NCBI GenBank assembly: GCA_051872335.1
Contig: JBJEDT010000037.1
Coordinates: forward strand, 151-64,150
DNA: 64,000 bases
Direction: 5' to 3'
DNA from: Bacilli bacterium
Lineage (GTDB): Bacteria; Bacillota_I; Bacilli_A; RFN20; CAG-826
The notes under the pieces: model-generated
Told to the model about the DNA's origin: nothing
Database searches by the model: none
The model's input: only the letters and a program-made list of their open reading frames with translations
Part shown: positions 1 to 64,000 of the stretch, one piece after another
How the letters are laid out: every line of letters begins with the position of its first letter
How positions within the stretch are numbered: position 1 is the first letter of the stretch
Program-made: the position numbers and the translations under genes

Positions 1-226
1 AAAATATAAAAAAATTATTGTATAAAATTAATTGAACTATTAAAAATTTTGTCATTATTACAATTTTGTATCAAAAAATTTAAATAATTTTATATATAAA
101 AAATGCTAAAATAATTATGTTATAAATTTTTAAAAAAAACATGAACTTCTACTAACAACTTATTTAAAATAAAGATAAATTACAGAACTTTATTTGGTTC
201 TATGCATTGCATAAGGAGGTGTATCT

Positions 227-1795
227 ATGAAAAAAAGAATAAAAATTTATTACGGTTATAAAAAAGTAAAAGAAAAAACTTTTAATTATATACCAGTAAG
301 ATTTATTATTGCTACACTTATAACAATATTAGAGGTTCTCGCTATAATTGCAATTGTTATAGCTTTATGCATATATATACCATATTTTTCATGGGCAGTT
401 GTAGTTTCTGTTTTAGTAACTGAGATTAAAATTATTGCATCTGATGATAATCCTGACTATAAAATTCCTTGGATGTTTTTCGTATTAACTTTACCTGTTA
501 TAGGTTTAATGCTTTATTTTATTTTTGCTTCGCGTAAACTAAAACCAAAATTTGTAAGAAAACTATCTACTGTAAAAGAAAAAACATATATTAGCAATAA
601 TAAAGAAGTTCTTGAAGATATCGAAAAGAAAGATCCATATGCATCCAATCAAGCACGTAATATATGTAATATAGCTGAAACCAATGTGTTTAAAAATACA
701 AAATTAAAATACTTTTCTAGTGGTGAAGATTACTTTTTAAATATAGTAGAAGATCTTAAAAATGCATCAAAATTTATTTATTTAGAATATTTCATTATTG
801 AAGAGGGAAGATTTTGGAATACAATCTTAGATGTATTAGTAACAAAAGTAAAAGAAGGAGTAGATGTTAAAGTAATTTTTGATGATATAGGATGTATGCA
901 AACTCTTCCTGGAAACTATGCTAAAAAATTACGCAAATTAGGCATTGAAGCTACTACTTTTTCAAGATTAAAAGGACAAGCAGACAGTGAATTTAATAAT
1001 AGAAATCATAGAAAAATGACAATAATTGATGGATACATAGGTTATACAGGTGGAATTAATCTAGCAGATGAATATATTAATGAATATCAAAAGTTCGGTC
1101 ATTGGAAAGATACTGGTATTCGTTTTGAAGGAGAAGCAGTATGGGAATATACAAGACTATTTTTAATAGACTTCGTTTTAAATGTTAAAAAAATTACAGA
1201 TATTACGTACGACATCTATCCCCATGTTAATAATATAAAAGAAAAGGGCTTTGTTGTACCATTTGGAGACGGTCCTAAGCCACTTTATGACCACCAAATA
1301 GGAAAAATAGTAATTCAAAATATGTTATCTTCAGCTACCAAATATGTATATATGACATCTCCATATTTAATAATTGATAATGATCTTTGTTTAAGTATAG
1401 AAAATGCTGCACTTCGAGGTGTCGATGTCAAAATTATAGTTCCAGGAATACCGGATAAAAAAATAGTGAATGATATGACTAAAAGTTATTACAAACGATT
1501 AATGAATGCAGGAGTTAAAATTTATGAATATAAGCCTGGTTTTATCCATGCAAAAACTTATATTGTCGATGATAAATATGCAATGGTAGGTACAATAAAT
1601 TTAGATTATAGAAGTTTAGTTCATCATTTTGAAAATGCAATTTGGATGTATGATTGTGAATGTATTAAAGATATAAAAAAAGATGTTGATGAAACACTTG
1701 AAAAATCAGTAGAGGTACTACCTTCAATGCTTAAAACAAAATTAATTAATAGAATTTTTAGAGCACTAGTACGTGTTTTTGCTCCATTATTATAA
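227..1795 (+). CDS. cls: Cardiolipin synthase (PLD family)
   Basis: Two HKD motifs (HRKMTIID, HAKTYIVD), N-terminal TM helices, SD AAGGAGG. Confidence 0.93.
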   Translation: MKKRIKIYYGYKKVKEKTFNYIPVRFIIATLITILEVLAIIAIVIALCIYIPYFSWAVVVSVLVTEIKIIASDDNPDYKIPWMFFVLTLPVIGLMLYFIFASRKLKPKFVRKLSTVKEKTYISNNKEVLEDIEKKDPYASNQARNICNIAETNVFKNTKLKYFSSGEDYFLNIVEDLKNASKFIYLEYFIIEEGRFWNTILDVLVTKVKEGVDVKVIFDDIGCMQTLPGNYAKKLRKLGIEATTFSRLKGQADSEFNNRNHRKMTIIDGYIGYTGGINLADEYINEYQKFGHWKDTGIRFEGEAVWEYTRLFLIDFVLNVKKITDITYDIYPHVNNIKEKGFVVPFGDGPKPLYDHQIGKIVIQNMLSSATKYVYMTSPYLIIDNDLCLSIENAALRGVDVKIIVPGIPDKKIVNDMTKSYYKRLMNAGVKIYEYKPGFIHAKTYIVDDKYAMVGTINLDYRSLVHHFENAIWMYDCECIKDIKKDVDETLEKSVEVLPSMLKTKLINRIFRALVRVFAPLL

Positions 1796-1865
1796 AATTT
1801 TAAGTTGACTATTTAAAAACTATAAAATTATTTCACAGTATTTAGTAGTTAAATTGATTTATATA

Positions 1866-1894
1866 TTGACTTAACTTACTTTAAGTTCTAAAAT
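1866..1894 (+). promoter_or_regulatory. Sigma-A promoter of thrS
   Basis: TTGACT-N17-TAAAAT directly before the T-box leader. Confidence 0.75.
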
Positions 1895-1900
1895 AAATTT

Positions 1901-2122
1901 GCGTTGAAAAAGACATGCTATTAAATCACTATCTTTTAGAGAATTGATCCTAGTGCTGAAAGATCATAAGATATATTTATTAGAACTACTTTGGAGCATT
2001 CTATGAAAATAGACGTCACTCGCGTTAAGAGACAAATTAAGTGCATATTATTCAATAATTATAATATGAATTAAGGTGGTACCACGTTTATTCTAGCGTC
2101 CTTATAATGAGGATGCTTTTTA
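1901..2122 (+). promoter_or_regulatory. T-box riboswitch (Thr)
   Basis: AGAGA/GCTGAA stem I motifs, ACT specifier at 1985-1987, T-box AAGGTGGTACCACG at 2073-2086, then terminator hairpin and T-run. Confidence 0.92.
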
Positions 2123-2143
2123 TTTTATAAGGAGGATACAAAC

Positions 2144-4057
2144 ATGAAATTAGTTTTACCAGATGGAAAAGAATTGTTAGTTGAAGAAGGATTAAGTGGT
2201 AAAGAAGTTGCAAAACAAATTGCAATTAGTTTAGAAAAAAAAGCTTTAGCATATAGTTTAGATGGTAAATTATATGATATTAATTCAAAAATTGAGCATG
2301 ATGGAAGGTTTGCAATTATTACTGAAAAATCAGTTGAAGCTATTGACCTATTAAATCACTCAACTTCACATTTACTAGCTCAAGCACTAAAAAACTTATA
2401 TCCTGAAGTTAAATTTGGATTTGGCCCTGCAATTGAAGAAGGTTTCTATTATGATATTGATTTAGAAAAACCTCTAGTTGAAGCAGATTTAGTAAACATT
2501 GAAAAAGAAATGCATCGCCTTGCTAAAGAAAACTATCCAATTATAAGAAGAGACGTCACAAAAGAAGAAGCTCTTGAAATATTTAAAGATAATGAATATA
2601 AAGTTGAATTGATTCAAGGAATAGAAGATCAAATTTCAATTTATTCACAAGGAAGTTTTACAGATTTATGTTCAGGCCCTCATGTTCCTTCAACTGGTTA
2701 TATTAATCACTTCAAATTATTAAGTTTAGCTGGTGCATATTGGAGAGGTGACTCTAACAATAAAATGTTAATTAGAATTTATGGTACATCTTTCTTTACT
2801 GAACAAGATTTACAAAATCACTTACAAGATTTAGAAGAACGTAAAAAAAGAGACCATCGTAAATTAGGTAAAGAGTTAGGTTTATTCATGCTTTCTGATT
2901 TTGGACCTGGTTTACCATTCTTTTTACCAAATGGCTATACATTAAGAAGAACATTAGAAGATTATTGGTTAAAGATTCATAAAGAACACGGATATGTTGT
3001 TATAGATACTCCTATTATGCTTTCTAAACAACTATGGGAAACAAGTGGACACTGGGATCATTATAAAGAAGATATGTTCATTACTAAAGTAGAAGAAGAT
3101 AATGAATATGCTATTAAACCTATGAACTGTCCTGGTGCAATCTTAGTTTATAAAAATGATTTGCACTCATATAAAGAATTACCTTTAAGATTTGCTGAAC
3201 TTGGTCATGTCCATCGTAATGAAGCTACTGGCGCCTTAAATGGTTTATTTAGAGTTCGTTCATTTACTCAAGACGATGCACATATTCTATTAACTGAAGA
3301 CCAAATAGCAGATGAAGTAAAAAATATATTAAAACTTTATGATGAAATATATTCTGTATTCGGTTTAAATTATCATATCGAATTATCAACTAGACCTGAA
3401 GATAACTTCATTGGAGATATAGAAGTTTGGAATAAAGCTGAAGCAGCTTTAGCAGAAGCATGTGCAAACTCAGGACATTCTTATAAAATAAATCCTGGAG
3501 ATGGTGCTTTCTATGGACCAAAACTTGATTTTAAATTAAGAGATTCAATGAATAGAATTTGGCAATGTGGTACACTACAACTTGATATGCAACTACCTGG
3601 TAGATTTGATTGTTCATACATTGCAGAAGATGGAACTAAGAAATGTCCAGTTATGATTCATAGAGCATGTTTTGGATCAATTGAAAGATTTATTGGTATT
3701 ATTACTGAAAACTTTGCAGGAGCCTTTCCAACTTGGTTAACACCTGTTCAAATTAATATTTTACCAGTTAAAAATTCAATTCATGAAGAACGTTGTAATG
3801 AATTAAGAAAACTATTTGAACAAAGTAATTTAAGAGTTCAAGTTGATAATCGTGAAGAAAAACTTGGTTACCGTATGAGAGAATCTCAAATTAAAAAGAT
3901 TCCATACACAATTGTTATCGGAGACAAAGAATTAGAATCAACACAAATTACATATCGTAAATATGGTGTTGAAAATCCAGTCACAATTGAACTAAATGAT
4001 TTTATTGAGATGATTAATAAAGAAATTGCTAATAAAGATTTATTAGTAAAAAAATAA
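2144..4057 (+). CDS. thrS: Threonine--tRNA ligase
   Basis: DLCSGPHV, RDHRKLG, KPMNCP, GAFYGPKLD motifs. Confidence 0.98.
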   Translation: MKLVLPDGKELLVEEGLSGKEVAKQIAISLEKKALAYSLDGKLYDINSKIEHDGRFAIITEKSVEAIDLLNHSTSHLLAQALKNLYPEVKFGFGPAIEEGFYYDIDLEKPLVEADLVNIEKEMHRLAKENYPIIRRDVTKEEALEIFKDNEYKVELIQGIEDQISIYSQGSFTDLCSGPHVPSTGYINHFKLLSLAGAYWRGDSNNKMLIRIYGTSFFTEQDLQNHLQDLEERKKRDHRKLGKELGLFMLSDFGPGLPFFLPNGYTLRRTLEDYWLKIHKEHGYVVIDTPIMLSKQLWETSGHWDHYKEDMFITKVEEDNEYAIKPMNCPGAILVYKNDLHSYKELPLRFAELGHVHRNEATGALNGLFRVRSFTQDDAHILLTEDQIADEVKNILKLYDEIYSVFGLNYHIELSTRPEDNFIGDIEVWNKAEAALAEACANSGHSYKINPGDGAFYGPKLDFKLRDSMNRIWQCGTLQLDMQLPGRFDCSYIAEDGTKKCPVMIHRACFGSIERFIGIITENFAGAFPTWLTPVQINILPVKNSIHEERCNELRKLFEQSNLRVQVDNREEKLGYRMRESQIKKIPYTIVIGDKELESTQITYRKYGVENPVTIELNDFIEMINKEIANKDLLVKK

Positions 4058-4149
4058 AAGAATATATTATTAATTGATTTAATATATTGTAATAAAATGA
4101 AAATATTTCTTGACTTTAACTAGAGAAACTAGTAATATTAAAGAGCAAA

Positions 4150-4263
4150 AGAAATACGTGGAAAGAAGAGGCGCTCACTTCTCACCTGATCTAGAATATG
4201 GATGGGTTAATGCTACAAACTATTTATTATGGTTTTAACGGGCGCATCTTGCATCCGTTTTTC
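4150..4263 (+). promoter_or_regulatory. L20 leader (infC-rpmI-rplT attenuator)
   Basis: AGAAG...CTTCTCACCT motif and GC hairpin plus T-run before infC; promoter TTGACT...TAATAT near 4110-4138. Confidence 0.75.
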
Positions 4264-4285
4264 ATTGTAAGAAGGGGGAATGTTT

Positions 4286-4882
4286 ATTAACAAGTATTAT
4301 AAACCAGATTCATCAACTAACAACAATCAAAACCAACAAAATAAGTATGGACCACAACGTCCTGAAAAAAATAATGGGGATTTAGTTAATGAAGCTATCC
4401 GTTTTCCGGAAGTTCTAGTTATTACACCTGAAGGTGAATCACTAGGCGTTATGAAAAGATTTGCTGCTCTACAAGAAGCACAAAATCGTGATTTAGATCT
4501 TTTATGTGTTAATCCAAATGGTAAGCCACCAGTTTGTAAAATTATTAACTATGGTAAATACCGTTTCGAAAAACAAAAGAAAGAACGTGAAGCTAAAAAG
4601 AACCAAACTATTGTTGTTGTTAAAGAAGTACAACTTTCACCAGTTATTGGCATGCATGATTTAGAAGTTCGTGTCAAAGCTGCTATTAGATTCTTTAATG
4701 ATGGTAATAAAGTTAAAGTCGTTCTTAGATTTAAAGGACGTCAACTAAGCCATGTTGAAGTCGGTGAAAATATTATGAATAAGTTTATTGAACTTGTTGA
4801 TGAATATGCCGTCATCGAGAAAAAACCGGTGCTAGATGGAAAATTATTAACTGCCGTACTTGCATCAAAAGTAAAAAAATAG
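4286..4882 (+). CDS. infC: Translation initiation factor IF-3 (probable ATT start)
   Basis: PPVCKIINYGKYRFE and KVKVVLRFKGR motifs; SD GGGGG lies 7 nt before ATT 4286 but only 1 nt before ATG 4280. Confidence 0.96.
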   Translation: MNKYYKPDSSTNNNQNQQNKYGPQRPEKNNGDLVNEAIRFPEVLVITPEGESLGVMKRFAALQEAQNRDLDLLCVNPNGKPPVCKIINYGKYRFEKQKKEREAKKNQTIVVVKEVQLSPVIGMHDLEVRVKAAIRFFNDGNKVKVVLRFKGRQLSHVEVGENIMNKFIELVDEYAVIEKKPVLDGKLLTAVLASKVKK

Positions 4883-4894
4883 GAGGAAATAAAT

Positions 4895-5089
4895 ATGCCA
4901 AAAATGAAAACAAAAAAAGCTTTAGCAAAAAGAGTTAAAGTTAATGGTAAAGGCGGATTAAAAAGATGGTCTGCTTACACATCACATTTATCACACAACA
5001 AGTCAACTAAACAAAAAAGACATTTAAGAAAAGCAAGTTATGTACATGCATCAGATGCAAAGCGTGTAAAATACTGCATTAGTAAATAA
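4895..5089 (+). CDS. rpmI: 50S ribosomal protein L35
   Basis: MPKMKT...[11 protein letters not shown]; operon position. Confidence 0.97.
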
Positions 5090-5102
5090 GGAGGTATAGA
5101 AC

Positions 5103-5459
5103 ATGAGAGTTAAAGGTGGAAGCGTCACAAGACAAAGACGTAATAAAATTTTAAAATTAGCTAAAGGTTACTTTGGTTCTAAACATCGCTTATTTAAAAC
5201 AGCTAAAGAACAAGTAATGCATTCATTAGCATATGCTTATAGAGATCGTCGTAATATCAAACGTGATTTCCGTAAGTTATGGATTAAAAGAATTAACGCA
5301 GCTTGCAGAATGTGCGATATAAGCTATTCAGTATTTATGAATGGTTTAAAGAAAGCTAATGTTAACATCAATAGAAAAATGTTATCAGAATTAGCAATCA
5401 ATGATTTCCCAGCTTTCGAAAGCTTAGTTAAAACAGCTAAAAAAGCATTAACAAAGTAA
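5103..5459 (+). CDS. rplT: 50S ribosomal protein L20
   Basis: MRVKGG...AYRDRR...[11 protein letters not shown]. Confidence 0.98.
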
Positions 5460-5465
5460 AAAATT

Positions 5466-5492
5466 AACGTCTCTTCAAGAGACGTTTTTTTA
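5466..5492 (+). terminator. Intrinsic terminator after rplT
   Basis: AACGTCTCTT-C-AAGAGACGTT inverted repeat followed by T-run. Confidence 0.8.
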
Positions 5493-5540
5493 TAAAAAAA
5501 CTTCTTTGATGATTTAATCTCATCTAAAGAAGTTCTTTTT

Positions 5541-8024
5541 TTACATATCATATTTAGCTGTTAATTTTGCTGGAGTCATATTTAATAATATAATCATTGG
5601 TATAATACCTATTAGAATATTAATTGCAAATAAAACAATTACTGTAATTAAGAAAGATAAAGGAGTAACACCAATTGAAATTCCTAGTAACGGAATATTA
5701 CTTATAAAAGTTGTAACTAAATATGTTAATGTTGCTCCAACTAAAGTTGTTAAACATGAAATCAATAATAATTCAAATATAAATGCTATATAGATACTTG
5801 ATTTAGAAATACCAATAGATCGGTAAACTCCAATATCATAAATTTTTCGTATAGCATTAGCTTTCATTGTAAAATATAAAACAATTATTGTTACAAGGAT
5901 TACGGCAGCACAAATAATACCAACCGATAATAATTTTTCTTGTTTTTGCGATTCATAAGAAGCTAATTGATTTTTATATATATCGGTAACTTCAAATTTA
6001 ACATCTGAATAATTACTTAACTTATTTAATTCCTTAATTTTATTTATAACTTCATCTCTATTATTTTTATTCATATAAATATAACCACGAAGTAAATAAC
6101 TACAATTTTCTAATGCGATTTTTTTAGCATCATTATCAGTAATAATATATGGTGCTATGAAAGAAAAAGGAATTAATGTAGGTTTTTCATTTTTAATAAA
6201 TAAATTATTTGCTACAACAAATGATAATCCGTTTTGAAGGGTAATTGTATCATTAAACATTCCAAGTCTATTATATTTGTCTTCACGAACAAACATTTCT
6301 CCATCATTAAGTACAAGATCATCATACTTACCAGGATATAAAGATTTAAGTTCACTAAGTGTAGCGAATGTTTCAAAGAAGCCAAAACAAGATAAAGCTG
6401 TTGTTAATCTACCATAAGCAGTAACATCTTTTGTATCTGAAATTCCAACGATTTTAAGTCTAACATTATCAAATTGATTTTTAAGAGTAGTATTTAAGAA
6501 TCCATAACAATCTGAGAAAAATGATGATGCTACTGTATTATCATTAATAGCATTATTTAATACAGTTTTATCAACAACTATTTCATTACTATATTGAGGC
6601 ATTCTTCCAGCTATCAAATCTTTTGAAGATATTTTATTGATATCACAAATTGAGCCCATAGATAAATTCATATCTACTTCTTGTAACTGAATAAATTCAT
6701 TTAATTCTACTGATAATTCTACGCCATATGAAGGCCAGTATTCTACGTCTAAATTAGGATCATTTTCTAAATAAGTTAATAATTCTTTCGTCTTTGTTCT
6801 TTTTTCACTTGAAGTTCCCATAAAAGATCCACTGTCAGTAGAAATCTTTAAAACATTTTTAGATATACTTGTTACACTTGTTTTATCATAATTAATAATT
6901 GATAAAACATCCGCAGTACAAAGCATAGAAATAATAGAAGTAGCAATTAGGGAAATATACATAAATATATTCTTCTTCTTTGATGCTTTAAAATTGTCGA
7001 AGCCTAATTTTAAGGTCTCTTTAAAAGTTAACTTTGGTTCTTTTTTAGTTTTAAGTCTATCAAGATTATAATCAAAATTATCAACATCTTCTTTAGTAAT
7101 AACTGGTTTATGATCGTCAATTACTTTCTTTTCATCGGTACTTGAAAGATATTCAACTTTTAAATTCTTATCATTTGAAGATAAATAAACATGACCATGT
7201 CTAATAATAACTTTTAGATTAATATCTTTTTTATTTTCATCTTGGTATAAATCTATATTTAATTTATCAGATTTAATTAATTTACTCTGATTTAAATCTT
7301 TTAAATAAATATTATTATCATCTTCAAAATGATAATCTCCATCAAAAGATGATAATTCATCAAAAATAACTTTACCATCTTCAATTTTTATAATTCTATC
7401 AGCATAAAACTCTGCAATTCTTTTTTCATGAGTTACCAAAATCACAAGACAATCTTTGGAAATTTTCTTAATAATATTCATAATTTGAATAGTATTTTTT
7501 TCATCAAGATTTCCCGTAGGTTCGTCAGCAAAAATAACACTTGGCGTTTTAGCTAAAGCCCTAGCAATAGCAATTCTTTGTTGTTGACCACCTGATAATT
7601 GAGAAACTTTTCTTTTACGATATTTTTCCATTCCGACAGCTTTTAAAACATAGAGAATTCGTGCTTCTTTTTGTTCTGGACTAATATCATACATATTTAA
7701 AGCAAGCTCGATGTTATAATATACAGTTCTATCTTGTAGTAAATAATAATTTTGAAAAATATAACCATATTTTTCATTTCTTACTTTATCAATCTTTCTT
7801 TGTGAATATTTTTTAATTTCATAATTATCTATAATTAATGTTCCTGAGTCAAAATCATCAAGTCCACCAATCGAATTCATTAATGTTGTTTTACCACTTC
7901 CAGATTCCCCTAAAATACAAACTAAGCCAGTATTAGGTAAATCTAAACTAGTATCATTAATAACATGAATTTCACTAGGAGAATGACGATTATAATATTT
8001 ATTAAACTTTTTAATTTGTATCAT
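5541..8024 (-). CDS. MacB/FtsX-type ABC transporter, fused ATPase-permease
   Basis: Walker A GESGSGKTT, LSGGQQQR, FADEPTGNLD; C-terminal FtsX-like TM helices (DIGVYRSIG). Confidence 0.88.
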   Translation of the reverse strand: MIQIKKFNKYYNRHSPSEIHVINDTSLDLPNTGLVCILGESGSGKTTLMNSIGGLDDFDSGTLIIDNYEIKKYSQRKIDKVRNEKYGYIFQNYYLLQDRTVYYNIELALNMYDISPEQKEARILYVLKAVGMEKYRKRKVSQLSGGQQQRIAIARALAKTPSVIFADEPTGNLDEKNTIQIMNIIKKISKDCLVILVTHEKRIAEFYADRIIKIEDGKVIFDELSSFDGDYHFEDDNNIYLKDLNQSKLIKSDKLNIDLYQDENKKDINLKVIIRHGHVYLSSNDKNLKVEYLSSTDEKKVIDDHKPVITKEDVDNFDYNLDRLKTKKEPKLTFKETLKLGFDNFKASKKKNIFMYISLIATSIISMLCTADVLSIINYDKTSVTSISKNVLKISTDSGSFMGTSSEKRTKTKELLTYLENDPNLDVEYWPSYGVELSVELNEFIQLQEVDMNLSMGSICDINKISSKDLIAGRMPQYSNEIVVDKTVLNNAINDNTVASSFFSDCYGFLNTTLKNQFDNVRLKIVGISDTKDVTAYGRLTTALSCFGFFETFATLSELKSLYPGKYDDLVLNDGEMFVREDKYNRLGMFNDTITLQNGLSFVVANNLFIKNEKPTLIPFSFIAPYIITDNDAKKIALENCSYLLRGYIYMNKNNRDEVINKIKELNKLSNYSDVKFEVTDIYKNQLASYESQKQEKLLSVGIICAAVILVTIIVLYFTMKANAIRKIYDIGVYRSIGISKSSIYIAFIFELLLISCLTTLVGATLTYLVTTFISNIPLLGISIGVTPLSFLITVIVLFAINILIGIIPMIILLNMTPAKLTAKYDM

Positions 8025-8026
8025 AA

Positions 8027-10300
8027 TTAATCCTCCTTCAATGAAATTACTGATTTAAGTTGTTTTGCAAGATATCTATTAAATACATATCCCATTAACA
8101 AAGTATTCAAAGCAATAAGTAATAAATATAATAAATAAACTGGAAAACTAATAAATTTTATAGCGTTTGATATAAATTCAATTCCACTCCAAGATAAGAT
8201 ATGACATATTAAAATTGATAAAACAACTGAAATAATACTATATAATCCTAATTCTAAATAAGTACATAATTTAATAGTTTTATCATTCATTCCAAGACTT
8301 CTTAAAATAATATAATCGTTTTTCTTAAATTTAAGTAATGCTTTACCTATAACAACTTGAAGTAATGAAACAACAAAAATAACAATTAAAGATATACCTA
8401 AAAATAAATATCTAGAAATCAGTAAGCTTTCATTCCACTCTACAGTTGAAACTTTGAATGCGCTGATTGTTTTATAACCTTTAGTATTAAGTGCACGAAT
8501 AACTTTATTAGTATTAGCATAATCATCTATATAAATTGAAACTTGGTCTGTTATATCTCCATAATAATATGTATTGAAAAATTCTTCACTGACCTCGATG
8601 ACTTTTGTACTTGATGTATGTCCTACTTCTAATATTTTAATGATAATATTGTTAGAATTAATACTTAAAAAAGATTTATCTTCATATGTAGGATAAAAAA
8701 TCTTATCATCACTAAATAATCCATAAGAATCTAGAGTTTTTTGTGAAAGCATAATTTCATTACCATGCAAATCAGGATTAATAACAAAGAATACATTATT
8801 TATAGTTACTTTATTATTTACTCCCATACCTATTTTTCTATATTCATATTGCAAATAATTTTTTTGACTATAAACTGACGTTGCTAAAGATAAACAAAAA
8901 ATATCATCAAAATAAATCTGCTTAGAATTGTTTTCGGGCTTAACAACACCAGATATAGTAAAGTCGTAACAATAGTTATTTGTGCTATCTCCAAACGTCG
9001 ACCAATTTCTACCATTAACAAAATAAATTTTCATAGTTTGGCCAATTAATTTCTTATCAGTTGAAGAAACTACAATTTCTAATCTATTATTTGGTAAATT
9101 TCCAGCTAGTAATTCTTTCTTTAAAATACAAGATTCACCTTTTACAAAATTCGTAAAATTTTTAAAATACATAGTATATGAAGACGTATCATCTGGCCCA
9201 TTAGCTACATTATAAACATCTTCACAATCTTCTTCTGTAAAATAGAAAATATCATCAGCTAAACCATATTTATCTACTGATTTTATGTGTTTGGAAATTC
9301 CATAAATTTTTTCAATATCGTCATCAGTAAAAAGATCGTTTTCATTTTTAATAGAAACTAATCTAGTTTTATCACCATTATAGAAAGCCGAATCATCATA
9401 ATCTTTTGCATTATTTTTATCATAATTTGAAGCAAACAAACCAAAACATGCAAATATGCTTAGGCACGAAAAGAATACTAATGTAAGCAAAGAAAATACT
9501 TTTTTTGGTTGTGCTTTTATATTCATTCGAGTAAACTTAAAAGCAGTTTTAAATGAATTCGAAGATATATTATTTTCATCTAATTTTTCTTTTGAATCAA
9601 AAAGTGTATTTTGTTTATTAACAAGATAATCTGATTTTACTTTCCCATCAAATAAGCGTATTTTACGTGTAACATATGGTTCTGCTTGTTCATAGTTGTG
9701 AGTTACTAATAAAATCAATTTATCTTTAGACAATGTAGCTAATAATTCTAAAATAGCTTTTCCATTTTCAACATCAAGATTTCCAGTTGGTTCATCAGCA
9801 ACAATAATTTCTGTATTTTTTGCTAAAGCTCTAGCTATAGCAAGTCTTTGTTTTTGTCCACTTGAAAGTTGTGTAGCTCTATTATTTTTCCTATCTAATA
9901 GACCAACTTTTTCTAGAAGTTCTAAACTTTTGTCTCGTGCTTCTTTTTCTTCATAACCTTGTATTAATAAAACAGTTTCAACATTTTCTAAAGCAGTATA
10001 ACTATCAATTAAATTATAATTTTGAAATATAAAACTGATCTTATTTTTACGATATTCTTCCCAATCGTTTTCATCAAAATGTGAAGTATTTTCTCCATTA
10101 TAATATAACTCACCATCTTCATAAGTGTCTAGACCAGCTATAACATTTAATAAAGTGGTTTTTCCACTACCAGATTCACCAGTAATAGCAACAAATTCTC
10201 CTAAATGAAATTCTAAATTAATCTTGTTTAAACCTAGTGAAACAGTATTATTTGAATAATAATATTTACTAATGTTTTCTAGTTTTAAAACTGCTCTCAT
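8027..10300 (-). CDS. MacB/FtsX-type ABC transporter, fused ATPase-permease
   Basis: Walker A GESGSGKTT, LSSGQKQR, VADEPTGNLD; C-terminal TM helices (ILRSLGM). Confidence 0.88.
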   Translation of the reverse strand: MRAVLKLENISKYYYSNNTVSLGLNKINLEFHLGEFVAITGESGSGKTTLLNVIAGLDTYEDGELYYNGENTSHFDENDWEEYRKNKISFIFQNYNLIDSYTALENVETVLLIQGYEEKEARDKSLELLEKVGLLDRKNNRATQLSSGQKQRLAIARALAKNTEIIVADEPTGNLDVENGKAILELLATLSKDKLILLVTHNYEQAEPYVTRKIRLFDGKVKSDYLVNKQNTLFDSKEKLDENNISSNSFKTAFKFTRMNIKAQPKKVFSLLTLVFFSCLSIFACFGLFASNYDKNNAKDYDDSAFYNGDKTRLVSIKNENDLFTDDDIEKIYGISKHIKSVDKYGLADDIFYFTEEDCEDVYNVANGPDDTSSYTMYFKNFTNFVKGESCILKKELLAGNLPNNRLEIVVSSTDKKLIGQTMKIYFVNGRNWSTFGDSTNNYCYDFTISGVVKPENNSKQIYFDDIFCLSLATSVYSQKNYLQYEYRKIGMGVNNKVTINNVFFVINPDLHGNEIMLSQKTLDSYGLFSDDKIFYPTYEDKSFLSINSNNIIIKILEVGHTSSTKVIEVSEEFFNTYYYGDITDQVSIYIDDYANTNKVIRALNTKGYKTISAFKVSTVEWNESLLISRYLFLGISLIVIFVVSLLQVVIGKALLKFKKNDYIILRSLGMNDKTIKLCTYLELGLYSIISVVLSILICHILSWSGIEFISNAIKFISFPVYLLYLLLIALNTLLMGYVFNRYLAKQLKSVISLKED

Positions 10301-10406
10301 TAAATCATCCCCAATAAATAAATATATTAATATATTTATGTTAAAATTATAATATAGAGCAATTTAAATAACAATAAAAATTTATATATACTGACTATCT
10401 CAAAAA

Positions 10407-10817
10407 TTATTTTTTCTCATTTTTAGAAATATCTTTTTTTACTTTAAAAGTAGAAATGAATTCAATTATAAAATCTGCTAGTTTTTCATATGTCGAGATA
10501 CCTTTTTTTACTGGAATAATTTGACAATTTCCTTGATATAAGTAAATGATAGCTTCAGGAATTACAGCAACCCCTCCTAATAAACCTCCTGCACATGGCG
10601 TAGATTGATCTTCATATATTAAACTTGTATTTTCCTTTAATTTTGTTATTAAATCAGCTGCTCCACTACCAAATCCAAATGAAACTTTACTTATAGAAAC
10701 AATAGCTTCATTTTGAGAAATAATAACAGGTTCTCCAAGAATTGTTGCAGATTTTATTAGTGAAGATAACTGATCAATTGATGTTGTAATAATATTGTTA
10801 GTGGATCTTTCTAGCAC
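10407..10817 (-). CDS. gerW: GerW/YtfJ-family sporulation protein
   Basis: TILGEPV, ISKVSFGFGSG and GG..GG.AVIPEA motifs; GTG start with SD AAGGAG. Confidence 0.8.
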   Translation of the reverse strand: MLERSTNNIITTSIDQLSSLIKSATILGEPVIISQNEAIVSISKVSFGFGSGAADLITKLKENTSLIYEDQSTPCAGGLLGGVAVIPEAIIYLYQGNCQIIPVKKGISTYEKLADFIIEFISTFKVKKDISKNEKK

Positions 10818-11262
10818 GCTTAATGTCTCCTTTAACTTTTATTAAATTTAAGATGAATGTTGGTAAATAAATAATAAATGAAAGGTCAATTACTATTTCT
10901 TCATTTCCATTTTTACAAACATAATCTAATCTAAATGGAATAATTTTTTTTAAATTTTCAAAAAAAGAAATTAATATTATATCAATATCTAAACGATTAT
11001 TACTTATATGTGTAAAATTTAAATATATCTTTTCTATTGGTTTTAGAAGATGACAATAGTTTAAGTCAGCTTTATCAAGCTCATGATTCATTAAAGCATC
11101 TTCTATAGCTTTAATAAAAATCTTCCCCTTCCTAAAATATATGACTGGAATATAATCTACATAAATAATCATATACAACAAATTCGTTTTTATTCTAAAA
11201 CGATGGGGAATTCCAAAAATAATAAATAACAAAAATAGTAATATAACAATTAGATATTTCAT
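10798..11262 (-). CDS. YtfI-like (DUF2953-like) membrane-anchored protein
   Basis: N-terminal TM helix; overlaps the gerW start as ytfI does in Bacillus; sequence similarity itself is weak. Confidence 0.5.
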   Translation of the reverse strand: MKYLIVILLFLLFIIFGIPHRFRIKTNLLYMIIYVDYIPVIYFRKGKIFIKAIEDALMNHELDKADLNYCHLLKPIEKIYLNFTHISNNRLDIDIILISFFENLKKIIPFRLDYVCKNGNEEIVIDLSFIIYLPTFILNLIKVKGDIKRARKIH

Positions 11263-11267
11263 ATAAA

Positions 11268-11296
11268 TATTATTTATTAAATATTAAAATTTATAC
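11268..11296 (-). promoter_or_regulatory. Sigma-F/sigma-G-like promoter of ytfI-gerW
   Basis: GTATA-N17-AATAATA ending 5 nt before the ATG; no SD. Confidence 0.55.
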
Positions 11297-11326
11297 AAAA
11301 AGTGTAAGAAAATTCTTACACTTTTT
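11297..11326 (-). terminator. Intrinsic terminator after the SASP-like ORF
   Basis: AAAAAGTGTAAGAA-AA-TTCTTACACTTTTT perfect inverted repeat. Confidence 0.8.
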
Positions 11327-11334
11327 AAAATAAT

Positions 11335-11553
11335 CTATTTCTTATTTTTTTTAGGTTGAATACTTTTTTGAACTTCACGACCATATGGTCCTATATCAAT
11401 ACCATATTCAGTTTCAAATACTTCAAAATCAGCTTGAGTTGATGTATGAGATGAATTTCTATTGTTAGTATTTGTATTAGAACCTTGTTCTCTAATATTG
11501 CTTCTTAATGAATTATTAAGTTTATTTCTTTTTGCTTTATTAGTAGCACGCAT
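11335..11553 (-). CDS. Small basic protein, possible divergent small acid-soluble spore protein
   Basis: Strong SD GGGAGGT; sspA position after thiI; FEVFETEYGIDIGP resembles the SASP motif YEIASEFGVNLG. Confidence 0.5.
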   Translation of the reverse strand: MRATNKAKRNKLNNSLRSNIREQGSNTNTNNRNSSHTSTQADFEVFETEYGIDIGPYGREVQKSIQPKKNKK

Positions 11554-11575
11554 ATTAAACTAACCTCCCATTGAT

Positions 11576-11604
11576 TAGTATTAACTATTTGCGACTATCT
11601 ATTA
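11576..11604 (-). promoter_or_regulatory. Sigma-G-like promoter of the SASP-like ORF
   Basis: TAATA-N17-AATACTA versus consensus GHATA-N17/18-CATACTA. Confidence 0.5.
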
Positions 11605-12792
11605 TAAATATTGTTCTTCATCAAATTTATCATCTTCTTTAACATATAAAACTTCAGTGTCTCTAACTGCTTCATATATTAATTGCTCATAATCAAATTT
11701 CTTTTCAAATTCTTCAACTTCATCAAGTTTTGGAGAAGTTTTTGGATTCTTTGGGTCAAAAATTGTACAGCAATCTTCATATGGTCTTATTGAAATATCA
11801 TATGTTCCAATTTTTTGTGATATTGAAATAATCTCTAATTTATCAGTAACTGCTAATGGTCTAATTATTGGCATATTAGTTACTTGATTAATAACTTTCA
11901 TACTTGCTAAAGTTTGAGAGGCTACTTGTCCTACTGATTCACCATTTGCAACAGCTAAACAATTTCTTCTTTTAGCTAATCTTTCAGCAATTCTATACAT
12001 CATACGCCTCATAATAGTAATGGCATAACTTTCATCAGAATTCCTATAAATTTCTTCTTGTAATCTCGTAAAAGGTACAATATGAATACGAATAGAAGGT
12101 TGATATTTATTTAAAATATGACATAAGTCTTTTATTTTATCGATAACTGCAGCATTTGTATATGGTGGAGAAGCATAATGAATCATCTCTAAATAAACTC
12201 CTCTTTTCATAAGTAAATAAGAAGCAACAGGTGAATCAATACCGCCTGAAATCATCATCATTGCCTTACCACCAATCCCTAAAGGATAACCGCCTGCTCC
12301 AGGAATAGTTTTTGTAAATAAATATGTACCATCATCTCTTATCTCAATATTTAATAAAACATCAGGATTATGTACATCTACTTTCCATTTAGTAGTAGAT
12401 AAAATACGTCCGGCTACTTGTCTAGTTATATCTTCAGAATGTATTGGAAATAATTTGTTTGCTCTTTTTGTTTTAATTTTAAAAGTACTACCAGCTTCTA
12501 ATTTTAATTGTTCGCATGCTATACTTTTAATAGTTTCAATTTCTGATTCAACCTTTAAAACTAAAGACATTGAATGAATACCTGAAACATCTTTTAATCT
12601 TTCTAAAATAGGTTCTACATCATTATTATTTAAAATAATATATGTGTGATCGAGACGCACAATATATTCTAAATTTTTATAATTTTTTAATGCATGTTTT
12701 ATATTTGCTGCAAGTTTATTAACAAAATCTTTTTTGTTTTTTCCTTTAGTCGATAATTCACCATATCGAACCATAATGCGATCGTAATTCAT
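11602..12792 (-). CDS. thiI: tRNA 4-thiouridine synthase ThiI
   Basis: VRYGELSTKGKN, THUMP domain, PP-loop SGGIDSPVA, PYEDCCT. Confidence 0.96.
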   Translation of the reverse strand: MNYDRIMVRYGELSTKGKNKKDFVNKLAANIKHALKNYKNLEYIVRLDHTYIILNNNDVEPILERLKDVSGIHSMSLVLKVESEIETIKSIACEQLKLEAGSTFKIKTKRANKLFPIHSEDITRQVAGRILSTTKWKVDVHNPDVLLNIEIRDDGTYLFTKTIPGAGGYPLGIGGKAMMMISGGIDSPVASYLLMKRGVYLEMIHYASPPYTNAAVIDKIKDLCHILNKYQPSIRIHIVPFTRLQEEIYRNSDESYAITIMRRMMYRIAERLAKRRNCLAVANGESVGQVASQTLASMKVINQVTNMPIIRPLAVTDKLEIISISQKIGTYDISIRPYEDCCTIFDPKNPKTSPKLDEVEEFEKKFDYEQLIYEAVRDTEVLYVKEDDKFDEEQYL

Positions 12793-12807
12793 TTATGTTG
12801 CTCCAAT

Positions 12808-13947
12808 CTATTTATTGTCTTTTAAATTATCTAATAAAATTCTCAATTCATTAAAAAATATACCTAATTCTGTAATAGTATTATATCTATCAAAACTCAA
12901 TCGTAAAGAATTACTATATTCTTGTTTTGTTTTTCCCATTGCTTTTAAAACTGTAGAATAAGCTTCTTTTTTTGATGAACAAGCACTAGTTGTCGAAACC
13001 ATAATACTCTTGGATGATAAGCCTTCAACTATGACACTACTTTTTTTATTAGCAAATGAAATGTTAATAATAAAAGGTGATTCCCCTTTTTTAGAATTTA
13101 TAACAACTTCATCGCTTAACTTACTAAATTCATCATAAGCGTAATCAAATAAAACTTTAACTATTTCATAATCTTTGCTTTGGGCCTCTAAAGCAAGTCT
13201 TAATGTCTTAGCTAAAATTACTTCTTTTTGAAAATCATTAGTTCCACTTCGTATTCCAAATTCTTGCCCTCCACCAGAAAGCAAAGGTAACAACTCTATG
13301 TTTTTCTTTTTAACTAAAACTCCTGAACCTTTTAATCCATGAATCTTATGGGCACTTAATACAAATAAATCAAGTTTATCATATGGAATATATGGAATTT
13401 TCCCAATTGCTTGAGTCGTGTCACTATGGAAAAAACATTTCGGATATTTATGAACAATATCTGCTAACGCATCTAAATCATTAATACAACCAACTTCATT
13501 ATTAACTGCCATAATTGAAACTAAAATTGTATCATTTCGCATATTTTGTTCTAATGTTTTTGGTTCTACTTTTCCTTCTGAATTAACAGGTAAAACTGTC
13601 AATTCAAATCCAAAATGATCTCTAAGCTGGAAGAATGTATTCAAAACTGAAGGATGTTCAACAGCACTTGTTATAAGATGTTTTCCTCGATTTTGGTATT
13701 GAAAAGCAATTCCTTTAATAGCTAAATTATTTGATTCCGTTGCTCCACTAGTAAAAATAATTTCACTAGAATTAACACCAAAAAGGCTCGCTATTTGTTC
13801 ACGAGCTTTTGTTAATAATTTTGCACTTTCCACGCCACCTTGATGGACACTAGAAGTATTCATAAAAAGTTTATTTGTTAAATCATAATACGAATTTAAT
13901 ATTACATCATCTACTTTTGTAGTAGCTGCGTTATCAAGATATATCAA
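12808..13947 (-). CDS. iscS: Cysteine desulfurase (NifZ/IscS-like, ThiI partner)
   Basis: IYLDNAATT, SAHKIHGLKG, TTSACSS; TTG start; upstream of thiI. Confidence 0.92.
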   Translation of the reverse strand: MIYLDNAATTKVDDVILNSYYDLTNKLFMNTSSVHQGGVESAKLLTKAREQIASLFGVNSSEIIFTSGATESNNLAIKGIAFQYQNRGKHLITSAVEHPSVLNTFFQLRDHFGFELTVLPVNSEGKVEPKTLEQNMRNDTILVSIMAVNNEVGCINDLDALADIVHKYPKCFFHSDTTQAIGKIPYIPYDKLDLFVLSAHKIHGLKGSGVLVKKKNIELLPLLSGGGQEFGIRSGTNDFQKEVILAKTLRLALEAQSKDYEIVKVLFDYAYDEFSKLSDEVVINSKKGESPFIINISFANKKSSVIVEGLSSKSIMVSTTSACSSKKEAYSTVLKAMGKTKQEYSNSLRLSFDRYNTITELGIFFNELRILLDNLKDNK

Positions 13948-14006
13948 GATCCATTCCCCCTTTTATTTTATGCTTTTTCTAAAGAATGTCTTTTGACAAA
14001 TGCCTA

Positions 14007-15728
14007 TTAACGTTTTGGTTTTTGTATAACAGATAATGAATTTTGATTAGCTTGAGAAAAATTACCTTTAAAGAAATCTTTTTCGGCTTCACATAAAGCA
14101 ACATCAAAACTACCAACTTCACAACGAATTTTATTTGCTAATAATACATTGTTTTCAACCTCTGTTGCTTGAGCTATAACTGTATTAACAAATTCTTTAA
14201 GTCCTGTGTTTAATGATACCATTTCATTAGCATAGCGATTAACTGCTGCTACATCAATTGGCATTGAAATCAATGAATTATATAACCTTTCGATTAACAA
14301 ATAAATTCTTTCAATAGTTTTCTTTTGTGGATCATAAACATCTTTTAAATTCAAATCACGTAATAAATATTCAGAATGTTTTACTGAAAGATAAGAATCA
14401 TTAATTAATAAATAAGACTTATCACAATCACTCTTCAATGAATCAATATAGTTATTATATTCAGTAATCATGTTATTAACATTATTACAAATATTATTTA
14501 ATTCTTTCATTTTATTAACTAACATTGAATAAGGTTGTTTTGTAGAAGATAAGAAATATGCATCTAATTGACGTTTTAAAGTCCCCATTTCATTAATTTG
14601 TTCTTGAATCTTATCAATATAACCACTATATGTATTTGCAATTTGATAATATTGAATAACTTTATCAATTTTTCTTTTTAAAGAAATAAATGATTTTTCT
14701 AATTCTTCGCATTCACTATAAATCTTATTTCCATCAGACTCTACTAATTCATATGACTCATATTCTTGATTAAATTGTTCGAGCAATATGTTTAAACCTT
14801 TTACCATCTCATCAAGAATTTCTTGAGCATTTTTATATACAAAACTATTAAAATTTGAAATTAATTCTTTTAGAACTTTATTATATTCATCTATTGTTGC
14901 AGAAACATGTAAATGATGAACAGGAATTTTTAGATTATTCATTTCATCACATTTTTGTTCTACTTTTTCAATTAAATCAGGAATAGTAACAGTTGATTCG
15001 ATACATAAAGATGGAAGATACTCTAATCCATTCTTAAGTTCATTAATCATTTTATCTAATTTTATAGTTAATTCATTTGCTTCTTGATATTTAGTTTCTT
15101 CAATTAGTCCATTAATTTTTTCAAAATTTTCATCTATTCCATCAAAAACCATAAAGAATGTTTCTGAAAGAATTTGTAAGGATTGTTCATTGATATCAAA
15201 CAAATAATGACACTTTTCATAAGTTTTTGATAAATTAGAAATCCATTCTTTTAAACGATCTTCTTCAGTAAATAACTCAGTTAATTTTTGTTCAATAAAA
15301 TTAACATTTTTTTCAAAAATAGAGAAAACTGTTTTTAACTCGTTAAAAGTTTTTTTGTATTCCTTATAATTAGAAGACATTACTTTTTTTAAATTCTCAA
15401 GAGCTATATTAACAGCAGGTTCAAATGTATTAGTTATTTTATTATAAACTGGTGAGATTGACTTAAATAATTTGTCATATGTTTCATTATTTTCTGCAGT
15501 TAAATTTAATCTTTTTAAATATGCTAAAAGAGGTCCATATACTTTATTAGTCAAATCATTGTATTTTTGTGTATATGAATCTAAGTTATGTTGACGATTA
15601 TAATAAGAATTTTTAAGTATAGCTACAATAACTATCATAGCAATAATTAAAACACAGCCAATAATAAGAGCTATTGTACCAATTAGTTGTTTAATTTCAG
15701 TTAAAATAATAAAAATCATCGTCATCAC
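14007..15728 (-). CDS. ezrA: Septation ring formation regulator EzrA
   Basis: N-terminal TM plus long helical repeats, 573 aa; rpsD-ezrA-iscS-thiI synteny. Confidence 0.8.
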   Translation of the reverse strand: MMTMIFIILTEIKQLIGTIALIIGCVLIIAMIVIVAILKNSYYNRQHNLDSYTQKYNDLTNKVYGPLLAYLKRLNLTAENNETYDKLFKSISPVYNKITNTFEPAVNIALENLKKVMSSNYKEYKKTFNELKTVFSIFEKNVNFIEQKLTELFTEEDRLKEWISNLSKTYEKCHYLFDINEQSLQILSETFFMVFDGIDENFEKINGLIEETKYQEANELTIKLDKMINELKNGLEYLPSLCIESTVTIPDLIEKVEQKCDEMNNLKIPVHHLHVSATIDEYNKVLKELISNFNSFVYKNAQEILDEMVKGLNILLEQFNQEYESYELVESDGNKIYSECEELEKSFISLKRKIDKVIQYYQIANTYSGYIDKIQEQINEMGTLKRQLDAYFLSSTKQPYSMLVNKMKELNNICNNVNNMITEYNNYIDSLKSDCDKSYLLINDSYLSVKHSEYLLRDLNLKDVYDPQKKTIERIYLLIERLYNSLISMPIDVAAVNRYANEMVSLNTGLKEFVNTVIAQATEVENNVLLANKIRCEVGSFDVALCEAEKDFFKGNFSQANQNSLSVIQKPKR

Positions 15729-15899
15729 CTTTAAAAATTATAGCATATATAATTTTATTATAAAATTATAATTTCTACAAATTAATTGATTTTGTAAAAA
15801 TTTTTCATTAAAAATTTATAAAAACACCAATCAATAATATTTTTACAATTAATTAATGTTAATTTTTACCGAAAATAAGCAAATTTTTATCACTTTTAA

Positions 15900-15928
15900 T
15901 TGACACACAAATACGCCATTGGTATAAT
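15900..15928 (+). promoter_or_regulatory. Sigma-A promoter of rpsD
   Basis: Consensus TTGACA-N17-TATAAT with extended TG. Confidence 0.85.
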
Positions 15929-15934
15929 AAAAAA

Positions 15935-16075
15935 GCATGTAATGCAGCATGTAAATACTTCTTGTCTGACGTTTAGTAAACTAAAGAAAGTAACCTAGCT
16001 GAATGGTGAAATCATAATCTAAACATCCGAAGAATGGGATTTACACCATATGCCTTATTTGCAAAAAAGACATAA
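15935..16075 (+). promoter_or_regulatory. S4 autoregulatory leader
   Basis: About 150 nt 5' UTR with GTAAAT/ATTTAC pairing and GTAACC..GCTG motif typical of Bacilli rpsD leaders. Confidence 0.65.
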
Positions 16076-16088
16076 GGAGGAAAAAGAA

Positions 16089-16694
16089 ATGTCAAGATAC
16101 ACAGGTTCTACATGGAAAGTATCACGTCGTCTCGGCTTTTCTATCTTAGAGACAGGTAAGGAATTATCAAAACGTCCTTACGGACCAGGTCAACATGGTA
16201 AAGATAGAAAGAAAAAATCATCAGAGTATGGTAAACAATTAATCGAAAAACAAAAATTAAGATTAATGTACGGAGTTAATGAAAGACAATTCCAACGTTT
16301 ATTCTTAATGGCTTCAAAATCAAATGAAGTTACAGGTATTGCATTTATGCGTATCTTAGAATCACGTTTAGATAACTTAGTCTACCGTATTGGTTTTGCT
16401 AGAACACGTCGTGCAGCAAGACAATTAGTTAACCACGGTCACATCTTAGTTAACGGTAAGAAAATTGATATTCCATCATATTTATGCAAACCAAACGATG
16501 TAATCAGTGTTAAAGAAGTTTCAAAAGATTTAAAAGTTATCGCTGAAGCATTAGAAATTAAAGCAGCTTGCCCATTTGTTACTACTGATGTAGAAAAGAA
16601 ATCAGGCACATTTGTTCGTTTACCAGAACGTAATGAATTAACACCTGAAATTGAAGAATCACAAATCGTTGAATTCTACAACCGTAAGCTCTAA
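16089..16694 (+). CDS. rpsD: 30S ribosomal protein S4
   Basis: MSRYTG...PGQHG...LESRLDN; SD AAGGAGG places the start at 16089. Confidence 0.98.
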
Positions 16695-16709
16695 TATTCT
16701 AGAACTTAT

Positions 16710-16780
16710 AAGCCAACTTGCAAAAGTTGGCTTTTATTTTACAAAATAAAAACTTTTAGTTTTTACTAAAAGTTTTTTTC
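16710..16780. terminator. Two hairpin terminators between convergent rpsD and tyrS
   Basis: AAGCCAACTT/AAGTTGGCTT and AAAACTTTTAGT/ACTAAAAGTTTT inverted repeats. Confidence 0.75.
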
Positions 16781-16784
16781 ATGT

Positions 16785-18038
16785 TTATAAATGTTTAACT
16801 AAGAAATAATTCTTTTTACCACGACGAATGATTGTGTACTTATTAAATAGAGCGTTTTCTTTTGTAACATCAATATTTGAATTTACCTTATCTCCATTTA
16901 CTAAAACACTATTTCCTGTAATAAATTCGCGAGCTTCCCTTTTTGACGAAGCAGCTTTAATTAAGATTAATAAATCTTCTAAAGGTAATGAAGAATCCAA
17001 TTCAACAACATTTCCTCCACCAAGAACATTTTCAATTTGTTCTTCAGTTAAGTTTTTAACATCCCCTGAGAAGAAAGCTTGAGTCACATTTAATGCCTCT
17101 TCTAAACCTTCTTTACCATGTATAGTTTCAACAATATCAGCTGCTAATGCTTTTTGACCAATTCGAGCACCTGGATTTGCTAAATGTTCTTTTTCAATTG
17201 CTATAATTTCTTCTCTAGATTTAAATGAGAATACTTTTAAATATCTAATTGCATCTTCGTCAGTAGTATTAATAAAGTATTGATATAGTTTATAAGGTGA
17301 AGTTAATTTTGGATCTAAAAATAGTGCACCGTCTTCTGACTTACCAAATTTTTTACCATCAGCACGAGTTAATAAATGTGCTGTCATAACTCCAACATTA
17401 ACATCATTTCCTTCTACTTTTCTAATTAATTCTAATCCAGCAGTTAGATTTCCCCATTGATCATTTCCACCGATTTGAATATTACATCCATATTTTTGAT
17501 GTAGTGTTAAGAAATCTACGGATTGTAGAGTCATATAACTAAATTCAGTAAATGAAATACCTGCCTCTAATCTGGATGCAATAATATCTTTACTTAACAT
17601 ATAATTAATAGGGAAGTATTTACCATAATCTCTTAAATAATCTAAAAATGAAATGTTACCCAACCAATCGTAGTTATTAACAATTGCTCCTTTTTCAGGA
17701 TCTGTCAAATCAATAAAACGCTCAAGTTGTGCTCTAATACATTCTGTATTTTTTTGTAATGTTTCTTTTCCTTGTAAGTTTCTTTCTTTAGATTTACCAG
17801 ATGGGTCACCAATCATACCAGTAGCTCCACCAACTACAGCAATAACTTTGTGACCAGCTCTTTGAAGTCTCATTAAAATAGAAATCATAACAAAATTGCC
17901 GACATGCATAGAACTAGCTGAAGGGTCAAAACCACAATAAATAGTTTGTTTAGTCGATAGTAATTCTTTCATTTTTTCTTCATTAGAGTATTCTTGAATA
18001 AGTCCTCTCCAATTCAATTCTTCGATAATGTTTTCCAT
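16785..18038 (-). CDS. tyrS: Tyrosine--tRNA ligase
   Basis: YCGFDPSASSMHVGN (HIGH), KKFGKS (KMSKS), RRGKKNYF. Confidence 0.98.
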   Translation of the reverse strand: MENIIEELNWRGLIQEYSNEEKMKELLSTKQTIYCGFDPSASSMHVGNFVMISILMRLQRAGHKVIAVVGGATGMIGDPSGKSKERNLQGKETLQKNTECIRAQLERFIDLTDPEKGAIVNNYDWLGNISFLDYLRDYGKYFPINYMLSKDIIASRLEAGISFTEFSYMTLQSVDFLTLHQKYGCNIQIGGNDQWGNLTAGLELIRKVEGNDVNVGVMTAHLLTRADGKKFGKSEDGALFLDPKLTSPYKLYQYFINTTDEDAIRYLKVFSFKSREEIIAIEKEHLANPGARIGQKALAADIVETIHGKEGLEEALNVTQAFFSGDVKNLTEEQIENVLGGGNVVELDSSLPLEDLLILIKAASSKREAREFITGNSVLVNGDKVNSNIDVTKENALFNKYTIIRRGKKNYFLVKHL

Positions 18039-18057
18039 AAGTTCCTCCTAAAATTTA

Positions 18058-18265
18058 AATAAAAAAGCATCCCTATATTCTAAGGACGCTTATATAAACG
18101 TGGTACCACCTTAGTTGAGAATAATAAATTATCCCCCACTCATTAAGTTTTAACGCAACTAACGTCTTAATTTCTTAAGATTGCTCCTAAATCGTATTTC
18201 CTTTGTTACTTCTTTTCACCAACCAGAAGTTCTCTTTAATAAAGTACTTTTATTTATTCAACGCA
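18058..18265 (-). promoter_or_regulatory. T-box riboswitch (Tyr)
   Basis: T-box AAGGTGGTACCACG (18099-18112), AGAGA/GGTGAA motifs, TAC specifier at 18194-18196. Confidence 0.92.
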
Positions 18266-18316
18266 ATAAATATATTATCATACAACAAATTAAAGTCAAG
18301 ATATTAAACTAATAAA

Positions 18317-19315
18317 TTACATCGTTGTAGTGTCTCTTTTTATATAAGTAGATTCGAATTTTACACTACGACCTTTTTGCTCATATTCTAATAATTCATC
18401 AAGCATACTCATAGATTTACGACCAACATCAACCATATTAATATGCATAGCACTGATTTGAGGGCGTGTGATTGAAGCATATTTAGTTCCGATTAAAGAT
18501 AAAACTTCAACATCTTCTGGAACACGTAATCCCGAGTCAATAGCAGCATTAATAATTGCAGCAGCTAGAGAATCTCTATAAGCTAAAAAATAACCTTTCT
18601 TATTTGTTTTAAAAAAATCTACAAAATCTTGATATGTACGATTATATGAATCATCACAACTTAATAGTCCATAACTTTTATTTGCTTCAATATGAGTATT
18701 AATAAATGCTTTTTCAATACGTGCTAATAATCTACCACAATTATGGACATGCAAGAAATACATTTTCTTATCACCATGTTCAAAATATTCATTCAAAATT
18801 AATCTAATCTTATGTTCATAACCAAATGTAATGCAACCAACTTTATCAGAAATAATTTTATTATTTACGGCAATAACAGGAACGGCATAAGATTGTAAAA
18901 CATTGACATCTTCAACATCTAATTCATCATCAAAAATAATAGCTCCATCAACGTGAGAAGTAATAACTTTTTCAACAACTTTAATTGCATCTTCCCTTTG
19001 ATGTTGAGTAACAAAAAGACTTAATGTATATCCTTTTTCTTTAGCAGCATCTGTAATACCATTTAACATATTAGAAATATAAACATAGTTAGCCGCAGGA
19101 ATAACAACCCCAATATTTGTAGATCTATTTGTTGCTAAAGCTTGAGCAACAGCAGAAGGTTTGTAACCAAGGCGAGTAACTGTTTCTTCAACTTTTTTTC
19201 TAGTAGCCTCAGTAACATTTCCTTGTTTATTGATAACACGAGAAACAGTTGCTAAACTTACACCACTTGCTTTAGCAACTTCATAAATAGTGACACGTTC
19301 TTTCATGTTTTTCAT
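18317..19315 (-). CDS. ccpA: LacI-family regulator, CcpA-like
   Basis: VTIYEVAKASGVSLATVSRVIN HTH; murC-ytxH-ccpA-tyrS synteny. Confidence 0.75.
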   Translation of the reverse strand: MKNMKERVTIYEVAKASGVSLATVSRVINKQGNVTEATRKKVEETVTRLGYKPSAVAQALATNRSTNIGVVIPAANYVYISNMLNGITDAAKEKGYTLSLFVTQHQREDAIKVVEKVITSHVDGAIIFDDELDVEDVNVLQSYAVPVIAVNNKIISDKVGCITFGYEHKIRLILNEYFEHGDKKMYFLHVHNCGRLLARIEKAFINTHIEANKSYGLLSCDDSYNRTYQDFVDFFKTNKKGYFLAYRDSLAAAIINAAIDSGLRVPEDVEVLSLIGTKYASITRPQISAMHINMVDVGRKSMSMLDELLEYEQKGRSVKFESTYIKRDTTTM

Positions 19316-19491
19316 AAATTTACCTCCACTTCTAATTATCTAATGATGCAATCTAAAAGATTACTTAAATTACTCTTTCATTCTAAAAGAAAAAATTTTC
19401 ATAGTCAAGAAAGATACTTTAAAAAATTTACATTTTTTAGCAATGATTTTCATGTTTTTTTCAAAAAGAAAAACGCCCTAGTAGCGTTTCC

Positions 19492-19824
19492 TTAATTTCC
19501 TAATTCTAATATTGATAAAATAGATTTCTTAATTTTGGAAAAAACCTTTTTATATTCACTGCTTAATTCTTCAACATCAATTGATTGAATATCATCAAAG
19601 ATGTCTTGAGCTAATTTAAATACTTCCTTGTCACTTTTAAAAGATTCTTCTTCAATAGCACTTTCTTTTAAGTTACAAGAACATGATTTCTTTTTCATTT
19701 TTTCCATATAATCTTCAACAGATGTCTTAACATCCTTCATTAATTTTGATGCTGGTTTACACATTACTATTAAACCTACTGCTGTTAACATTCCAGCACC
19801 GAAAGCTATAGTTTTTAAATGCAT
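19492..19824 (-). CDS. YtxH-like protein
   Basis: N-terminal hydrophobic Gly/Ala segment plus charged coiled coil; directly after murC as in Bacillus. Confidence 0.5.
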   Translation of the reverse strand: MHLKTIAFGAGMLTAVGLIVMCKPASKLMKDVKTSVEDYMEKMKKKSCSCNLKESAIEEESFKSDKEVFKLAQDIFDDIQSIDVEELSSEYKKVFSKIKKSILSILELGN

Positions 19825-19848
19825 ATATTACTCCTTTAGTTAACATCA

Positions 19849-21114
19849 TCATGATCTTATTTCCTCAACTTTATTCATCACATCGTTCATATTTTTAGAA
19901 GATAAAAATATAAATACTTGTTTTTCTTTTGTAAAACAATCTTTTGTTAAACTATTCAAATCATCAAGATAATGAAATTTTTTATTAAGTAATAAAAGCG
20001 ATGATGTTTTTTTATTGACACGTTCGTATAAAGGTAAAACATAAATATCATTTGCAAAATTTAATGCTTTTTTAAATTCATGTTTATAAAATAACAAACG
20101 TGAAAAACGATCGGGTTTAAAAAAGACGGTTAGCTTTAAACTAGGATATTTTTCTTTAATAAATTTTAAAGTTGCTTTAATCTCATTAGGATGATGCGCA
20201 TAATCGTCAATATATATATCCCCGTTTATTATCGTGGTATTAATTCGCCTATTTACACCGGCAAATTTTGCCAAATTTTCATTTAATAATTTAAATTCTA
20301 TATTATGTTCTAATCCATATGCAACAATAGATAGAGCATGTATAAAATTAAAAAATCCATAAAAAGGTAAAATTAATTTATCAATATATTCTTTCTTATG
20401 AAATAATTTACCTTCAATTATTTCGTTATCATGTTTTACATCTTTTAAATAATAATCAGCTTTTTTAGATGTTCCATATGTAATTATATTTTCATGTTTT
20501 ACTTTTTTATAGTCTTCGTAAGGTATATATATTTTATTAGCTTTGCTTAAAAATTTTTGAAAACTATTTATATAAGCTTTTTGGTTTTTAAAAAAATCGG
20601 TATGATCAAAATCAATATTAGTTAAAATACATTCTTTTGGAGTAAAGTTTAAAAAATTATTTTTATATTCACAAGCTTCAAAAACAATGCTTTCTTTATT
20701 ACCTCCAAATCCTATTCCATCTCCTCTTAACATTTCTATATTAATGATATTTTTAAATGTATCATAAAATAATCCAACTGTTGTCGTTTTACCATGTGTT
20801 CCACAAATAGCAATCGAATATTTATTTTTTATATAATCACTAAGAAAGTTTATATATGAAGTGGTATTCTTTTTATTAAATAAAAATTGGAATTTTGCAT
20901 TATCTTTATAGTAATTACCAATAATATAATTAAAATCTTTTTTGTACGAGAAATCATCAATTAATTCATATTGAATATTGTATTCTTCTAATAAATCTTG
21001 AGTAAAAAAATAATCGCTAATATCACAACCTGTAACATAATTACCATTGTCTTTTAAAATACGCGCTAAGGAAGACATTCCTGTCCCTTTTATACCAACT
21101 AAATAATATTTCAT
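19849..21114 (-). CDS. murC: UDP-N-acetylmuramate--L-alanine ligase
   Basis: VGIKGTGMSSLA, ICGTHGKTTT, EACEY, NIDFDHTD, DDYAHHPNEI; SD GGTGA before ATG 21114. Confidence 0.9.
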   Translation of the reverse strand: MKYYLVGIKGTGMSSLARILKDNGNYVTGCDISDYFFTQDLLEEYNIQYELIDDFSYKKDFNYIIGNYYKDNAKFQFLFNKKNTTSYINFLSDYIKNKYSIAICGTHGKTTTVGLFYDTFKNIINIEMLRGDGIGFGGNKESIVFEACEYKNNFLNFTPKECILTNIDFDHTDFFKNQKAYINSFQKFLSKANKIYIPYEDYKKVKHENIITYGTSKKADYYLKDVKHDNEIIEGKLFHKKEYIDKLILPFYGFFNFIHALSIVAYGLEHNIEFKLLNENLAKFAGVNRRINTTIINGDIYIDDYAHHPNEIKATLKFIKEKYPSLKLTVFFKPDRFSRLLFYKHEFKKALNFANDIYVLPLYERVNKKTSSLLLLNKKFHYLDDLNSLTKDCFTKEKQVFIFLSSKNMNDVMNKVEEIRS

Positions 21115-21118
21115 AAAA
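21086..21118 (-). repeat. Direct repeat copy 1 (murC 5' end)
   Basis: 31/33 identical to 22944-22976 by manual alignment. Confidence 0.9.
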
Positions 21119-21151
21119 ATCACCACTACATTATATGCAAGTGGTGATTTT
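21116..21151 (-). terminator. Hairpin between the cassette and murC, overlapping the murC SD
   Basis: 12-bp perfect arms AAAATCACCACT/AGTGGTGATTTT with 12-nt loop. Confidence 0.7.
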
Positions 21152-21157
21152 AAAATT

Positions 21158-21970
21158 TTATATAACTATTTTATACTTGAAATGTTTCTCTTGAAAATAA
21201 ATGTTCTTTTTAATTTCTTCTATTGAATATTCCTTATTATCAGTAACAACTATTAACTTATCTTCAATATCATTTTCTCTTTCAATAACTGCATATATTT
21301 TACCTACACAGTTAGTTACAGGCTCATCAACACCGAAGACATATGCATCTTGATATTCATCATCAGCAGCTTTAATTTCCTTTATATAACCATAATTTAT
21401 TGGATATATAATATCTTTATGTTTTGGGTGTATTGATCCAATTGGCCTATCAATATAAACTTTAACTTTCTTTCCAATATTAGTTTCCAACTTTTCTCTG
21501 ATAATTAATTTTTTTAATAATTTATATGCATCTTTTTCCAAATCTAGAAGCTGATAATTAATACTTTCCATCATTTTTTCTGTCGCTTGTTCAATGTCAA
21601 AAGTGTGATATATATTGTAATATGATACAATTTTCTTTGCATTAAAAAGTTTGAAAACTTCTCTGCTAGACAATTTATAGATTATTGACAAAGCTCTATA
21701 AATGTAACCAATCCAAAACATTTCATTTTTAGAATATTTAGTTTGTCCATAAGAAGAAGATCCGTATTCATTATCAATTTCATAAAAACAATCGTTTATG
21801 TCAAGTGCCATAACTAAAAAACTATAATCGTCGAATTTTTTTGATAAGTTTGATAGCATAAACCTTCTAATAAAAATCAAAGAACTACACTCGACTTTAT
21901 CTACTGATTCTTCAAATATTTTTCCTTGTATTTGACATAATTTTCTTTCATTAAAATCTAACTTTTTCAT
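21158..21970 (-). CDS. DUF3990-partner helical domain fused to an inorganic-pyrophosphatase-like domain
   Basis: N-half has FWIGYIYR...YHT motif; C-terminal about 110 aa has IDRPIGS.HP, YPINYGYI, DDEYQDAY, EDKLIV; ATGA overlap with upstream gene. Confidence 0.65.
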   Translation of the reverse strand: MKKLDFNERKLCQIQGKIFEESVDKVECSSLIFIRRFMLSNLSKKFDDYSFLVMALDINDCFYEIDNEYGSSSYGQTKYSKNEMFWIGYIYRALSIIYKLSSREVFKLFNAKKIVSYYNIYHTFDIEQATEKMMESINYQLLDLEKDAYKLLKKLIIREKLETNIGKKVKVYIDRPIGSIHPKHKDIIYPINYGYIKEIKAADDEYQDAYVFGVDEPVTNCVGKIYAVIERENDIEDKLIVVTDNKEYSIEEIKKNIYFQEKHFKYKIVI

Positions 21971-22818
21971 TTTAGCAATTCATCAATATATTGACCCTTT
22001 CCACGATATTCAATCCTAGCAACTTTTACTTTATTTAAGTTTATGTTATTATTTTCTAGTCTTTTATTTTTATACATTTCTTTTTCTTTGCTTGATAAGA
22101 AAAACAATTTAATAAAATCTAATTTTTTTAGAGCTATCTTTGATTTAATAACATATTGATTTCCTAAATTAGTAGCTGCTAAAGCATGTTCGCATTGTTC
22201 GTTTGTAATTGCTCCATCTACAAATTCAGAAATCAAATCAAACATTCTATTATCAGCAATGGGAGCTATTATAATATCTGCATTTTCAACTTTTTTGATA
22301 ATGCTAATTATCAATTCATTTTGAGTATAATTATGCAACCATCCTCTATAATATGCAATTGCTAACATCCATTCCGTATTAACATTAAATTTTTCAACTT
22401 TTAGTTTGTTTGTGTTTAATGAAAATGAATATACATATTTAGATGAAGTATTTGCTATATAAGTAGATGCTTGTTCAAAATTTTCCCCTAAATAAAATCC
22501 TCTCCCAAAATCATTGTTTTCTTTTGAATACTTTAAATCTAGTGGTAATTCGATGACGTTTCTTGCACCATGAAATAAAAGTTTAGAATTTCTTTTTTCA
22601 CAATCTTCATAAAATATTTGTTCATAGATTTTATTAATATTTATTCCTTTTTCTAATGCATAATTATAAATCGCATCGATGTTTTTTTCTTCAATTTCAG
22701 TTTTTTCGTTTTCCCATCTACTAATTGTATCTAATGAAACACCAATATTTAAAGCTAAATCTTCTTGTGTTAAAGATAACAACTCTCTAATAACTTTCAA
22801 CTCTTTATTAACACGCAT
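21967..22818 (-). CDS. Xre HTH fused to DUF3990 (ADP-ribosyltransferase-like) domain
   Basis: LTQEDLALNIGVSLDTISRWENE HTH; LFHGA...DFGRGFYLG..EQA, IIIAPIADNR, LGNQYVIKS motifs. Confidence 0.75.
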   Translation of the reverse strand: MRVNKELKVIRELLSLTQEDLALNIGVSLDTISRWENEKTEIEEKNIDAIYNYALEKGININKIYEQIFYEDCEKRNSKLLFHGARNVIELPLDLKYSKENNDFGRGFYLGENFEQASTYIANTSSKYVYSFSLNTNKLKVEKFNVNTEWMLAIAYYRGWLHNYTQNELIISIIKKVENADIIIAPIADNRMFDLISEFVDGAITNEQCEHALAATNLGNQYVIKSKIALKKLDFIKLFFLSSKEKEMYKNKRLENNNINLNKVKVARIEYRGKGQYIDELLK

Positions 22819-22840
22819 TTAAACCCCACCTTTCGATAGT

Positions 22841-22869
22841 ATTATATACAATTATAAACACAAAGTCAA
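22841..22869 (-). promoter_or_regulatory. Sigma-A promoter of the HTH-DUF3990 cassette
   Basis: TTGACT-N17-TATAAT followed by SD AAAGGTGGGG. Confidence 0.8.
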
Positions 22870-22924
22870 AACTTATATTTATTAAATGTCGAATACAAGT
22901 TATAGATTAATAAATTTAACGCCA

Positions 22925-22972
22925 TCATAACGAAATACCAGAACCTTTTATACCAATTAAATAATATTGCAT
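22925..22972 (-). pseudogene. murC: Truncated murC 5' fragment (direct repeat copy 2)
   Basis: Translates to MQYYLIGIKGSGISL* versus MurC MKYYLVGIKGTGMSSL; repeat core 22944-22976. Confidence 0.85.
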
Positions 22973-23340
22973 AAAATTACTATTAAAAAATATGAAATTA
23001 ATTTAATAATATGCCACTACCATTGTTATTATTTAATTTAAAAGCAGTAGTAATCTTTATTACTTAATTTATTTGTTTTTTAAAATATACACAAATTGAT
23101 CAATCTATGTTTGATTTATTATTTTAATAATTGCTTCCATTTAATCATAAAATGTTTTTCAATATTATAATTAATTAAATCTTTTCAAAAAGTTAAACTG
23201 ATGAAATTCGATTATATATCCATATTTTCATATTCTATTTATATTAAAAATTATAAATGATGCCACAAAAATCAAAATTATTGTTAAACAATAATATTTA
23301 TATTTAGAATAAAAATAGTTTATTTTCATATCTTAAATAT

Positions 23341-23889
23341 ATGATAAATAATTTAATTAAAGCATCAAAACACATATTAGTATTTATATTATTTTCATTT
23401 ATTGGATGGTTCTGGGAAACTATATTAGTTCTTATTTTATATAATTCAATTTCAAATATTGGCTTTCTTCATTTACCAATATGCCCTATATATGGAACAA
23501 CTATTTTGCTATGTTATTTACTGTTAGGTACACCAAATAATTTTAAGTTGCCTTTAAAACGATTATCAAATAAGAAATTAAAAACTATATTATATTTATT
23601 AATATTATTTATAGTTCCTACCATTATAGAAGTTATAGTTGGTAATTATTTTTATAATAAATATGGTATTGTTTTATGGTCTTATGAAGGCCTTCCTTTA
23701 ACAATAGGAAAATATATAAATCTATTTGTTTCTTTATTTTGGGCTGTTTGCATTTTCTTAATCATGAGATACCTAATTGAACCCATTTATAGATTTTTAA
23801 ATAATGTTAGTACTTTTAATATTTTAGGTCTTTCCTTAACATTTATTTTACTTACTGCAATAGATTTTATTATTTGTATAAAAAAATAA
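23341..23889 (+). CDS. Putative ABC transporter permease (CmpB/DUF1113-like membrane protein)
   Basis: FSFIGWFWE, GFLHLPICPIYG, LWSY motifs; about 5 TM helices. Confidence 0.7.
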   Translation: MINNLIKASKHILVFILFSFIGWFWETILVLILYNSISNIGFLHLPICPIYGTTILLCYLLLGTPNNFKLPLKRLSNKKLKTILYLLILFIVPTIIEVIVGNYFYNKYGIVLWSYEGLPLTIGKYINLFVSLFWAVCIFLIMRYLIEPIYRFLNNVSTFNILGLSLTFILLTAIDFIICIKK

Positions 23890-23951
23890 TAATGGGAATG
23901 TATTAAGATATTAAAAATCTTACATTCCCATCATTATAAAGGAGAAATTAA

Positions 23952-24602
23952 TTATTTTTCATTATTTGTTTCTTCAATGTCTTTTTTCCAATCTTTTGTT
24001 AAAGTTTTATTTTTTCTTATTTCAGAAACAGCTTCACAAAGACAAACATAATTTGCTTTAACACCATCTTTATTATTTTTATAATTAACTGCTAAATCTT
24101 TATTTATTCCTAGTTTTGATGCTTCAGCAATTGTGTCAATATTAGCACCTATAAAAATAACTTCCCATTTCTTATTTTTTCTTAATCGTTCAATGATTTT
24201 TCTAACTGTTTTGTAGTTAAACTTATAACTTGAATTTTCTTGTCCATCAGTTATTATAACAAGTAACGTTTTTGTTATTGTTTTTGATTGTTCGTCTTTT
24301 GCTTGTTTTCTTTCAATATAGGTTGTTGTACTTCCTATTGCATCAAGTAAAGCTGTAGAACCAAATGGTTCATAATCTTCTTTTGTCAATTCATGAATCT
24401 TTTTAATATTAACTCGATTATGAATTGTTCTTGAGTTATCACTAAACATAACTGTTGTAACTATTGCTTCCCCCTCCTCATTTTTTTGTTTTTTAATAAG
24501 TGAATTGAAACCATCAATAGTTTCTTGTCTTAAATCGGACATTGACCCACTTTCATCTAAAATGAATACTAATTCTGTAAATTCTTTTTTCATATCTTTC
24601 AT
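23952..24602 (-). CDS. Stand-alone von Willebrand factor A domain protein
   Basis: MIDAS DESGSM, TALLDAIG, IITDGQENSS, FIGAN. Confidence 0.88.
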   Translation of the reverse strand: MKDMKKEFTELVFILDESGSMSDLRQETIDGFNSLIKKQKNEEGEAIVTTVMFSDNSRTIHNRVNIKKIHELTKEDYEPFGSTALLDAIGSTTTYIERKQAKDEQSKTITKTLLVIITDGQENSSYKFNYKTVRKIIERLRKNKKWEVIFIGANIDTIAEASKLGINKDLAVNYKNNKDGVKANYVCLCEAVSEIRKNKTLTKDWKKDIEETNNEK

Positions 24603-24643
24603 TCCTTTCTTTATAGCTTTATTGTAAATAAAAAGGAATTAAA

Positions 24644-24668
24644 AAAAGTCACTTCTGAAGTGACTTTT
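24644..24668. promoter_or_regulatory. Perfect palindrome between HTH gene and vWA gene (operator and/or terminator)
   Basis: AAAAGTCACTTC-T-GAAGTGACTTTT; a -10-like TACAAT lies just downstream on the minus strand. Confidence 0.6.
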
Positions 24669-24669
24669 A

Positions 24670-25239
24670 TCAATTAATAGAAAATAATTTATAACTCATT
24701 TCTTCTAAAATTAGATTAATATTAAATACATTATAAATGCTTTCTTCAATACAATATCTAATGACTAAATCTCGTGCTATTGATAATGATAAAGTATAAC
24801 CAGCTTTAGCTAATAAATCTAAAGAATCATCTAAATTTAATTTTAACCCTATGCACATTTGAATTGCTGTATCTTTTGTTGGTTGATAATTTTCATTATA
24901 TCTAATTTTAGAAAATGTCTGTTTAGAAATACTAGCTCTTTTATATACGTCAGGATCTTTAAAGTTCTTTCTATCTATAATTTTAAAAACTGTTTTTTGC
25001 CAAGAATCAGTTGCATCTTCGATAATATTTTCTAAAGAACGTTTGTTTTTTGAGATTGATTTATTTTCTTCACATATTGTTAAACATTCACAATTTTTAA
25101 CAAAATGTTTATCCATATCAGAAAACAAAGAATCTGCAGAATTATCTTCAAAGTTATTTTCAATAATTAAATTATTACATATGTATAACTTAATTTTAGA
25201 AATTAAATCTTTATTTATTTTTAAATGCATTGCCATCAC
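24670..25239 (-). CDS. Xre-like HTH regulator (type often fused to macro domains)
   Basis: DPDVYKRASISKQTFSKIR...YQPTKDTA...LLAKAGYTLS motif. Confidence 0.65.
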   Translation of the reverse strand: MMAMHLKINKDLISKIKLYICNNLIIENNFEDNSADSLFSDMDKHFVKNCECLTICEENKSISKNKRSLENIIEDATDSWQKTVFKIIDRKNFKDPDVYKRASISKQTFSKIRYNENYQPTKDTAIQMCIGLKLNLDDSLDLLAKAGYTLSLSIARDLVIRYCIEESIYNVFNINLILEEMSYKLFSIN

Positions 25240-25298
25240 CTATATTTATTTTACCATAAGCTTTGTTATTAATTAATCGTTTATGTTAGTTGGTTTTA

Positions 25299-25326
25299 TA
25301 AAAAAAGAGCAAATACTTGCTCTTTT
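25299..25326 (-). terminator. Intrinsic terminator of alaS-ruvX-yrzB
   Basis: AAAAGAGCAA-ATAC-TTGCTCTTTT inverted repeat with A-run. Confidence 0.75.
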
Positions 25327-25329
25327 AAA

Positions 25330-25602
25330 TTAGTCTAATCCAAAATGTTCTCTTGCTTCATCATCTTCTTGGAAAGTATTTAATACTTCCTCAACCATAT
25401 CCCACTCTTCATCAGAGTCAATATCTTCTAGATGTCCATCATCATAATATCTTGAAGCAAATATTTCTTCAGGATTTGAAGGATCATAATATAAGACATA
25501 TTGAATATCTGAATCATCTCCAGCAAATGTAAATAAGATTTCAAATCTATTTTCAGTGCCGTCTTCATCAGTAATAATAATTTGTTTATCGTCTATAATC
25601 AT
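25330..25602 (-). CDS. yrzB: DUF1292 (YrzB-like) acidic protein
   Basis: ITDEDGTE.RFEILFTF, IDSDEEWDMVEEVLNTF. Confidence 0.88.
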   Translation of the reverse strand: MIIDDKQIIITDEDGTENRFEILFTFAGDDSDIQYVLYYDPSNPEEIFASRYYDDGHLEDIDSDEEWDMVEEVLNTFQEDDEAREHFGLD

Positions 25603-25612
25603 TTTATTTTCC

Positions 25613-26035
25613 TCACTTTCTTCTTGCTAAATATGATTCTAGAATAACTACAGCCGCTTGTTGATCTATAACTTTTTTTCGTTTGTTTCTAGATAAGTCA
25701 GCCTCTAACAACCGATTATTTGCAATCATTGTTGTCATTCTTTCATCAATCATTGTAATCTTAAAATTAGGATTAGCTTCTAATAATTGGTCTTTAAAAC
25801 GTAAACAAGACTCAGCTCGTTCTCCCTTTGTACCGTTCATATTCAATGGTAAACCAAGAGCAATTTCTTCAATGTTATCTTTTTTAGTTATTTCTAAAAC
25901 TCTTTGAATAGCTGCTTTGTAATTACCTTCATTAAAGCGAAATGTTTCAATACCATAAGCATACCATCCAGCACTATCGCTTTCTGCAATTCCAAGAGTA
26001 CGTGTTCCTAAATCTAGTCCTAATGCTTTACTCAT
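25613..26035 (-). CDS. ruvX: YqgF/RuvX-family nuclease (YrrK)
   Basis: LGLDLGTRTLGIA, GLPLNMNG, DERMTT, IDQQAAVVILE. Confidence 0.93.
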   Translation of the reverse strand: MSKALGLDLGTRTLGIAESDSAGWYAYGIETFRFNEGNYKAAIQRVLEITKKDNIEEIALGLPLNMNGTKGERAESCLRFKDQLLEANPNFKITMIDERMTTMIANNRLLEADLSRNKRKKVIDQQAAVVILESYLARRK

Positions 26036-26058
26036 ATAAATACCCCTTTATGTATTTA

Positions 26059-28662
26059 TTATGCAAGAATAGTCTTAATTTTTGCAACAACTTCATCAAG
26101 TTTTGATAAATCCTTAACAGCACCACTAGCCATATCAGGTCTTCCTCCACCTGAGCCACCAAGAATTGCTGTAATTTCTTTTACTATATTTCCTGCTTTA
26201 ATATTATTAACTAATTCTTGACCTACAAAAACTACTAAAGGATGTACTCCATTATCATCACCAATCAAAACTATTAAAGATTTTTTATGTAAACCTTTTA
26301 ATAAATCCATTGATTTTAATAATGCGTCTCTATTACCTTTAATAACTTTTGCTAACAAATAAGTATCATTAATGCATTCAAAACTATTAGCTAAATCTTT
26401 AGCACTATTTGATGCTTCTTTATCAAGTAATGCTTTATTTTGTTTCTTTAATTCTTCTTTTTCATTTAAAGAAGCTTTCAATTTATCTTTTACTTCATAA
26501 ACTGAACTTACACCTAACATAGAGCCTGCTTGTGCTAAAATGTTTTCTTTATTCTTTAATAGTTCATATGCTGATTTACCAGTTCTAGCTTGAATTCTTC
26601 TAACTCCAGAAGCAATACTTTCTTCATATTCAATTGCAAAAGCACCTACATCTTCTGAATTGAAAACATGTGTACCACCACATAATTCTTTAGAAACATC
26701 ACCAAAGCAAACAACACGTACAACATCACCATATTTTTCATCAAATAAAGCTGTTGCACCAACCTTTTTTGCTTCTTCAATAGGTAAAATTAAAGTTTTT
26801 TCTTCAATTGCTTGATCAATATATTCATTAACTAATTTTTCAACTGTAGCTAATTCATTTTCAGTTAATTTAGCATTGTGTGAGAAATCAAATCTCATGA
26901 TATTTTCATCAACATAAGAACCTTGTTGGTGAATATGATCTCCTAATACTTCAATTAGAGCAGCTTGTAATAAGTGACAACTTGAATGGTTTCTCATAAT
27001 TCTTATTCTTCTTTGTTTATTGATAGATAAATTCAATTCATCGCCAACTTTTAATTCACCAAACAATACTCTTACATGATGCAAATGTTGTTTATTTGGA
27101 GCTTTAGAAACATTTAATACTTCACATTCTGTATCTTCATTATAAAATTTACCGGTATCAGCAACTTGCCCACCCATTTCAGCGTAAAAATTAGTATTAT
27201 CGAGGATGACATCACCTTCATCATCCAATGAATCAACTTTTACTCCATCTTTAAATAAACCTATAACTTTTCCTTTAGTATCAGCCATATCATAACTAAA
27301 GTTAGATTCACTTGTAAATGCCATTAAATCTGCTGATTGTTTATTCATAGATTGAACATCTGATCTAGAAGCTCTTGCTCTTTCCTTTTGTTGTTCCATA
27401 TTTTCATTAAAGCCTTCTAAATCAACCTTAACATTTTGTTCTTGAGCAATTTCAATAGTTAATTCAATAGGGAATCCATATGTATCATAAAGTTTAAAAG
27501 CATCAGCACCACTTAATGTAGTTGTATTTTCAAGCATTTTCTTTAATAATGATTCACCACTATTTAAAGTTCTTAAGAATTTTTCTTCTTCAGCATGAAT
27601 CATTTTTGTTACATGTTCTTGATGTTCTTGTAAATATGGATAAAAATCTTTCATCATATCAACAACTACGGGTACTAAAGTATATAAGAAGGCATTTGTA
27701 ATACCTAATTTACGTCCATATCTCATTGCACGTCTCAAAATTCTTCTTAATACATATCCTCTACCTTCGTTAGAAAAACTTGCGCCATCACTTAAGGCAA
27801 ATGTACATGTTCTAATATGATCAGCGATAACTCTAAAGCACATTTTATGTGTATCATCATATTTATCTTTTGTTAATTTTAAAACACTTTCAATAATTGG
27901 ATAAAATAAATCTGTTTCAAAATTTGTTTCAGTTTCTTGTAAAACACAAGCAATTCTTTCTAATCCAGCACCTGTATCAATGTTTTTATTAGGTAATTCT
28001 TTATAATCTTCCCTTGCAACACCTTCAACAGCATTATATTGAGAAAAAACAATACCCCAAATTTCAATGTATCTATCATTTTCTAAGTCTTCTTTTAATA
28101 AGCGAATACCTATATGTTCAGGATCATATTTTTCTCCTCTATCAAAAAATACTTCAGTATTTGGTCCACATGGTCCTTCTCCAATTTGCCAGAAATTACC
28201 TTCTAATGGTATTAAATGGTCCTCATTAACTCCTAAATCCATCCAACATTTCTTTGTAACATTATCAGTTGGTAGATAAGTAAAATAAAGTTTATCTAAT
28301 GGAATTCCAAAATATTTATCATTAGTTAAAATTTCAAAAGCCCATGGAATCATTTCAAGTCTAAAATAATCACCAATTGAAAAGTTGCCTAACATTTCAA
28401 AAAAAGTATGGTGTCTAGCTGTATGTCCAACATTTTCAATATCATTTGTTCTAATAGATTTTTGAACGTTAGTAATTCTTTTGTTTTTAGGCATTTCACT
28501 ACCATCAAAATATTTTTTTAATGCAGCTACACCTGAATTAATCCATAGTAAAGTTGGATCATTATGAGGTACTAATGAAGCACCTGGTTCAATGTAATGA
28601 CCTTTACTTTCCCAGAACTTTAACCAAGTTGTTCTAATTTCATTTGCAGTTAATTTTTTCAT
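26059..28662 (-). CDS. alaS: Alanine--tRNA ligase
   Basis: HHTFFEMLGNFS, NHSSCHLLQ, KELCGGTH, GGSGGGRPDMA. Confidence 0.98.
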   Translation of the reverse strand: MKKLTANEIRTTWLKFWESKGHYIEPGASLVPHNDPTLLWINSGVAALKKYFDGSEMPKNKRITNVQKSIRTNDIENVGHTARHHTFFEMLGNFSIGDYFRLEMIPWAFEILTNDKYFGIPLDKLYFTYLPTDNVTKKCWMDLGVNEDHLIPLEGNFWQIGEGPCGPNTEVFFDRGEKYDPEHIGIRLLKEDLENDRYIEIWGIVFSQYNAVEGVAREDYKELPNKNIDTGAGLERIACVLQETETNFETDLFYPIIESVLKLTKDKYDDTHKMCFRVIADHIRTCTFALSDGASFSNEGRGYVLRRILRRAMRYGRKLGITNAFLYTLVPVVVDMMKDFYPYLQEHQEHVTKMIHAEEEKFLRTLNSGESLLKKMLENTTTLSGADAFKLYDTYGFPIELTIEIAQEQNVKVDLEGFNENMEQQKERARASRSDVQSMNKQSADLMAFTSESNFSYDMADTKGKVIGLFKDGVKVDSLDDEGDVILDNTNFYAEMGGQVADTGKFYNEDTECEVLNVSKAPNKQHLHHVRVLFGELKVGDELNLSINKQRRIRIMRNHSSCHLLQAALIEVLGDHIHQQGSYVDENIMRFDFSHNAKLTENELATVEKLVNEYIDQAIEEKTLILPIEEAKKVGATALFDEKYGDVVRVVCFGDVSKELCGGTHVFNSEDVGAFAIEYEESIASGVRRIQARTGKSAYELLKNKENILAQAGSMLGVSSVYEVKDKLKASLNEKEELKKQNKALLDKEASNSAKDLANSFECINDTYLLAKVIKGNRDALLKSMDLLKGLHKKSLIVLIGDDNGVHPLVVFVGQELVNNIKAGNIVKEITAILGGSGGGRPDMASGAVKDLSKLDEVVAKIKTILA

Positions 28663-28681
28663 AAACTTTCTCCTTTAAAAT

Positions 28682-28885
28682 AAAAAAATTCCTTAAAACA
28701 AGGAACGAAATAATCGCGGTACCATCCTATTTCATATCTTACGATATGCACCTTAATAAAACTTTAACGCAGTAAACGTGATTTTTCAATCAACTCTCCA
28801 AAGTAGCACACTTTATTTTAATTAAAACTTTTCACCAACCAGTTTTTCTCTAGAAATATAAATAAAGCATTTCTTTTTCAACAAG
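28682..28885 (-). promoter_or_regulatory. T-box riboswitch (Ala)
   Basis: T-box AGGATGGTACCGCG (28715-28728), AGAGA/GGTGAA motifs, GCT specifier at 28805-28807. Confidence 0.9.
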
Positions 28886-29002
28886 CAACATTATTGTATC
28901 ATAATGTATATTTATGTCAAAACATTTTTATTAATTTATTAATAAAACTTGCTTTTTTTAAAATTTGTTTTATATTTAATATTGCTGCATAAGGGAAGTA
29001 TT

Positions 29003-30400
29003 ATGGAATTATCACACAAGATTAAACATTCAAATATTGATTTAACACAAGGTAATCCATTAAAGGTTATCATTTTTTATACTATTCCATTACTTTTTGG
29101 TAATTTATTTCAACAATTTTATAATGTTGTTGATTCATATATTGTTGGTAATTATATAAATGATGCAGCTTTAGCAGCAGTATCATCATCAGCTTCATTA
29201 ATATCATTACTAATTAGCTTGTTTCAAGGAATAGCCGTTGGAGCTGGTATTTTATTAGCTCAATATTTTGGTGCTAAAGAAGAAGAAAAAATGCATAGAT
29301 GTGTTCACACAACTGTTGGATTTGGAATTATTTTAGGCATTATTGTTACAATTATAGGAGTTTTTTTATCTCCTCAAATATTGAAATGGATGAATACTCC
29401 TACTGAAGTAATTGGTGAATCGATAGTATATTTTACTGTATACTTTTCTGGTAGTATGTTTACTATAATGTACAATATTGGAAGTAGTATTTTAAGAGCT
29501 ATTGGAGATTCTAAAAGACCTTTATATTATCTAATTATAGCTTCAGTTATCAATATTTTATTAGATTTATTATTTGTTGCAACATTCCATATGGGTGTTG
29601 CTGGAGCAGCATTAGCAACAATTATCTCACAATGCATTTCTATGATATTAACTTATATTACTTTAATAAAAGAAGATGGGCCTCATAAATTAATACTTAA
29701 AGAAATTAGAATATATAAAGAAGAGCTTATAAAAATACTTGCTTATGGAATCCCTTCTGGATTACAAAACTCAATTATTTCTTTAAGCAATGTTTTCATT
29801 CAATCAAATATAAATTCTTTTGGTAAAATAGTTCAAGCAGGTTGTGGTAGCTATCAAAAAATAGAAGGATTTGCAACTATGCCTTCTGGTTCATTCTCAA
29901 TGAGTTTAGCTACTTTTGTTAGTCAAAATGTCGGAGCAAAACAATTTAAAAGAGCACGAAAAGGCGCATTACAAGGTATTCTTTTATCAATGATTACAAC
30001 TGAAATCATTGGAATAATTTTATATATATTCGCACCTCAATTGATTTCTTTGTTTACTGATACACCAGAAGTTATCGAAGTTGGTGTCCTTCAAACAATT
30101 ACTATAGTTCCATTTTATTGTTTACTTGCTTATTCGCATGGTATGTCTGGTATTTTACGTGGATTTGGTAAATCAAAAACACCAATGTTTGTAATGATTA
30201 TATGCTGGTGTGTTGTTAGAGTTATCGGTATTCCTTTGGCTTTAAAAATACCTGGATTTAATAAAATAACAACGATTTTCTATTTTTATCCATTAACTTG
30301 GTCAATTTCCTTTATTGTCTTAACAATTGTCTTTATTATAGTAATTCACAAACAAATAAAATTAGAGAAAGAGAATACAAATGAAAAAAGTAGTTTATAA
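29003..30400 (+). CDS. MATE-family efflux transporter
   Basis: DLTQGNP, GNLFQQFYNVVDS, LRAIGDSKRPL; about 12 TM helices. Confidence 0.92.
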   Translation: MELSHKIKHSNIDLTQGNPLKVIIFYTIPLLFGNLFQQFYNVVDSYIVGNYINDAALAAVSSSASLISLLISLFQGIAVGAGILLAQYFGAKEEEKMHRCVHTTVGFGIILGIIVTIIGVFLSPQILKWMNTPTEVIGESIVYFTVYFSGSMFTIMYNIGSSILRAIGDSKRPLYYLIIASVINILLDLLFVATFHMGVAGAALATIISQCISMILTYITLIKEDGPHKLILKEIRIYKEELIKILAYGIPSGLQNSIISLSNVFIQSNINSFGKIVQAGCGSYQKIEGFATMPSGSFSMSLATFVSQNVGAKQFKRARKGALQGILLSMITTEIIGIILYIFAPQLISLFTDTPEVIEVGVLQTITIVPFYCLLAYSHGMSGILRGFGKSKTPMFVMIICWCVVRVIGIPLALKIPGFNKITTIFYFYPLTWSISFIVLTIVFIIVIHKQIKLEKENTNEKSSL

Positions 30401-30408
30401 ATCATAAA

Positions 30409-31551
30409 CTACTTTTTAATATCCGTTCTTCTACCTTTATAATAAGTTTCTTCAATAATACCTCCACCTAGCATTCTTGAATCTAAATAGAATACTGCTG
30501 CTTGTCCAGTGGTTACAGCTTTGTATGGTTCATCAAAAATTAATTCAATCGTATCATCATCAATAAATCTTAATGTAACGCCATTATCTTGTTGGCGATA
30601 TCTAAATTTGCAGCCAACATGAAGTGGTTCAATAATTTTATCAGCAAGCCAGTTGATATTTTTTATAATTGCTCTATCTGAAAATAAATGTTCATCTTCT
30701 TTTTCATCGGCTACATATAAAATATTATTTTTAACATCTTTATAGCATACAAACCAGGAACGTGGTTCTCTTCCTGAAATACCACCAATTCCTAATCCTT
30801 TGCGTTGTCCGATTGTATAATACATTACTCCATCGTGTTCTCCAACAACTTCATTAGAATTAATATCTATAATTTTGCCTTTATTTGCTGGTATATAATT
30901 TTTTAAAAATTCTTTAAAATTTCTTTCTCCAATAAAACATACGCCAGTAGAATCTTTCTTATCGGCAACATTTAAATTTAATTCTTTAGCAATTTCTCGT
31001 ACTTTTGGTTTATCAATGTCTCCTAAAGGAAATAAACATGAAGCTATTTGTTCGTTATTAATCTGTGATAAAAAATAAGTTTGATCTTTATTTAAATCAT
31101 AAGCTTTATGAAGTTCAACTGTTCCATCTTTATTATCAACTCTTTTTGCATAATGACCTGTAGCAATAAAATCACAGCCTTGAGATTTAGCAAACTTTAA
31201 AAATGCATCAAATTTAATATATTTATTACAGAAAATATCCGGATTAGGTGTTCTACCTTTATTATATTCTTCTAAAAAATAACTAAAAACATAATCCCAA
31301 TATTCTTTTATAAAATCTATTCTTAATAACTCTATTCCAAGTTTTTTAGCTACTTCTTTAGCATCTTCATAATCTTTTTCTTGTGGACAACATGAATCAT
31401 TTAATGTTGGATTCCCTAAGAAATCACCATTTGCTATGGCATCCCAGTTTCTCATAAATCCACCAACGACTTCATAACCTTGTTGTTTAAGTAAATAAGC
31501 AGCAACAGCTGAATCTACTCCTCCTGATAAACCTATCATTACTTTAGTCAT
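30409..31551 (-). CDS. mnmA: tRNA 2-thiouridine(34) synthase
   Basis: SGGVDSAV, TPNPDIFCN, DQTYFL, DSTGVCFIG, YTIGQRKG. Confidence 0.97.
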   Translation of the reverse strand: MTKVMIGLSGGVDSAVAAYLLKQQGYEVVGGFMRNWDAIANGDFLGNPTLNDSCCPQEKDYEDAKEVAKKLGIELLRIDFIKEYWDYVFSYFLEEYNKGRTPNPDIFCNKYIKFDAFLKFAKSQGCDFIATGHYAKRVDNKDGTVELHKAYDLNKDQTYFLSQINNEQIASCLFPLGDIDKPKVREIAKELNLNVADKKDSTGVCFIGERNFKEFLKNYIPANKGKIIDINSNEVVGEHDGVMYYTIGQRKGLGIGGISGREPRSWFVCYKDVKNNILYVADEKEDEHLFSDRAIIKNINWLADKIIEPLHVGCKFRYRQQDNGVTLRFIDDDTIELIFDEPYKAVTTGQAAVFYLDSRMLGGGIIEETYYKGRRTDIKK

Positions 31552-31552
31552 T

Positions 31553-32008
31553 TTACATCCCCCACATTTCTTTAGAATCTAACATTAATGTAAAAGGACC
31601 ATCATTTGTAAAACTAATTTTCATATCAGCACCAAATTGTCCTCTACTAATTTGTCCAAATTGATTTTCTAATTCTTTACAAAATTCATCATATAATATA
31701 GAAGCTTTATCAAATGCTAATGCATTAACAAAAGAAGGTCTTCTTCCTTTAGCAACATCAGCATATAAAGTAAATTGTGAAACACACATTATTTCTCCAT
31801 TAATATCTTTTAATGATAAATTAGTTTTACCATTTTCATCAGGAAAAACACGTAAAGTAATAATTTTATCGATGAATTTCTTTGCAAGATTTATATCATC
31901 ACCTTGGGTAAAACTAATTAAAATTAAAAAACCTGAATCTATGGAAGAAAAAACTTTATCATCTATTGTTAAATAACAATCTTTAACATTTTGAATAACA
32001 GCCCTCAT
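31553..32008 (-). CDS. dtd: D-aminoacyl-tRNA deacylase
   Basis: MRAVIQ, SQFTL, FGADM, NDGPFT. Confidence 0.95.
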   Translation of the reverse strand: MRAVIQNVKDCYLTIDDKVFSSIDSGFLILISFTQGDDINLAKKFIDKIITLRVFPDENGKTNLSLKDINGEIMCVSQFTLYADVAKGRRPSFVNALAFDKASILYDEFCKELENQFGQISRGQFGADMKISFTNDGPFTLMLDSKEMWGM

Positions 32009-32117
32009 TTTAATTCCTCCATACTTTTATTATTATACAAGTTAATTAAAGTTATTTTAATACTTTTATATAAAAACAAAGAAAAATCTTGCTATAATAA
32101 AAAAGGTAGGTGATGCT

Positions 32118-33371
32118 ATGAATACACCATTAGCTTATAGGATTAGACCTTATTATTTAACAGATATTATTGGTCAAGAGCATTTAGTTGGTAAAGATGG
32201 TTTTTTAACAAGTTGTGTTGAATCTAAAACTTTAGTTTCAATTATATTTTATGGACAACCTGGATGTGGTAAAACTACTCTTGCAGAAGCTTTTGCTCGT
32301 TCAATGGATGTTCACTTTATAAAATTAAATGCAGTTACAAATAACAAAAAAGATTTAGAAAATGCTATTGAAGAATCAAAACTTTTTCCTTCTACAATAA
32401 TTATAATGGACGAAGTTCATCGTTTAAATAAAGATAAACAAGACTTACTTTTACCATATGTTGAAAGTGGTGAAATCTATTTAATAGGTGCTACTACTTC
32501 TAATCCTTATATTGCTATAAATCCTGCTATTAGAAGTAGATGTCATTTATTAGAAGTAAAATCATTGACAACTGAAAATGTAATAAACGGATTAAAAAGA
32601 GCATTAAGTCATCCTCAAGGTCTTAATAATGTATCAATTGATGAAGAAGCTTTATTAGCAATAGCAAAATCATCTTCAGGTGATATGCGTTTTGCCATCA
32701 ATACTTTAGAAGTTGCTTCTTTAAATGGCAAAAGAACACATATTACATTAGATATTGTTAAATCATTAAACAAAGTACCTAATTTTTTAGCAGATAAAAA
32801 TGAAGAAGATCATTATAATAATGTTTCCGCTTTACAAAAATCAATACGTGGAAGTGATGTTGACGCAGCTTTATATTATCTAGCTAAATTATGTGCTGCT
32901 GGTGACCTTGATAGTATCGAAAGACGCCTATTAGTAACAGCTTATGAAGATGTTGGACTAGCTAATCCTAATGCTGTAAATAGATGTGCAACAGCAATTG
33001 AAAGTGCTAAAAAAGTTGGTTTTCCTGAAGCTATAATTCCACTAGCTTTTACAGTTTGTGATTTAGCTTTATCTCCTAAATCAACTGCAAGTCATGACGC
33101 AATTGGTAGGGCAATGGAACAAATAAATTCAATGCCTTTAGATGTATTAGATTATTTAAAATATACACCTGTGAATTTAAATGAACAAGATAAGTACCCA
33201 TATGATAGACCTGATTTATGGGAAAAGATTCAATATCTTCCTACATTAATAAAAGATATGCAATTTTATAAGCCTTCAAATAAATCAGCTTATGAAAGAG
33301 CATTAAATGAAAACTATGAACGTTTGCGTAAAATCAATCGTTCCAGTAATTTAAGAGATCTTAAAAAATAA
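32118..33371 (+). CDS. rarA: Replication-associated recombination AAA+ ATPase (MgsA/RarA)
   Basis: PLAYRIRP, GQPGCGKTT, DEVHR, SALQKSIRGSD. Confidence 0.95.
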   Translation: MNTPLAYRIRPYYLTDIIGQEHLVGKDGFLTSCVESKTLVSIIFYGQPGCGKTTLAEAFARSMDVHFIKLNAVTNNKKDLENAIEESKLFPSTIIIMDEVHRLNKDKQDLLLPYVESGEIYLIGATTSNPYIAINPAIRSRCHLLEVKSLTTENVINGLKRALSHPQGLNNVSIDEEALLAIAKSSSGDMRFAINTLEVASLNGKRTHITLDIVKSLNKVPNFLADKNEEDHYNNVSALQKSIRGSDVDAALYYLAKLCAAGDLDSIERRLLVTAYEDVGLANPNAVNRCATAIESAKKVGFPEAIIPLAFTVCDLALSPKSTASHDAIGRAMEQINSMPLDVLDYLKYTPVNLNEQDKYPYDRPDLWEKIQYLPTLIKDMQFYKPSNKSAYERALNENYERLRKINRSSNLRDLKK

Positions 33372-34736
33372 TTATAAATTATCTCGGCCCTTTGCTTGGG
33401 GCCTTTTTATTATGTAAAAAGTTTCTTCTAAATCAAATGGATATAAAGGATGTAAATATGATTTATTGAAGACTCTTATATTTGCTAGAAGTAAAAACAA
33501 AAGTGTAATGAACAATATATAGCCATATTTTCCAAATAAAAATACAACAATAATAAAAATGTATTTAATGAATTTGTTTGTAAGTGATAATTCGAAAGAA
33601 GGAGTTACAAATCCACATAAGCCTTCTATGGCACATAAAAGCATAACCTCTTCATATAAAAAGCCTTGCTTAATACTAACTTCACTCAAAATTATTGCCG
33701 ATATTAAGCCAATTGTTGAAACTAATACATTAGGAATATGTATTGCCGACATTCTAATAACGTCAAATAAAAATTCTACTATTAGTACTTGAGCTAACAA
33801 AAATGATGATAAGCTTATTGTCATATATTTTTGAAGGCCATTATTAAAAGGTGTTGTTGATAATAAACAAAACCATGTTGGAATTAAAAAGAAAGAAACT
33901 ATAAGACATAAAAATCTTACTAATCTCGAAAAAGTACCTAATATGGGGTTTAAACGAAATTCTTCAATATGTTTAGTATGATCAAATAAATTTGAAGGAG
34001 TAATTAAAGCACTGCACGAATTATCAACTAATATTATGAACTTCTTATTTAATAAGGAAATACATGCAACATCAGGTCTTTCTGTGTAACGTACTAAAGG
34101 AAATGGATTATATCTTTGTTTTACTAGTAGCTCTTCTAAAGCTTTATCAGTCATAATTAATGAATTAACATCAATACTATTTAATTTTTCTCTTAGTTCA
34201 GATAATATCGAATTATCTACTATTTCTTTAATATAAATAAGAGAAACATTAGTTTTAGAAATTTTGCCTATCACGAATGATTCAATAATTAGATTATCTG
34301 ATTTTATCCTTTTTCTAATAAGAGCAATATTATTTATTATATTTTCATTAAAACTATCTTTACTTCCTCTAACAGATTTTTCAATGGCTGGTTCAGAGAT
34401 ACTTCTAATAGGAAATAGCGCAGAATCAAAAATAATAGCAAAATCAAAATCTGGTGATAAAAAAACACTATTTCCACTTAAAATATTATCTATAATTTTA
34501 GTAGTTTCTTTTTCTATTGTATGATTTAATAAAATCATATTTTCTTTCATACAACAATTTGTAAATTCATTAAAGTATTTATCAATAACATAAATAATTT
34601 TTATATCTGTGACAGTTTTACAAAAGTATAAAAAACATCTCTTACTATTAATAATTAAGTTCTTTCTTACAATATCAAAATTTTTACCAATCAGCCTGTC
34701 ATTTATTATCTTTATCGTGTTTTTAAAATAACTCAT
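33372..34736 (-). CDS. spoVAF: SpoVAF / GerA-family spore germination protein
   Basis: RSISEP..EKSVRGSKDSFNE, NPFPLVRYTERPD, TPSFELS; last gene of spoVA operon. Confidence 0.82.
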   Translation of the reverse strand: MSYFKNTIKIINDRLIGKNFDIVRKNLIINSKRCFLYFCKTVTDIKIIYVIDKYFNEFTNCCMKENMILLNHTIEKETTKIIDNILSGNSVFLSPDFDFAIIFDSALFPIRSISEPAIEKSVRGSKDSFNENIINNIALIRKRIKSDNLIIESFVIGKISKTNVSLIYIKEIVDNSILSELREKLNSIDVNSLIMTDKALEELLVKQRYNPFPLVRYTERPDVACISLLNKKFIILVDNSCSALITPSNLFDHTKHIEEFRLNPILGTFSRLVRFLCLIVSFFLIPTWFCLLSTTPFNNGLQKYMTISLSSFLLAQVLIVEFLFDVIRMSAIHIPNVLVSTIGLISAIILSEVSIKQGFLYEEVMLLCAIEGLCGFVTPSFELSLTNKFIKYIFIIVVFLFGKYGYILFITLLFLLLANIRVFNKSYLHPLYPFDLEETFYIIKRPQAKGRDNL

Positions 34737-35086
34737 TAGGCTTTTGGTTTAAAAATAAGGCTACAAATGAAAGATAAAACTAAAATGACAGTTAAAGATA
34801 GTGAAGCTGGAATAAAAATATTTTCTAATATTCCTATAACTCCTTTTGATAGTGCTCCTAATTTTGCTTCATGAGCTAAACTATGACCAAAAGATGTAAT
34901 TAAAATATAAGCACCACCACCACAATTTTTAATAAAAAAATCATATATATTAAATGAATCTAAAAATACACCTGCTATAACAAATATTGAAGTAATATGC
35001 CCTGGAGATAATTTTGTGAATTGATAAATAGTTTCTCCAATTGCACACATTATTCCAGCAAATAAAAATGAAAATATCCAAATCAC
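34736..35086 (-). CDS. spoVAE: Stage V sporulation protein AE (SpoVAEb)
   Basis: FAGIMCAIG, LSPGHI, GGGA.ILITSFGHSLA, IFKPK. Confidence 0.88.
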   Translation of the reverse strand: MIWIFSFLFAGIMCAIGETIYQFTKLSPGHITSIFVIAGVFLDSFNIYDFFIKNCGGGAYILITSFGHSLAHEAKLGALSKGVIGILENIFIPASLSLTVILVLSFICSLIFKPKA

Positions 35087-36084
35087 TACTTATCATCCTC
35101 CCTAAATAATTCTATAGCATGAGCAACTACAGGAATTTCTTTTTTTTGCTGAACAAAAGTTGGTGAAAATAATGCTCCTGTACCAACAATTAAAACCCTT
35201 TTTAAATCACCATTTATTAATCTTTTCATAATATCCGTTGCTAATACTAAACCAACGCACGCACTTCCACTTCCACCAGCATACATCTGTTCTTTTTTTC
35301 GTTCAAAAAGTAAAATTCCTGCATCTTTATGATTTTTTAATTTGATACCTTCTTCTTTTAAACATTGCTTTAAGACCTTACTTCCAACTGAAGATAAATC
35401 TCCTGTCAATATTTCATCATAATCATCAGGATTTTTTTGAAAAAAATTCAAATGGTCTTTTATTGTATGATAAGCTGCATATGCCATAGGGCTTCCCATA
35501 TCATTTACATCATTATGTTTTGGATTATATACTTGACCTATGGTACAACCATCTACTCTAATTTTTGTTTTTCTTTTTCCAATAATAATACTTGCTGCTC
35601 CTGTAGCTGTAATTGTTGTAGTATCTCTTTTTTGATAACCATAATCATTAGGATATCGAAATTGACGTTCTGCTACTTCACATGAAGATGATGAAAATGT
35701 AATTATGTTTTCAGCAATTTTTGAATCAATAAAAATGGAAGCAATAGCTATACTTTTTATAATAGTTGAACAAGCACCATAAGTTCCAATAAAAGAAAAT
35801 GGATAATTCTTTGCTACATAATTTGATACAGCTAGTTGATTAGTTAAATCTCCACCTATTAACATATTTATTTTCTTATATGGAATTTTTGCCCTATTTA
35901 AAGCATAAGTAATAGCTGTTTTAGACATTAAAACCTCTCCATCTTCAAATGTTTTACATCCAGCATAACTATTTTTGAATTGCTTATCTAATAATGCTCC
36001 TAGAGGTCCTTTACCTTCCTTTTTACCCCCACAACTTCCATAACCTTGTATATATACATTGTGTAATTCAACTGAGTAGGCCAT
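35086..36084 (-). CDS. spoVAD: Stage V sporulation protein AD (DPA-binding)
   Basis: GKKEGKGPL, GGDLTNQ, YGACST, ERQFRYP, GGSGSAC. Confidence 0.93.
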   Translation of the reverse strand: MAYSVELHNVYIQGYGSCGGKKEGKGPLGALLDKQFKNSYAGCKTFEDGEVLMSKTAITYALNRAKIPYKKINMLIGGDLTNQLAVSNYVAKNYPFSFIGTYGACSTIIKSIAIASIFIDSKIAENIITFSSSSCEVAERQFRYPNDYGYQKRDTTTITATGAASIIIGKRKTKIRVDGCTIGQVYNPKHNDVNDMGSPMAYAAYHTIKDHLNFFQKNPDDYDEILTGDLSSVGSKVLKQCLKEEGIKLKNHKDAGILLFERKKEQMYAGGSGSACVGLVLATDIMKRLINGDLKRVLIVGTGALFSPTFVQQKKEIPVVAHAIELFREDDK

Positions 36085-36533
36085 TATAATACTCCTAATA
36101 ATTTTAAGAAATAACAAATTAGTCCATAAAAAAATGCAGATATTACTCCATATGCTATAACACTTCCAGCAAGATTAAAAACCTTACTTCCAAAGCCAAA
36201 AATCGGGCCTTCAAAACGTGCTTCAATAGATGAAGAAATCATAGCATTAGCAAATCCTGTAGTAGGTAGAAATATTCCTGCACCTAATTTACTAGCTATT
36301 TTTTTATATGCTCCAGTAATTGTTAAAATTGCGGTAATAAAAACAACAGTCATAAATAAGTAATAAATACTTTCTTTTTCACTAGCGCCAATTAATGTAT
36401 TAAAAACAAAAAAGAGAAATTGTCCAATAAGGCCAACTAATCCACCACCCAAAAAAGCAAAAAGTATATTTTTAAATCTAGGTGTATTAGGTTTGCAATT
36501 ATCAACAATTTCTTTATATCTAGATAAATTCAT
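36084..36533 (-). CDS. spoVAC: Stage V sporulation protein AC
   Basis: AFLGGGLVGLIGQ, GAG..LPTTGFAN, FNLAGSVI; SD GAGGT. Confidence 0.9.
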   Translation of the reverse strand: MNLSRYKEIVDNCKPNTPRFKNILFAFLGGGLVGLIGQFLFFVFNTLIGASEKESIYYLFMTVVFITAILTITGAYKKIASKLGAGIFLPTTGFANAMISSSIEARFEGPIFGFGSKVFNLAGSVIAYGVISAFFYGLICYFLKLLGVL

Positions 36534-36551
36534 AGCTTTAACCTCTAGCAT

Positions 36552-36580
36552 TATTTTTTACTAGAAGTTTTAACTTATTC
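36552..36580 (-). promoter_or_regulatory. Sigma-G-like promoter of spoVA
   Basis: GAATA-N17-AAAAATA between sigF and spoVAC. Confidence 0.45.
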
Positions 36581-36581
36581 A

Positions 36582-37298
36582 TCAAGTTATTAAATTTCGT
36601 AATTTTAATAGAACTTTTTTTTCAAAGCGTGACACTTGAACTTGAGAAATATGAAATCTTTTAGCTAATTCATCTTGTTTAAATTCATCAAAATATCGTA
36701 GTTTTATAAATAATCTTTCTTTATTATTTAATTTTGATAAAGCATAATTTAAATCAATATTATTCAAAATTTTATCTTTTTCTTCAGTTCCAATTAAATC
36801 AAGTGGACAAAGGTTTGAATCATTATAAGGACTATTTATTGATATTACATCTAAAGCCTGATGAGCTTCGATAGCGAGGATAATTTCGTCTTCTTGAAAA
36901 GAAGAATTTTCTTTAATATCTTGAATAGTGATATTTCTTCCTAATTCTATTTCTAATTTAGTTTCAATACATTTAATTTCTCGATAAATTTCTTGATTTT
37001 TTCTTGAAATTTTTATTATTCCATTTTCGCGAAAATGTTTTCTAATTTCTCCTAAAATTAGAGGAACTGCATATGTTGAAAATTTAGTATTGTAATCAAA
37101 ATTAAACTGTTGAATAGCTTTTATTAAGCCTAATGTACCAATACTCAACAAATCCTCTTTATCTTCTTGCTTTATTAAATAGCGTTTCAATAATGCTGCA
37201 ACTAATGGTTTGTTTTTTTCTATACATTCAAATAATGCTTCTTTATCACCTAGTTGAGCCTTCCTTATTAAATCTTCATTGAGGATTTGCAATTCCAT
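36582..37298 (-). CDS. sigF: Forespore sigma factor sigma-F
   Basis: FSTYAVPLILGEIRKHFR, ISQVQVSRFEKK; follows spoIIAB. Confidence 0.9.
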   Translation of the reverse strand: MELQILNEDLIRKAQLGDKEALFECIEKNKPLVAALLKRYLIKQEDKEDLLSIGTLGLIKAIQQFNFDYNTKFSTYAVPLILGEIRKHFRENGIIKISRKNQEIYREIKCIETKLEIELGRNITIQDIKENSSFQEDEIILAIEAHQALDVISINSPYNDSNLCPLDLIGTEEKDKILNNIDLNYALSKLNNKERLFIKLRYFDEFKQDELAKRFHISQVQVSRFEKKVLLKLRNLIT

Positions 37299-37731
37299 AG
37301 TTATCTTGCAAACTACTTATAAACTCTTTTTTAATAAAAATTTTAGTCCCCATGTCAACTACTGACCTAATAGAAAATTCATCAGATAATGCTTGAATAA
37401 TAGTTAATCCCATGCCTGCTCTTTCTAAATCAGGTCTTGTTGTAAATTTAGGTTTTAAAGCATCTTCAATATTTTCAATACCGATACCATAATCGATTAT
37501 TTCCATTTCTAAGCAAGAATCAAGCAAGGAACATTTAATTGTTATTTCTTTCGAAGCATCAAGTTTATAACCATGAATAATAGCATTACTAACAGCTTCA
37601 GAGACGATTGTTTTAACTTCTGCTATCTCATCTAATGATGGATTAAGTATCGATATAAAAGAAATTACTGCTGTTCTTACAAATGATTCATTACTTAAGG
37701 AAGCATTAAAACGAAGTTCCATTTTATTCAT
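37276..37731 (-). CDS. spoIIAB: Anti-sigma-F factor / kinase
   Basis: NESFVR, VSEAVSNAIIHGY, ERAGMG. Confidence 0.95.
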   Translation of the reverse strand: MNKMELRFNASLSNESFVRTAVISFISILNPSLDEIAEVKTIVSEAVSNAIIHGYKLDASKEITIKCSLLDSCLEMEIIDYGIGIENIEDALKPKFTTRPDLERAGMGLTIIQALSDEFSIRSVVDMGTKIFIKKEFISSLQDNYGIANPQ

Positions 37732-38081
37732 ATTTTTACCTTTACCTTTCTTTTAAATGTTTCTATATCTTGATACTCGGATAATATGGAAAATAAACCT
37801 GTCATTTGAATTATTTTTCTTGTATATGGAGTAAGACCTGTTATTCCACAAATACCACCAATTCTACGAATTTCATTGTATCTACCTAATATAAGTCCTA
37901 TTCCAGAACTATCTAGAAAGGATAAGTTAGAAAAATCCCAAAGTATCGATCGTACATAATATCGATCAATCTCTTCTAAAATCAAGGACCGATATGACAT
38001 CACTCTAAGTGAATCAAGATCACCGGAAATTGATATGATTATGCCATCTTCAAATGGAGTAATTTTTATTTTACTTTCCAT
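37728..38081 (-). CDS. spoIIAA: Anti-anti-sigma-F factor (STAS)
   Basis: FLDSSGIGLILGRY with phospho-acceptor Ser; SD AAGGAGG before ATG 38081. Confidence 0.92.
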   Translation of the reverse strand: MESKIKITPFEDGIIISISGDLDSLRVMSYRSLILEEIDRYYVRSILWDFSNLSFLDSSGIGLILGRYNEIRRIGGICGITGLTPYTRKIIQMTGLFSILSEYQDIETFKRKVKVKI

Positions 38082-38110
38082 TATTTTCCTCCTTAATCGG
38101 TATACTAGCA

Positions 38111-38176
38111 CAATAAAAAAATGTCGTTTTTATATTCGACATTTTATTGCAAAACTTCTAAAAAAAAGATTCGACA
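38111..38176 (-). promoter_or_regulatory. spoIIA control region: sigma-H-like promoter and Spo0A boxes
   Basis: AGAAGTT(38153-38159)-N12-GTCGAAT(38134-38140); perfect TGTCGAA at 38135-38141 and 38170-38176. Confidence 0.75.
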
Positions 38177-38188
38177 AAAACTTTTAAT

Positions 38189-39340
38189 TTATACTATTAA
38201 ATTCAAAATAAACTCTCCTAAAAAATTCCAAAAGCCTAAACTTTCTACGCTGTGATCGACATATAGATCAAAATAATAACATTCATTATTATGTTTATTT
38301 TTTAAAATTAATTTCCCAACAATTTCATTTTCACAAAGTGGAGCATATGTTTTATGAAGTTCAACCTCATAAAGAATGTCTTCTTCTTTTACATCATTCT
38401 CTACTACAATAATAACTTCCCTATTTACTAATATATCTGTTAATTCTTCTTTTGATTTTTTAAAAGCATATGACAATATTACATCATTATTAGCAAACAA
38501 CACAATTGCTTTTAATTTACTAAAACCATAATTCAATAATATTTTTGTATCACAAGTTCTTTCCTCTTTTGTTTTTTCATTCATAACAACAGAGATTAAA
38601 CGAATATTATTTCTTTTTGCTGTTGCGGTTAAATTATAATTTGCCATATTTGTATAACCAGTTTTTAATCCATCCAATCCATCATATACACCTAGTAGTT
38701 TATTTGTATTTACAAGCCAAAAAGGTGATGATGTATCTTCTCTTAAATAAGCTTCTTTTAATCTAGTATATTGAAATAATGTCTCTCCAAACTTCACTAA
38801 TTCACAAGCTAATAAACTCATATCATAACAACTTGAATAATGTTCTTTATCATCAAAACCTGTACAATTTTTAAAGTTAGTATTTTCCATACCTAGTTTT
38901 TTAGCTTCTTTGTTCATAGCTTTTACAAACAAATCATTACTACCATACATATGCTCACCTAAAGCAGCTATGGCATCGTTAGCAGAATTTATACATACAG
39001 CTTTGAATAAGTCATCAACAGTCATTACTTCACCAACTTTTAAATAAATTTGTGTCCCTCCCATTGATGCTGAATATTCTCCACAAGTAACTTTATCTTC
39101 AAAATGTAAATTGCCCTTTTCTATAGCTGATAAAACTAAATACATTCCCATCATTTTAGTCATTGATGCAGGATAATGCTTCTCATGCATATTATTTTCA
39201 TAAATAATTTTCCTTGATGATGCTTCAACAAGTATTACAGATGAAGAATATAAATTTAGTTCATTACTATTAGTCGTTTCTTTAGGGGAAAATCTAAAAG
39301 TATTAAACATTAATAGTAAACATAAAAAAAGTTTATACAT
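38189..39340 (-). CDS. dacF: D-alanyl-D-alanine carboxypeptidase DacF
   Basis: SMTK, SAN, KTG motifs; signal peptide; upstream of spoIIAA. Confidence 0.88.
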   Translation of the reverse strand: MYKLFLCLLLMFNTFRFSPKETTNSNELNLYSSSVILVEASSRKIIYENNMHEKHYPASMTKMMGMYLVLSAIEKGNLHFEDKVTCGEYSASMGGTQIYLKVGEVMTVDDLFKAVCINSANDAIAALGEHMYGSNDLFVKAMNKEAKKLGMENTNFKNCTGFDDKEHYSSCYDMSLLACELVKFGETLFQYTRLKEAYLREDTSSPFWLVNTNKLLGVYDGLDGLKTGYTNMANYNLTATAKRNNIRLISVVMNEKTKEERTCDTKILLNYGFSKLKAIVLFANNDVILSYAFKKSKEELTDILVNREVIIVVENDVKEEDILYEVELHKTYAPLCENEIVGKLILKNKHNNECYYFDLYVDHSVESLGFWNFLGEFILNLIV

Positions 39341-39391
39341 ATATTTACCTCGCTAAATAATATGCATAAACTCAATTCTTATGATATTAAA

Positions 39392-40696
39392 CTACATTTT
39401 GATAACTTTATGAACTATTGGTGATACATCAACTTTTCCTTTACTTAACTTAAATGAATTATGAATATCTTCAATAATAGAATCATAATTATCTATATTT
39501 GTGTAAACATCACATAATTTATCTCCAATATTGACTTTGTCACCAACTTTTTTACTCAAGACAATACCAGCTGAAGGATCTATAATATCTTCTTTAGTTG
39601 CTCGACCAGCACCTAAACGCATTGCAGATTCTCCTATTTCTAAAGCATCTATACGACATACATAGCCTTCTTCTTTTGCTATAACTTCAATATGATTTTT
39701 AGAAACAGGGAATTTTTCAGGATGCTCTAAATAAGAAACATCTCCTCCTTGTGCACCAATCATTTGTTTTAGTTTTTCAAAAGCACTTCCATCAGCAATT
39801 ACTTTTTCTAACATTCTTCTAGCTTCTTGTTCATTTTCAGCAATCTTTGCTTGTACTAGCATAATAGATCCAGCAGCTAAACAAAGTTCAACAAAGTCAT
39901 GTGGCCCATGTCCTTTTAATGTATTAATTGCTTCCTTAACTTCTAAATTATTACCAATAGCTAAACCTAAAGGTTGGTTCATATCAGTTAAAATAGCTCT
40001 TGTATCACGATTTAGTTCATCACCAATTTCTACCATAGTACGTGCTAATTTTTCAGCATCTTCAATAGTTTTCATAAATGCACCAGCACCAAACTTTACA
40101 TCTAATAGAATAGCATCACTACCTGAAGCAAGTTTTTTAGACATAATAGATGAAGCAATTAAAGGAATTGATTCAACTGTACCAGTAACATCTCTTAAAG
40201 CATATAATTTTTTATCTGCAGGAACTAAATCACCTGTTTGACCAATAATAGCTAATCCATAATCATTAACTTGTTTAATAAATCTATCTCTTGCAACAGC
40301 AATTGAAACACCAGGGATAGATTCTAATTTATCAAGAGTACCACCAGTGTGACCTAAACCACGACCTGACATTTTAGCTAATTTTGCTCCACATGCAGCA
40401 ACCATTGGTCCTAATGCAAGTGAAGTTTTATCTCCAACACCACCTGTTGAATGTTTATCAACTTTTACACCTTTAATTGAAGATAAGTCAATAACATCAC
40501 CGCTATGTAACATAGCATCTGTTAAAACACCAATTTCCTTTTTGGTCATGCCATTAAATACAACAGCCATTGTAAAAGCAGACGCTTGATAATCAGGGAT
40601 AGATCCGTCAACATAACCGTTAACAAAGAATCTAATTTCTTCTGGAGTTAATTCTTTATTTTCTCTTTTCTTAATAATAATATCTAACATTCTCAT
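39392..40696 (-). CDS. pdp: Pyrimidine-nucleoside phosphorylase
   Basis: DKHSTGGVGDK, SGRGLGHTGGTLDKLE, SIMSKK. Confidence 0.96.
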   Translation of the reverse strand: MRMLDIIIKKRENKELTPEEIRFFVNGYVDGSIPDYQASAFTMAVVFNGMTKKEIGVLTDAMLHSGDVIDLSSIKGVKVDKHSTGGVGDKTSLALGPMVAACGAKLAKMSGRGLGHTGGTLDKLESIPGVSIAVARDRFIKQVNDYGLAIIGQTGDLVPADKKLYALRDVTGTVESIPLIASSIMSKKLASGSDAILLDVKFGAGAFMKTIEDAEKLARTMVEIGDELNRDTRAILTDMNQPLGLAIGNNLEVKEAINTLKGHGPHDFVELCLAAGSIMLVQAKIAENEQEARRMLEKVIADGSAFEKLKQMIGAQGGDVSYLEHPEKFPVSKNHIEVIAKEEGYVCRIDALEIGESAMRLGAGRATKEDIIDPSAGIVLSKKVGDKVNIGDKLCDVYTNIDNYDSIIEDIHNSFKLSKGKVDVSPIVHKVIKM

Positions 40697-40821
40697 AAAC
40701 GTTACCTCACTAGAATATTATACAATAATTTATATATATTTAAAAACAAAAATTATTAACATATAAATATAACTTTACAAGATTTATTTTAAATATGATA
40801 TGATAGATAAGAGGTAAAAAG

Positions 40822-42117
40822 ATGGATTTTGCAGAACATTTAAAAAAATATCTTTCTTCTGATGAGATTAATAAATTAATTACATCTTTTAATGATGAAG
40901 ATGAACATGCTCTTTTATTAAACACTAAAAAAGTTTCAAAAGAGTCTTTTTTAAATATCTTTCCAAATATAATACCTCATCCAATTGTTAAAAATGGTTT
41001 TCTCTATAATAAAGAAGAGTATCAATTTGGTAAAAACTATATGCACGATGCTGGCGTTTATTATCTTCAAGAACCAAGTGCAATGATTGTTGCTCATCTA
41101 TTAAATCCAAATGAAAATGACATTGTGCTTGATATGTGTGCTGCTCCTGGAGGAAAAACAATTCAAAGTAGCCTTTTAATGAATAATGACGGAATTATTA
41201 TAGCAAACGACCTTTCTTATCCACGAGCTAAAATCTTATCTAGTAATGTAGAAAGAATGGGAAGGAAAAATGTTATTGTTACAAGCATGGACTTACATAG
41301 ACTAAATCACTTATTTAAAGGTAAATTTACTAAAATTATTCTTGATGCTCCTTGCTCAGGTTCAGGTATGTTTAGAAAAGATCCAAAATTTATAGAAGAC
41401 TGGACGTATGAAAAAGTATTAAAGTGTTCACAAACTCAAAAAGAACTAATAGATTTAGCTTATGAACTCTTAAAAGATGATGGAACACTAGTATACTCAA
41501 CATGCTCCTATTCATATGAAGAAAATGAAGAAGTTATTCAATATGCTTTAAATAAATATCAAAATTTAGAAATACTTGATATAGAAGAAAACAAATATTT
41601 TAAAACATATCAAAATTTAGGTATTCATCTTTTCCCTTCAATTTTTAAAGGTGAAGGCCATTATATTTGTCTTCTTCACAAAATAGGAAATCCATCATCA
41701 TCAACATTACCTACTATTAAAAGCCAAACAAAATTAACAAAAGATTTATTAAATTTTTTAAATCAATATAACTTAAACTCAAACAATATAATTAACATTA
41801 ATAATTCGATATATCTTCAACCATATAATATGGATTTATCTAATATTTCTACATTAAGAATTGGATTAAAAATATGTGAGATTAATAAAAATAATATTGT
41901 TCCAGATTATGCCTTAAGTCATTATTTAGATAGTAGTAATTCTATCGAATTAACGGAAGTTCAAAAAGATATGTATTTACATGGTGAAACATTTTCAATT
42001 GATAAAAAACTTTCAAATGGTTACTATATAGTTTCCTATAATCGCATTAATCTAGGTTTTGTAAAATATGTTGATGGCATACTAAAAAACCATTACCCTA
42101 AAGGATTAAGACATTAA
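40822..42117 (+). CDS. rsmF: RsmF/YebU-like rRNA m5C methyltransferase
   Basis: YLQEPSAM, DMCAAPGGKT, DAPCSGSGM, YSTCS, LKNHYPKGLR. Confidence 0.88.
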   Translation: MDFAEHLKKYLSSDEINKLITSFNDEDEHALLLNTKKVSKESFLNIFPNIIPHPIVKNGFLYNKEEYQFGKNYMHDAGVYYLQEPSAMIVAHLLNPNENDIVLDMCAAPGGKTIQSSLLMNNDGIIIANDLSYPRAKILSSNVERMGRKNVIVTSMDLHRLNHLFKGKFTKIILDAPCSGSGMFRKDPKFIEDWTYEKVLKCSQTQKELIDLAYELLKDDGTLVYSTCSYSYEENEEVIQYALNKYQNLEILDIEENKYFKTYQNLGIHLFPSIFKGEGHYICLLHKIGNPSSSTLPTIKSQTKLTKDLLNFLNQYNLNSNNIININNSIYLQPYNMDLSNISTLRIGLKICEINKNNIVPDYALSHYLDSSNSIELTEVQKDMYLHGETFSIDKKLSNGYYIVSYNRINLGFVKYVDGILKNHYPKGLRH

Positions 42118-42150
42118 AAAATCATGTATGATAAATTAATCAATTTATCG

Positions 42151-42933
42151 CTACATGATTTTTTTTAATTTCGGATTTAATTCTTTAATTAGTTGTGGTT
42201 CTAAATATCTTAAACGTTTATGCTCTTCACGAACTAATTTTTCAACATGTTTTGCTAATTCGATGGAAGTCATATCCTTGTATTCTTCATAAGTGATTGG
42301 CTTTAAGAAAGAAAATTGAATAGGATAATATTTCATTTTAGCTTTATTATTAAAAATTCTCCATGTTCCAGATAAGGCAACAGGAATTATTGATTTTTTT
42401 GAATTCATTGCAATTTTAAAAGTTCCATATTTAAAGTCATCAACTTCGAAATTTTCCAAACGGCTTCTTGTTCCTTCTGGAAAAACTGTCCAAGATTTAT
42501 TACCATCCTCTAAATCTTTTGTAACTCTTTTAATAACTTTTAGTGATTGTCTTAAATCTTCTCTTTTCATGAATTCACCATCGATGATCTCAATAGCTTG
42601 ACATACAAAAGGCATCTTTTTGACTTCGTATTTAGATATAAAAGATAAAGGTTGTTCCAAGATCATAATTTGAATTAATGGATCAAATACACTTTGATGA
42701 TTTGGTGTAAATAAATATTGTTCATTAGGATTAACGTTCTCTAAACCATTAACATAGATTTTCATATTTAATCTTTTTCCTAATTCAACTAATAAATTTC
42801 TCATTTTATTATATCTTTTTGAAATTGGCCTTTTTTCAGGATGTTTTGCATAGCGAAGCATCCAACCAAAAAAGTTTTTTATTACGAACCAACCATTTTT
42901 CAAAACAATAATCAAAAACTTCATCTTGTACAC
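42151..42933 (-). CDS. plsC: 1-acyl-sn-glycerol-3-phosphate acyltransferase
   Basis: NHQSVFD and FPEGTRS motifs. Confidence 0.88.
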   Translation of the reverse strand: MYKMKFLIIVLKNGWFVIKNFFGWMLRYAKHPEKRPISKRYNKMRNLLVELGKRLNMKIYVNGLENVNPNEQYLFTPNHQSVFDPLIQIMILEQPLSFISKYEVKKMPFVCQAIEIIDGEFMKREDLRQSLKVIKRVTKDLEDGNKSWTVFPEGTRSRLENFEVDDFKYGTFKIAMNSKKSIIPVALSGTWRIFNNKAKMKYYPIQFSFLKPITYEEYKDMTSIELAKHVEKLVREEHKRLRYLEPQLIKELNPKLKKIM

Positions 42934-42968
42934 CTCACTTTTTATAATATACCACTATGTAAAATAAA

Positions 42969-43259
42969 TTAAAATAAATTTGTATTTTTTGGTGGTGGCA
43001 ATAAGTATTCAAGAGCCTCAACCAAAATATAAGCCCCTATTTCATCATCTGATTCAATTCGTCCTTTTATAGAGACAAATGATCCATCAGAAAGTCGTGT
43101 CATTTCATTATTAGACAAACGATTCCAATAAACACACGGAATATCTTCAAATTTAACATCGTTTGAATCTCTTCTTTTTAAACTATCAATACGAATAATA
43201 CGAACATTATCTTTAATTTTAGAACCAAGAAAACCATTCAACCACACAAAACTTGCCAT
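42969..43259 (-). CDS. Short SSB-like OB-fold protein
   Basis: VWLNGFL, DIPCVYW, GSFVSIKGRIES pattern; SD AAAGGAG. Confidence 0.55.
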   Translation of the reverse strand: MASFVWLNGFLGSKIKDNVRIIRIDSLKRRDSNDVKFEDIPCVYWNRLSNNEMTRLSDGSFVSIKGRIESDDEIGAYILVEALEYLLPPPKNTNLF

Positions 43260-43321
43260 AATATTTTCTCCTTTATGGTAAGTATAAACGAATAATTTTT
43301 CAAAAAAGTCTCAAATTAGTC

Positions 43322-45445
43322 TCATTTTTTAACAACAATTACAAGAGTTAATGGATTAATCATCAAAGATTGTGAATATAATTCATCTTTCATAATTCCA
43401 GCTTCATTATATAAAACTTGATAATAATCACCTAAATCATAATAAGTAGTTTTATAGCTTGGATTAATAATTATTTTAAATTCGGAATAAGGTTTAATTA
43501 ATTCTTTATTAATGTACTTAATAACTAATCCACAGTTATCAATATTTTCAAATTCAATGCTATCTTTAATTAATTGAGCATCACTTATTCTTAAGAATTC
43601 AAATTGTTTCCTTATTTTAATACAGTCATTAATACTCTTAACCATCCATTTGCGATCTTCCATTTTTGAATAATCAAATTGATTAAAACGATCGCCGAGA
43701 TTATAAGTGTTATGTTCGCCAAACTTAGATAAACCAATCTCTTGTCCCATATGAATAAAAGGAACACCGTGTGATAAAAGAATTACTTGAGTAATTAAAG
43801 AAACTCTTTTAAGTTTTTGACGAGGACTATCAAATTTATTAGTAACATCAATTTTATCAAATAATGTTTCATTATCATGACATTCTACATAGTTAATTGA
43901 AAAATTTGCATTATTGAATTTATGATTAAAACAGTAATTTGTACATGTACCTAATAAAGCATATTTAAAACCTTCAAGAAAGGATTCATCTCCTGTTAAG
44001 AATCCTTTTTCAGTTACATCATCCATTGAACGTCCTTTTACTATATCACGATATACATCATTAAAATGAGCAATTTTAGGTGTTTTTTCATAATTAAAAA
44101 TAGTTGCTCTATTAGAAGATGGATAAATAGAAGGCATATCCCATCCTTCACCATAGAACATTAATCCTTCTTTAATTTTCAAACATTCATTTACTAGCGT
44201 ATTCATTGTATCAACATCTATTAACCCCATTAAGTCAAAACGGAATCCATCGATATTATATTCTTTAACCCAAAATTTACATGAGTCTACAATAAATTTA
44301 GAACACATCTTACGTTCACTAGCAAGTTCATTTCCACAAAAAGATCCATTTGATAAAACACCATTTTTATCTCTTCTAAAATAATAATTAGGTGTTAATT
44401 TTTCAAAAGCAGATAAATTTACATCATACATATGATTATAAACAACATCCATATTTACTTTAATTTTACTAACATGCAATTTATCTACTAATTGTTTAAA
44501 TTCATTAATTCGACAATATGGATCATTAGGATTAGAAGAATAACTACCTTCTAAAACATTAAATTGAGCAGGGTCGTAACCCCAATTGTATTTTTTTAAT
44601 GGATCAAGTTCATCTATTGTCCAGAAATCTTCAACAGGTAAAAGTTGTAAGTGAGTGATACCTAATTTAATTAAGTGTTCTAATCCAGCTAAAGCTCCAT
44701 CACTACTAGTTCTATTTTCCTCTACTACCCCTAAGTATTTGCCTTTATTTACGACGTTTGTTTGAGAATAACTTGTTAAGTCTCTTACAGAAGCTTCATA
44801 AATTATAGCATCTGTATATTGTTTTAAAGGTTCTAATGCTTTTGCTTTAAATAGATAAGTTTTTGAAAAATCAATAACTGCTGAATATTCTGAATTAGCA
44901 GTAGATGCTTTTGCATATGGATCAGTTGAAACATTCTTAATGCCATTAATTGTCGTCGAAAATAAATATCTATAACCATCTAGATTACCTTTAATAGTTT
45001 CTTTAAAAACACCGCAATCTTCTCTTGTCATAACATATTCTTTAATGGCATTACGTTTATTAATAATTTGTACCGTTGCAGATGTTGCAAGAGGTGACCA
45101 TAATTTAAAGATTGTTTCTTTTTTTGAATATGTAAAACCTAAATCATCACCATCATAAAAGAATTTTTCATCAATTATCTTTTCAGACATAATCATTGTA
45201 ACATCTATAAATTCTATATCATCTTGAATTTTTACTTTATAACATCCACCAAAAAGAAATGATTGGACATGAACAAGAAAAATATCAAAATTATCTTTGG
45301 AATCTTTTCTTTGTAATTCACTTGTTTCTATTTTTTCATCATTACAAAAAATTTCAACGTGATTAACATAATCACGTAATGAATGATTAATACTTAATTC
45401 AATAGTATTTAAATTTAAAAATTTTGCACTTAAGTTATTACTCAT
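43322..45445 (-). CDS. pulA: Type I pullulanase (GH13)
   Basis: YNWGYDP, DVVYNH, DGFRFDLMG, YGEGW, YVECHDN. Confidence 0.93.
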   Translation of the reverse strand: MSNNLSAKFLNLNTIELSINHSLRDYVNHVEIFCNDEKIETSELQRKDSKDNFDIFLVHVQSFLFGGCYKVKIQDDIEFIDVTMIMSEKIIDEKFFYDGDDLGFTYSKKETIFKLWSPLATSATVQIINKRNAIKEYVMTREDCGVFKETIKGNLDGYRYLFSTTINGIKNVSTDPYAKASTANSEYSAVIDFSKTYLFKAKALEPLKQYTDAIIYEASVRDLTSYSQTNVVNKGKYLGVVEENRTSSDGALAGLEHLIKLGITHLQLLPVEDFWTIDELDPLKKYNWGYDPAQFNVLEGSYSSNPNDPYCRINEFKQLVDKLHVSKIKVNMDVVYNHMYDVNLSAFEKLTPNYYFRRDKNGVLSNGSFCGNELASERKMCSKFIVDSCKFWVKEYNIDGFRFDLMGLIDVDTMNTLVNECLKIKEGLMFYGEGWDMPSIYPSSNRATIFNYEKTPKIAHFNDVYRDIVKGRSMDDVTEKGFLTGDESFLEGFKYALLGTCTNYCFNHKFNNANFSINYVECHDNETLFDKIDVTNKFDSPRQKLKRVSLITQVILLSHGVPFIHMGQEIGLSKFGEHNTYNLGDRFNQFDYSKMEDRKWMVKSINDCIKIRKQFEFLRISDAQLIKDSIEFENIDNCGLVIKYINKELIKPYSEFKIIINPSYKTTYYDLGDYYQVLYNEAGIMKDELYSQSLMINPLTLVIVVKK

Positions 45446-45758
45446 TAACTAATACCACAGCTATAGCATAATCTCCATCATGTGAAATAGAGACATCATA
45501 TTGCTTATCTCTAAATAATAGAATAGGACAATTATTAATATCATAAACAACAGAAATTTCTTTAAAGTTAAGGTCTTTGATTTTGCCATTATTAGCTTTT
45601 ATGAATGCCTCTTTAGAAGCAAATCTACCAGCTAAGAATTCAGCTTTTTTAGTTCTTTTCTCATAAATTTTATATTCATCGATACTAAGAATTCTTTTAG
45701 CTAAACTATCTTTATTTTCATATCTAGGGATATAACAAATATCAACACCAATTCCCAT
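45438..45758 (-). CDS. acpS: Holo-ACP synthase
   Basis: GIGVDI, LAGRFASKEA, SISHD. Confidence 0.92.
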   Translation of the reverse strand: MGIGVDICYIPRYENKDSLAKRILSIDEYKIYEKRTKKAEFLAGRFASKEAFIKANNGKIKDLNFKEISVVYDINNCPILLFRDKQYDVSISHDGDYAIAVVLVNE

Positions 45759-45760
45759 AG

Positions 45761-47017
45761 CTAATTTCCTTTCTTTGAAATAATATGAACACTTGGAGTG
45801 CCAAGTTTAATCTCACCTATTAATTTTAATACATCTTTGTATTTTATGCTAGTAATTGCATTCAATCTTTCAAATAAATTTGATGAAATTGCATATTCAC
45901 CAGCAAATTCCATACATACATTTTCTGGAACAGTTAATGTCGATATAGCCATTCCTAAAATATGTTTCTTTTGACGTTCAAATATGTCTTTTGAAACATA
46001 CTTTTCAAGATTTTTTATAATTTCTTTCAATTGTTTAATAAAGCGACTCGAGTTTTTAGTAATACTTTCAATAGAAAATATTGCATAATCCTTACATAAA
46101 ATGAACCCACCATAAACAGGAGAATCTGAACCCTTATTCTCTCTAATTTCTTTACATAACCTTGCTGAATCAGTAAACAAAACATTTTCTGTTATTGATA
46201 ATAATGCCAAAAATTCTGAATTAGTCATTTTAAATTTATCTTTTAAAGTAAGTGGAATCTTTATACCTAAAGTATTAAGTGGTATTGGTACATCCATATT
46301 AGTATGCTTGTAATCTCTACTAATTTGAGAAGTTTCCTTTCTTTCTCCAAAGACTATTTTATGATTATATTGAGTATCATTAATTTTTAATTTATTTAAC
46401 TTTGAAACAAAATTTTTTGGTAAGTCCCCTGCAACTATAAGAGTTAACTGATTGACATTATAAAATGATTCAAAAACTAATTTTAAATGATTTAAAGTGG
46501 TTCTTTTAATATCTTTTTCATCGCCAACGATATCCTTTTTAATATTGTCAAAGACAAAAAGATTATCAAGTAAACCTGATGATAGTCTATTATTAGGTTC
46601 ATCATATTTCATTTTCATTTCTTGGATAATAATCTTTTTTTCATTTTCTACTTGCTCTTCTTTAAATTGCAAATTTGTTGTCATATCAAATAGAACTTGA
46701 ATACCCTTTAGCATATTTTTGGTACAACTAAAATAATAACAAGTATAATCAAAAGTAGTGTAAGCATTAGAATCACAACCTACTTCACTAAGTAACTGAA
46801 AGGCATCACCTTTAATAGTATCAAATAAACGATGCTCTAAAAAATGAGCAATACCTGTAGGTATTTCAACATCATCAATAGTTAATGGACATATACGACC
46901 ACCTACTGGAGCTATAATACATGCACAATTACTTTTATAACCAGGTGTCCTTAATAAAATTGTTTTTAGACCACTTTTTAATTTAACTTCTTCAACACCA
47001 ATACCATAATTATTCAT
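45761..47017 (-). CDS. ymfH: M16 zinc peptidase (YmfH-like)
   Basis: GIAHFLEH, NAYT, EKKIIIQE. Confidence 0.82.
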   Translation of the reverse strand: MNNYGIGVEEVKLKSGLKTILLRTPGYKSNCACIIAPVGGRICPLTIDDVEIPTGIAHFLEHRLFDTIKGDAFQLLSEVGCDSNAYTTFDYTCYYFSCTKNMLKGIQVLFDMTTNLQFKEEQVENEKKIIIQEMKMKYDEPNNRLSSGLLDNLFVFDNIKKDIVGDEKDIKRTTLNHLKLVFESFYNVNQLTLIVAGDLPKNFVSKLNKLKINDTQYNHKIVFGERKETSQISRDYKHTNMDVPIPLNTLGIKIPLTLKDKFKMTNSEFLALLSITENVLFTDSARLCKEIRENKGSDSPVYGGFILCKDYAIFSIESITKNSSRFIKQLKEIIKNLEKYVSKDIFERQKKHILGMAISTLTVPENVCMEFAGEYAISSNLFERLNAITSIKYKDVLKLIGEIKLGTPSVHIISKKGN

Positions 47018-48233
47018 GCTTCTTTGTTCCTTTCACAACTGAATAGCCAATATATTTTAAATTTTTAGCTAAGTCATTAATATTTTTCATAGATACTCTC
47101 TTTATTTCATTAGAAATTACTTTTTCATCAAATAACCTTCCTGTTAAAGTGTAGGAAACAAGAATTCTTAGTAATCTACTTGGATCTTCATAAACGGTAT
47201 CAAGTGAAGTAAAAAACATTTGCTTTGCGACTTTTAATTCCTCTTGTGTAAAACTTATACTATTAATCAAATCTTTAATACTTGTTATAGCTTCATTAAT
47301 TTTATCATCATTGACACCAAGCATAATATATAAAAGTCCATATTTAAAAGATATATTACTTGAAATTGTATAGCACAAACCACGTTTTTCACGTATTTCT
47401 TTAAATAACTTTGATGTACCAGATTCACCTAACATATTTGAAAATATTAAAGATATCTTTTCATTCTTAAATAAATTTTTATCAAATTTATATAACATTA
47501 AAATTTGAGTCTGTTCGACGTCTTTTTCCTTTATAATGCTTATTTCTTTATCGGTCGATATTTGTTTATAATTAATTACATTAAATGAATTTGTAATATT
47601 AAAATATCTTCCTAAAACATTTATGACTTTTTGTTTATCAACAATACCTACAAGATAGCAAGTAAATGAAAGTGATTTTATAATATCTTGTATATCATAA
47701 ATATCTTTAATCGTTACATTTTTTATTTCTTTTATTGATCCATATTTCTCTACATTAATAGATAAATTCTTATCAATGGCTTCAAACATATTTTTCCTAC
47801 AAATATATGGTGGTTCATTAATTCTATTTTTAATTGAATTTATGTAAGATACTTTTTCATGTTCTAAAAATTTTTCTTTAAATCTTTTTTTATTATCATC
47901 AAAAACAAAATCTTTTACAAATGAACAAACACTTTCAAACAAAGTTGAGTCATTAACATATGAATCTTCTACAGTAAGAAATTGAATATTAATATTAATC
48001 AAATCTTGTTCAATTGTGTGATAGATAGCCATTCGTAAGCCATATAAATTTTCTTGTTGAGCAATGATTTTTTCTTTTGTTGGGAAAGATGTAGTTCCAT
48101 AAAAGGCAATGCGTTCAAACATTGTAAGTTTAGCTAAATATTCTTTTTTTAGTGGTAAACTAGCATTAAGTAAAACCACATTTTCTCTAAATTTTATATC
48201 ATTAATATATTTAAAGCTTTCTTTTTTTATCAT
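47010..48233 (-). CDS. ymfF: M16 peptidase non-catalytic partner (YmfF-like)
   Basis: SKLFKEIREKRGLCY; no HXXEH; paired with ymfH after ftsK. Confidence 0.75.
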   Translation of the reverse strand: MIKKESFKYINDIKFRENVVLLNASLPLKKEYLAKLTMFERIAFYGTTSFPTKEKIIAQQENLYGLRMAIYHTIEQDLININIQFLTVEDSYVNDSTLFESVCSFVKDFVFDDNKKRFKEKFLEHEKVSYINSIKNRINEPPYICRKNMFEAIDKNLSINVEKYGSIKEIKNVTIKDIYDIQDIIKSLSFTCYLVGIVDKQKVINVLGRYFNITNSFNVINYKQISTDKEISIIKEKDVEQTQILMLYKFDKNLFKNEKISLIFSNMLGESGTSKLFKEIREKRGLCYTISSNISFKYGLLYIMLGVNDDKINEAITSIKDLINSISFTQEELKVAKQMFFTSLDTVYEDPSRLLRILVSYTLTGRLFDEKVISNEIKRVSMKNINDLAKNLKYIGYSVVKGTKKHE

Positions 48234-48239
48234 TAAAAA

Positions 48240-50786
48240 CTAATCCTTTCTTTTATTAACTTTACATTTACTAGCATTACCACCGGTTGTATTTTCAATA
48301 ACAATACCTTCTTCTTTTAACTTGTCAAATATTCTTGCAGCTCTTAAAAACCCAAATCCAAATTTTCTTTGAATTAAAGAGCATGATACTTCTTCAAGTG
48401 TTAATACATATTGTTTTACTTCATCATATTTCTCATCAATAGATCTCGATTGAAAACTATTTTCATTATTTAAATTTTCATTTTCACGCAAATCTAAAAA
48501 ATTACGGTCATAATTAGTAGGATAATTGTCACGTAAAAAATCAACAACTCTTCTAATTTCACCATTATCAACATAAGGACATTGTAAACGTGTTAAACCG
48601 ACACCTTCTATTTCTGGACTATCTACTAATAAATCTCCATAACCCAATAATTTTTCGGCACCACCTTCGCCTAAAATAGTTAAAGAATCAACAGCTTGTG
48701 CAACACGTAATGCAACTCTAGAAGGAAGGTTTGCTTTTATGACCCCTGTTATTACATTAACAGAAGGACGTTGAGTAGAAATTACCATATGTATTCCTGC
48801 AGCACGCGACTTTTGAGCTAAGCGTACAACAGGAGTTGAAATATCTTTATATCCTTCAACTAAATCTGCATACTCATCAATAATTACAACAATTATAGGT
48901 AACGGTTTTAAATCATGTTTTATTGCATATTCATTGTATTGTGAAATTTTTGAAACACCTGCTTGTTCAAAAAGACAGTATCTTTCCTCAGTTTCATTTA
49001 CTAATTTATTAAGTGCAATTTTAGCCTTTAAATTATCTGTAATAATTGGACATAATAAGTGAGGCATCTCTTTATACTTACTCATTTCAACATGTTTAGG
49101 ATCTATAAGTAATATCTTTAAATCTTCAGGTTTTGTCTTCATAATTAAAGACATAATTAAATTATGAATAAAAATTGATTTCCCAGAACCTGTAGCTCCA
49201 GCCACTAATAAATGAGGAAAATCAGTAATATTAACAGCGACAATATCTCCAGTTATGTTTTTACCTAAAGGAACTTTAAATTTGTTATTTTTATTATTTA
49301 AATAAGGAAGGATACATTCTTTAAAAGATACCATTGTTGATTTTTTATTTGGTATCTCTAAACCCGATGTATTCATACCCGAGACAACTTTTTCAAAACG
49401 AGCATTTACGCCACCTAATCTTATAGCAACATCATCAATATATTTACTTACTGTATTTACAGAAACATTAGGATCCGTAGTGACTTCAAATCTTGTAACA
49501 GATGGTCCAATCTTATAACCAGTAATCTTAGCACCTATTTGAAAGTCTTTAAAAATTGCATTAATTTTTTCTTGTCTTACAATTGATGCATTATTATTTT
49601 CAACATGAACATCGTTATTTTCATAATCATTCAATAATTCAATTGATGGATAAATAAAATTATCATCAATTTCTTTATACATATCTTTAGAATTTTTAAT
49701 AATAGGGATTGGTTGAGAATGAGAAAAAGCATCATCAATAATAACTTTTTTATCTTCAATATTATTTTTATGTTCACCCTCTAATTCATCATCATCGACC
49801 ATAATATCTTCTGCTTGCTTTTCTTCAGACTTTTCTTCTCTTATTTCCTCTTTAAAAACATTAGCAGGTGCATTAGAAATTAAAACAGGATCTTCATCAA
49901 TATCTTCAGCTAATATGGGAAAGTCATCATCTTTTTGATCAGATAATGACACACTATTCTTTCCTTCGTTTGGAGAAAAAGTTTCTTCTTGTAATTTAAA
50001 TTGAGCTTTTTCTGCCGTTACAGTTGGACTAACTCCAGGTTCTCTTTTTATTGGGTTTAAATTATAACAATTATTCTCATTAATTATAAAAGACGAATCG
50101 TCATTTTGTTCAATGATAGTTGTTTCCTTCTTTGGTTTAACAGCTTCTTCTTTGATAATTTTAGTTTCTTTTGCAACATAATTATTCTCTTTAGCAATTC
50201 TTTTCTTCTCTGCTCTAAATTTGATTGCATCAATTAAAGATTTAATTGGATTATAAATAATTAAACTTGCTCCAACTAAAATAAGTAACAAATATACAAT
50301 AGTAGTTCCTATATGAGTAATAGCTGTATTCAATAAAGCAGCTAAAAAATATCCTAAAAATCCACCACCTAATGCTATCGTATCACTTAAAGATTCAATT
50401 GCAAAAGGAGTAATTTGAAAAGATGACATTTTAAATTCAGATAACATATTTTTTAATACTAAAGTTTCACTATTTGAAGAAGAAATAATTAAACCCACTA
50501 GTAATAGAATACATCCTAAAAGTGAAGAATTAATTTTAATGATGTAAGCTCTTCTTTTAACGATTAAATACAAACCATAAATTAACAACATTAAAAAAGG
50601 AATAAAACAAAATACACCAAATGCATATGCAAAAATGTAGAAAAGAAAATGACCTACAGGTCCAGTATTAAGAAGACCTATAAGCGCAACTAAACAAAGC
50701 ATGACTCCTAATAGAATCATCTCTGTGTCTTTTGATAAAAAATTATTTCCTTGATTCCCATTTGGTATTTTCTTATCGTTTGCCAT
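48240..50786 (-). CDS. ftsK: DNA translocase FtsK/SpoIIIE
   Basis: N-terminal TM helices, PHLLVAGATGSGKS, TQRPSV, gamma domain SLIQRKFGFGFLRAAR. Confidence 0.94.
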   Translation of the reverse strand: MANDKKIPNGNQGNNFLSKDTEMILLGVMLCLVALIGLLNTGPVGHFLFYIFAYAFGVFCFIPFLMLLIYGLYLIVKRRAYIIKINSSLLGCILLLVGLIISSSNSETLVLKNMLSEFKMSSFQITPFAIESLSDTIALGGGFLGYFLAALLNTAITHIGTTIVYLLLILVGASLIIYNPIKSLIDAIKFRAEKKRIAKENNYVAKETKIIKEEAVKPKKETTIIEQNDDSSFIINENNCYNLNPIKREPGVSPTVTAEKAQFKLQEETFSPNEGKNSVSLSDQKDDDFPILAEDIDEDPVLISNAPANVFKEEIREEKSEEKQAEDIMVDDDELEGEHKNNIEDKKVIIDDAFSHSQPIPIIKNSKDMYKEIDDNFIYPSIELLNDYENNDVHVENNNASIVRQEKINAIFKDFQIGAKITGYKIGPSVTRFEVTTDPNVSVNTVSKYIDDVAIRLGGVNARFEKVVSGMNTSGLEIPNKKSTMVSFKECILPYLNNKNNKFKVPLGKNITGDIVAVNITDFPHLLVAGATGSGKSIFIHNLIMSLIMKTKPEDLKILLIDPKHVEMSKYKEMPHLLCPIITDNLKAKIALNKLVNETEERYCLFEQAGVSKISQYNEYAIKHDLKPLPIIVVIIDEYADLVEGYKDISTPVVRLAQKSRAAGIHMVISTQRPSVNVITGVIKANLPSRVALRVAQAVDSLTILGEGGAEKLLGYGDLLVDSPEIEGVGLTRLQCPYVDNGEIRRVVDFLRDNYPTNYDRNFLDLRENENLNNENSFQSRSIDEKYDEVKQYVLTLEEVSCSLIQRKFGFGFLRAARIFDKLKEEGIVIENTTGGNASKCKVNKRKD

Positions 50787-50892
50787 CTTTTTCTCCTTGA
50801 TTTATTATAACACACTCAAAAATCAATTAAATATTTTTATATAATTTTTGAAAAAAATATTATTATTTTAAAAGAGTAGGTGTTACTTCCAC

Positions 50893-52581
50893 CTACTCTT
50901 TACTATCTATATCAATAATGATTGGTAAAACCATTGGATCTCTACCTGTTACTTTACGCAAATATTTAACAGCTTTCTCTTGTGCTTCTTCTTTTATCTC
51001 ATCAATTGTTCCATCACGAGCAAGTATTTCATTACAAGTCGAAGTAATAATCTCAGCTAAATTATCAATTAATGATTCCGAATCTTTTACTAAAACAAAA
51101 CCTCTCATTTGAATATCTGGTCCAGCAATAGCTTTCTTTTCTAAACTTGATACACCACATGACATACAAACAACACCATCATCAGCTAGTTTTTGCCTTT
51201 CAGCTAGAACTAAAGCTCCAACATCACCAACACCAATACCATCAACTAATAAATCACCAACTTGAATTTTATCTTCTAATAATTTTATTTTATTATCAGA
51301 TAATTCTAAGATCATACCATTATCTAAAATAATAGTATTCATATGATTATACCCAAGGGCAGAATTAGTAGCAATCTTTGCATTTGCTAGTAAATGACGG
51401 AATTCACCTGCAACAGGTAAATAGAATTTTGGATGTAAGATAGATAGAAGGGTTCTCAAGTCATCTTCGTGTGCATGCATTGAAGATATCTTATGGTCAT
51501 TAATATAAATGACATTACAACCAGTACGATAAACATCATCTACTGTATCAATAGTAACTGTTTCAATTCCTTCGACAGCAGGAGCAGCAATGATGAAAGT
51601 ATCAGTTGGTTTTATCATTACTTTTTTATCTTCATAATCTCCACCAGCAATTGAAGTAATTTGTGTAAATAAGGACTTTCTATGTCCCATAATAATAAAT
51701 ACTAAATCTTGTTCTCTAATTCTGAAAATTTCATCTAGAGAAGCAACATTTTCTTTTGGAACAGTTAATTGACCTACTGAATTTAAAGTTTGTAAAATAC
51801 TATTTGTTTGTTCGCCTAAAAAGATAATTTTTTTCTTATTAGTAATACATAATTTTAATATTTCACCTAAACGATAAATATCATAATCATAAAGTGCAAA
51901 GAATACTCTACCTGGAGCATCACCAAATTGCTTAGCAATCAAAGGAACTAATTTATGAGATGGAGCTGTAAATCCAGGTACATCTGCACCAATAGACTCA
52001 CACATTAATAAAGCAACACCACGAGCAGAAAACTTTGATAATGCAACAATATCAAGTCTATTATTTGGATTATCTCCATTATATTCAACTATGAAATTAC
52101 CAGTATATACTATGTAACCCATATCAGTTTCTATAGCAATACCTACGCTACCCATTATTGAGTGTGCTGTTTGGAAAAACATAAATTTATGTCCAGCTAT
52201 ATCGTACTCAATATCAGGTTTTACTGTAATAAATTCAATTTCAGGTTTTAATTCAAGTCTTTGTAAATCTCGTTTACAAAAAGCAATTGTTACATCTGTT
52301 CCATAAACAGGAACTTTTAAACCAGCTTTTGTAAATAAAAAACCAAGACCACCCATCATATCTTCATGTCCATGAGAAATGAAAATACCTTTTACTCTAT
52401 TTTTATTTTCTGCAAGATAAGTATAATCAGCAATTATAAAATTTACACCTGGTGTAGATTTATCAGGGAACTTAATTCCACATTCAAAAACAAATATATC
52501 ATCATTAATATCAATACAATATAGATTCTTGCCATATTCATCAAGACCACCTAATGCAAAAATTTTTACTATATCAGACAT
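50893..52581 (-). CDS. rnjB: Ribonuclease J (J2-like)
   Basis: ALGGLDEYGKN, HGHEDM, VDGIGVGD; dapA-rnjB-ftsK synteny. Confidence 0.85.
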   Translation of the reverse strand: MSDIVKIFALGGLDEYGKNLYCIDINDDIFVFECGIKFPDKSTPGVNFIIADYTYLAENKNRVKGIFISHGHEDMMGGLGFLFTKAGLKVPVYGTDVTIAFCKRDLQRLELKPEIEFITVKPDIEYDIAGHKFMFFQTAHSIMGSVGIAIETDMGYIVYTGNFIVEYNGDNPNNRLDIVALSKFSARGVALLMCESIGADVPGFTAPSHKLVPLIAKQFGDAPGRVFFALYDYDIYRLGEILKLCITNKKKIIFLGEQTNSILQTLNSVGQLTVPKENVASLDEIFRIREQDLVFIIMGHRKSLFTQITSIAGGDYEDKKVMIKPTDTFIIAAPAVEGIETVTIDTVDDVYRTGCNVIYINDHKISSMHAHEDDLRTLLSILHPKFYLPVAGEFRHLLANAKIATNSALGYNHMNTIILDNGMILELSDNKIKLLEDKIQVGDLLVDGIGVGDVGALVLAERQKLADDGVVCMSCGVSSLEKKAIAGPDIQMRGFVLVKDSESLIDNLAEIITSTCNEILARDGTIDEIKEEAQEKAVKYLRKVTGRDPMVLPIIIDIDSKE

Positions 52582-52683
52582 AAATACCTCCTTAATTGCA
52601 TTATTTCATATAATCAATAGCATTAATGATTATAACTATTTAGAAAAATTTTTCAATACTTATTTATTATTATAACAACATTA

Positions 52684-53529
52684 TTACAAAATAACATCAA
52701 TTTGTTTTTGGCTTTCTACTGAAAGTTCAACTAATGGTAATCTTAAATTCATAGATTTATATCCTATTTTACTTAAGTAATATTTTATTGCCATTGGATT
52801 AGATTCTAATGATAAAAGTTCAGCCACTAATTTTAGATAATTATCAAGTAAAGAATTATAAAAACCAAATTTGAAATCTTCTATTAAATAGTGCATTTGC
52901 TTACCAAATTCTATACTCATAACTGATATTATACCATCAGCACCCGCTTCAATTCCTTTATAAAGGAAACTATCATTTCCAATATAAAACAAGAATTTAG
53001 GATATTTTTCCTTTATCAATTTTATTAAATTAATATCATTAGTAGTATCTTTAATACCAATTATATTTGGACATGCATTAATTAGTTTTCTTAAAGTAAT
53101 TTCTTTTAAATTAACTCCTGTTCTTTTTGGAACATTATATATAATAATTGGTATTTTATATGAATGATTAGCTATTTCTTTAAAATGATGATATAAACCT
53201 ACCTGCGAAGGCAAATAGACAGAAGGGCACATAACTAAATAAGCTTTAATATCTAAATAAGAAAAATATCTTATTTCTTCAATAGCTTTTTCTGTATTAG
53301 GTTCACTAATACCAAGAATAACTTTTAAACTAGTATTTTTCAAACAAAAAATAACTAGTTCTTCTTTTTCTTTTATTGTTAAAGAATGTCCTTCACCTGT
53401 CGATCCACCTATTACAACAGTAGTATGATTTTCTTCAACTTTTTTTAATAATTTTAAAAATGTATCAAAGTCTATTTTGTTATCTTCATCAAATGGTGTG
53501 CAAATAGCACTAATTAAATGTCCAAACAT
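52684..53529 (-). CDS. dapA: 4-hydroxy-tetrahydrodipicolinate synthase
   Basis: TPF, GSTGEG, YNVPKRTG, IGIKD, ESNPMAIK. Confidence 0.88.
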   Translation of the reverse strand: MFGHLISAICTPFDEDNKIDFDTFLKLLKKVEENHTTVVIGGSTGEGHSLTIKEKEELVIFCLKNTSLKVILGISEPNTEKAIEEIRYFSYLDIKAYLVMCPSVYLPSQVGLYHHFKEIANHSYKIPIIIYNVPKRTGVNLKEITLRKLINACPNIIGIKDTTNDINLIKLIKEKYPKFLFYIGNDSFLYKGIEAGADGIISVMSIEFGKQMHYLIEDFKFGFYNSLLDNYLKLVAELLSLESNPMAIKYYLSKIGYKSMNLRLPLVELSVESQKQIDVIL

Positions 53530-53549
53530 AAATTAACTCACTCTAGTAA

Positions 53550-53578
53550 TAGATTATGATATTTGCCTATTTTTTGTG
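53550..53578 (-). promoter_or_regulatory. Sigma-K-like promoter of dapA
   Basis: CACA-N16-CATAATCTA, full match to mACm-N16-CATAnnnTA. Confidence 0.65.
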
Positions 53579-53583
53579 AATAT

Positions 53584-53611
53584 AAAAACGCACATCCTAA
53601 TTGATGTGCGT
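53584..53611 (-). terminator. Intrinsic terminator after pnp
   Basis: ACGCACATC/GATGTGCGT inverted repeat with T-run on the minus strand. Confidence 0.8.
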
Positions 53612-53620
53612 CTATATTCA

Positions 53621-55768
53621 TTATTCTTCTTTTGTTTCTACTTTAGTCTCAGGTTTAGGTTCAAATTCTTTATGAGAAAGATTAATACGACCTTTGTCAT
53701 CAATTTCTGTAACTGTAACCTTTAATTTTTGACCAACTTTAACAACATCTTGTGGATGATTTACACGTTTCCAATCTAATTTAGAAACATGTACTAATCC
53801 ATCGACATTGCCGAATAAATTAACAAAACATCCGAATGATTCAATACGAACTACTGTTCCTTCATATACTTCGCCAACTTTAGCTTCACGAACAATGTCG
53901 TAAATCATTTGTGCTGCTTTTTCAATTGCTTCTTTATCAGTGTGATAAATCATAACACGACCATCTTGTTCGATATCAATCTTAACATTATCACATTGAG
54001 CAATAATTTCATTAATAACTTTACCACCTTGACCAATAACATCGCGAATCTTATCGACGTCGATTTGCATTTGATGTAATTTAGGTGCGTATTTACTTAC
54101 TTCTTTACGTGGTTCAGAAATTGCACTTAACATAACTTCTAAAATCTTTGCACGTGCTTCATGAGCTTGAGCTAAAGCTTCTTTTAATACAGCTTTATTA
54201 ATTCCTTTAATCTTAATATCCATTTGTAAAGCTGTAATACCATTAGGTGTACCTGCAACTTTGAAATCCATATCACCAAAATGGTCTTCCATACCTTGAA
54301 TATCAGTTAAAATTGTGTATGGATGATTACCATCTAATGGTCCACTAGAAATTAATCCCATAGCAATACCAGATACAGGAGCTTTAATTGGAACACCAGC
54401 TGCCATTAATGCCATACATGAAGCACAAATTGAAGCTTGTGAAGAAGAACCATTTGATTCAACAACTTCAGATACACAACGAATTGTATATGGGAATTCT
54501 TCTTCAGAAGGAATAACATAAGATAATGCTCTTTCACCTAATGCACCATGACCAATTTCACGACGTCCAGGTGTACCCATTCTACCGATTTCACCGACTG
54601 AATAAGGTGGGAAATTATAATGATGCATCCAACGTTTAGAATCTTCAGCAGATAATGAATCTAATAATTGTTGATCTGCTAATGATGCAAGTGTACAAGT
54701 AGAAATAACTTGAGTTTGTCCACGTGTAAACATTGCTGAACCATGAACTCTAGGTAATAAATCAACTTGAGCATCTAAAGGACGAATTTCATTGATTTTA
54801 CGTCCATCAGGTCTAACTTTATCTTCTGTAATTAAACGTCTAACTTCATTTGCGACAAGTCTTTCTAACATATCGTTAACTTGAAGCATTGTATATTTTA
54901 ATTCTTTTTCATTAGCATATTCTTTAGCTTCATACTTTGCAATAACTTCAGCCTTAATTGCATCTATTGCTGCAGCACGTTCTAATTTATCAACGATTGA
55001 AACTGATTTAACAATTCTTTCCTCTGCTTGAGCACGAATATCATCTTCAATTTCTTTTGATACTTCGTATAAACTAACTTCTCTTTTTTCTTTGCCAATT
55101 TCTTTAGCAATTTCTTTTTGGAATACACATAATTTTTTGATTGCTTCATGACCAAACATTAAAGCATCAAGCATATCATCTTCACTAACTTCTGCAGCTC
55201 CAGCTTCAACCATGTTAATAGCATCATATGAACCTGCAACAGCTAAGTTAATATCACTTTTTTCTTTTTCTTCAACAGATGGATTAATAATAAATTTACC
55301 ATCAACACGTCCTACATAAACACCAGCAATAGGACCATCAAATGGAATATCAGAAATGCATAATGCAAGTGAAGAACCAAACATTGCTGTCATTTCAGGT
55401 GTACAATCTTGATCAACTGACATAACAGTATTAACAATTTGGACTTCATTTCTGAATCCTTCTGAGAACATTGGTCTAATTGGTCTATCAATTAACCTTG
55501 CTGTTAAAGTCGCATGTTCTCCAGGGCGACCTTCTCTTCTTAAGAAACTTCCAGGAATTTTACCAACTGCATATTGCTTTTCTTCATAGCCTACAGTTAA
55601 TGGGAAGAAATCTCCTTCCTTTGGTTCATCAGAAGCACATACTGTGGACAAAACTACGGTATCATTCAAGCGAACTAAAACAGCACCATCTGCTTGTTTA
55701 GCAATTTCACCTGATTCAACGATCAGTTTCTTTCCTTCGAACTCTAGTTCGAATACTCTTTTTGCCAT
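53621..55768 (-). CDS. pnp: Polyribonucleotide nucleotidyltransferase
   Basis: [34 protein letters not shown] and S1 domains. Confidence 0.98.
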
Positions 55769-55858
55769 ATTCTTTACCTCTCTTTAATTTAACTTAAATA
55801 TTATAACACACTTTTATTATTTACATATACTAAATAGAATAAATATTATTTATTATTT

Positions 55859-56608
55859 ATGTTTGATGTTTACTTATATCCTTTTATTGGAACATTATTA
55901 TGTTTTATATTTTCTTTAATTGGTGCTTCTTTTGTATTTTTCCCTTTTTTAAAAAAATCTCAATTATTTCAAAATTTTTTAATGAGTTTTTCTTCTGGTA
56001 TTATGGTTGCTGTAACTTGTTGGTCATTAATTTTACCCTCATTAAATTACTTTGATAATATGAATAAAAATATTATTTATACTTCTTTATCGATTGTAAT
56101 AGGAGTAATTATATTTTTATTAATTGATTTTTTTATTACAAAAAAAGAAAGTACTTTTAATGAACATTTTATCTTCCTATCATTAACTTTTCATAATATT
56201 CCTGAAGGAATGTCGGTAGCCATTCTAATTGCAAACATTCAATCTCTTCAACCAATGAATATAATCCTTGCTTGTTCATTAGCATTAGGTGTAGCCATAC
56301 AAAATATTCCTGAAAGTAGTACAATTTCTTTTTATTATAATCAAAAAGGAAAAAGCAAATTTAAAAGTTTTCTTTATAGTGCCTTATCTGGTATTGTTGA
56401 ACCAATATTTGGATTAGTTGCAATTCTTCTTTTTAACCTGTTTAGTAATATTCTACCTATTCTTTTATCTTTATCAGCAGGAACAATGCTTTATGTAACA
56501 TTAAAAGAATTATTGCCTGAATGCTATGAAAACTATGGTAAAAGCAAAACAGCCTTCGCCTTTTGCTTAGGTTTTGTATTTATGACAATTCTCGATATTG
56601 CTTTATAA
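55859..56608 (+). CDS. ZIP-family metal transporter (ZupT/GufA-like)
   Basis: HNIPEG and QNIPE motifs, SGIVEP, ELLPE. Confidence 0.9.
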   Translation: MFDVYLYPFIGTLLCFIFSLIGASFVFFPFLKKSQLFQNFLMSFSSGIMVAVTCWSLILPSLNYFDNMNKNIIYTSLSIVIGVIIFLLIDFFITKKESTFNEHFIFLSLTFHNIPEGMSVAILIANIQSLQPMNIILACSLALGVAIQNIPESSTISFYYNQKGKSKFKSFLYSALSGIVEPIFGLVAILLFNLFSNILPILLSLSAGTMLYVTLKELLPECYENYGKSKTAFAFCLGFVFMTILDIAL

Positions 56609-56633
56609 AAAAAGCATCTCAATTGAGATGCTT
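56608..56633. terminator. Terminator between convergent ZIP gene and rpsO
   Basis: AAGCATCTC-AATT-GAGATGCTT inverted repeat. Confidence 0.78.
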
Positions 56634-56642
56634 GATTTAGAA

Positions 56643-56912
56643 TTACTTTCTAATTTCTAATTCATGAATTAATTTAACATAAGCTTCATGATCTTTTTTA
56701 GCTAAGTAGTCTAATAAACCACGTCTTTTACCAACTAAGATCATTAAGCCACGACGTGAATGATGGTCGTGAATGTGAACTTTTAAGTGAGCTGTTAAGT
56801 TCTTAATTTCAGCAGTTAAAATTGCAATTTGAACTTCTGTAGAACCTGTGTCATTTTCGTTTTTACCAAACTTTTTGACTAATGCAGCTGTTTGTTCTTT
56901 AGTTAAAGCCAT
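56643..56912 (-). CDS. rpsO: 30S ribosomal protein S15
   Basis: DTGSTEVQIAILT, DHHSRRGL. Confidence 0.98.
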   Translation of the reverse strand: MALTKEQTAALVKKFGKNENDTGSTEVQIAILTAEIKNLTAHLKVHIHDHHSRRGLMILVGKRRGLLDYLAKKDHEAYVKLIHELEIRK

Positions 56913-56919
56913 TTTTTTA

Positions 56920-57024
56920 TCCTCCTATTTAATTTCTTAACTTAATCAAAGTATAACGTCGGAGTATCGCTAAACTGAGAATAAGTCGCAAAAGTATTTT
57001 ACCAATAATAACTATAAAAAGCAA
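56920..57024 (-). promoter_or_regulatory. rpsO promoter and S15 autoregulatory leader
   Basis: TTGCTT-N17-TAAAAT; leader GACTTA...CGATACTCCGACG...TAAGTT resembles the Firmicutes S15 RNA. Confidence 0.65.
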
Positions 57025-57927
57025 TTACTTTTTGAAATAATTAATAATTGTTTTTTTATTTAATTCAAGTTCCTTTTTTAAGTCATCAAATGAAGCAAAA
57101 GTTTTTTCCTCTCTTAAAAAATCAAGAAACACAATTGAAACATGTTCATTATAAATATCTTCATCAAAATCAATAATATGTGCTTCAATAATAGAGTCAT
57201 TTAATTCATCAATAGTCGGATGTTTTCCAACATTTAGCATAGCGTTATATACTTTATTTTGCACTCTAACTTGACCAATATAAACTCCATCTCTTGGTAA
57301 GTAATATTCTTCATCTAATTTAATATTTGCAGTTGGAAAATTAATTTTCTTTCCATTTTTAAACCCATGAACTACTAGTCCATCTACTTCATATGGTCTT
57401 CCTAAACACATATTAACATCACTGATATTTCCATTTTGTAAATCATTAATTATTCTAGTAGATGAAATTTTTCCATTGTTATCGACAACGGCTGCTACTT
57501 CATAGGTTTTAAAATGTTTATTTAATAATGAAATATCTCCTGCTCCAAATTTTCCAAATCGATAATCAAAACCAACAACGAGTGAAGAAGGATTTAACTT
57601 TTTTAAAAAATCACTAATAAATACTTCTGGAGGCATCGAAGCAAAATCTAAAGTAAAATCTTTAGTTAGTACAATATCAGTACCAAATGATTCAAAAATT
57701 TGTAATCTTTTAGTAATTGGAGTTATCAAGGAAGAATTTAGTCGATTATTTAAAACAAATTTAGGACTACTAGTAAAAGTTAAAGCTGCTACTAATGAAT
57801 TACTATTTTTAGCCTGATTTAAAAGAGCTTGATGCCCTTGATGTACACCATCAAACATACCAAGACATAAAGCACAATTTTCTGGTAATTTATAATTTTT
57901 ATTTTTATCAAGATTTATAATTTCCAT
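57025..57927 (-). CDS. ribF: Bifunctional riboflavin kinase/FAD synthetase
   Basis: GMFDGVHQGH, ISSTRI, FPTAN, EAHI, LREEKTF. Confidence 0.95.
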   Translation of the reverse strand: MEIINLDKNKNYKLPENCALCLGMFDGVHQGHQALLNQAKNSNSLVAALTFTSSPKFVLNNRLNSSLITPITKRLQIFESFGTDIVLTKDFTLDFASMPPEVFISDFLKKLNPSSLVVGFDYRFGKFGAGDISLLNKHFKTYEVAAVVDNNGKISSTRIINDLQNGNISDVNMCLGRPYEVDGLVVHGFKNGKKINFPTANIKLDEEYYLPRDGVYIGQVRVQNKVYNAMLNVGKHPTIDELNDSIIEAHIIDFDEDIYNEHVSIVFLDFLREEKTFASFDDLKKELELNKKTIINYFKK

Positions 57928-58775
57928 TAAAATAATCCTCTTACTACTTTAAATATTTTACCATGATCTCTTTCGATAATGGCAATAGGTTCGTTCTTTT
58001 CACTGCATATAAATAATCTATTACTTTTTGTATCAAAAGGAAGATGTTTTCCATTTTTAATATCTTCTACTAATTTATCATTAACATGTAAAGTTTCAAT
58101 ATTATCTTTTAAGGCATCATAAATATCAATAATATCATCACTTGCAATATCTTCTACTTTTTTACTACTTTCTAGTAAAAAAATGCCTACCTTTTTCCTA
58201 GTTAATGAAATTAAGTGTCCTAGTGTTCCAAGTTTATGAGCAATATCATTTCCTAAGACCCTAATATAAGTACCCTTTGAACAAGTTACTTCAAATCTAA
58301 TAATATTTCCTTCATAATGTAATAATTTTATGTCATAAATATTAATTTGTCTTGAAGGCAATTCTACTTGAATACCATTACGTGCATATTCATATAATTT
58401 TTTTCCATTAACTCTAATTGCACTATAAAGAGGAACAGTTTGTGTAACCTCACCTTTAAAAGAATTTAAAACATTATTTATATCATCAAGCGTATATTGT
58501 TTAACTTCTTTTTCTTCAACGACAACACCATCTTTATCAAGAGTATCAGTAGATGCTCCAAGAAACAAAGTAGCAACATATGTTTTCACTTTTTCTTCTA
58601 AAAATTGACTACATTTAGTACCTTTACCTATTGTTAAAACAAGTAAACCATCTGCAAAGGGATCTAATGTACCAGTATGCCCAATTTTTTTTGTATTAAA
58701 CTTCTTAGATACCATATTTACAATATCTCGAGATGTGATACCAACTGGTTTATTTATTAACAATATTCCGTCCAT
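57927..58775 (-). CDS. truB: tRNA pseudouridine(55) synthase
   Basis: GHTGTLDP, CSKGTYIR; SD AAGGGG before ATG 58775. Confidence 0.96.
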   Translation of the reverse strand: MDGILLINKPVGITSRDIVNMVSKKFNTKKIGHTGTLDPFADGLLVLTIGKGTKCSQFLEEKVKTYVATLFLGASTDTLDKDGVVVEEKEVKQYTLDDINNVLNSFKGEVTQTVPLYSAIRVNGKKLYEYARNGIQVELPSRQINIYDIKLLHYEGNIIRFEVTCSKGTYIRVLGNDIAHKLGTLGHLISLTRKKVGIFLLESSKKVEDIASDDIIDIYDALKDNIETLHVNDKLVEDIKNGKHLPFDTKSNRLFICSEKNEPIAIIERDHGKIFKVVRGLF

Positions 58776-58837
58776 TATATTCCCCTTTTCAAACATTTTT
58801 ATTATAATATGAAAGAATAAATAAAGGAAGATTTACT

Positions 58838-60034
58838 ATGAAAGCAATTAGAAGAATTTTAGCAAGTTTACGAAAAGCTGATACAATGTTTAACTTAATA
58901 CAAGATGGTGATACTATTGTTGTTGGTGTATCTGGTGGAAAAGATTCTTTGCTTTTAGTATATGCATTAAATCTATATACTAAGTTTTCACAAATGAATT
59001 TTAAAATTGTTCCTGTCATGCTAGATTTAGGTTTTCCAAATAGCGATTTTACAAATATTAAAAAATGGTTTAAAGATAATGGAATGGAACTTGTTATAGA
59101 ACCTTGTCAAGATGTTTACTCTATTTTAAAAACATATCAGGATAATCATAACGAACCAAAATTACCTTGTTCAATTTGTTCAAGAATGAAAAAAGCTGCT
59201 ATTAATAAGTTTTGTAACGAACACGGATACAATAAAGCAGCCTTTGGTCACCATGCCGATGATGCCATTGAAACTTTATTAATGAATCAAATTCATGGAG
59301 GAAGAATAGCTACTTTTGCACCAAAAATGATTTTAGAAAGAGCTCAAATTACTTTTATAAGACCTCTTATTTTTGCCCGTGAAACAGATATTATTCAAGC
59401 TTGTAAAGAACTTAACATTACACCAATGAAGTCACCATGTCCTAATGATAAAATAACCGAACGTGAAACAACTAAAGAAATGTTAAATGATATTTATAAA
59501 AATCATAAGGAAAGTAAAGATAATTATAAATATATGCTCATTAATGGTGATCAATTAGATTTGTGGTACGATAAAATTGAATATAAATTAAATAACTCAA
59601 ATATCTATGTTAAAGTAGTACGAAGCAAAAAAGAAACACTTGAGATGATTTCTATTCGTTATAAAACATTTACTCAACAAATGAATATTGAATTCGAAAA
59701 TGAATTTGATGGCAGTGATAATAATGCAGTTAACTTTTTAATATATAAAGATAAGATAGCAGTAGGCACAATACGATATGTACAAGAAGATAAAAATGTA
59801 TTTCGTTTAGGCCGATTTGCTGTCTTGCCTGAATATCGTAAACACGGTCTAGGCACTCAATTATTTAAATTTGTAGAGAATTACATTAAATTAAAAGTAA
59901 ATCCCTGCACTATATATTTTCACGGAATGGCATACCTAAAAGATTATTATATTGCTTTAGGATATGAATGTATTGGTGATGTTTTCTTAGAAGAAGATAT
60001 TGAACACATTGAATTTAGGAAATTTATCAAATAG
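58838..60034 (+). CDS. TtcA-family tRNA thiolation PP-loop protein fused to a C-terminal GNAT acetyltransferase
   Basis: SGGKDS, CSICSR, GHHADD, IRPL; C-terminal GRFAVLPEYRKHGLG and FLEEDIEHIEF (ElaA/YjcF-like). Confidence 0.82.
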   Translation: MKAIRRILASLRKADTMFNLIQDGDTIVVGVSGGKDSLLLVYALNLYTKFSQMNFKIVPVMLDLGFPNSDFTNIKKWFKDNGMELVIEPCQDVYSILKTYQDNHNEPKLPCSICSRMKKAAINKFCNEHGYNKAAFGHHADDAIETLLMNQIHGGRIATFAPKMILERAQITFIRPLIFARETDIIQACKELNITPMKSPCPNDKITERETTKEMLNDIYKNHKESKDNYKYMLINGDQLDLWYDKIEYKLNNSNIYVKVVRSKKETLEMISIRYKTFTQQMNIEFENEFDGSDNNAVNFLIYKDKIAVGTIRYVQEDKNVFRLGRFAVLPEYRKHGLGTQLFKFVENYIKLKVNPCTIYFHGMAYLKDYYIALGYECIGDVFLEEDIEHIEFRKFIK

Positions 60035-60072
60035 AATAAGTACTAAAAAACTACTAAAAAAGTGGTAGAAAT

Positions 60073-60441
60073 CTACCACTTTTTCTTTATTGATTCAAGT
60101 TCTTCTTTTTCTCTTTTTAGACTTTCTTCAAGCTTTTGGCTTCTTTCAAAGGAATCATCTATGTGAAAAGATAACTCAGGAGTCTTATGAATATCTAAGG
60201 TTTTAGCAAGTTCATGCCTAATAAAACTTTTTGATTTATTTAACTCTTCTAATCTTTTTTCTGGTGTACCACCTTTTTTACCCATAAATGAGACATAAAC
60301 TTTAGCATATGAGAAATCATTTGTAACATCAACACCAGTAATTGTTATAAATCCCAAATTAGGATTCTTAACCTTAAACATAATAATTTCTGTTACTTTT
60401 TTTGCAATAATTGATGAAACTCTTTCGCCTTTATTTGCCAT
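60073..60441 (-). CDS. rbfA: Ribosome-binding factor A
   Basis: ITITGVDVTNDFSYAKVY, TPELSFHID. Confidence 0.95.
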   Translation of the reverse strand: MANKGERVSSIIAKKVTEIIMFKVKNPNLGFITITGVDVTNDFSYAKVYVSFMGKKGGTPEKRLEELNKSKSFIRHELAKTLDIHKTPELSFHIDDSFERSQKLEESLKREKEELESIKKKW

Positions 60442-60450
60442 AAGATTCAC

Positions 60451-62292
60451 CTACTTTTTCATTTCAATCATTTCATAGCCTTCAATAATGTCACCTTCGT
60501 GTTCATCATTAAAGTTTTTAATCATTAATCCACATTCAAAGCCAGTTTGAACTTCCTTAACATCTGCTTGGAAACGTTTAAGTGATGCTAATTCACCTTC
60601 ATAAACAATAACACCATCTCTTAATAATCTTATGGATTGATTGTGTTTAATAGAACCATTTATAACATAACATCCAGCAATAGTACCAACTTTACCAACT
60701 TTGAAAAGTTGTCTAACTTCTGCTTGTCCTGTCACTTTTTCAACTAATTCAGGTTTTAATAAACCTTTCATAGCTGCTTCCATTTCTTCAATAAGTGCAT
60801 AAATAATACGATGTAATCTAATGTCAACTTTTTCTAATGCAGCTTTTGCTCGTACATTTGCATCTGGTCTTATATTAAAACCATAAATAATTGCATTAGA
60901 AGCCGAAGCAAGTAGGACATCACTTTCTGTAATTGCACCAGCTGTAGAACGAATTACATTAATTTTAACTTCATCATTATTTAATTTTTCTAAGCTAGCT
61001 TTAATTGCCTCAGCAGAGCCTTGTAAATCAGCTTTAATAATTACATTAATAGTTTGAACTTCACCTTCGTGAATTCTATTATACAAATCGTCTAAAGACA
61101 TTGCAGAACTTCCGTGTCTTTCAGAATCAACTTTTTGTTGTTTTCTTTTTTCAGCTATATCACGTGCTTGTTTTTCAGTTGGGAAAGCCATAAATCTATC
61201 ACCAGCAACTGGAACATCTGCAAGACCAATAATTGAAACTGGAGTCGAAGGACCAGCTGTCTTTAAGACTTGATTATATTCATTAGTCATTCTTCTTACA
61301 CGGCCATATGAAGCACCCACAACAACATAGTCACCAGCATTTAAAGTACCATTTTGTACTAAAATATTAGCTTTAGGACCTTCACCTTTATCTAGGAAAG
61401 CTTCTAAAACTGTACCATAAGCATAACGTGATGGATTAGCTTTTAATTCAGCCATCTCAGCAACAACTAAAATATTTTCTAAAAGTGTATCTACACCTAT
61501 ATTTTGTTTAGCTGAGATATTACAGAAGATGGTGTCTCCACCCCACTCTTCTGGACATACTTCTAAAGCCATTAATTCTTGTTTAACTTTATCTAAATTA
61601 GCAGTTGGTTTATCAATCTTATTAATAGCAACAATAATTGGTACTCCAGCAGCTTTAGCATGGTCAATAGCTTCTTTTGTTTGAGGCATTACACCATCAT
61701 CAGCAGCTACAACAATAATAACAATATCAGTTACTGAAGCACCTCTACTTCTCATTGCAGTAAATGCTTCGTGTCCAGGAGTATCAATAAAAGTAATCTT
61801 CTTACCTTTTATTTCTTTTTGATAAGCACCAATTGCTTGAGTAATAGCACCAGCTTCAGTAGAAACAATATTAGACTTTCTAATTGTATCAATAAGTGTT
61901 GTCTTACCATGATCAACGTGTCCCATAATTGTGACAACTGGTGGTCTTTCAACTAAACATTTTTCTTCATCAAAAATTTCCAATTCTTCAAAATTTTCTT
62001 CAGAAACAACTTTCTCTTTCTTAAAGTCATATCCAAATTCTAGACATATTTGTCCAATTAAATCATCGCTTAAAGTAGTGTTGATGGTAACCATTGTTCC
62101 ACTCATAAATAATTTTTTAATAATATCAGATGAATTAACATTCAATTGTTTTGCTAACTCACCAACTGTAATATCTCCAGTATAGACAAATACACCACCA
62201 TTAACTTTATTTATTTGATCTTTTTGTTTAAAATTTTGAGGTATATTTGAAACACGATTGGAGTGATTCTTCTTTTTATTATTTTGTCCCAT
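60451..62292 (-). CDS. infB: Translation initiation factor IF-2 (short form)
   Basis: [26 protein letters not shown]. Confidence 0.98.
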
Positions 62293-62599
62293 TAACATCA
62301 CCCTCCTTTAATAGACTTTTTACTTTAGCAATTAACTTAGGCTCAAAAAGCCCAATGACAGCAACATCATTCATGCCAATCGATTTACCAAGTAAATCTT
62401 TTGTGGCATATATGACGTATTCGGATTGATAAAAATTACATTTATCAATCCATCTTTTTTTAGTATTATCACTTGCATCAATTGCAATAATAATAAATTT
62501 ATGTTTTTTAGTTTTTAATATAGGAAGTACATTATCACCAAATGCGATTTTATTAGCTCGCCGTGCAAGACCTAATAAATTAAGTATACTACTTTGCAT
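62279..62599 (-). CDS. ylxQ: L7Ae-family RNA-binding protein YlxQ
   Basis: [23 protein letters not shown]. Confidence 0.88.
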
Positions 62600-62852
62600 C
62601 TATAATCCTTTTTATATCATCATAAATTGAATCAGGAATATCAGTTTCTAAAGCTTTTCCTAGAGCGTTTTTCTTTTTAGCTGCTTCTAAAGCTTCATAG
62701 GTCATTTTAATATATGCACCGTGGCCGTTAAACTTACCAGTTGTATCGACAAGTAAATGCCCTTCTTTATCTTTTACAACACGTAAAAGTTCTTTTTTTG
62801 GACAAATTTCATTTGTAGCAACACATCTTCTCATTGGAATTTTTTTTGCCAT
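62589..62852 (-). CDS. ylxR: YlxR/RnpM RNA-binding protein
   Basis: KKIPMRRCV, ELLRVV, GKFNGHGAY. Confidence 0.9.
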   Translation of the reverse strand: MAKKIPMRRCVATNEICPKKELLRVVKDKEGHLLVDTTGKFNGHGAYIKMTYEALEAAKKKNALGKALETDIPDSIYDDIKRIIDAK

Positions 62853-62875
62853 AATCACATACCTCCTTTTAAAAA

Positions 62876-64000
62876 TTAGTCATTATTATAATATGAATCA
62901 TATTCGTCGTAATCGACTTCTTCTTCATATGTATCTTCTTGTGCTTCTTCCTCTTCTAATTGTCTAATTTCTTCTTCAGTATAAATAGACATGTAAGTAG
63001 ATTTATCAACTACTGGTCTATTTTCTTTTTCTTCTTCAACTTCATCTTCTGAAGTATCATTCTTTTTATAATTACGTTTTCTATTAGCATAAGCTTGTTG
63101 TTGATCGCGACGTTTCTTTTCTTCTTCTAATTCTTTTTCTAAATCAGCAAGTTTCTTAGTCTCTTTAACGATAACTTTTTGTTCAACAACAGGTTTTTCC
63201 TCTTTTACAGGAGATGAAACTTCCTCAACATATTCTTCTACATTTTCATTTGCTGGCTCTACAACTTCTTCAACAAATTCTTCTTCTGATTCAGTTTCTT
63301 CAAAAGTTTCCTCTTCAAACGTATCTAATTCTGTTTCATGTTTAATCTTACTTAATTTTTTCATTTCTTCTTCTGCTTTAATTTGTTCAATTGACTTATA
63401 GATAACATTTTCACGTAATGCTTCATCAATTTCTTTAATATCAATGTTCCATCCTGTCAATTTAACAGCTAATCTAGCATTAACACCTTTTTTACCAATT
63501 GCTAAACTTAATTGATCATTTTTAACAACTGCTACAGCTTTCTTTTCTTTTTCATCTAATGCAACACCAACGACAATTGCTGGTCTTAAAGCATCAGCAA
63601 TATATAAAGCTGGATTTTCATTATATTGAACAATATCGATATTTTCTTTTTCTTTATTATTACCTAATTCACTACTAATAGATTGAATACGAGCCCCACT
63701 TACACCAATACAGGTTCCAACAGGATCTATATCTTTATCAGTTGAATAAACAGCAACTTTACTTCTTTCACCTGCTTCACGAGCTATATCCTTAATAATA
63801 ACTTTTCCTTCTTGAATTTCAGAAATAATATTTTCAAATAATCTTTTTAATAAACCTGGCTCTGTACGTGAAACAATAATTTGAGGTCCTTTTGGAGTTG
63901 ATACAACATCAACAACATATAATTTAACAATTTGACCGACCTTAAATGTTTCGTTTTTAATTTTTTGACTACGTGGTAAGCAAACATTTGTACGTCCAAT
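62876..64000 (-). CDS. nusA: Transcription factor NusA (5' end outside window)
   Basis: Frame is open from 64000: GPQIIVSRT, IAREAGERSKVAV, DPVGTCIG, AIGKKGVNARLAVKLTGWNIDI, then an acidic tail. Confidence 0.95.
   Translation of the reverse strand: MGRTNVCLPRSQKIKNETFKVGQIVKLYVVDVVSTPKGPQIIVSRTEPGLLKRLFENIISEIQEGKVIIKDIAREAGERSKVAVYSTDKDIDPVGTCIGVSGARIQSISSELGNNKEKENIDIVQYNENPALYIADALRPAIVVGVALDEKEKKAVAVVKNDQLSLAIGKKGVNARLAVKLTGWNIDIKEIDEALRENVIYKSIEQIKAEEEMKKLSKIKHETELDTFEEETFEETESEEEFVEEVVEPANENVEEYVEEVSSPVKEEKPVVEQKVIVKETKKLADLEKELEEEKKRRDQQQAYANRKRNYKKNDTSEDEVEEEKENRPVVDKSTYMSIYTEEEIRQLEEEEAQEDTYEEEVDYDEYDSYYNND

What the first reader, a model, noticed from the sequence alone, without database searches (positions are those of the whole stretch)
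21086..22997. Cassette inserted into the murC 5' end with duplication and restoration of the gene start
Seen: 21086-21118 and 22944-22976 are direct repeats (31/33 identical), with weaker similarity continuing about 20 nt through the SD/promoter region. The upstream copy encodes MQYYLIGIKGSGISL*, a dead MurC N-terminus, while the downstream copy begins the intact murC. Only the DUF3990 module lies between them, with no integrase or transposase. Known: elements integrating into essential genes carry a replacement segment and leave attL/attR repeats. Inference: murC's 5' end is an attachment site or recombination hotspot, and this is a minimal trans-mobilised islet or a decayed island. murC is not a target I recognise as typical.
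Basis: partly seen in the sequence, partly recalled or inferred. Interest (0 to 1): 0.75.

Follow-up and report, generated by a model that had tools for sequence, protein, structure and literature searches.

The report
Toxin-antitoxin cassette bracketed by murC-start repeats
A two-gene toxin-antitoxin-like cassette sits between a dead copy and the live copy of the start of the cell-wall gene murC, and related gut bacteria show the same repeat separating other such modules, so the start of murC looks like a recurring docking point for mobile defence-type genes that carry no recombinase of their own.

Summary
murC is on the minus strand (19849-21114). Its promoter, ribosome-binding site and first codons occur twice: the live copy (21067-21175) and a decayed stub (22925-23032) that encodes MQYYLIGIKGSGISL*. 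The 33-nt core matches at 31/33, with 0 chance matches in 100 shuffles, and these are the only two copies in the genome.

Two genes lie between the copies: HTH+DUF3990 (ADP-ribosyltransferase-clan toxin domain) and DUF3791+pyrophosphatase-like fold. Both hit the PADLOC candidate system PDC-M42.

The comparative data change the picture. The live copy is the native murC control region, conserved across the order whether or not the cassette is present. In 10 genomes examined, extra copies of this "murC-start repeat" separate TA/defence-type modules upstream of murC. The modules are this cassette, AbiEii pairs, a Schlafen-like gene, AAA_14-DUF4143 and Fic. No recombinase lies beside any array, and module order differs between two genomes.

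The window's cassette is 82-84% identical to cassettes in hosts whose murC and LacI are only 30-35% identical, which points to horizontal transfer.

"Recombination hotspot" is supported. "att site" is not shown. My preferred mechanism, inferred, is homology-guided insertion with the conserved murC start as a portable arm. No empty-site allele or excised circle was seen.

The parts
19849..21114 (-). Intact murC-like gene (421 aa from ATG 21114).
   Evidence: Pfam Mur_ligase, Mur_ligase_M and Mur_ligase_C. The best NCBIfam hit is TIGR01082 murC at 246.5 bits, below the 335.1 cut-off. The murC-LacI-tyrS synteny is shared with relatives.
21067..21175 (-). Live murC-start repeat (MSR): A-tract, hairpin, -10 box, Shine-Dalgarno, ATG and the first ~16 codons. 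This is the native murC control region.
   Evidence: R1 hit at 114.8 bits (this copy was a training sequence). The same block precedes murC in relatives with and without the cassette.
21118..21149 (-). Hairpin with arms 21140-21149 and 21118-21127. TATAAT (21130-21135) lies in the loop. GGTGAT (21119-21124) lies in the 3' arm, 5 nt before the ATG.
   Evidence: Sequence. Fold energy -17.8 kcal/mol, z -5.3. 80.8% of cells are paired across 22 copies, against 31-41% when slid by 1-2 columns, and 4 pairs change on both sides. The promoter, terminator and insulator roles are inferred.
21158..21970 (-). Cassette gene 2: helical DUF3791-like N-terminal domain plus a C-terminal inorganic-pyrophosphatase-like fold. 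Putative antitoxin or partner.
   Evidence: Pfam DUF3791 E 0.0036 and Pyrophosphatase E 0.0075, both below cut-off. PADLOC PDC-M42B E 2e-8. AF2 model pLDDT 86.6. Foldseek hits family-I PPases at E 2e-5, TM(target) 0.4-0.5.
21967..22818 (-). Cassette gene 1: XRE-type HTH fused to DUF3990 (ADP-ribosyltransferase clan). Putative autoregulated toxin.
   Evidence: Pfam HTH_3 E 2.1e-9 and DUF3990 E 6.9e-32. PADLOC PDC-M13A/B, PDC-M10A and PDC-M42A. DUF3990 is listed in Pfam's ART clan (PMC7955679, passage read) and is the C-terminal domain of the Rhs family protein Rhs5 (PMC4524185, passage read).
22841..22901 (-). The cassette's own control region: conserved operator-like AACTTGTATTCGACATTT (22901-22884), then TTGACT-17-TATAAT (22869-22841).
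   Evidence: Best promoter match in 20900-25700, 11 of 12. The block is conserved in L068-L071. Colinear homology with other cassettes begins at 22901.
22925..23032 (-). Decayed MSR stub. The ORF 22972..22925 reads MQYYLIGIKGSGISL*. The -10 is degraded to TATTTT, the SD to AGTAAT, and there is no hairpin.
   Evidence: R1 hit at 62.1 bits (this copy was a training sequence). Fold z -0.6. The core matches the genome's own murC at 27/29, against a mean of 0.81 to other genomes' murC. The tail matches at 16/49.
21086..21118 (.). 33-nt repeat, live copy.
22944..22976 (.). 33-nt repeat, stub copy (2 mismatches).
23341..25239 (.). Accessory segment distal to the stub: CmpB-like membrane protein (+), VWA protein (-) and an HTH protein (-). 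It is missing from the syntenic relative L071.
   Evidence: Pfam. phrog_7371 E 1.2e-52 and phrog_4031 E 2.3e-12. CmpB and VWA were searched in G001, G002, G008 and G019: VWA was not found in any, and CmpB gave only one weak match, on another contig of G008, E 3.4e-5. In L071, DUF1292 abuts the cassette directly.

Best explanation
The cassette (21119-22924) is a horizontally acquired, self-regulated toxin-antitoxin or abortive-infection-type module. It has an HTH-fused ADP-ribosyltransferase-like DUF3990 protein and a DUF3791/pyrophosphatase-fold partner.

It occupies a murC-anchored docking site that recurs in this bacterial order. There, modules are separated by direct copies of a ~110-135-nt 'murC-start repeat' (MSR).

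The MSR is the native murC control region. It holds a strong hairpin followed by a U-run, a -10 box in the loop, the Shine-Dalgarno in the 3' arm, the ATG and the first codons.

Proposed mechanism (inferred):
- The block is conserved at the nucleotide level across genera, so a DNA fragment carrying MSR-module-MSR can recombine by homology with a resident murC start.
- The product has a first copy made of resident sequence up to the crossover plus the donor's decayed tail. That copy is the dead stub.
- The second copy has the donor's hairpin, promoter and start joined to the resident murC, so the essential gene stays intact and keeps a full control region.
- Repetition builds arrays. Recombination between MSR copies can delete, circularise or reorder modules.

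Proposed role of the hairpin (inferred): it terminates transcription coming from the upstream module and sequesters the SD in read-through RNA. Transcripts that start at the -10 in the loop lack the 5' arm. murC would therefore be insulated from whatever is inserted upstream.

Shown: the repeat, the gene content, the recurrence of MSR-bracketed modules, the module-order permutation and the host/cassette incongruence.
Inferred: the recombination pathway, the promoter and insulator roles, and TA function.
For: Repeat: see the observation check.

The live copy is the native control region. The hairpin/TATAAT/GGTGAT/ATG block precedes murC in relatives with other upstream genes (L004, L005, L009, L010, L013, L014, L018, L023). 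Model R1 hits 49 of 151 genomes sampled from the order.

Recurrent arrays:
- G041: rplS | s1 | cassette | s2 | AAA_14-DUF4143 | s3 | SLFN_AlbA_2 ... murC
- G043: ABC | s0 | AAA_14 | s1 | cassette | s2 | SLFN
- G042: SLFN | s1 | cassette | s2 | IS
- G044: cassette + Fic | s1 | AbiEii pair | murC
- G031: MgtC | s1 | SLFN + 152-aa gene | murC
- G103 and G140: s1 | AbiEii pair | murC
- G083: AAA_14 | s1 | 350 nt | murC
- G027: a stub and the murC start, each at a contig end
Every stub is in the same orientation as murC. The distal flank differs in each genome.

Survey: 8 of the 49 positive genomes have 2 or more hits, and 5 of those have tandem copies on one contig.

No recombinase: Pfam scans of array neighbours found none.

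Mobility:
- The cassette and the ATPase module are in opposite order in L068 and L070.
- The window's cassette proteins are 82-84% and 78-80% identical to those of G041-G043. For those hosts, murC is 33-35% (G041, G043), LacI 30% and TyrS 48% (G043).
- Against the closer hosts L071 and L082 (murC 41-42%, LacI 62-65%) they are only 75-78% and 60-64% identical.
- G002, of the same genus (flanks 93-94% nt identical), has no cassette in its assembly. Its contigs break at window positions 21008 and 25440.

Stub make-up fits a crossover within the MSR. Stub tails are 0.62-0.97 identical to stub tails in other genomes for most stubs, but only 0.29-0.47 identical to murC. Stub cores resemble the resident murC in the window (27/29) and in G103 (25/28, against 0.64 to others).

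Hairpin.

Cassette function.
Against: - No same-species empty-site allele, excised circle or junction was seen. The metagenome scan found only murC relatives at 40% identity or less. The sequencing runs held at most 0.21 of the words, and no bridging contig was shown.
- L071 has cassette-murC with no upstream stub, so adjacency can exist without the duplication and may be vertical there.
- The stub's promoter half (17/25, hairpin lost) is much more decayed than its core (27/29). A single simple insertion does not explain this. Gene conversion or selection against the upstream promoter must be invoked.
- 'Core resembles the resident murC' does not hold for all stubs. G031_s1 is 21/29 to its own murC against 0.77 to others, and G044_s1 is 25/29 against 0.88.
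- Homology arms of about 100 nt at 75-90% identity are short for RecA-type exchange.
- All genomes here are assemblies, many with contig breaks at the arrays.
- The R1 training set included stubs.
- The kinship of G041-G044 to the window is not given by the tool.
Confidence: 0.5

Rival explanations
1. Site-specific integration. The murC start holds an attB. The modules are minimal elements (CIME-like or dif-module-like) moved by a recombinase encoded elsewhere, either a host Xer-type enzyme or the integrase of a helper element. The two copies are attL and attR.
For: Direct repeats flank recombinase-free modules, always in one orientation and always at the same gene start, in several families. 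The genome encodes 4 tyrosine recombinases elsewhere. Xer-dependent dif modules with TA cargo are a precedent (PMC6449649: search listing and abstract start).
Against: No recombinase lies beside any of the arrays examined. No fixed boundary between resident-like and foreign sequence is visible; similarity fades gradually and differently from stub to stub. The repeat unit (~110-135 nt) is far longer than a typical core site. No circle junction was seen. No dif-like site was tested.
Confidence: 0.22
2. In-situ history without mobility. An old local duplication of the murC promoter and start happened in an ancestor. The cassette and the stubs were then inherited vertically, kept similar by gene conversion, and lost in some lineages.
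For: Cassette-murC adjacency occurs in 4 lineages: the window, L071, L082 and L023. Stub tails are shared between genomes. The very uneven decay within the window's stub suggests gene conversion.
Against: Cassette identity ranks opposite to host-gene identity. Module order is permuted between L068 and L070. Different modules occupy the murC-proximal slot in different genomes, and the distal flank is never the same. The cassette was not found in the same-genus genome G002.
Confidence: 0.15
3. Assembly artefact: a chimeric join or a collapsed repeat in a metagenome-assembled contig created the apparent duplication.
For: The genome is in 55 contigs. Related assemblies break at these arrays.
Against: The two copies differ (31/33, with divergent flanks), so they are not a collapsed identical repeat. 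The same architecture appears in independent assemblies from other genomes. Contigs at 98.4% and 98.7% identity from two other runs cover most of the cassette interior.
Confidence: 0.03

Closest known systems
Integron gene-cassette arrays
   Same: Promoter-proximal arrays of small, often promoterless or TA-type modules. Each module is bounded by a repeated recombination-prone site, and order can be shuffled.
   Different: No intI, attI or attC. The repeated site is the control region and 5' end of an essential gene, about 110-135 nt long. Some modules have their own promoter. No enzyme is identified.
Acinetobacter dif modules (Xer-dependent modules on plasmids)
   Same: Discrete modules, often TA systems, without their own recombinase, bracketed by repeated sites and found in shuffled configurations (PMC6449649 and PMC13141974: search listing and abstract starts only).
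   Different: Those sites are 28-nt XerC/XerD sites on plasmids. Here the repeat is a chromosomal gene start. No Xer-type site has been shown, and the modules are not on plasmids (no match).
CIMEs / tandem accretion of integrative elements at one att site (recalled from the literature, not checked here)
   Same: att-like direct repeats flank DNA with no integration genes. Several units sit in tandem at one chromosomal target.
   Different: CIMEs derive from ICEs or IMEs with a known integrase and usually target the 3' ends of genes or tRNAs. No parent element or integrase was found here.
Neisseria minimal mobile elements and core-gene-flanked defence hotspots
   Same: Variable cargo without mobility genes, exchanged by homologous recombination through conserved flanks (PMC3787668: title in a search listing only; PMC10121019: listing and abstract start).
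   Different: There the homology lies in two different flanking core genes and nothing is duplicated. Here a single conserved gene start is copied and travels with the module, and the distal flank is not conserved.
Elements at the 5' end of a housekeeping gene, such as SpyCIM1 in mutL (recalled, not checked here)
   Same: An insertion at a gene's 5' end with consequences for its expression.
   Different: SpyCIM1 encodes its own integrase and interrupts expression until it excises. Here the gene start and promoter are duplicated, so murC stays intact.

Membership tests
Site-specific integrative element (attL/attR) | Direct repeats at both ends | tested here: met
   31/33 core; about 108 nt aligned by R1.
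Site-specific integrative element (attL/attR) | Cognate integrase or recombinase in or beside the element | tested here: not met
   Only two ORFs lie between the repeats. None of the 4 PF00589 hits is on this contig. No recombinase lies beside the arrays in the other genomes scanned.
Site-specific integrative element (attL/attR) | Empty site in close relatives | tested here: inconclusive
   G002 (same genus) has no cassette, but its contigs break at both sides. G008 has DUF1292, a 114-aa ORF and murC, with no cassette and no stub, but it belongs to another genus.
Site-specific integrative element (attL/attR) | Excised circular form or junction | tested here: inconclusive
   Runs held at most 0.21 of the words. 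Only contigs were available, and no reliable joint across the cassette was shown.
Integron | intI integrase with attI and attC sites | tested here: not met
   No tyrosine recombinase on the contig. The repeats are murC starts, not attC.
Xer-dependent dif module | 28-nt XerC/XerD binding sites bounding the module | not tested
   I did not have a tool-derived dif sequence for this lineage. Only a short AT-rich palindrome in the core was seen by eye.
PADLOC candidate system PDC-M42 (two-gene, DUF3990-like plus DUF3791-like) | Both component HMMs hit adjacent genes | tested here: met
   PDC-M42A E 1.4e-12 on gene 1 and PDC-M42B E 2e-8 on gene 2. Gene 1 scores higher on PDC-M13A/B and PDC-M10A. Defence or TA activity is untested.
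Pfam DUF3990 (ART clan) | Score above the Pfam gathering threshold | tested here: met
   110.7 bits against a cut-off of 32.2. Catalytic residues were not examined.
MurC (UDP-N-acetylmuramate--L-alanine ligase) | NCBIfam equivalog TIGR01082 above cut-off | tested here: not met
   246.5 bits against a cut-off of 335.1. It is still by far the best family and covers residues 2-374. Mur ligase domains are present and synteny is conserved. I call it murC on that basis, as a divergent member.
Family-I inorganic pyrophosphatase (C-terminal domain of gene 2) | Fold and sequence-family membership | tested here: inconclusive
   The fold matches (Foldseek E 2e-5, TM(target) 0.4-0.5). Pfam gives 16.5 bits against a cut-off of 23.5, and the PDB profile search gives E 0.016. 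Active-site residues were not checked.

The most novel reading that the evidence does not exclude
A recombinase-free, homology-addressed cassette system. Defence/TA modules carry a copy of the ultra-conserved murC promoter-hairpin-start block. That block would serve three roles at once: a portable homology arm that targets the start of murC across genera, a replacement control region that keeps the essential gene intact after each insertion, and a terminator-plus-promoter insulator between modules. The outcome would be integron-like arrays built without an integrase.
Probability: 0.35. Interest if true: 0.8.

Novelty: new variant of a known kind. Interest (0 to 1): 0.62.

Why it matters
Defence and toxin-antitoxin genes often sit in small islets with no mobility genes, and how they get there is an open question.

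This locus gives a concrete, testable answer for one group of gut Bacilli. A conserved essential-gene start appears to be copied along with each module and reused as the docking site.

If the mechanism holds, it would explain recombinase-free islets at a defined address. It would show how an essential gene can tolerate repeated insertion at its 5' end, through an insulated promoter inside a terminator hairpin. It would also give a search rule, duplicated gene starts, for finding similar hotspots elsewhere.

Separately, the cassette pairs an ART-clan DUF3990 domain with a pyrophosphatase-fold partner, which is a candidate for a new toxin/antidote chemistry.

Tried and rejected
- Metagenome-contig scan with MurC: 27 loci, all 40% identity or less. 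No conspecific locus, so no empty site.
- The look-up of sequencing runs: the best share was 0.21.
- Read laying on X1-X4: contigs at 98.4% (X1, 21286-22897) and 98.7% (X4, 21458-22915) cover the cassette interior. X2 showed flank pieces at 97-100% and almost no depth over the cassette, but no contig joined across it, so this is not evidence of an empty site. The listed joints had short sides (20-47 nt) and low support, and I did not use them.
- The search of earlier findings: nothing.
- A second, 42%-identical cassette at G000:C25 has no flanking repeats. The duplication is therefore not a general property of DUF3990 cassettes. Distant cassette relatives (48-50%, L074-L081) also lack MSRs.
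- A third MSR copy near DUF1292 (~25300) or elsewhere in the genome: none found.
- The weak R1 hit in G002:C130 is an ABC-ATPase P-loop region, not an MSR.
- The cassette protein and an MSR motif in viral contigs, plasmids and phages: no match.
- Stubs as functional leader peptides: rejected. Start codons are lost in several stubs (G041_s2, G041_s3, G103_s1, G140_s1), and in-frame stops fall at different places.
- Literature searches for DUF3990/DUF3791; murC with 'integration hotspot' or 'defense island'; and murC with attB and integrase. Going by the listed titles and abstract starts, none describes the murC 5' end as an insertion site. This is not proof that it is unpublished.


Full report
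**1. The observation**

murC lies on the minus strand (19849-21114). The 33-mers at 21086-21118 and 22944-22976 match at 31 of 33 positions. At up to 3 mismatches, no match appeared in any of 100 dinucleotide-preserving shuffles of the window. These are the only two copies in the 1.58-Mb genome.

The similarity extends beyond the 33-mer. It reaches 58 nt at 78% on the coding side. With a 1-nt gap, 18 of 26 positions also match upstream of the ATG (my reading). A covariance model aligns about 108 nt of each copy, but both copies were training sequences.

The upstream copy has its ATG at 22972 and reads MQYYLIGIKGSGISL* (22972..22925). Its -10 box is degraded to TATTTT and its Shine-Dalgarno to AGTAAT, and it has no hairpin (fold z -0.6).

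Two overlapping minus-strand genes lie between the copies:
- HTH_3 plus DUF3990 (21967-22818, E 6.9e-32).
- A protein with weak DUF3791 and Pyrophosphatase matches (21158-21970).

This operon has its own TTGACT-17-TATAAT promoter at 22869-22841. There is no recombinase between the copies or anywhere on the contig.

**2. What the cassette is**

- DUF3990 belongs to Pfam's ADP-ribosyltransferase clan (PMC7955679, passage read). It also forms the C-terminal domain of the Rhs family protein Rhs5 in Serratia (PMC4524185, passage read).
- Both genes hit the PADLOC candidate defence system PDC-M42 (A at 1.4e-12, B at 2e-8). Gene 1 also hits PDC-M13 and PDC-M10.
- A structure model of gene 2 (pLDDT 86.6) shows a helical N-terminal domain and a C-terminal barrel. 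The barrel matches family-I inorganic pyrophosphatases (Foldseek E 2e-5; PDB profile E 0.016).
- A conserved 18-nt block just upstream of the -35 (22901-22884) is shared with homologous cassettes. It is a likely operator for the HTH.

I read the cassette as an autoregulated toxin-antitoxin or abortive-infection-type pair. Its function is untested.

**3. The live copy is the native murC control region**

The ATG at 21114 is immediately preceded by a hairpin (arms 21140-21149 and 21118-21127; -17.8 kcal/mol, z -5.3). TATAAT lies in the loop and GGTGAT lies in the 3' arm.

The same block precedes murC in many relatives whose upstream genes are unrelated to the cassette (L004, L005, L009, L010, L013, L014, L018, L023).

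Across 22 copies, 80.8% of hairpin cells pair, against 31-41% when the partner is slid by 1-2 columns. Four pairs change on both sides.

Model R1 finds the block in 49 of 151 genomes sampled from the order. I call it the murC-start repeat (MSR).

**4. The duplication recurs and brackets modules**

A genome-contig scan with the DUF3990 protein returned 15 loci.

L071 has alaS-ruvX-DUF1292-cassette-murC-LacI-tyrS. That is the window's gene order without 23341-25239 and without a stub. L082 and L023 also have cassette-murC.

In L068, L069 and L070 the cassette is both preceded and followed by MSR copies whose coding parts are broken.

Extending these loci, and adding the multi-hit genomes from the survey, gives the following arrays:
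- G041: rplS | s1 | cassette | s2 | AAA_14-DUF4143 (opposite strand) | s3 | SLFN_AlbA_2 ... 152-aa gene | MSR-murC. The Schlafen-like gene appears split across two contig ends (my inference).
- G043: ABC | s0 | AAA_14 | s1 | cassette | s2 | SLFN, then the contig ends. The murC contig starts at residue 56.
- G042: SLFN | s1 | cassette | s2 | IS (DDE_Tnp_1). No murC was found in this genome.
- G044: cassette + Fic | s1 | AbiEii pair | MSR-murC.
- G031: MgtC | s1 | SLFN + 152-aa gene | MSR-murC.
- G103: enolase | s1 | AbiEii pair | MSR-murC.
- G140: GNAT | s1 | AbiEii pair | MSR-murC.
- G083: AAA_14 | s1 | 350 nt | MSR-murC.
- G027: a stub and the murC start, each at a contig end.

With the window, that makes 10 genomes, including members of four families of the survey (f1, f4, f7, f8). 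In the survey, 8 of the 49 positive genomes had 2 or more hits, and 5 had tandem copies on one contig. The strict filters used there lose weak stubs, and the second hits in G026 and G029 were not examined.

All stubs point the same way as murC. The distal flank differs in every genome. No recombinase lies beside any array.

**5. Evidence for movement**

- The cassette and the ATPase module are in opposite order in L068 and L070, with 82-90% nt identity between the corresponding blocks.
- The window's cassette proteins are 82-84% and 78-80% identical to those of G041-G043. For those hosts, murC is 33-35% (G041, G043), LacI 30% and TyrS 48% (G043).
- Against L071 and L082, whose murC (41-42%) and LacI (62-65%) are closer, they are only 75-78% and 60-64% identical. 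The ranking is reversed, which fits horizontal transfer.
- G002, of the same genus (flanks 93-94% nt identical), has no cassette in its assembly, and its contigs break at window positions 21008 and 25440. This is suggestive, not proof.

**6. Anatomy of the stubs**

For most stubs, the tail (beyond GIKG) is 0.62-0.97 identical to stub tails in other genomes, but only 0.29-0.47 identical to murC. Stubs therefore travel with modules rather than arising anew each time.

In the window (27/29, against 0.81 to others) and in G103 (25/28, against 0.64), the stub core resembles the resident murC. That is what a crossover inside the MSR, or later gene conversion, would produce. It does not hold for every stub (G031_s1, G044_s1).

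The window stub's tail and its junction to the operator resemble G043_s0 (by eye).

**7. Mechanism**

A double crossover can take place between a donor fragment MSR-module-MSR and a single resident MSR. The first copy then consists of resident sequence up to the crossover plus the donor's tail. The second copy consists of the donor's hairpin and start plus the resident murC. This matches the observed layout and needs no dedicated enzyme. It remains an inference.

A trans-acting site-specific recombinase remains possible. I saw no fixed crossover point, but I did not test for Xer-type sites.

The hairpin with the -10 in its loop and the SD in its 3' arm suggests an insulator. Read-through RNA would terminate or hide the SD, while transcripts starting at the loop promoter would not. 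This could explain why insertion upstream of an essential gene is tolerated. It is also an inference.

**8. Weaknesses**

- No conspecific empty site, circle or junction was obtained.
- All the data are assemblies, many broken at the arrays.
- The uneven decay within the window's stub needs an extra assumption.
- The kinship of G041-G044 to the window is not reported by the tool.
- The literature searches turned up no paper describing murC-start insertion, judged from the listed titles and abstract starts. They cover only those term sets in the held library.

**9. Verdict**

The 'recombination hotspot / minimal islet' reading is supported by comparative data. The 'att site' reading is unproven. 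I rank the finding as a new variant of known kinds (cassette arrays, dif modules, recombinase-free defence islets), with a distinctive feature: the duplicated start of an essential gene serves as the module boundary.

Noticed in passing
G000:C25:31866-33586 (L067:1867-3587): A second, 42-43% identical HTH-DUF3990 / DUF3791 pair in the same genome. Its second gene matches only over residues 1-138 and has a different C-terminal domain. No flanking direct repeats and no MSR.
   Followed up: partly
window 23341-25239: A CmpB-like membrane protein, a VWA protein (phrog_7371, E 1.2e-52) and an HTH protein (phrog_4031) form an accessory, phage-flavoured segment between DUF1292 and the stub. It is missing from the syntenic relative L071. 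CmpB and VWA were searched in G001, G002, G008 and G019: VWA was not found, and CmpB gave only one weak match in G008.
   Followed up: partly
window 21118-21149 and murC loci L004-L023: The murC promoter design is conserved across the order: a strong hairpin with TATAAT in the loop and the Shine-Dalgarno in the 3' arm, ending 5 nt before the ATG. This implies a very short leader and possible insulation from upstream transcription.
   Followed up: partly
relatives G001-G040; G042: murC is patchy. Only 14 of 41 related genomes had a match, and 4 of 24 in the window's own family. G042 keeps two MSR stubs around the cassette but has no murC, which suggests loss of cell-wall genes with the stubs left behind.
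   Followed up: no
window 21158-21660 (C-terminal half of gene 2): A family-I inorganic-pyrophosphatase-like fold is fused to a DUF3791-like domain next to an ART-clan protein. This is an unusual pairing that might act on a nucleotide-derived modification. Active-site residues were not examined.
   Followed up: partly
window ~28650-28780 and ~18040-18180: Stretches of about 110 nt upstream of alaS and tyrS match several other places in G001 and G002 at 72-82% identity. They are probably T-box-type leaders, but this was not checked against Rfam.
   Followed up: no
G083:C73 (L098, reverse strand ~2534-2612): A weak MSR-like promoter/SD block precedes a gene whose product begins MVINIIIGIIDSGLG. 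From recall this looks like a glutamate-racemase (MurI) N-terminus; it had no Pfam hit at E 1e-5. The promoter design may be shared by other cell-wall genes.
   Followed up: no

Follow-up and report, generated by a model that had tools for sequence, protein, structure and literature searches.

The locus described here lies on the minus strand of a 64,000-nt stretch of DNA (the window) and consists of two genes, the signals for their transcription and a duplicated remnant of a neighbouring gene (table 1). The host is a gut bacterium. The two reading frames overlap by 4 nt, the shared bases (21967-21970) reading ATGA on the minus strand. The promoter is the best among 26 promoter-like sites in the region 20900-23400; given that shuffled sequence contains on average 25.2 such sites, their number is no higher than chance and is uninformative by itself, and the assignment is made because of the quality of the match, the distance of 22 nt to the ATG of gene 1, the AAAGGTGGGG ribosome-binding site 5-6 nt before this ATG, and the recurrence of the same -35/-10 spacing at related loci. 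Of 65 upstream regions taken from related loci, 47 contain the adjoining palindrome AACTT-N22-AAGTT, which abuts or overlaps the promoter there; there are 69 occurrences, with a spacer of 22 nt in every one of them, as compared with a mean of 0.39 (maximum 3) in shuffled sequences and with none in 61 control regions.

Table 1. Positions in the window of the genes, domains and signals that make up the locus.
Feature	Position	Strand	Description
gene 1	21967..22818	-	283 aa; Xre HTH + DUF3990 (ORF list, Pfam)
gene 2	21158..21970	-	270 aa; helical DUF3791-like domain + truncated family-I-PPase fold
Xre-type HTH + linker helix	22594..22818	-	gene 1 residues 1-75
DUF3990 domain (predicted ART fold)	21967..22593	-	gene 1 residues 76-283 + stop
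all-helical partner domain (DUF3791-like, PDC-M42B-like)	21491..21970	-	gene 2 residues 1-160
truncated family-I-PPase-like (InPase-type) domain	21158..21478	-	gene 2 residues 165-270 + stop
sigma-70-type promoter TTGACT-17-TATAAT	22841..22869	-	11/12 consensus matches
predicted operator: palindrome AACTT-N22-AAGTT	22870..22901	-	32 bp; directly abuts the -35 hexamer
stable hairpin + U-run	21108..21156	-	between gene 2 stop and Mur ligase ATG
duplicated remnant of Mur ligase gene 5' end	22919..22976	-	about 15 codons, then stop; upstream of the module

The window flanks encode LacI, a Mur ligase, DUF1292 and a gene read as RuvX. A defence-island setting is not supported, the flanks being housekeeping genes and none of the four neighbouring proteins tested having a PADLOC match. 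The Mur ligase gene lies directly downstream of the module in the window and at L017 and L018, and among 80 loci a Mur ligase match was found in the flanks of L016, L017 and L018 only. The hairpin between the module and this gene (RNA fold -17.8 kcal/mol, z -4.16), which had been overlooked by the terminator scan, carries in its 3' arm the ribosome-binding site (GGUGA) of this gene and may serve as a terminator, as a mask of this site, or as both. The remnant on the other side of the module forms a direct repeat (D1) with positions 21061-21118 (58 nt, 78% identical, spacing 1858). Among genomes of the same genus, G001 has no Mur ligase match and in G002 the Mur ligase gene is cut by the contig end; only in G008, from another genus, is the locus seen without the module. 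Contigs from two RNA libraries of one study, 88-95% alike, cover parts of both genes and bridge their junction; such libraries can hold DNA, stretches without cover are uninformative, and joints of low depth in X1, with 25 letters on each side, were disregarded.

The N-terminal part of gene 1, modelled as five helices, matches Pfam HTH_3 at residues 7-50 (E 2.1e-9), and its fold neighbours in the PDB include the P22 c2 repressor, C.Esp1396I and HipB. It is followed by the DUF3990 domain (PF13151; residues 81-235, profile positions 3-152 of 152, E 6.9e-32, 110.7 bits versus a cut-off of 32.2), with the motifs LFHGA at 81-85 and DFGRGFY at 103-109, and Q221. Invariant in DUF3990 are H83, N102-D103-F104-G105, G107-F108-Y109, D189 and Q221, all of which are kept in gene 1; H83, G105, G107 and Y109 are invariant in 24/24 diverse sequences, with G84 conserved in at least 90% of them, and Y120 is conserved at the same level among the 22 sequences of the A2 alignment. 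Searches of NCBIfam returned only HTH models below cut-off for gene 1 and nothing for gene 2, and those of PHROGs only HTH families for gene 1 and nothing useful for gene 2.

The structure model of gene 1 (pLDDT 93, pTM 0.87) has no match among PDB folds at E<=1e-3. For the part beyond the HTH, the named PDB neighbours are mostly proteins of the ADP-ribosyltransferase (ART) fold, namely a diphtheria-toxin homologue, MbcT, ParT, PARP1, tankyrase and diphtheria toxin, found with probability 0.6-0.97, E 8e-3 to 6e-2 and TM 0.3-0.5. A fold search of BFVD gave three matches at E<=1e-3, one of which is named PolyVal ADP-ribosyltransferase, and more ART-PolyVal and PARP-named matches down to E 1e-2. 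With a family profile that includes the linker helix, lfHG, FG-G-Y and Y120, the putative counterparts of the NAD+-binding His and Tyr signature of ARTs (H-G ... G-x-G-x-Y ... Y), are aligned to LFHGS, FGAGIYF and Y of tankyrase (E about 0.05); with a profile of residues 76-283, which leaves out this helix, the matches to PDB sequences were at chance level and none was an ART. DUF3990 is placed in the Pfam ART clan in the available text of PMC7955679. The domain is predicted to adopt the ART fold by the consistency of its neighbours rather than by strong scores. The position of the catalytic Glu of PARP appears to correspond, as we assume, to Q221, and on this alignment either catalysis would use another residue, such as the invariant D189, or the domain would merely bind a ligand. 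In the literature searched, no paper naming DUF3990 or DUF3791 reports an activity for either.

The first 160 residues of gene 2 are modelled as helices only. The PADLOC model PDC-M42B matches residues 12-134 (E 2e-8), and Pfam DUF3791 (PF12668) gives a weak match at residues 98-137 (E 0.0036, 17.7 bits versus a cut-off of 25); at E<=0.01, DUF3791 is found in 4/20 family members and in 3/26 ORFs downstream of DUF3990 genes. On these grounds the domain is called only DUF3791-like. Clusters automatically named 'putative Antitoxin' were retrieved from the ESM Atlas with a best score of 0.85, which is below the trust level of the tool and makes them a lead only. Prediction of a complex between DUF3990 (76-283) and the partner domain (1-160) scored 0.28 against a mark of 0.32, a value that counts neither for nor against binding.

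The C-terminal part of gene 2 resembles the family I inorganic pyrophosphatases (PPases). The translation contains YPINYGYI at 189-196, DDEYQDAY at 203-210 and EDKL at 236-239, and D174, R175, N192-Y193-G194, D203, E205, D208, D234, E236 and K238 are kept. Pfam Pyrophosphatase (PF00719) matches weakly at residues 165-254 (E 0.0075, 16.5 bits, below the cut-off of 23.5) and, at E<=0.01, in 11/20 family members (best 1.7e-6); InPase (PF18823) has no match in gene 2 and one among the 20 family members (E 0.0085). Foldseek with the gene 2 model returned 50 PDB matches at E<=1e-3, and among the matches listed all are family I PPases, with probability 1.00 and TMt 0.38-0.51. A profile of the domain reaches PDB sequences with E 0.002-0.005, and alignment by hhalign with the PPase of the genome itself (probability 88%, E 2.8e-6) covers residues 39-108 of the canonical enzyme, with DR, NYG (YPxNYG), D-x-E-x-x-D and D..EDK matched. 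The active site of family I PPases is built, in the numbering of the Escherichia coli enzyme, by E20, K29, E31, R43, Y55, D65, D67, D70, D97, D102, K104, Y141 and K142. About 38 N-terminal and about 70 C-terminal residues of the canonical PPase are without counterpart in gene 2, and we take these end segments to carry the equivalents of E20/K29/E31 and of Y141/K142, respectively; the active site is not complete in the fused domain. Because the host genome encodes two pyrophosphatases besides, one a canonical family I enzyme (205.9 bits) and the other a membrane H+-PPase, a role of the fused domain as the housekeeping PPase of the cell was rejected. In 60 other proteins the PPase-like domain is found with NUDIX (11), GNAT (8), GrpB (4), P-loop kinases (4), HIT (3) or aminoglycoside 3-N-acetyltransferase (1), and also in RhuM and HepT proteins, its core residues being invariant in all 60 of these proteins with other partners. 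Fusions of a PPase-like domain of this sort to NUDIX and GNAT have been described, in the available text of Iyer et al. 2017 (PMC5512222), where a nucleotide-like substrate or PPi is proposed for related InPase domains and these are linked to the tunicamycin-resistance protein TmrB.

The architecture announced in the preliminary description, namely two genes joined by an ATGA overlap behind a near-consensus promoter, with an Xre HTH and DUF3990 motifs in the first and PPase-like motifs in the second, was thus found as stated. As to folds, its ART-like reading of DUF3990 gained support from the Pfam clan and from the neighbours of the model, at modest scores, and its PPase-like reading from the PDB matches.

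How far the pair holds together elsewhere was surveyed in 80 other genomes, with 81 partner genes between them. Immediately upstream of 76 of these genes is a DUF3990 ORF, and 56 of these 76 pairs overlap by 4 nt; conversely, in a sample seeded with DUF3990, all nine HTH-fused DUF3990 genes have a partner downstream. The HTH is mobile between the chains. DUF3990 carries it in the window; the partner does so at L099-L108, all from viral contigs, and at L122, L124 and L125, which are genome loci; and DUF3990, partner domain and HTH are found in a single chain in P0391, P0392, P0394 and P0402. This is evidence, at the level of sequence, that DUF3990, the helical partner and the HTH would form one functional unit, whichever chain bears each of them. 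The PPase-like fusion is found in 34 of the 81 partner genes and absent from 47; other partners bear GNAT or ASCH domains instead. Of 35 copies, 18 (that of the window included) retain all ten PPase core residues and 17 have changes among them, and a quick tree fits a single origin of the fusion with at least five changes of state. The distribution of DUF3990 is patchy and multi-copy (30/200 genomes sampled in the class, with up to 8 matches per genome). Relatives are present on 18 viral contigs, on one of which (L106) the pair stands between a 542-aa ORF directly before it, which we take to be the terminase large subunit, and a PDC-S15 gene after it. Furthermore, DUF3990 is fused to TraG/VirD4-type coupling proteins of conjugation in P0393 and P0409, and broken copies are seen at L020, L052 and L061.

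These results support a part of what had been proposed on function. The fusion of the PPase-like domain, which might have been a one-off artefact, recurs in the survey; the putative autoregulation is in line with the conserved palindrome, a predicted operator; and the idea of a candidate toxin-antitoxin (TA) or defence system is supported by the match to the PADLOC candidates PDC-M42A/B. Other proposals were weakened. An obligatory role of the PPase-like domain in clearing a product or PPi is unlikely, and the domain cannot be essential to the system, because more than half of the partners do without it, its state changed repeatedly in the quick tree and about half of the copies have an altered core. 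The arrangement, held to be undescribed, is as a pair already catalogued as a PDC candidate, and a similar PPase-like domain is described in the available text of PMC5512222.

We moderately favour the reading that the locus is an autoregulated bicistronic conflict module of the TA type, with an ART-fold toxin, its partner and an optional nucleotide-pyrophosphatase accessory. Judging from fold and motifs, the DUF3990 domain would bind NAD+ and then ADP-ribosylate a cellular target or consume NAD+. Gene 2 is coupled to gene 1 in translation by the ATGA overlap; its helical N-terminal domain would be the cognate partner, which would bind DUF3990 and restrain it, and the complex would occupy the AACTT-N22-AAGTT palindrome via the HTH and repress the operon. 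By analogy, growth would be arrested once DUF3990 is set free or activated, as might happen when a phage infects the cell. The PPase-like domain at the end of gene 2 is an optional accessory and most likely a hydrolase of pyrophosphate bonds, with PPi or a compound resembling a nucleotide as its substrate; a product related to NAD+ or ADP-ribose may tentatively be named. A bolder version, to which only a low probability is given, is that the PPase domain, where its core is intact, acts as an enzymatic antidote or signal eraser: by cleaving the ADP-ribosyl product, NAD+ or a nucleotide that DUF3990 makes from NAD, in each case at the pyrophosphate bond, it would allow the partner to neutralize DUF3990 by chemistry as well as by binding. 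If so, the principle would be that of DarG with a PPase fold in place of the macrodomain, and the widespread InPase-type mini-domains would receive their first substrate.

The same features may be explained without any toxicity, by a pair made of a regulator and an enzyme, in which the HTH-DUF3990 protein would be a transcription factor and its ART-like domain no more than a sensor for a ligand of the nicotinamide or nucleotide kind, the partner would act as a co-regulator equipped with a small housekeeping enzyme, and the module would adjust the level at which it is itself expressed and, possibly, the expression of the downstream Mur ligase gene as well. The glutamine which, on the alignment assumed above, takes the place of the catalytic Glu of PARP would suit such a sensor, as would the housekeeping neighbours, the placement of the module directly before the Mur ligase gene, seen in the window as well as at L017 and L018, with the ribosome-binding site of the latter contained in the intervening hairpin, and the fact that the C-terminal domains of the partners (PPase-like, GNAT and ASCH) are ordinary small enzymes. 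This explanation is unlikely, but it is one to be kept in mind: the Mur ligase accompanies only three of the 80 loci, and the presumed NAD+-site residues are invariant across distant subfamilies, beyond the needs of a ligand sensor. A family that is patchy, multi-copy, carried on viral contigs and fused to TraG-type proteins also argues against it, as does DUF3990 being the C-terminal domain of an Rhs protein (PMC4524185, available text).

Another possibility is that the module is a decaying or domesticated weapon of a mobile element, its DUF3990 once a phage or conjugative effector against hosts and the chromosomal copy kept only by addiction or by chance, without serving the cell at present. 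The fusions to coupling proteins and the viral relatives are consistent with this origin; the duplicated 5' remnant of the Mur ligase gene would mark insertion by recombination, and the broken copies and the accessory domain decayed in half of the relatives would be the signs of decay. The copy in the window, however, has both frames intact and keeps the ten PPase core residues and the invariant residues of DUF3990, along with its promoter, ribosome-binding site and palindrome, and contigs of close relatives bridge the gene junction in two RNA libraries. The explanation as a whole is considered improbable. Even less probable is a resistance system modifying small molecules, in which DUF3990 would ADP-ribosylate an antibiotic or xenobiotic, as Arr, the ART-fold rifampin transferase, does with its antibiotic, the PPase-like or GNAT domain would process the compound or modify it further, and the HTH would make the response inducible. 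The company that the PPase-like domain keeps elsewhere, from NUDIX, GNAT and HIT to GrpB, P-loop kinases and aminoglycoside 3-N-acetyltransferase, would fit this proposal, and so would the link of related domains to TmrB (Iyer et al. 2017, PMC5512222, available text). On the other hand, an obligatory, translationally coupled helical partner is not normal for resistance enzymes, partners lacking any enzyme domain are the majority (47/81), and DUF3990 is found in phage accessory regions and in the C-terminal domain of Rhs (PMC4524185, available text).

The module is of interest on several grounds. Pairs built on DUF3990 are common in the class, as its occurrence in the genomes sampled indicates; the 32-bp palindrome is a defined predicted operator that is directly testable; a short list of invariant residues is now available for mutation; and the partners form a natural series, in which the PPase-like domain is present, absent or decayed, from which to learn what this domain adds. 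If DUF3990 is an NAD+-using toxin, one more ART-based TA or defence family would be gained, and the mini-PPase domains, found also on NUDIX, HIT, GNAT, kinase, RhuM and HepT proteins, would acquire their first functional context.

Among known systems, the gene order of the window, DUF3990 first and then a helical DUF3791-like partner, is that of PDC-M42, whose M42A component matches gene 1 (E 1.4e-12) as M42B matches the adjacent gene 2. Gene 1 is matched better by PDC-M13A/B and PDC-M10A than by M42A, and the window pair is regarded as a distant PDC-M42 relative because the viral-contig pair at L106, a strong PDC-M42 match (M42A E 2e-39, M42B E 9e-13), scores far better. In M42-type loci the partner bears the HTH, at its C-terminus, and DUF3990 is without one, whereas in the window it is on DUF3990; a PPase-like domain, present on the window partner, was not observed among the partners encoded at M42-type loci. 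PDC-M42, PDC-M13 and PDC-M10 are phage-defence candidates predicted by guilt-by-embedding. The 145 PADLOC candidate systems are described as untested in the available text of their source (bioRxiv 10.1101/2024.01.29.577857), and PDC-M13 has been counted 3324 times in rumen genomes (PMC13356809, available text).

In Rhs5 of Serratia marcescens, DUF3990 is the sole recognizable domain of the C-terminal domain, and a predicted immunity gene lies downstream, Rhs proteins being treated as type-VI effectors (PMC4524185, available text); Rhs5 is a large secreted Gram-negative protein, in contrast with the cytoplasmic HTH-DUF3990 fusion of the window. The InPase domain of phage polyvalent proteins (PF18823) offers the likeness of a family-I-type PPase used as a mobile module in conflict and nucleotide-processing proteins, with NUDIX and GNAT fusions common to both families, as far as the available text of Iyer et al. 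2017 (PMC5512222) goes, in which a word search did not find DUF3990 named. In the window PPase family, however, 11/20 members match PF00719 as compared with 1/20 for PF18823, and the family shares fold and central motifs with the canonical family I PPase, although the domain of gene 2 has about 105 residues versus 178.

ParT (6d0i) and MbcT (6fkg) are among the closest solved folds to the gene 1 model, and the ParT/ParS and MbcT/MbcA systems resemble the window pair in joining an ART-superfamily toxin and its cognate partner in a two-gene operon with an Xre-type HTH in the system. In both, it is the antitoxin that bears the Xre HTH, and the toxins are members of other ART families (RES/ParT). 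No sequence match of these systems to the window pair was found, and their antitoxins, unlike gene 2, are not known to carry a fused enzyme. In DarT/DarG, the gene of the ART-fold toxin comes first and the downstream antitoxin both binds the toxin and carries an enzymatic macrodomain; the idea that the product of the toxin may be undone or processed by the PPase-like domain is modelled on this system. DarT is of a different ART family from DUF3990, no macrodomain was found by Pfam in the window pair, unlike DarG, and the enzymatic domain of the window family is optional and often decayed. More generally, the co-directional, coupled and small genes, found together in 76/81 and, with HTH-fused DUF3990, in 9/9 cases, are those expected of type II TA systems; in contrast with these, it is the presumed toxin, not the antitoxin, that bears the HTH in the window pair, an arrangement unusual for type II systems.

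The two-gene module of the preliminary description, namely two ORFs coupled by an ATGA overlap behind a near-consensus promoter, is present in the window (table), and every motif quoted for gene 1 and gene 2 is found in their translations. The best-supported reading of the module is that of an autoregulated toxin-antitoxin type, with an ADP-ribosyltransferase (ART)-fold effector, a cognate helical partner and, as an optional accessory, a pyrophosphatase (PPase) core. The promoter is the top scorer among 26 promoter-like sites between 20900 and 23400; shuffled sequence contains 25.2 such sites on average, so that weight is placed on match quality and position rather than on site number. A ribosome-binding site (AAAGGTGGGG) precedes the ATG of gene 1.

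Features of the module and of its borders in the window
Feature	Position	Strand	Remarks
gene 1	21967..22818	-	ORF, 283 aa
gene 2	21158..21970	-	ORF, 270 aa
ATGA	21967-21970		four bases common to gene 1 and gene 2
promoter TTGACT-17-TATAAT	22869..22841	-	11/12 matches, upstream of gene 1
palindrome AACTT-N22-AAGTT	22870-22901		touches the -35 hexamer
direct repeat	22919-22976 / 21061-21118		58 nt, 78% identical, either side of the module
hairpin	21108-21156	-	12-bp stem and U-run, -17.8 kcal/mol, z -4.16
vWA-domain protein (216 aa) and HTH_26 protein (189 aa)	23952-25239	-	between module and DUF1292

In Pfam, gene 1 combines an HTH_3 domain (residues 7-50, E 2.1e-9) with DUF3990 (residues 81-235, E 6.9e-32, 110.7 bits versus a cut-off of 32.2), a family which the ART clan includes according to the available text of PMC7955679. 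The AlphaFold2 model (22-sequence alignment, pLDDT 93, pTM 0.87) has no PDB fold match at E<=1e-3 in Foldseek; its non-HTH PDB neighbours are a diphtheria-toxin homologue (E 8e-3), MbcT (E 8.4e-3), ParT (E 2.4e-2, TMt 0.50) and, further, PARP1, tankyrase and diphtheria toxin. Three matches at E<=1e-3 are found in the structure-model set BFVD, one named PolyVal ADP-ribosyltransferase and the top one an unnamed 202-aa protein (E 1.8e-8, TMt 0.60), with additional ART-PolyVal and PARP-named proteins to E 1e-2. The family profile pairs lfHG...DFGlGFY...y with LFHGS...FGAGIYF...Y of tankyrase at an E of 0.05 only, and gives no ART match without the linker helix. The ART fold first proposed for DUF3990 is, on the model, supported by consistent neighbours and by the Pfam clan, although not by strong scores. 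H83, N102-D103-F104-G105, G107-F108-Y109, D189 and Q221 are invariant in 24/24 sequences, including distant viral-contig relatives; D189 and Q221 are the candidates for the third catalytic residue, and it is presumably Q221, not a Glu, that aligns with the PARP catalytic Glu position.

The partner domain (residues 1-160 of gene 2; pLDDT 90.2 for the gene 2 model) consists of helices only and is matched by PDC-M42B, a PADLOC model of a candidate phage-defence system (E 2e-8), and, weakly and under the cut-off, by Pfam DUF3791 (E 0.0036). The PPase-like character ascribed to the C-terminus holds: residues 165-270 match PF00719 weakly, under the cut-off (E 0.0075), the gene 2 model has 50 PDB matches at E<=1e-3, those listed all being family I inorganic pyrophosphatases, and in hhalign the family profile aligns with the genome's canonical PPase (probability 88%, E 2.8e-6), pairing the motifs DR, YPxNYG, DxExxD and D..EDK. 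Since this alignment is restricted to residues 39-108 of the 178-aa enzyme, core motifs included, the domain retains the central metal-/phosphate-binding core, the canonical N- and C-terminal parts having no counterpart. The fused domain is not the housekeeping PPase, since the genome encodes a complete family I enzyme (205.9 bits) and, in addition, a membrane H+-PPase (860.7 bits).

A search of a 5.8-billion-protein set gave 282 gene 2 relatives at E<=1e-3; among the best 120 of them, 119 span at least 94% of the query, with identities of 49-93%. Sampling one genome per species led to 111 stretches with a gene 2 relative and 80 retained loci; the majority belong to gut Bacillota or Mycoplasmatota-type genomes, and a few are binned to other phyla. 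A DUF3990 ORF lies immediately upstream of 76 of the 81 partner genes in these loci, with a 4-nt overlap in 56 pairs, including 32/34 long forms (i.e. partners with the PPase-like domain); the exceptions are L045, L060, L061, L064 and L066, with L061 being an orphan partner with a decayed PPase-like domain. In a reverse sample of 200 genomes of the class seeded on DUF3990, the domain is present in 30, with at most 8 matches per genome, and a partner follows in 9/9 HTH-fused genes. Judged from gene order, the DUF3990-partner pair behaves as a unit, within which the HTH changes place: in L099-L108, loci on viral contigs, and in L122, L124 and L125, loci from genomes, DUF3990 lacks the HTH, which is found at the partner C-terminus, while P0391, P0392, P0394 and P0402 (the last representing 8 sequences) join DUF3990, partner domain and HTH in one chain, gene-calling errors being possible. 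The viral-contig locus L106 (4255-8536) comprises a 542-aa ORF, which we take to be a putative terminase large subunit, DUF3990 (250 aa, no HTH), partner::HTH (212 aa) and a 418-aa PDC-S15 protein, and looks like a small group of defence candidates within a phage or prophage. By precomputed Pfam labels, DUF3990 is also fused to TraG/VirD4-type coupling-protein domains, to RhuM plus Fic and to a type I restriction specificity-subunit domain (P0393, P0409, P0395, P0404). In L114-L121, where DUF3990 genes are shortest (about 160 aa) and match Pfam most strongly, the ORFs that follow have 65-78 aa and are missed by the partner HMM and mostly by Pfam DUF3791; they may represent a third partner type.

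The PPase fusion, for which a one-off assembly artefact had been envisaged, recurs next to DUF3990: our own domain HMMs find the domain in 34 of the 81 partner genes, the other 47 being short forms of about 160-170 aa. In a quick maximum-likelihood tree of the N-domain, a branch with support 95 separates all 35 long forms (the 34 and the window's) and 16 short forms from 32 short forms only, and parsimony counts 12 changes between long and short states, at least 5 being forced by well-supported branches, which fits a single origin followed by repeated loss. All ten core residues are intact in only 18/35 long forms, the window's included, whereas they are invariant in 60/60 proteins where the domain is fused to something else. 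The domain is an optional part of the module, often lost or decayed.

Both domains of gene 2 are mobile modules. The best 150 cluster representatives sort into the window's architecture (15), N-domain alone (20), N-domain with a different C-terminus (26), PPase-like domain alone (19) and PPase-like domain fused to other proteins (70). Among 60 such fusions, NUDIX (11), GNAT (8), GrpB and P-loop kinases (4 each), RhuM, HIT and HepT (3 each) and, once each, AAC(3), Tpt1/KptA, HAD, NAD(P)HX dehydratase and ASCH are met; the alternative C-termini of the N-domain (25 proteins) include GNAT (6) and ASCH (1). The window's own genome has a second module on another contig (L010, 650-2370), in which a 284-aa HTH-DUF3990 protein, 41% identical to gene 1, overlaps by ATGA a 289-aa partner with a C-terminal GNAT acetyltransferase in place of the PPase-like domain. 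In a related genome, the same PPase-like domain is part of a 458-aa protein (L005, 1492-2868, minus strand) together with a RhuM-family domain (E 1.5e-98), and next to it is encoded an Xre-HTH membrane protein whose tail is zinc-ribbon-like; stand-alone 111-aa domains (L006, 1495-1830; L007, 1483-1818) carry the motif YPVNYGYIPNT..DGEELDAY, nearer canonical, and in L007 an Xre-HTH membrane protein lies just upstream.

As to the autoregulation earlier proposed, 110 nt upstream of gene 1 relatives were searched in 65 loci. The palindrome AACTT-N22-AAGTT is present in 47/65 regions, always with a 22-nt spacer, and occurs 69 times, frequently as tandem pairs, against a mean of 0.39 and a maximum of 3 in shuffles and 0/61 control regions. 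Its conservation, and its place at the -35 hexamer in the window, support autoregulation through the HTH, whose binding to this predicted operator is presumed.

The genes flanking the module are housekeeping, with LacI, a small protein and a Mur ligase at one end and CmpB-like, vWA, HTH protein, DUF1292 and, by our own reading, RuvX at the other; PADLOC matches none of the four neighbours tested. A Mur ligase gene is directly downstream of the module in L017 and L018 also, and a Mur ligase match lies about 3 kb further on in L016. The neighbourhood recurs in G008, a genome of another genus, but the module is absent there; the vWA and HTH_26 proteins, neither with a PADLOC match, are missing there too. 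In the upstream repeat copy about the first 15 codons of the Mur ligase gene (MQYYLIGIKGSGISL) are followed by a stop; this dead remnant is nearer to the start of the G008 gene (LIGIKGSG) than the window's live Mur ligase gene is to that G008 start. The repeat points to entry of the module by recombination, together with a Mur ligase 5' end of foreign origin. The hairpin separates the stop codon of gene 2 from the ATG of the Mur ligase gene (21112). Its 3' arm contains the GGUGA ribosome-binding site of the Mur ligase and its loop a TATAAT; it could be a terminator, a ribosome-binding-site mask or a piece of the Mur ligase promoter. The GTG (21126) listed as Mur ligase start falls within the stem and is probably too early. 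Animal gut metagenomes from 12 studies contain near-identical DNA. Two RNA libraries, both from a single study, include contigs of relatives that span the gene junction and parts of either gene, without being proof of transcription.

Of the steps in the toxin-antitoxin reading, those demonstrated are the folds, the DUF3990-partner pairing, the exchange of domains between the two chains and the palindrome. The ART-fold effector, carrying the HTH itself, would be the putative toxin; DUF3990 would use NAD+ and be toxic, partner binding would neutralise it, the operon would be repressed, and the PPase-like domain might have a substrate of its own. Against this reading count the modest ART scores, the presumed alignment of Q221, not a Glu, with the PARP catalytic residue, the HTH borne by the presumed toxin, the housekeeping neighbours and the frequent loss or decay of the accessory domain.

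In the available literature on DUF3990, DUF3791, PDC-M42/M13/M10 and PPase-antitoxin-ART fusions, no description of the four-domain arrangement was found, although supplements may list it. The pair of L106 matches PDC-M42 strongly, and the 145 PDC candidate systems are called untested in the available text of their source study. Type-I InPase domains were described earlier in phage polyvalent proteins, with relatives fused to or beside NUDIX, GNAT and TmrB, and with a nucleotide-like substrate or PPi clearing proposed (Iyer et al. 2017, PMC5512222); the window's PPase-like domain falls within this wider group, but is not matched by the Pfam model of their InPase. The module is real, intact and recurrent, a new variant of a kind already known but uncharacterised, and offers a well-defined way into an abundant ART-like family and mini-PPase domains.
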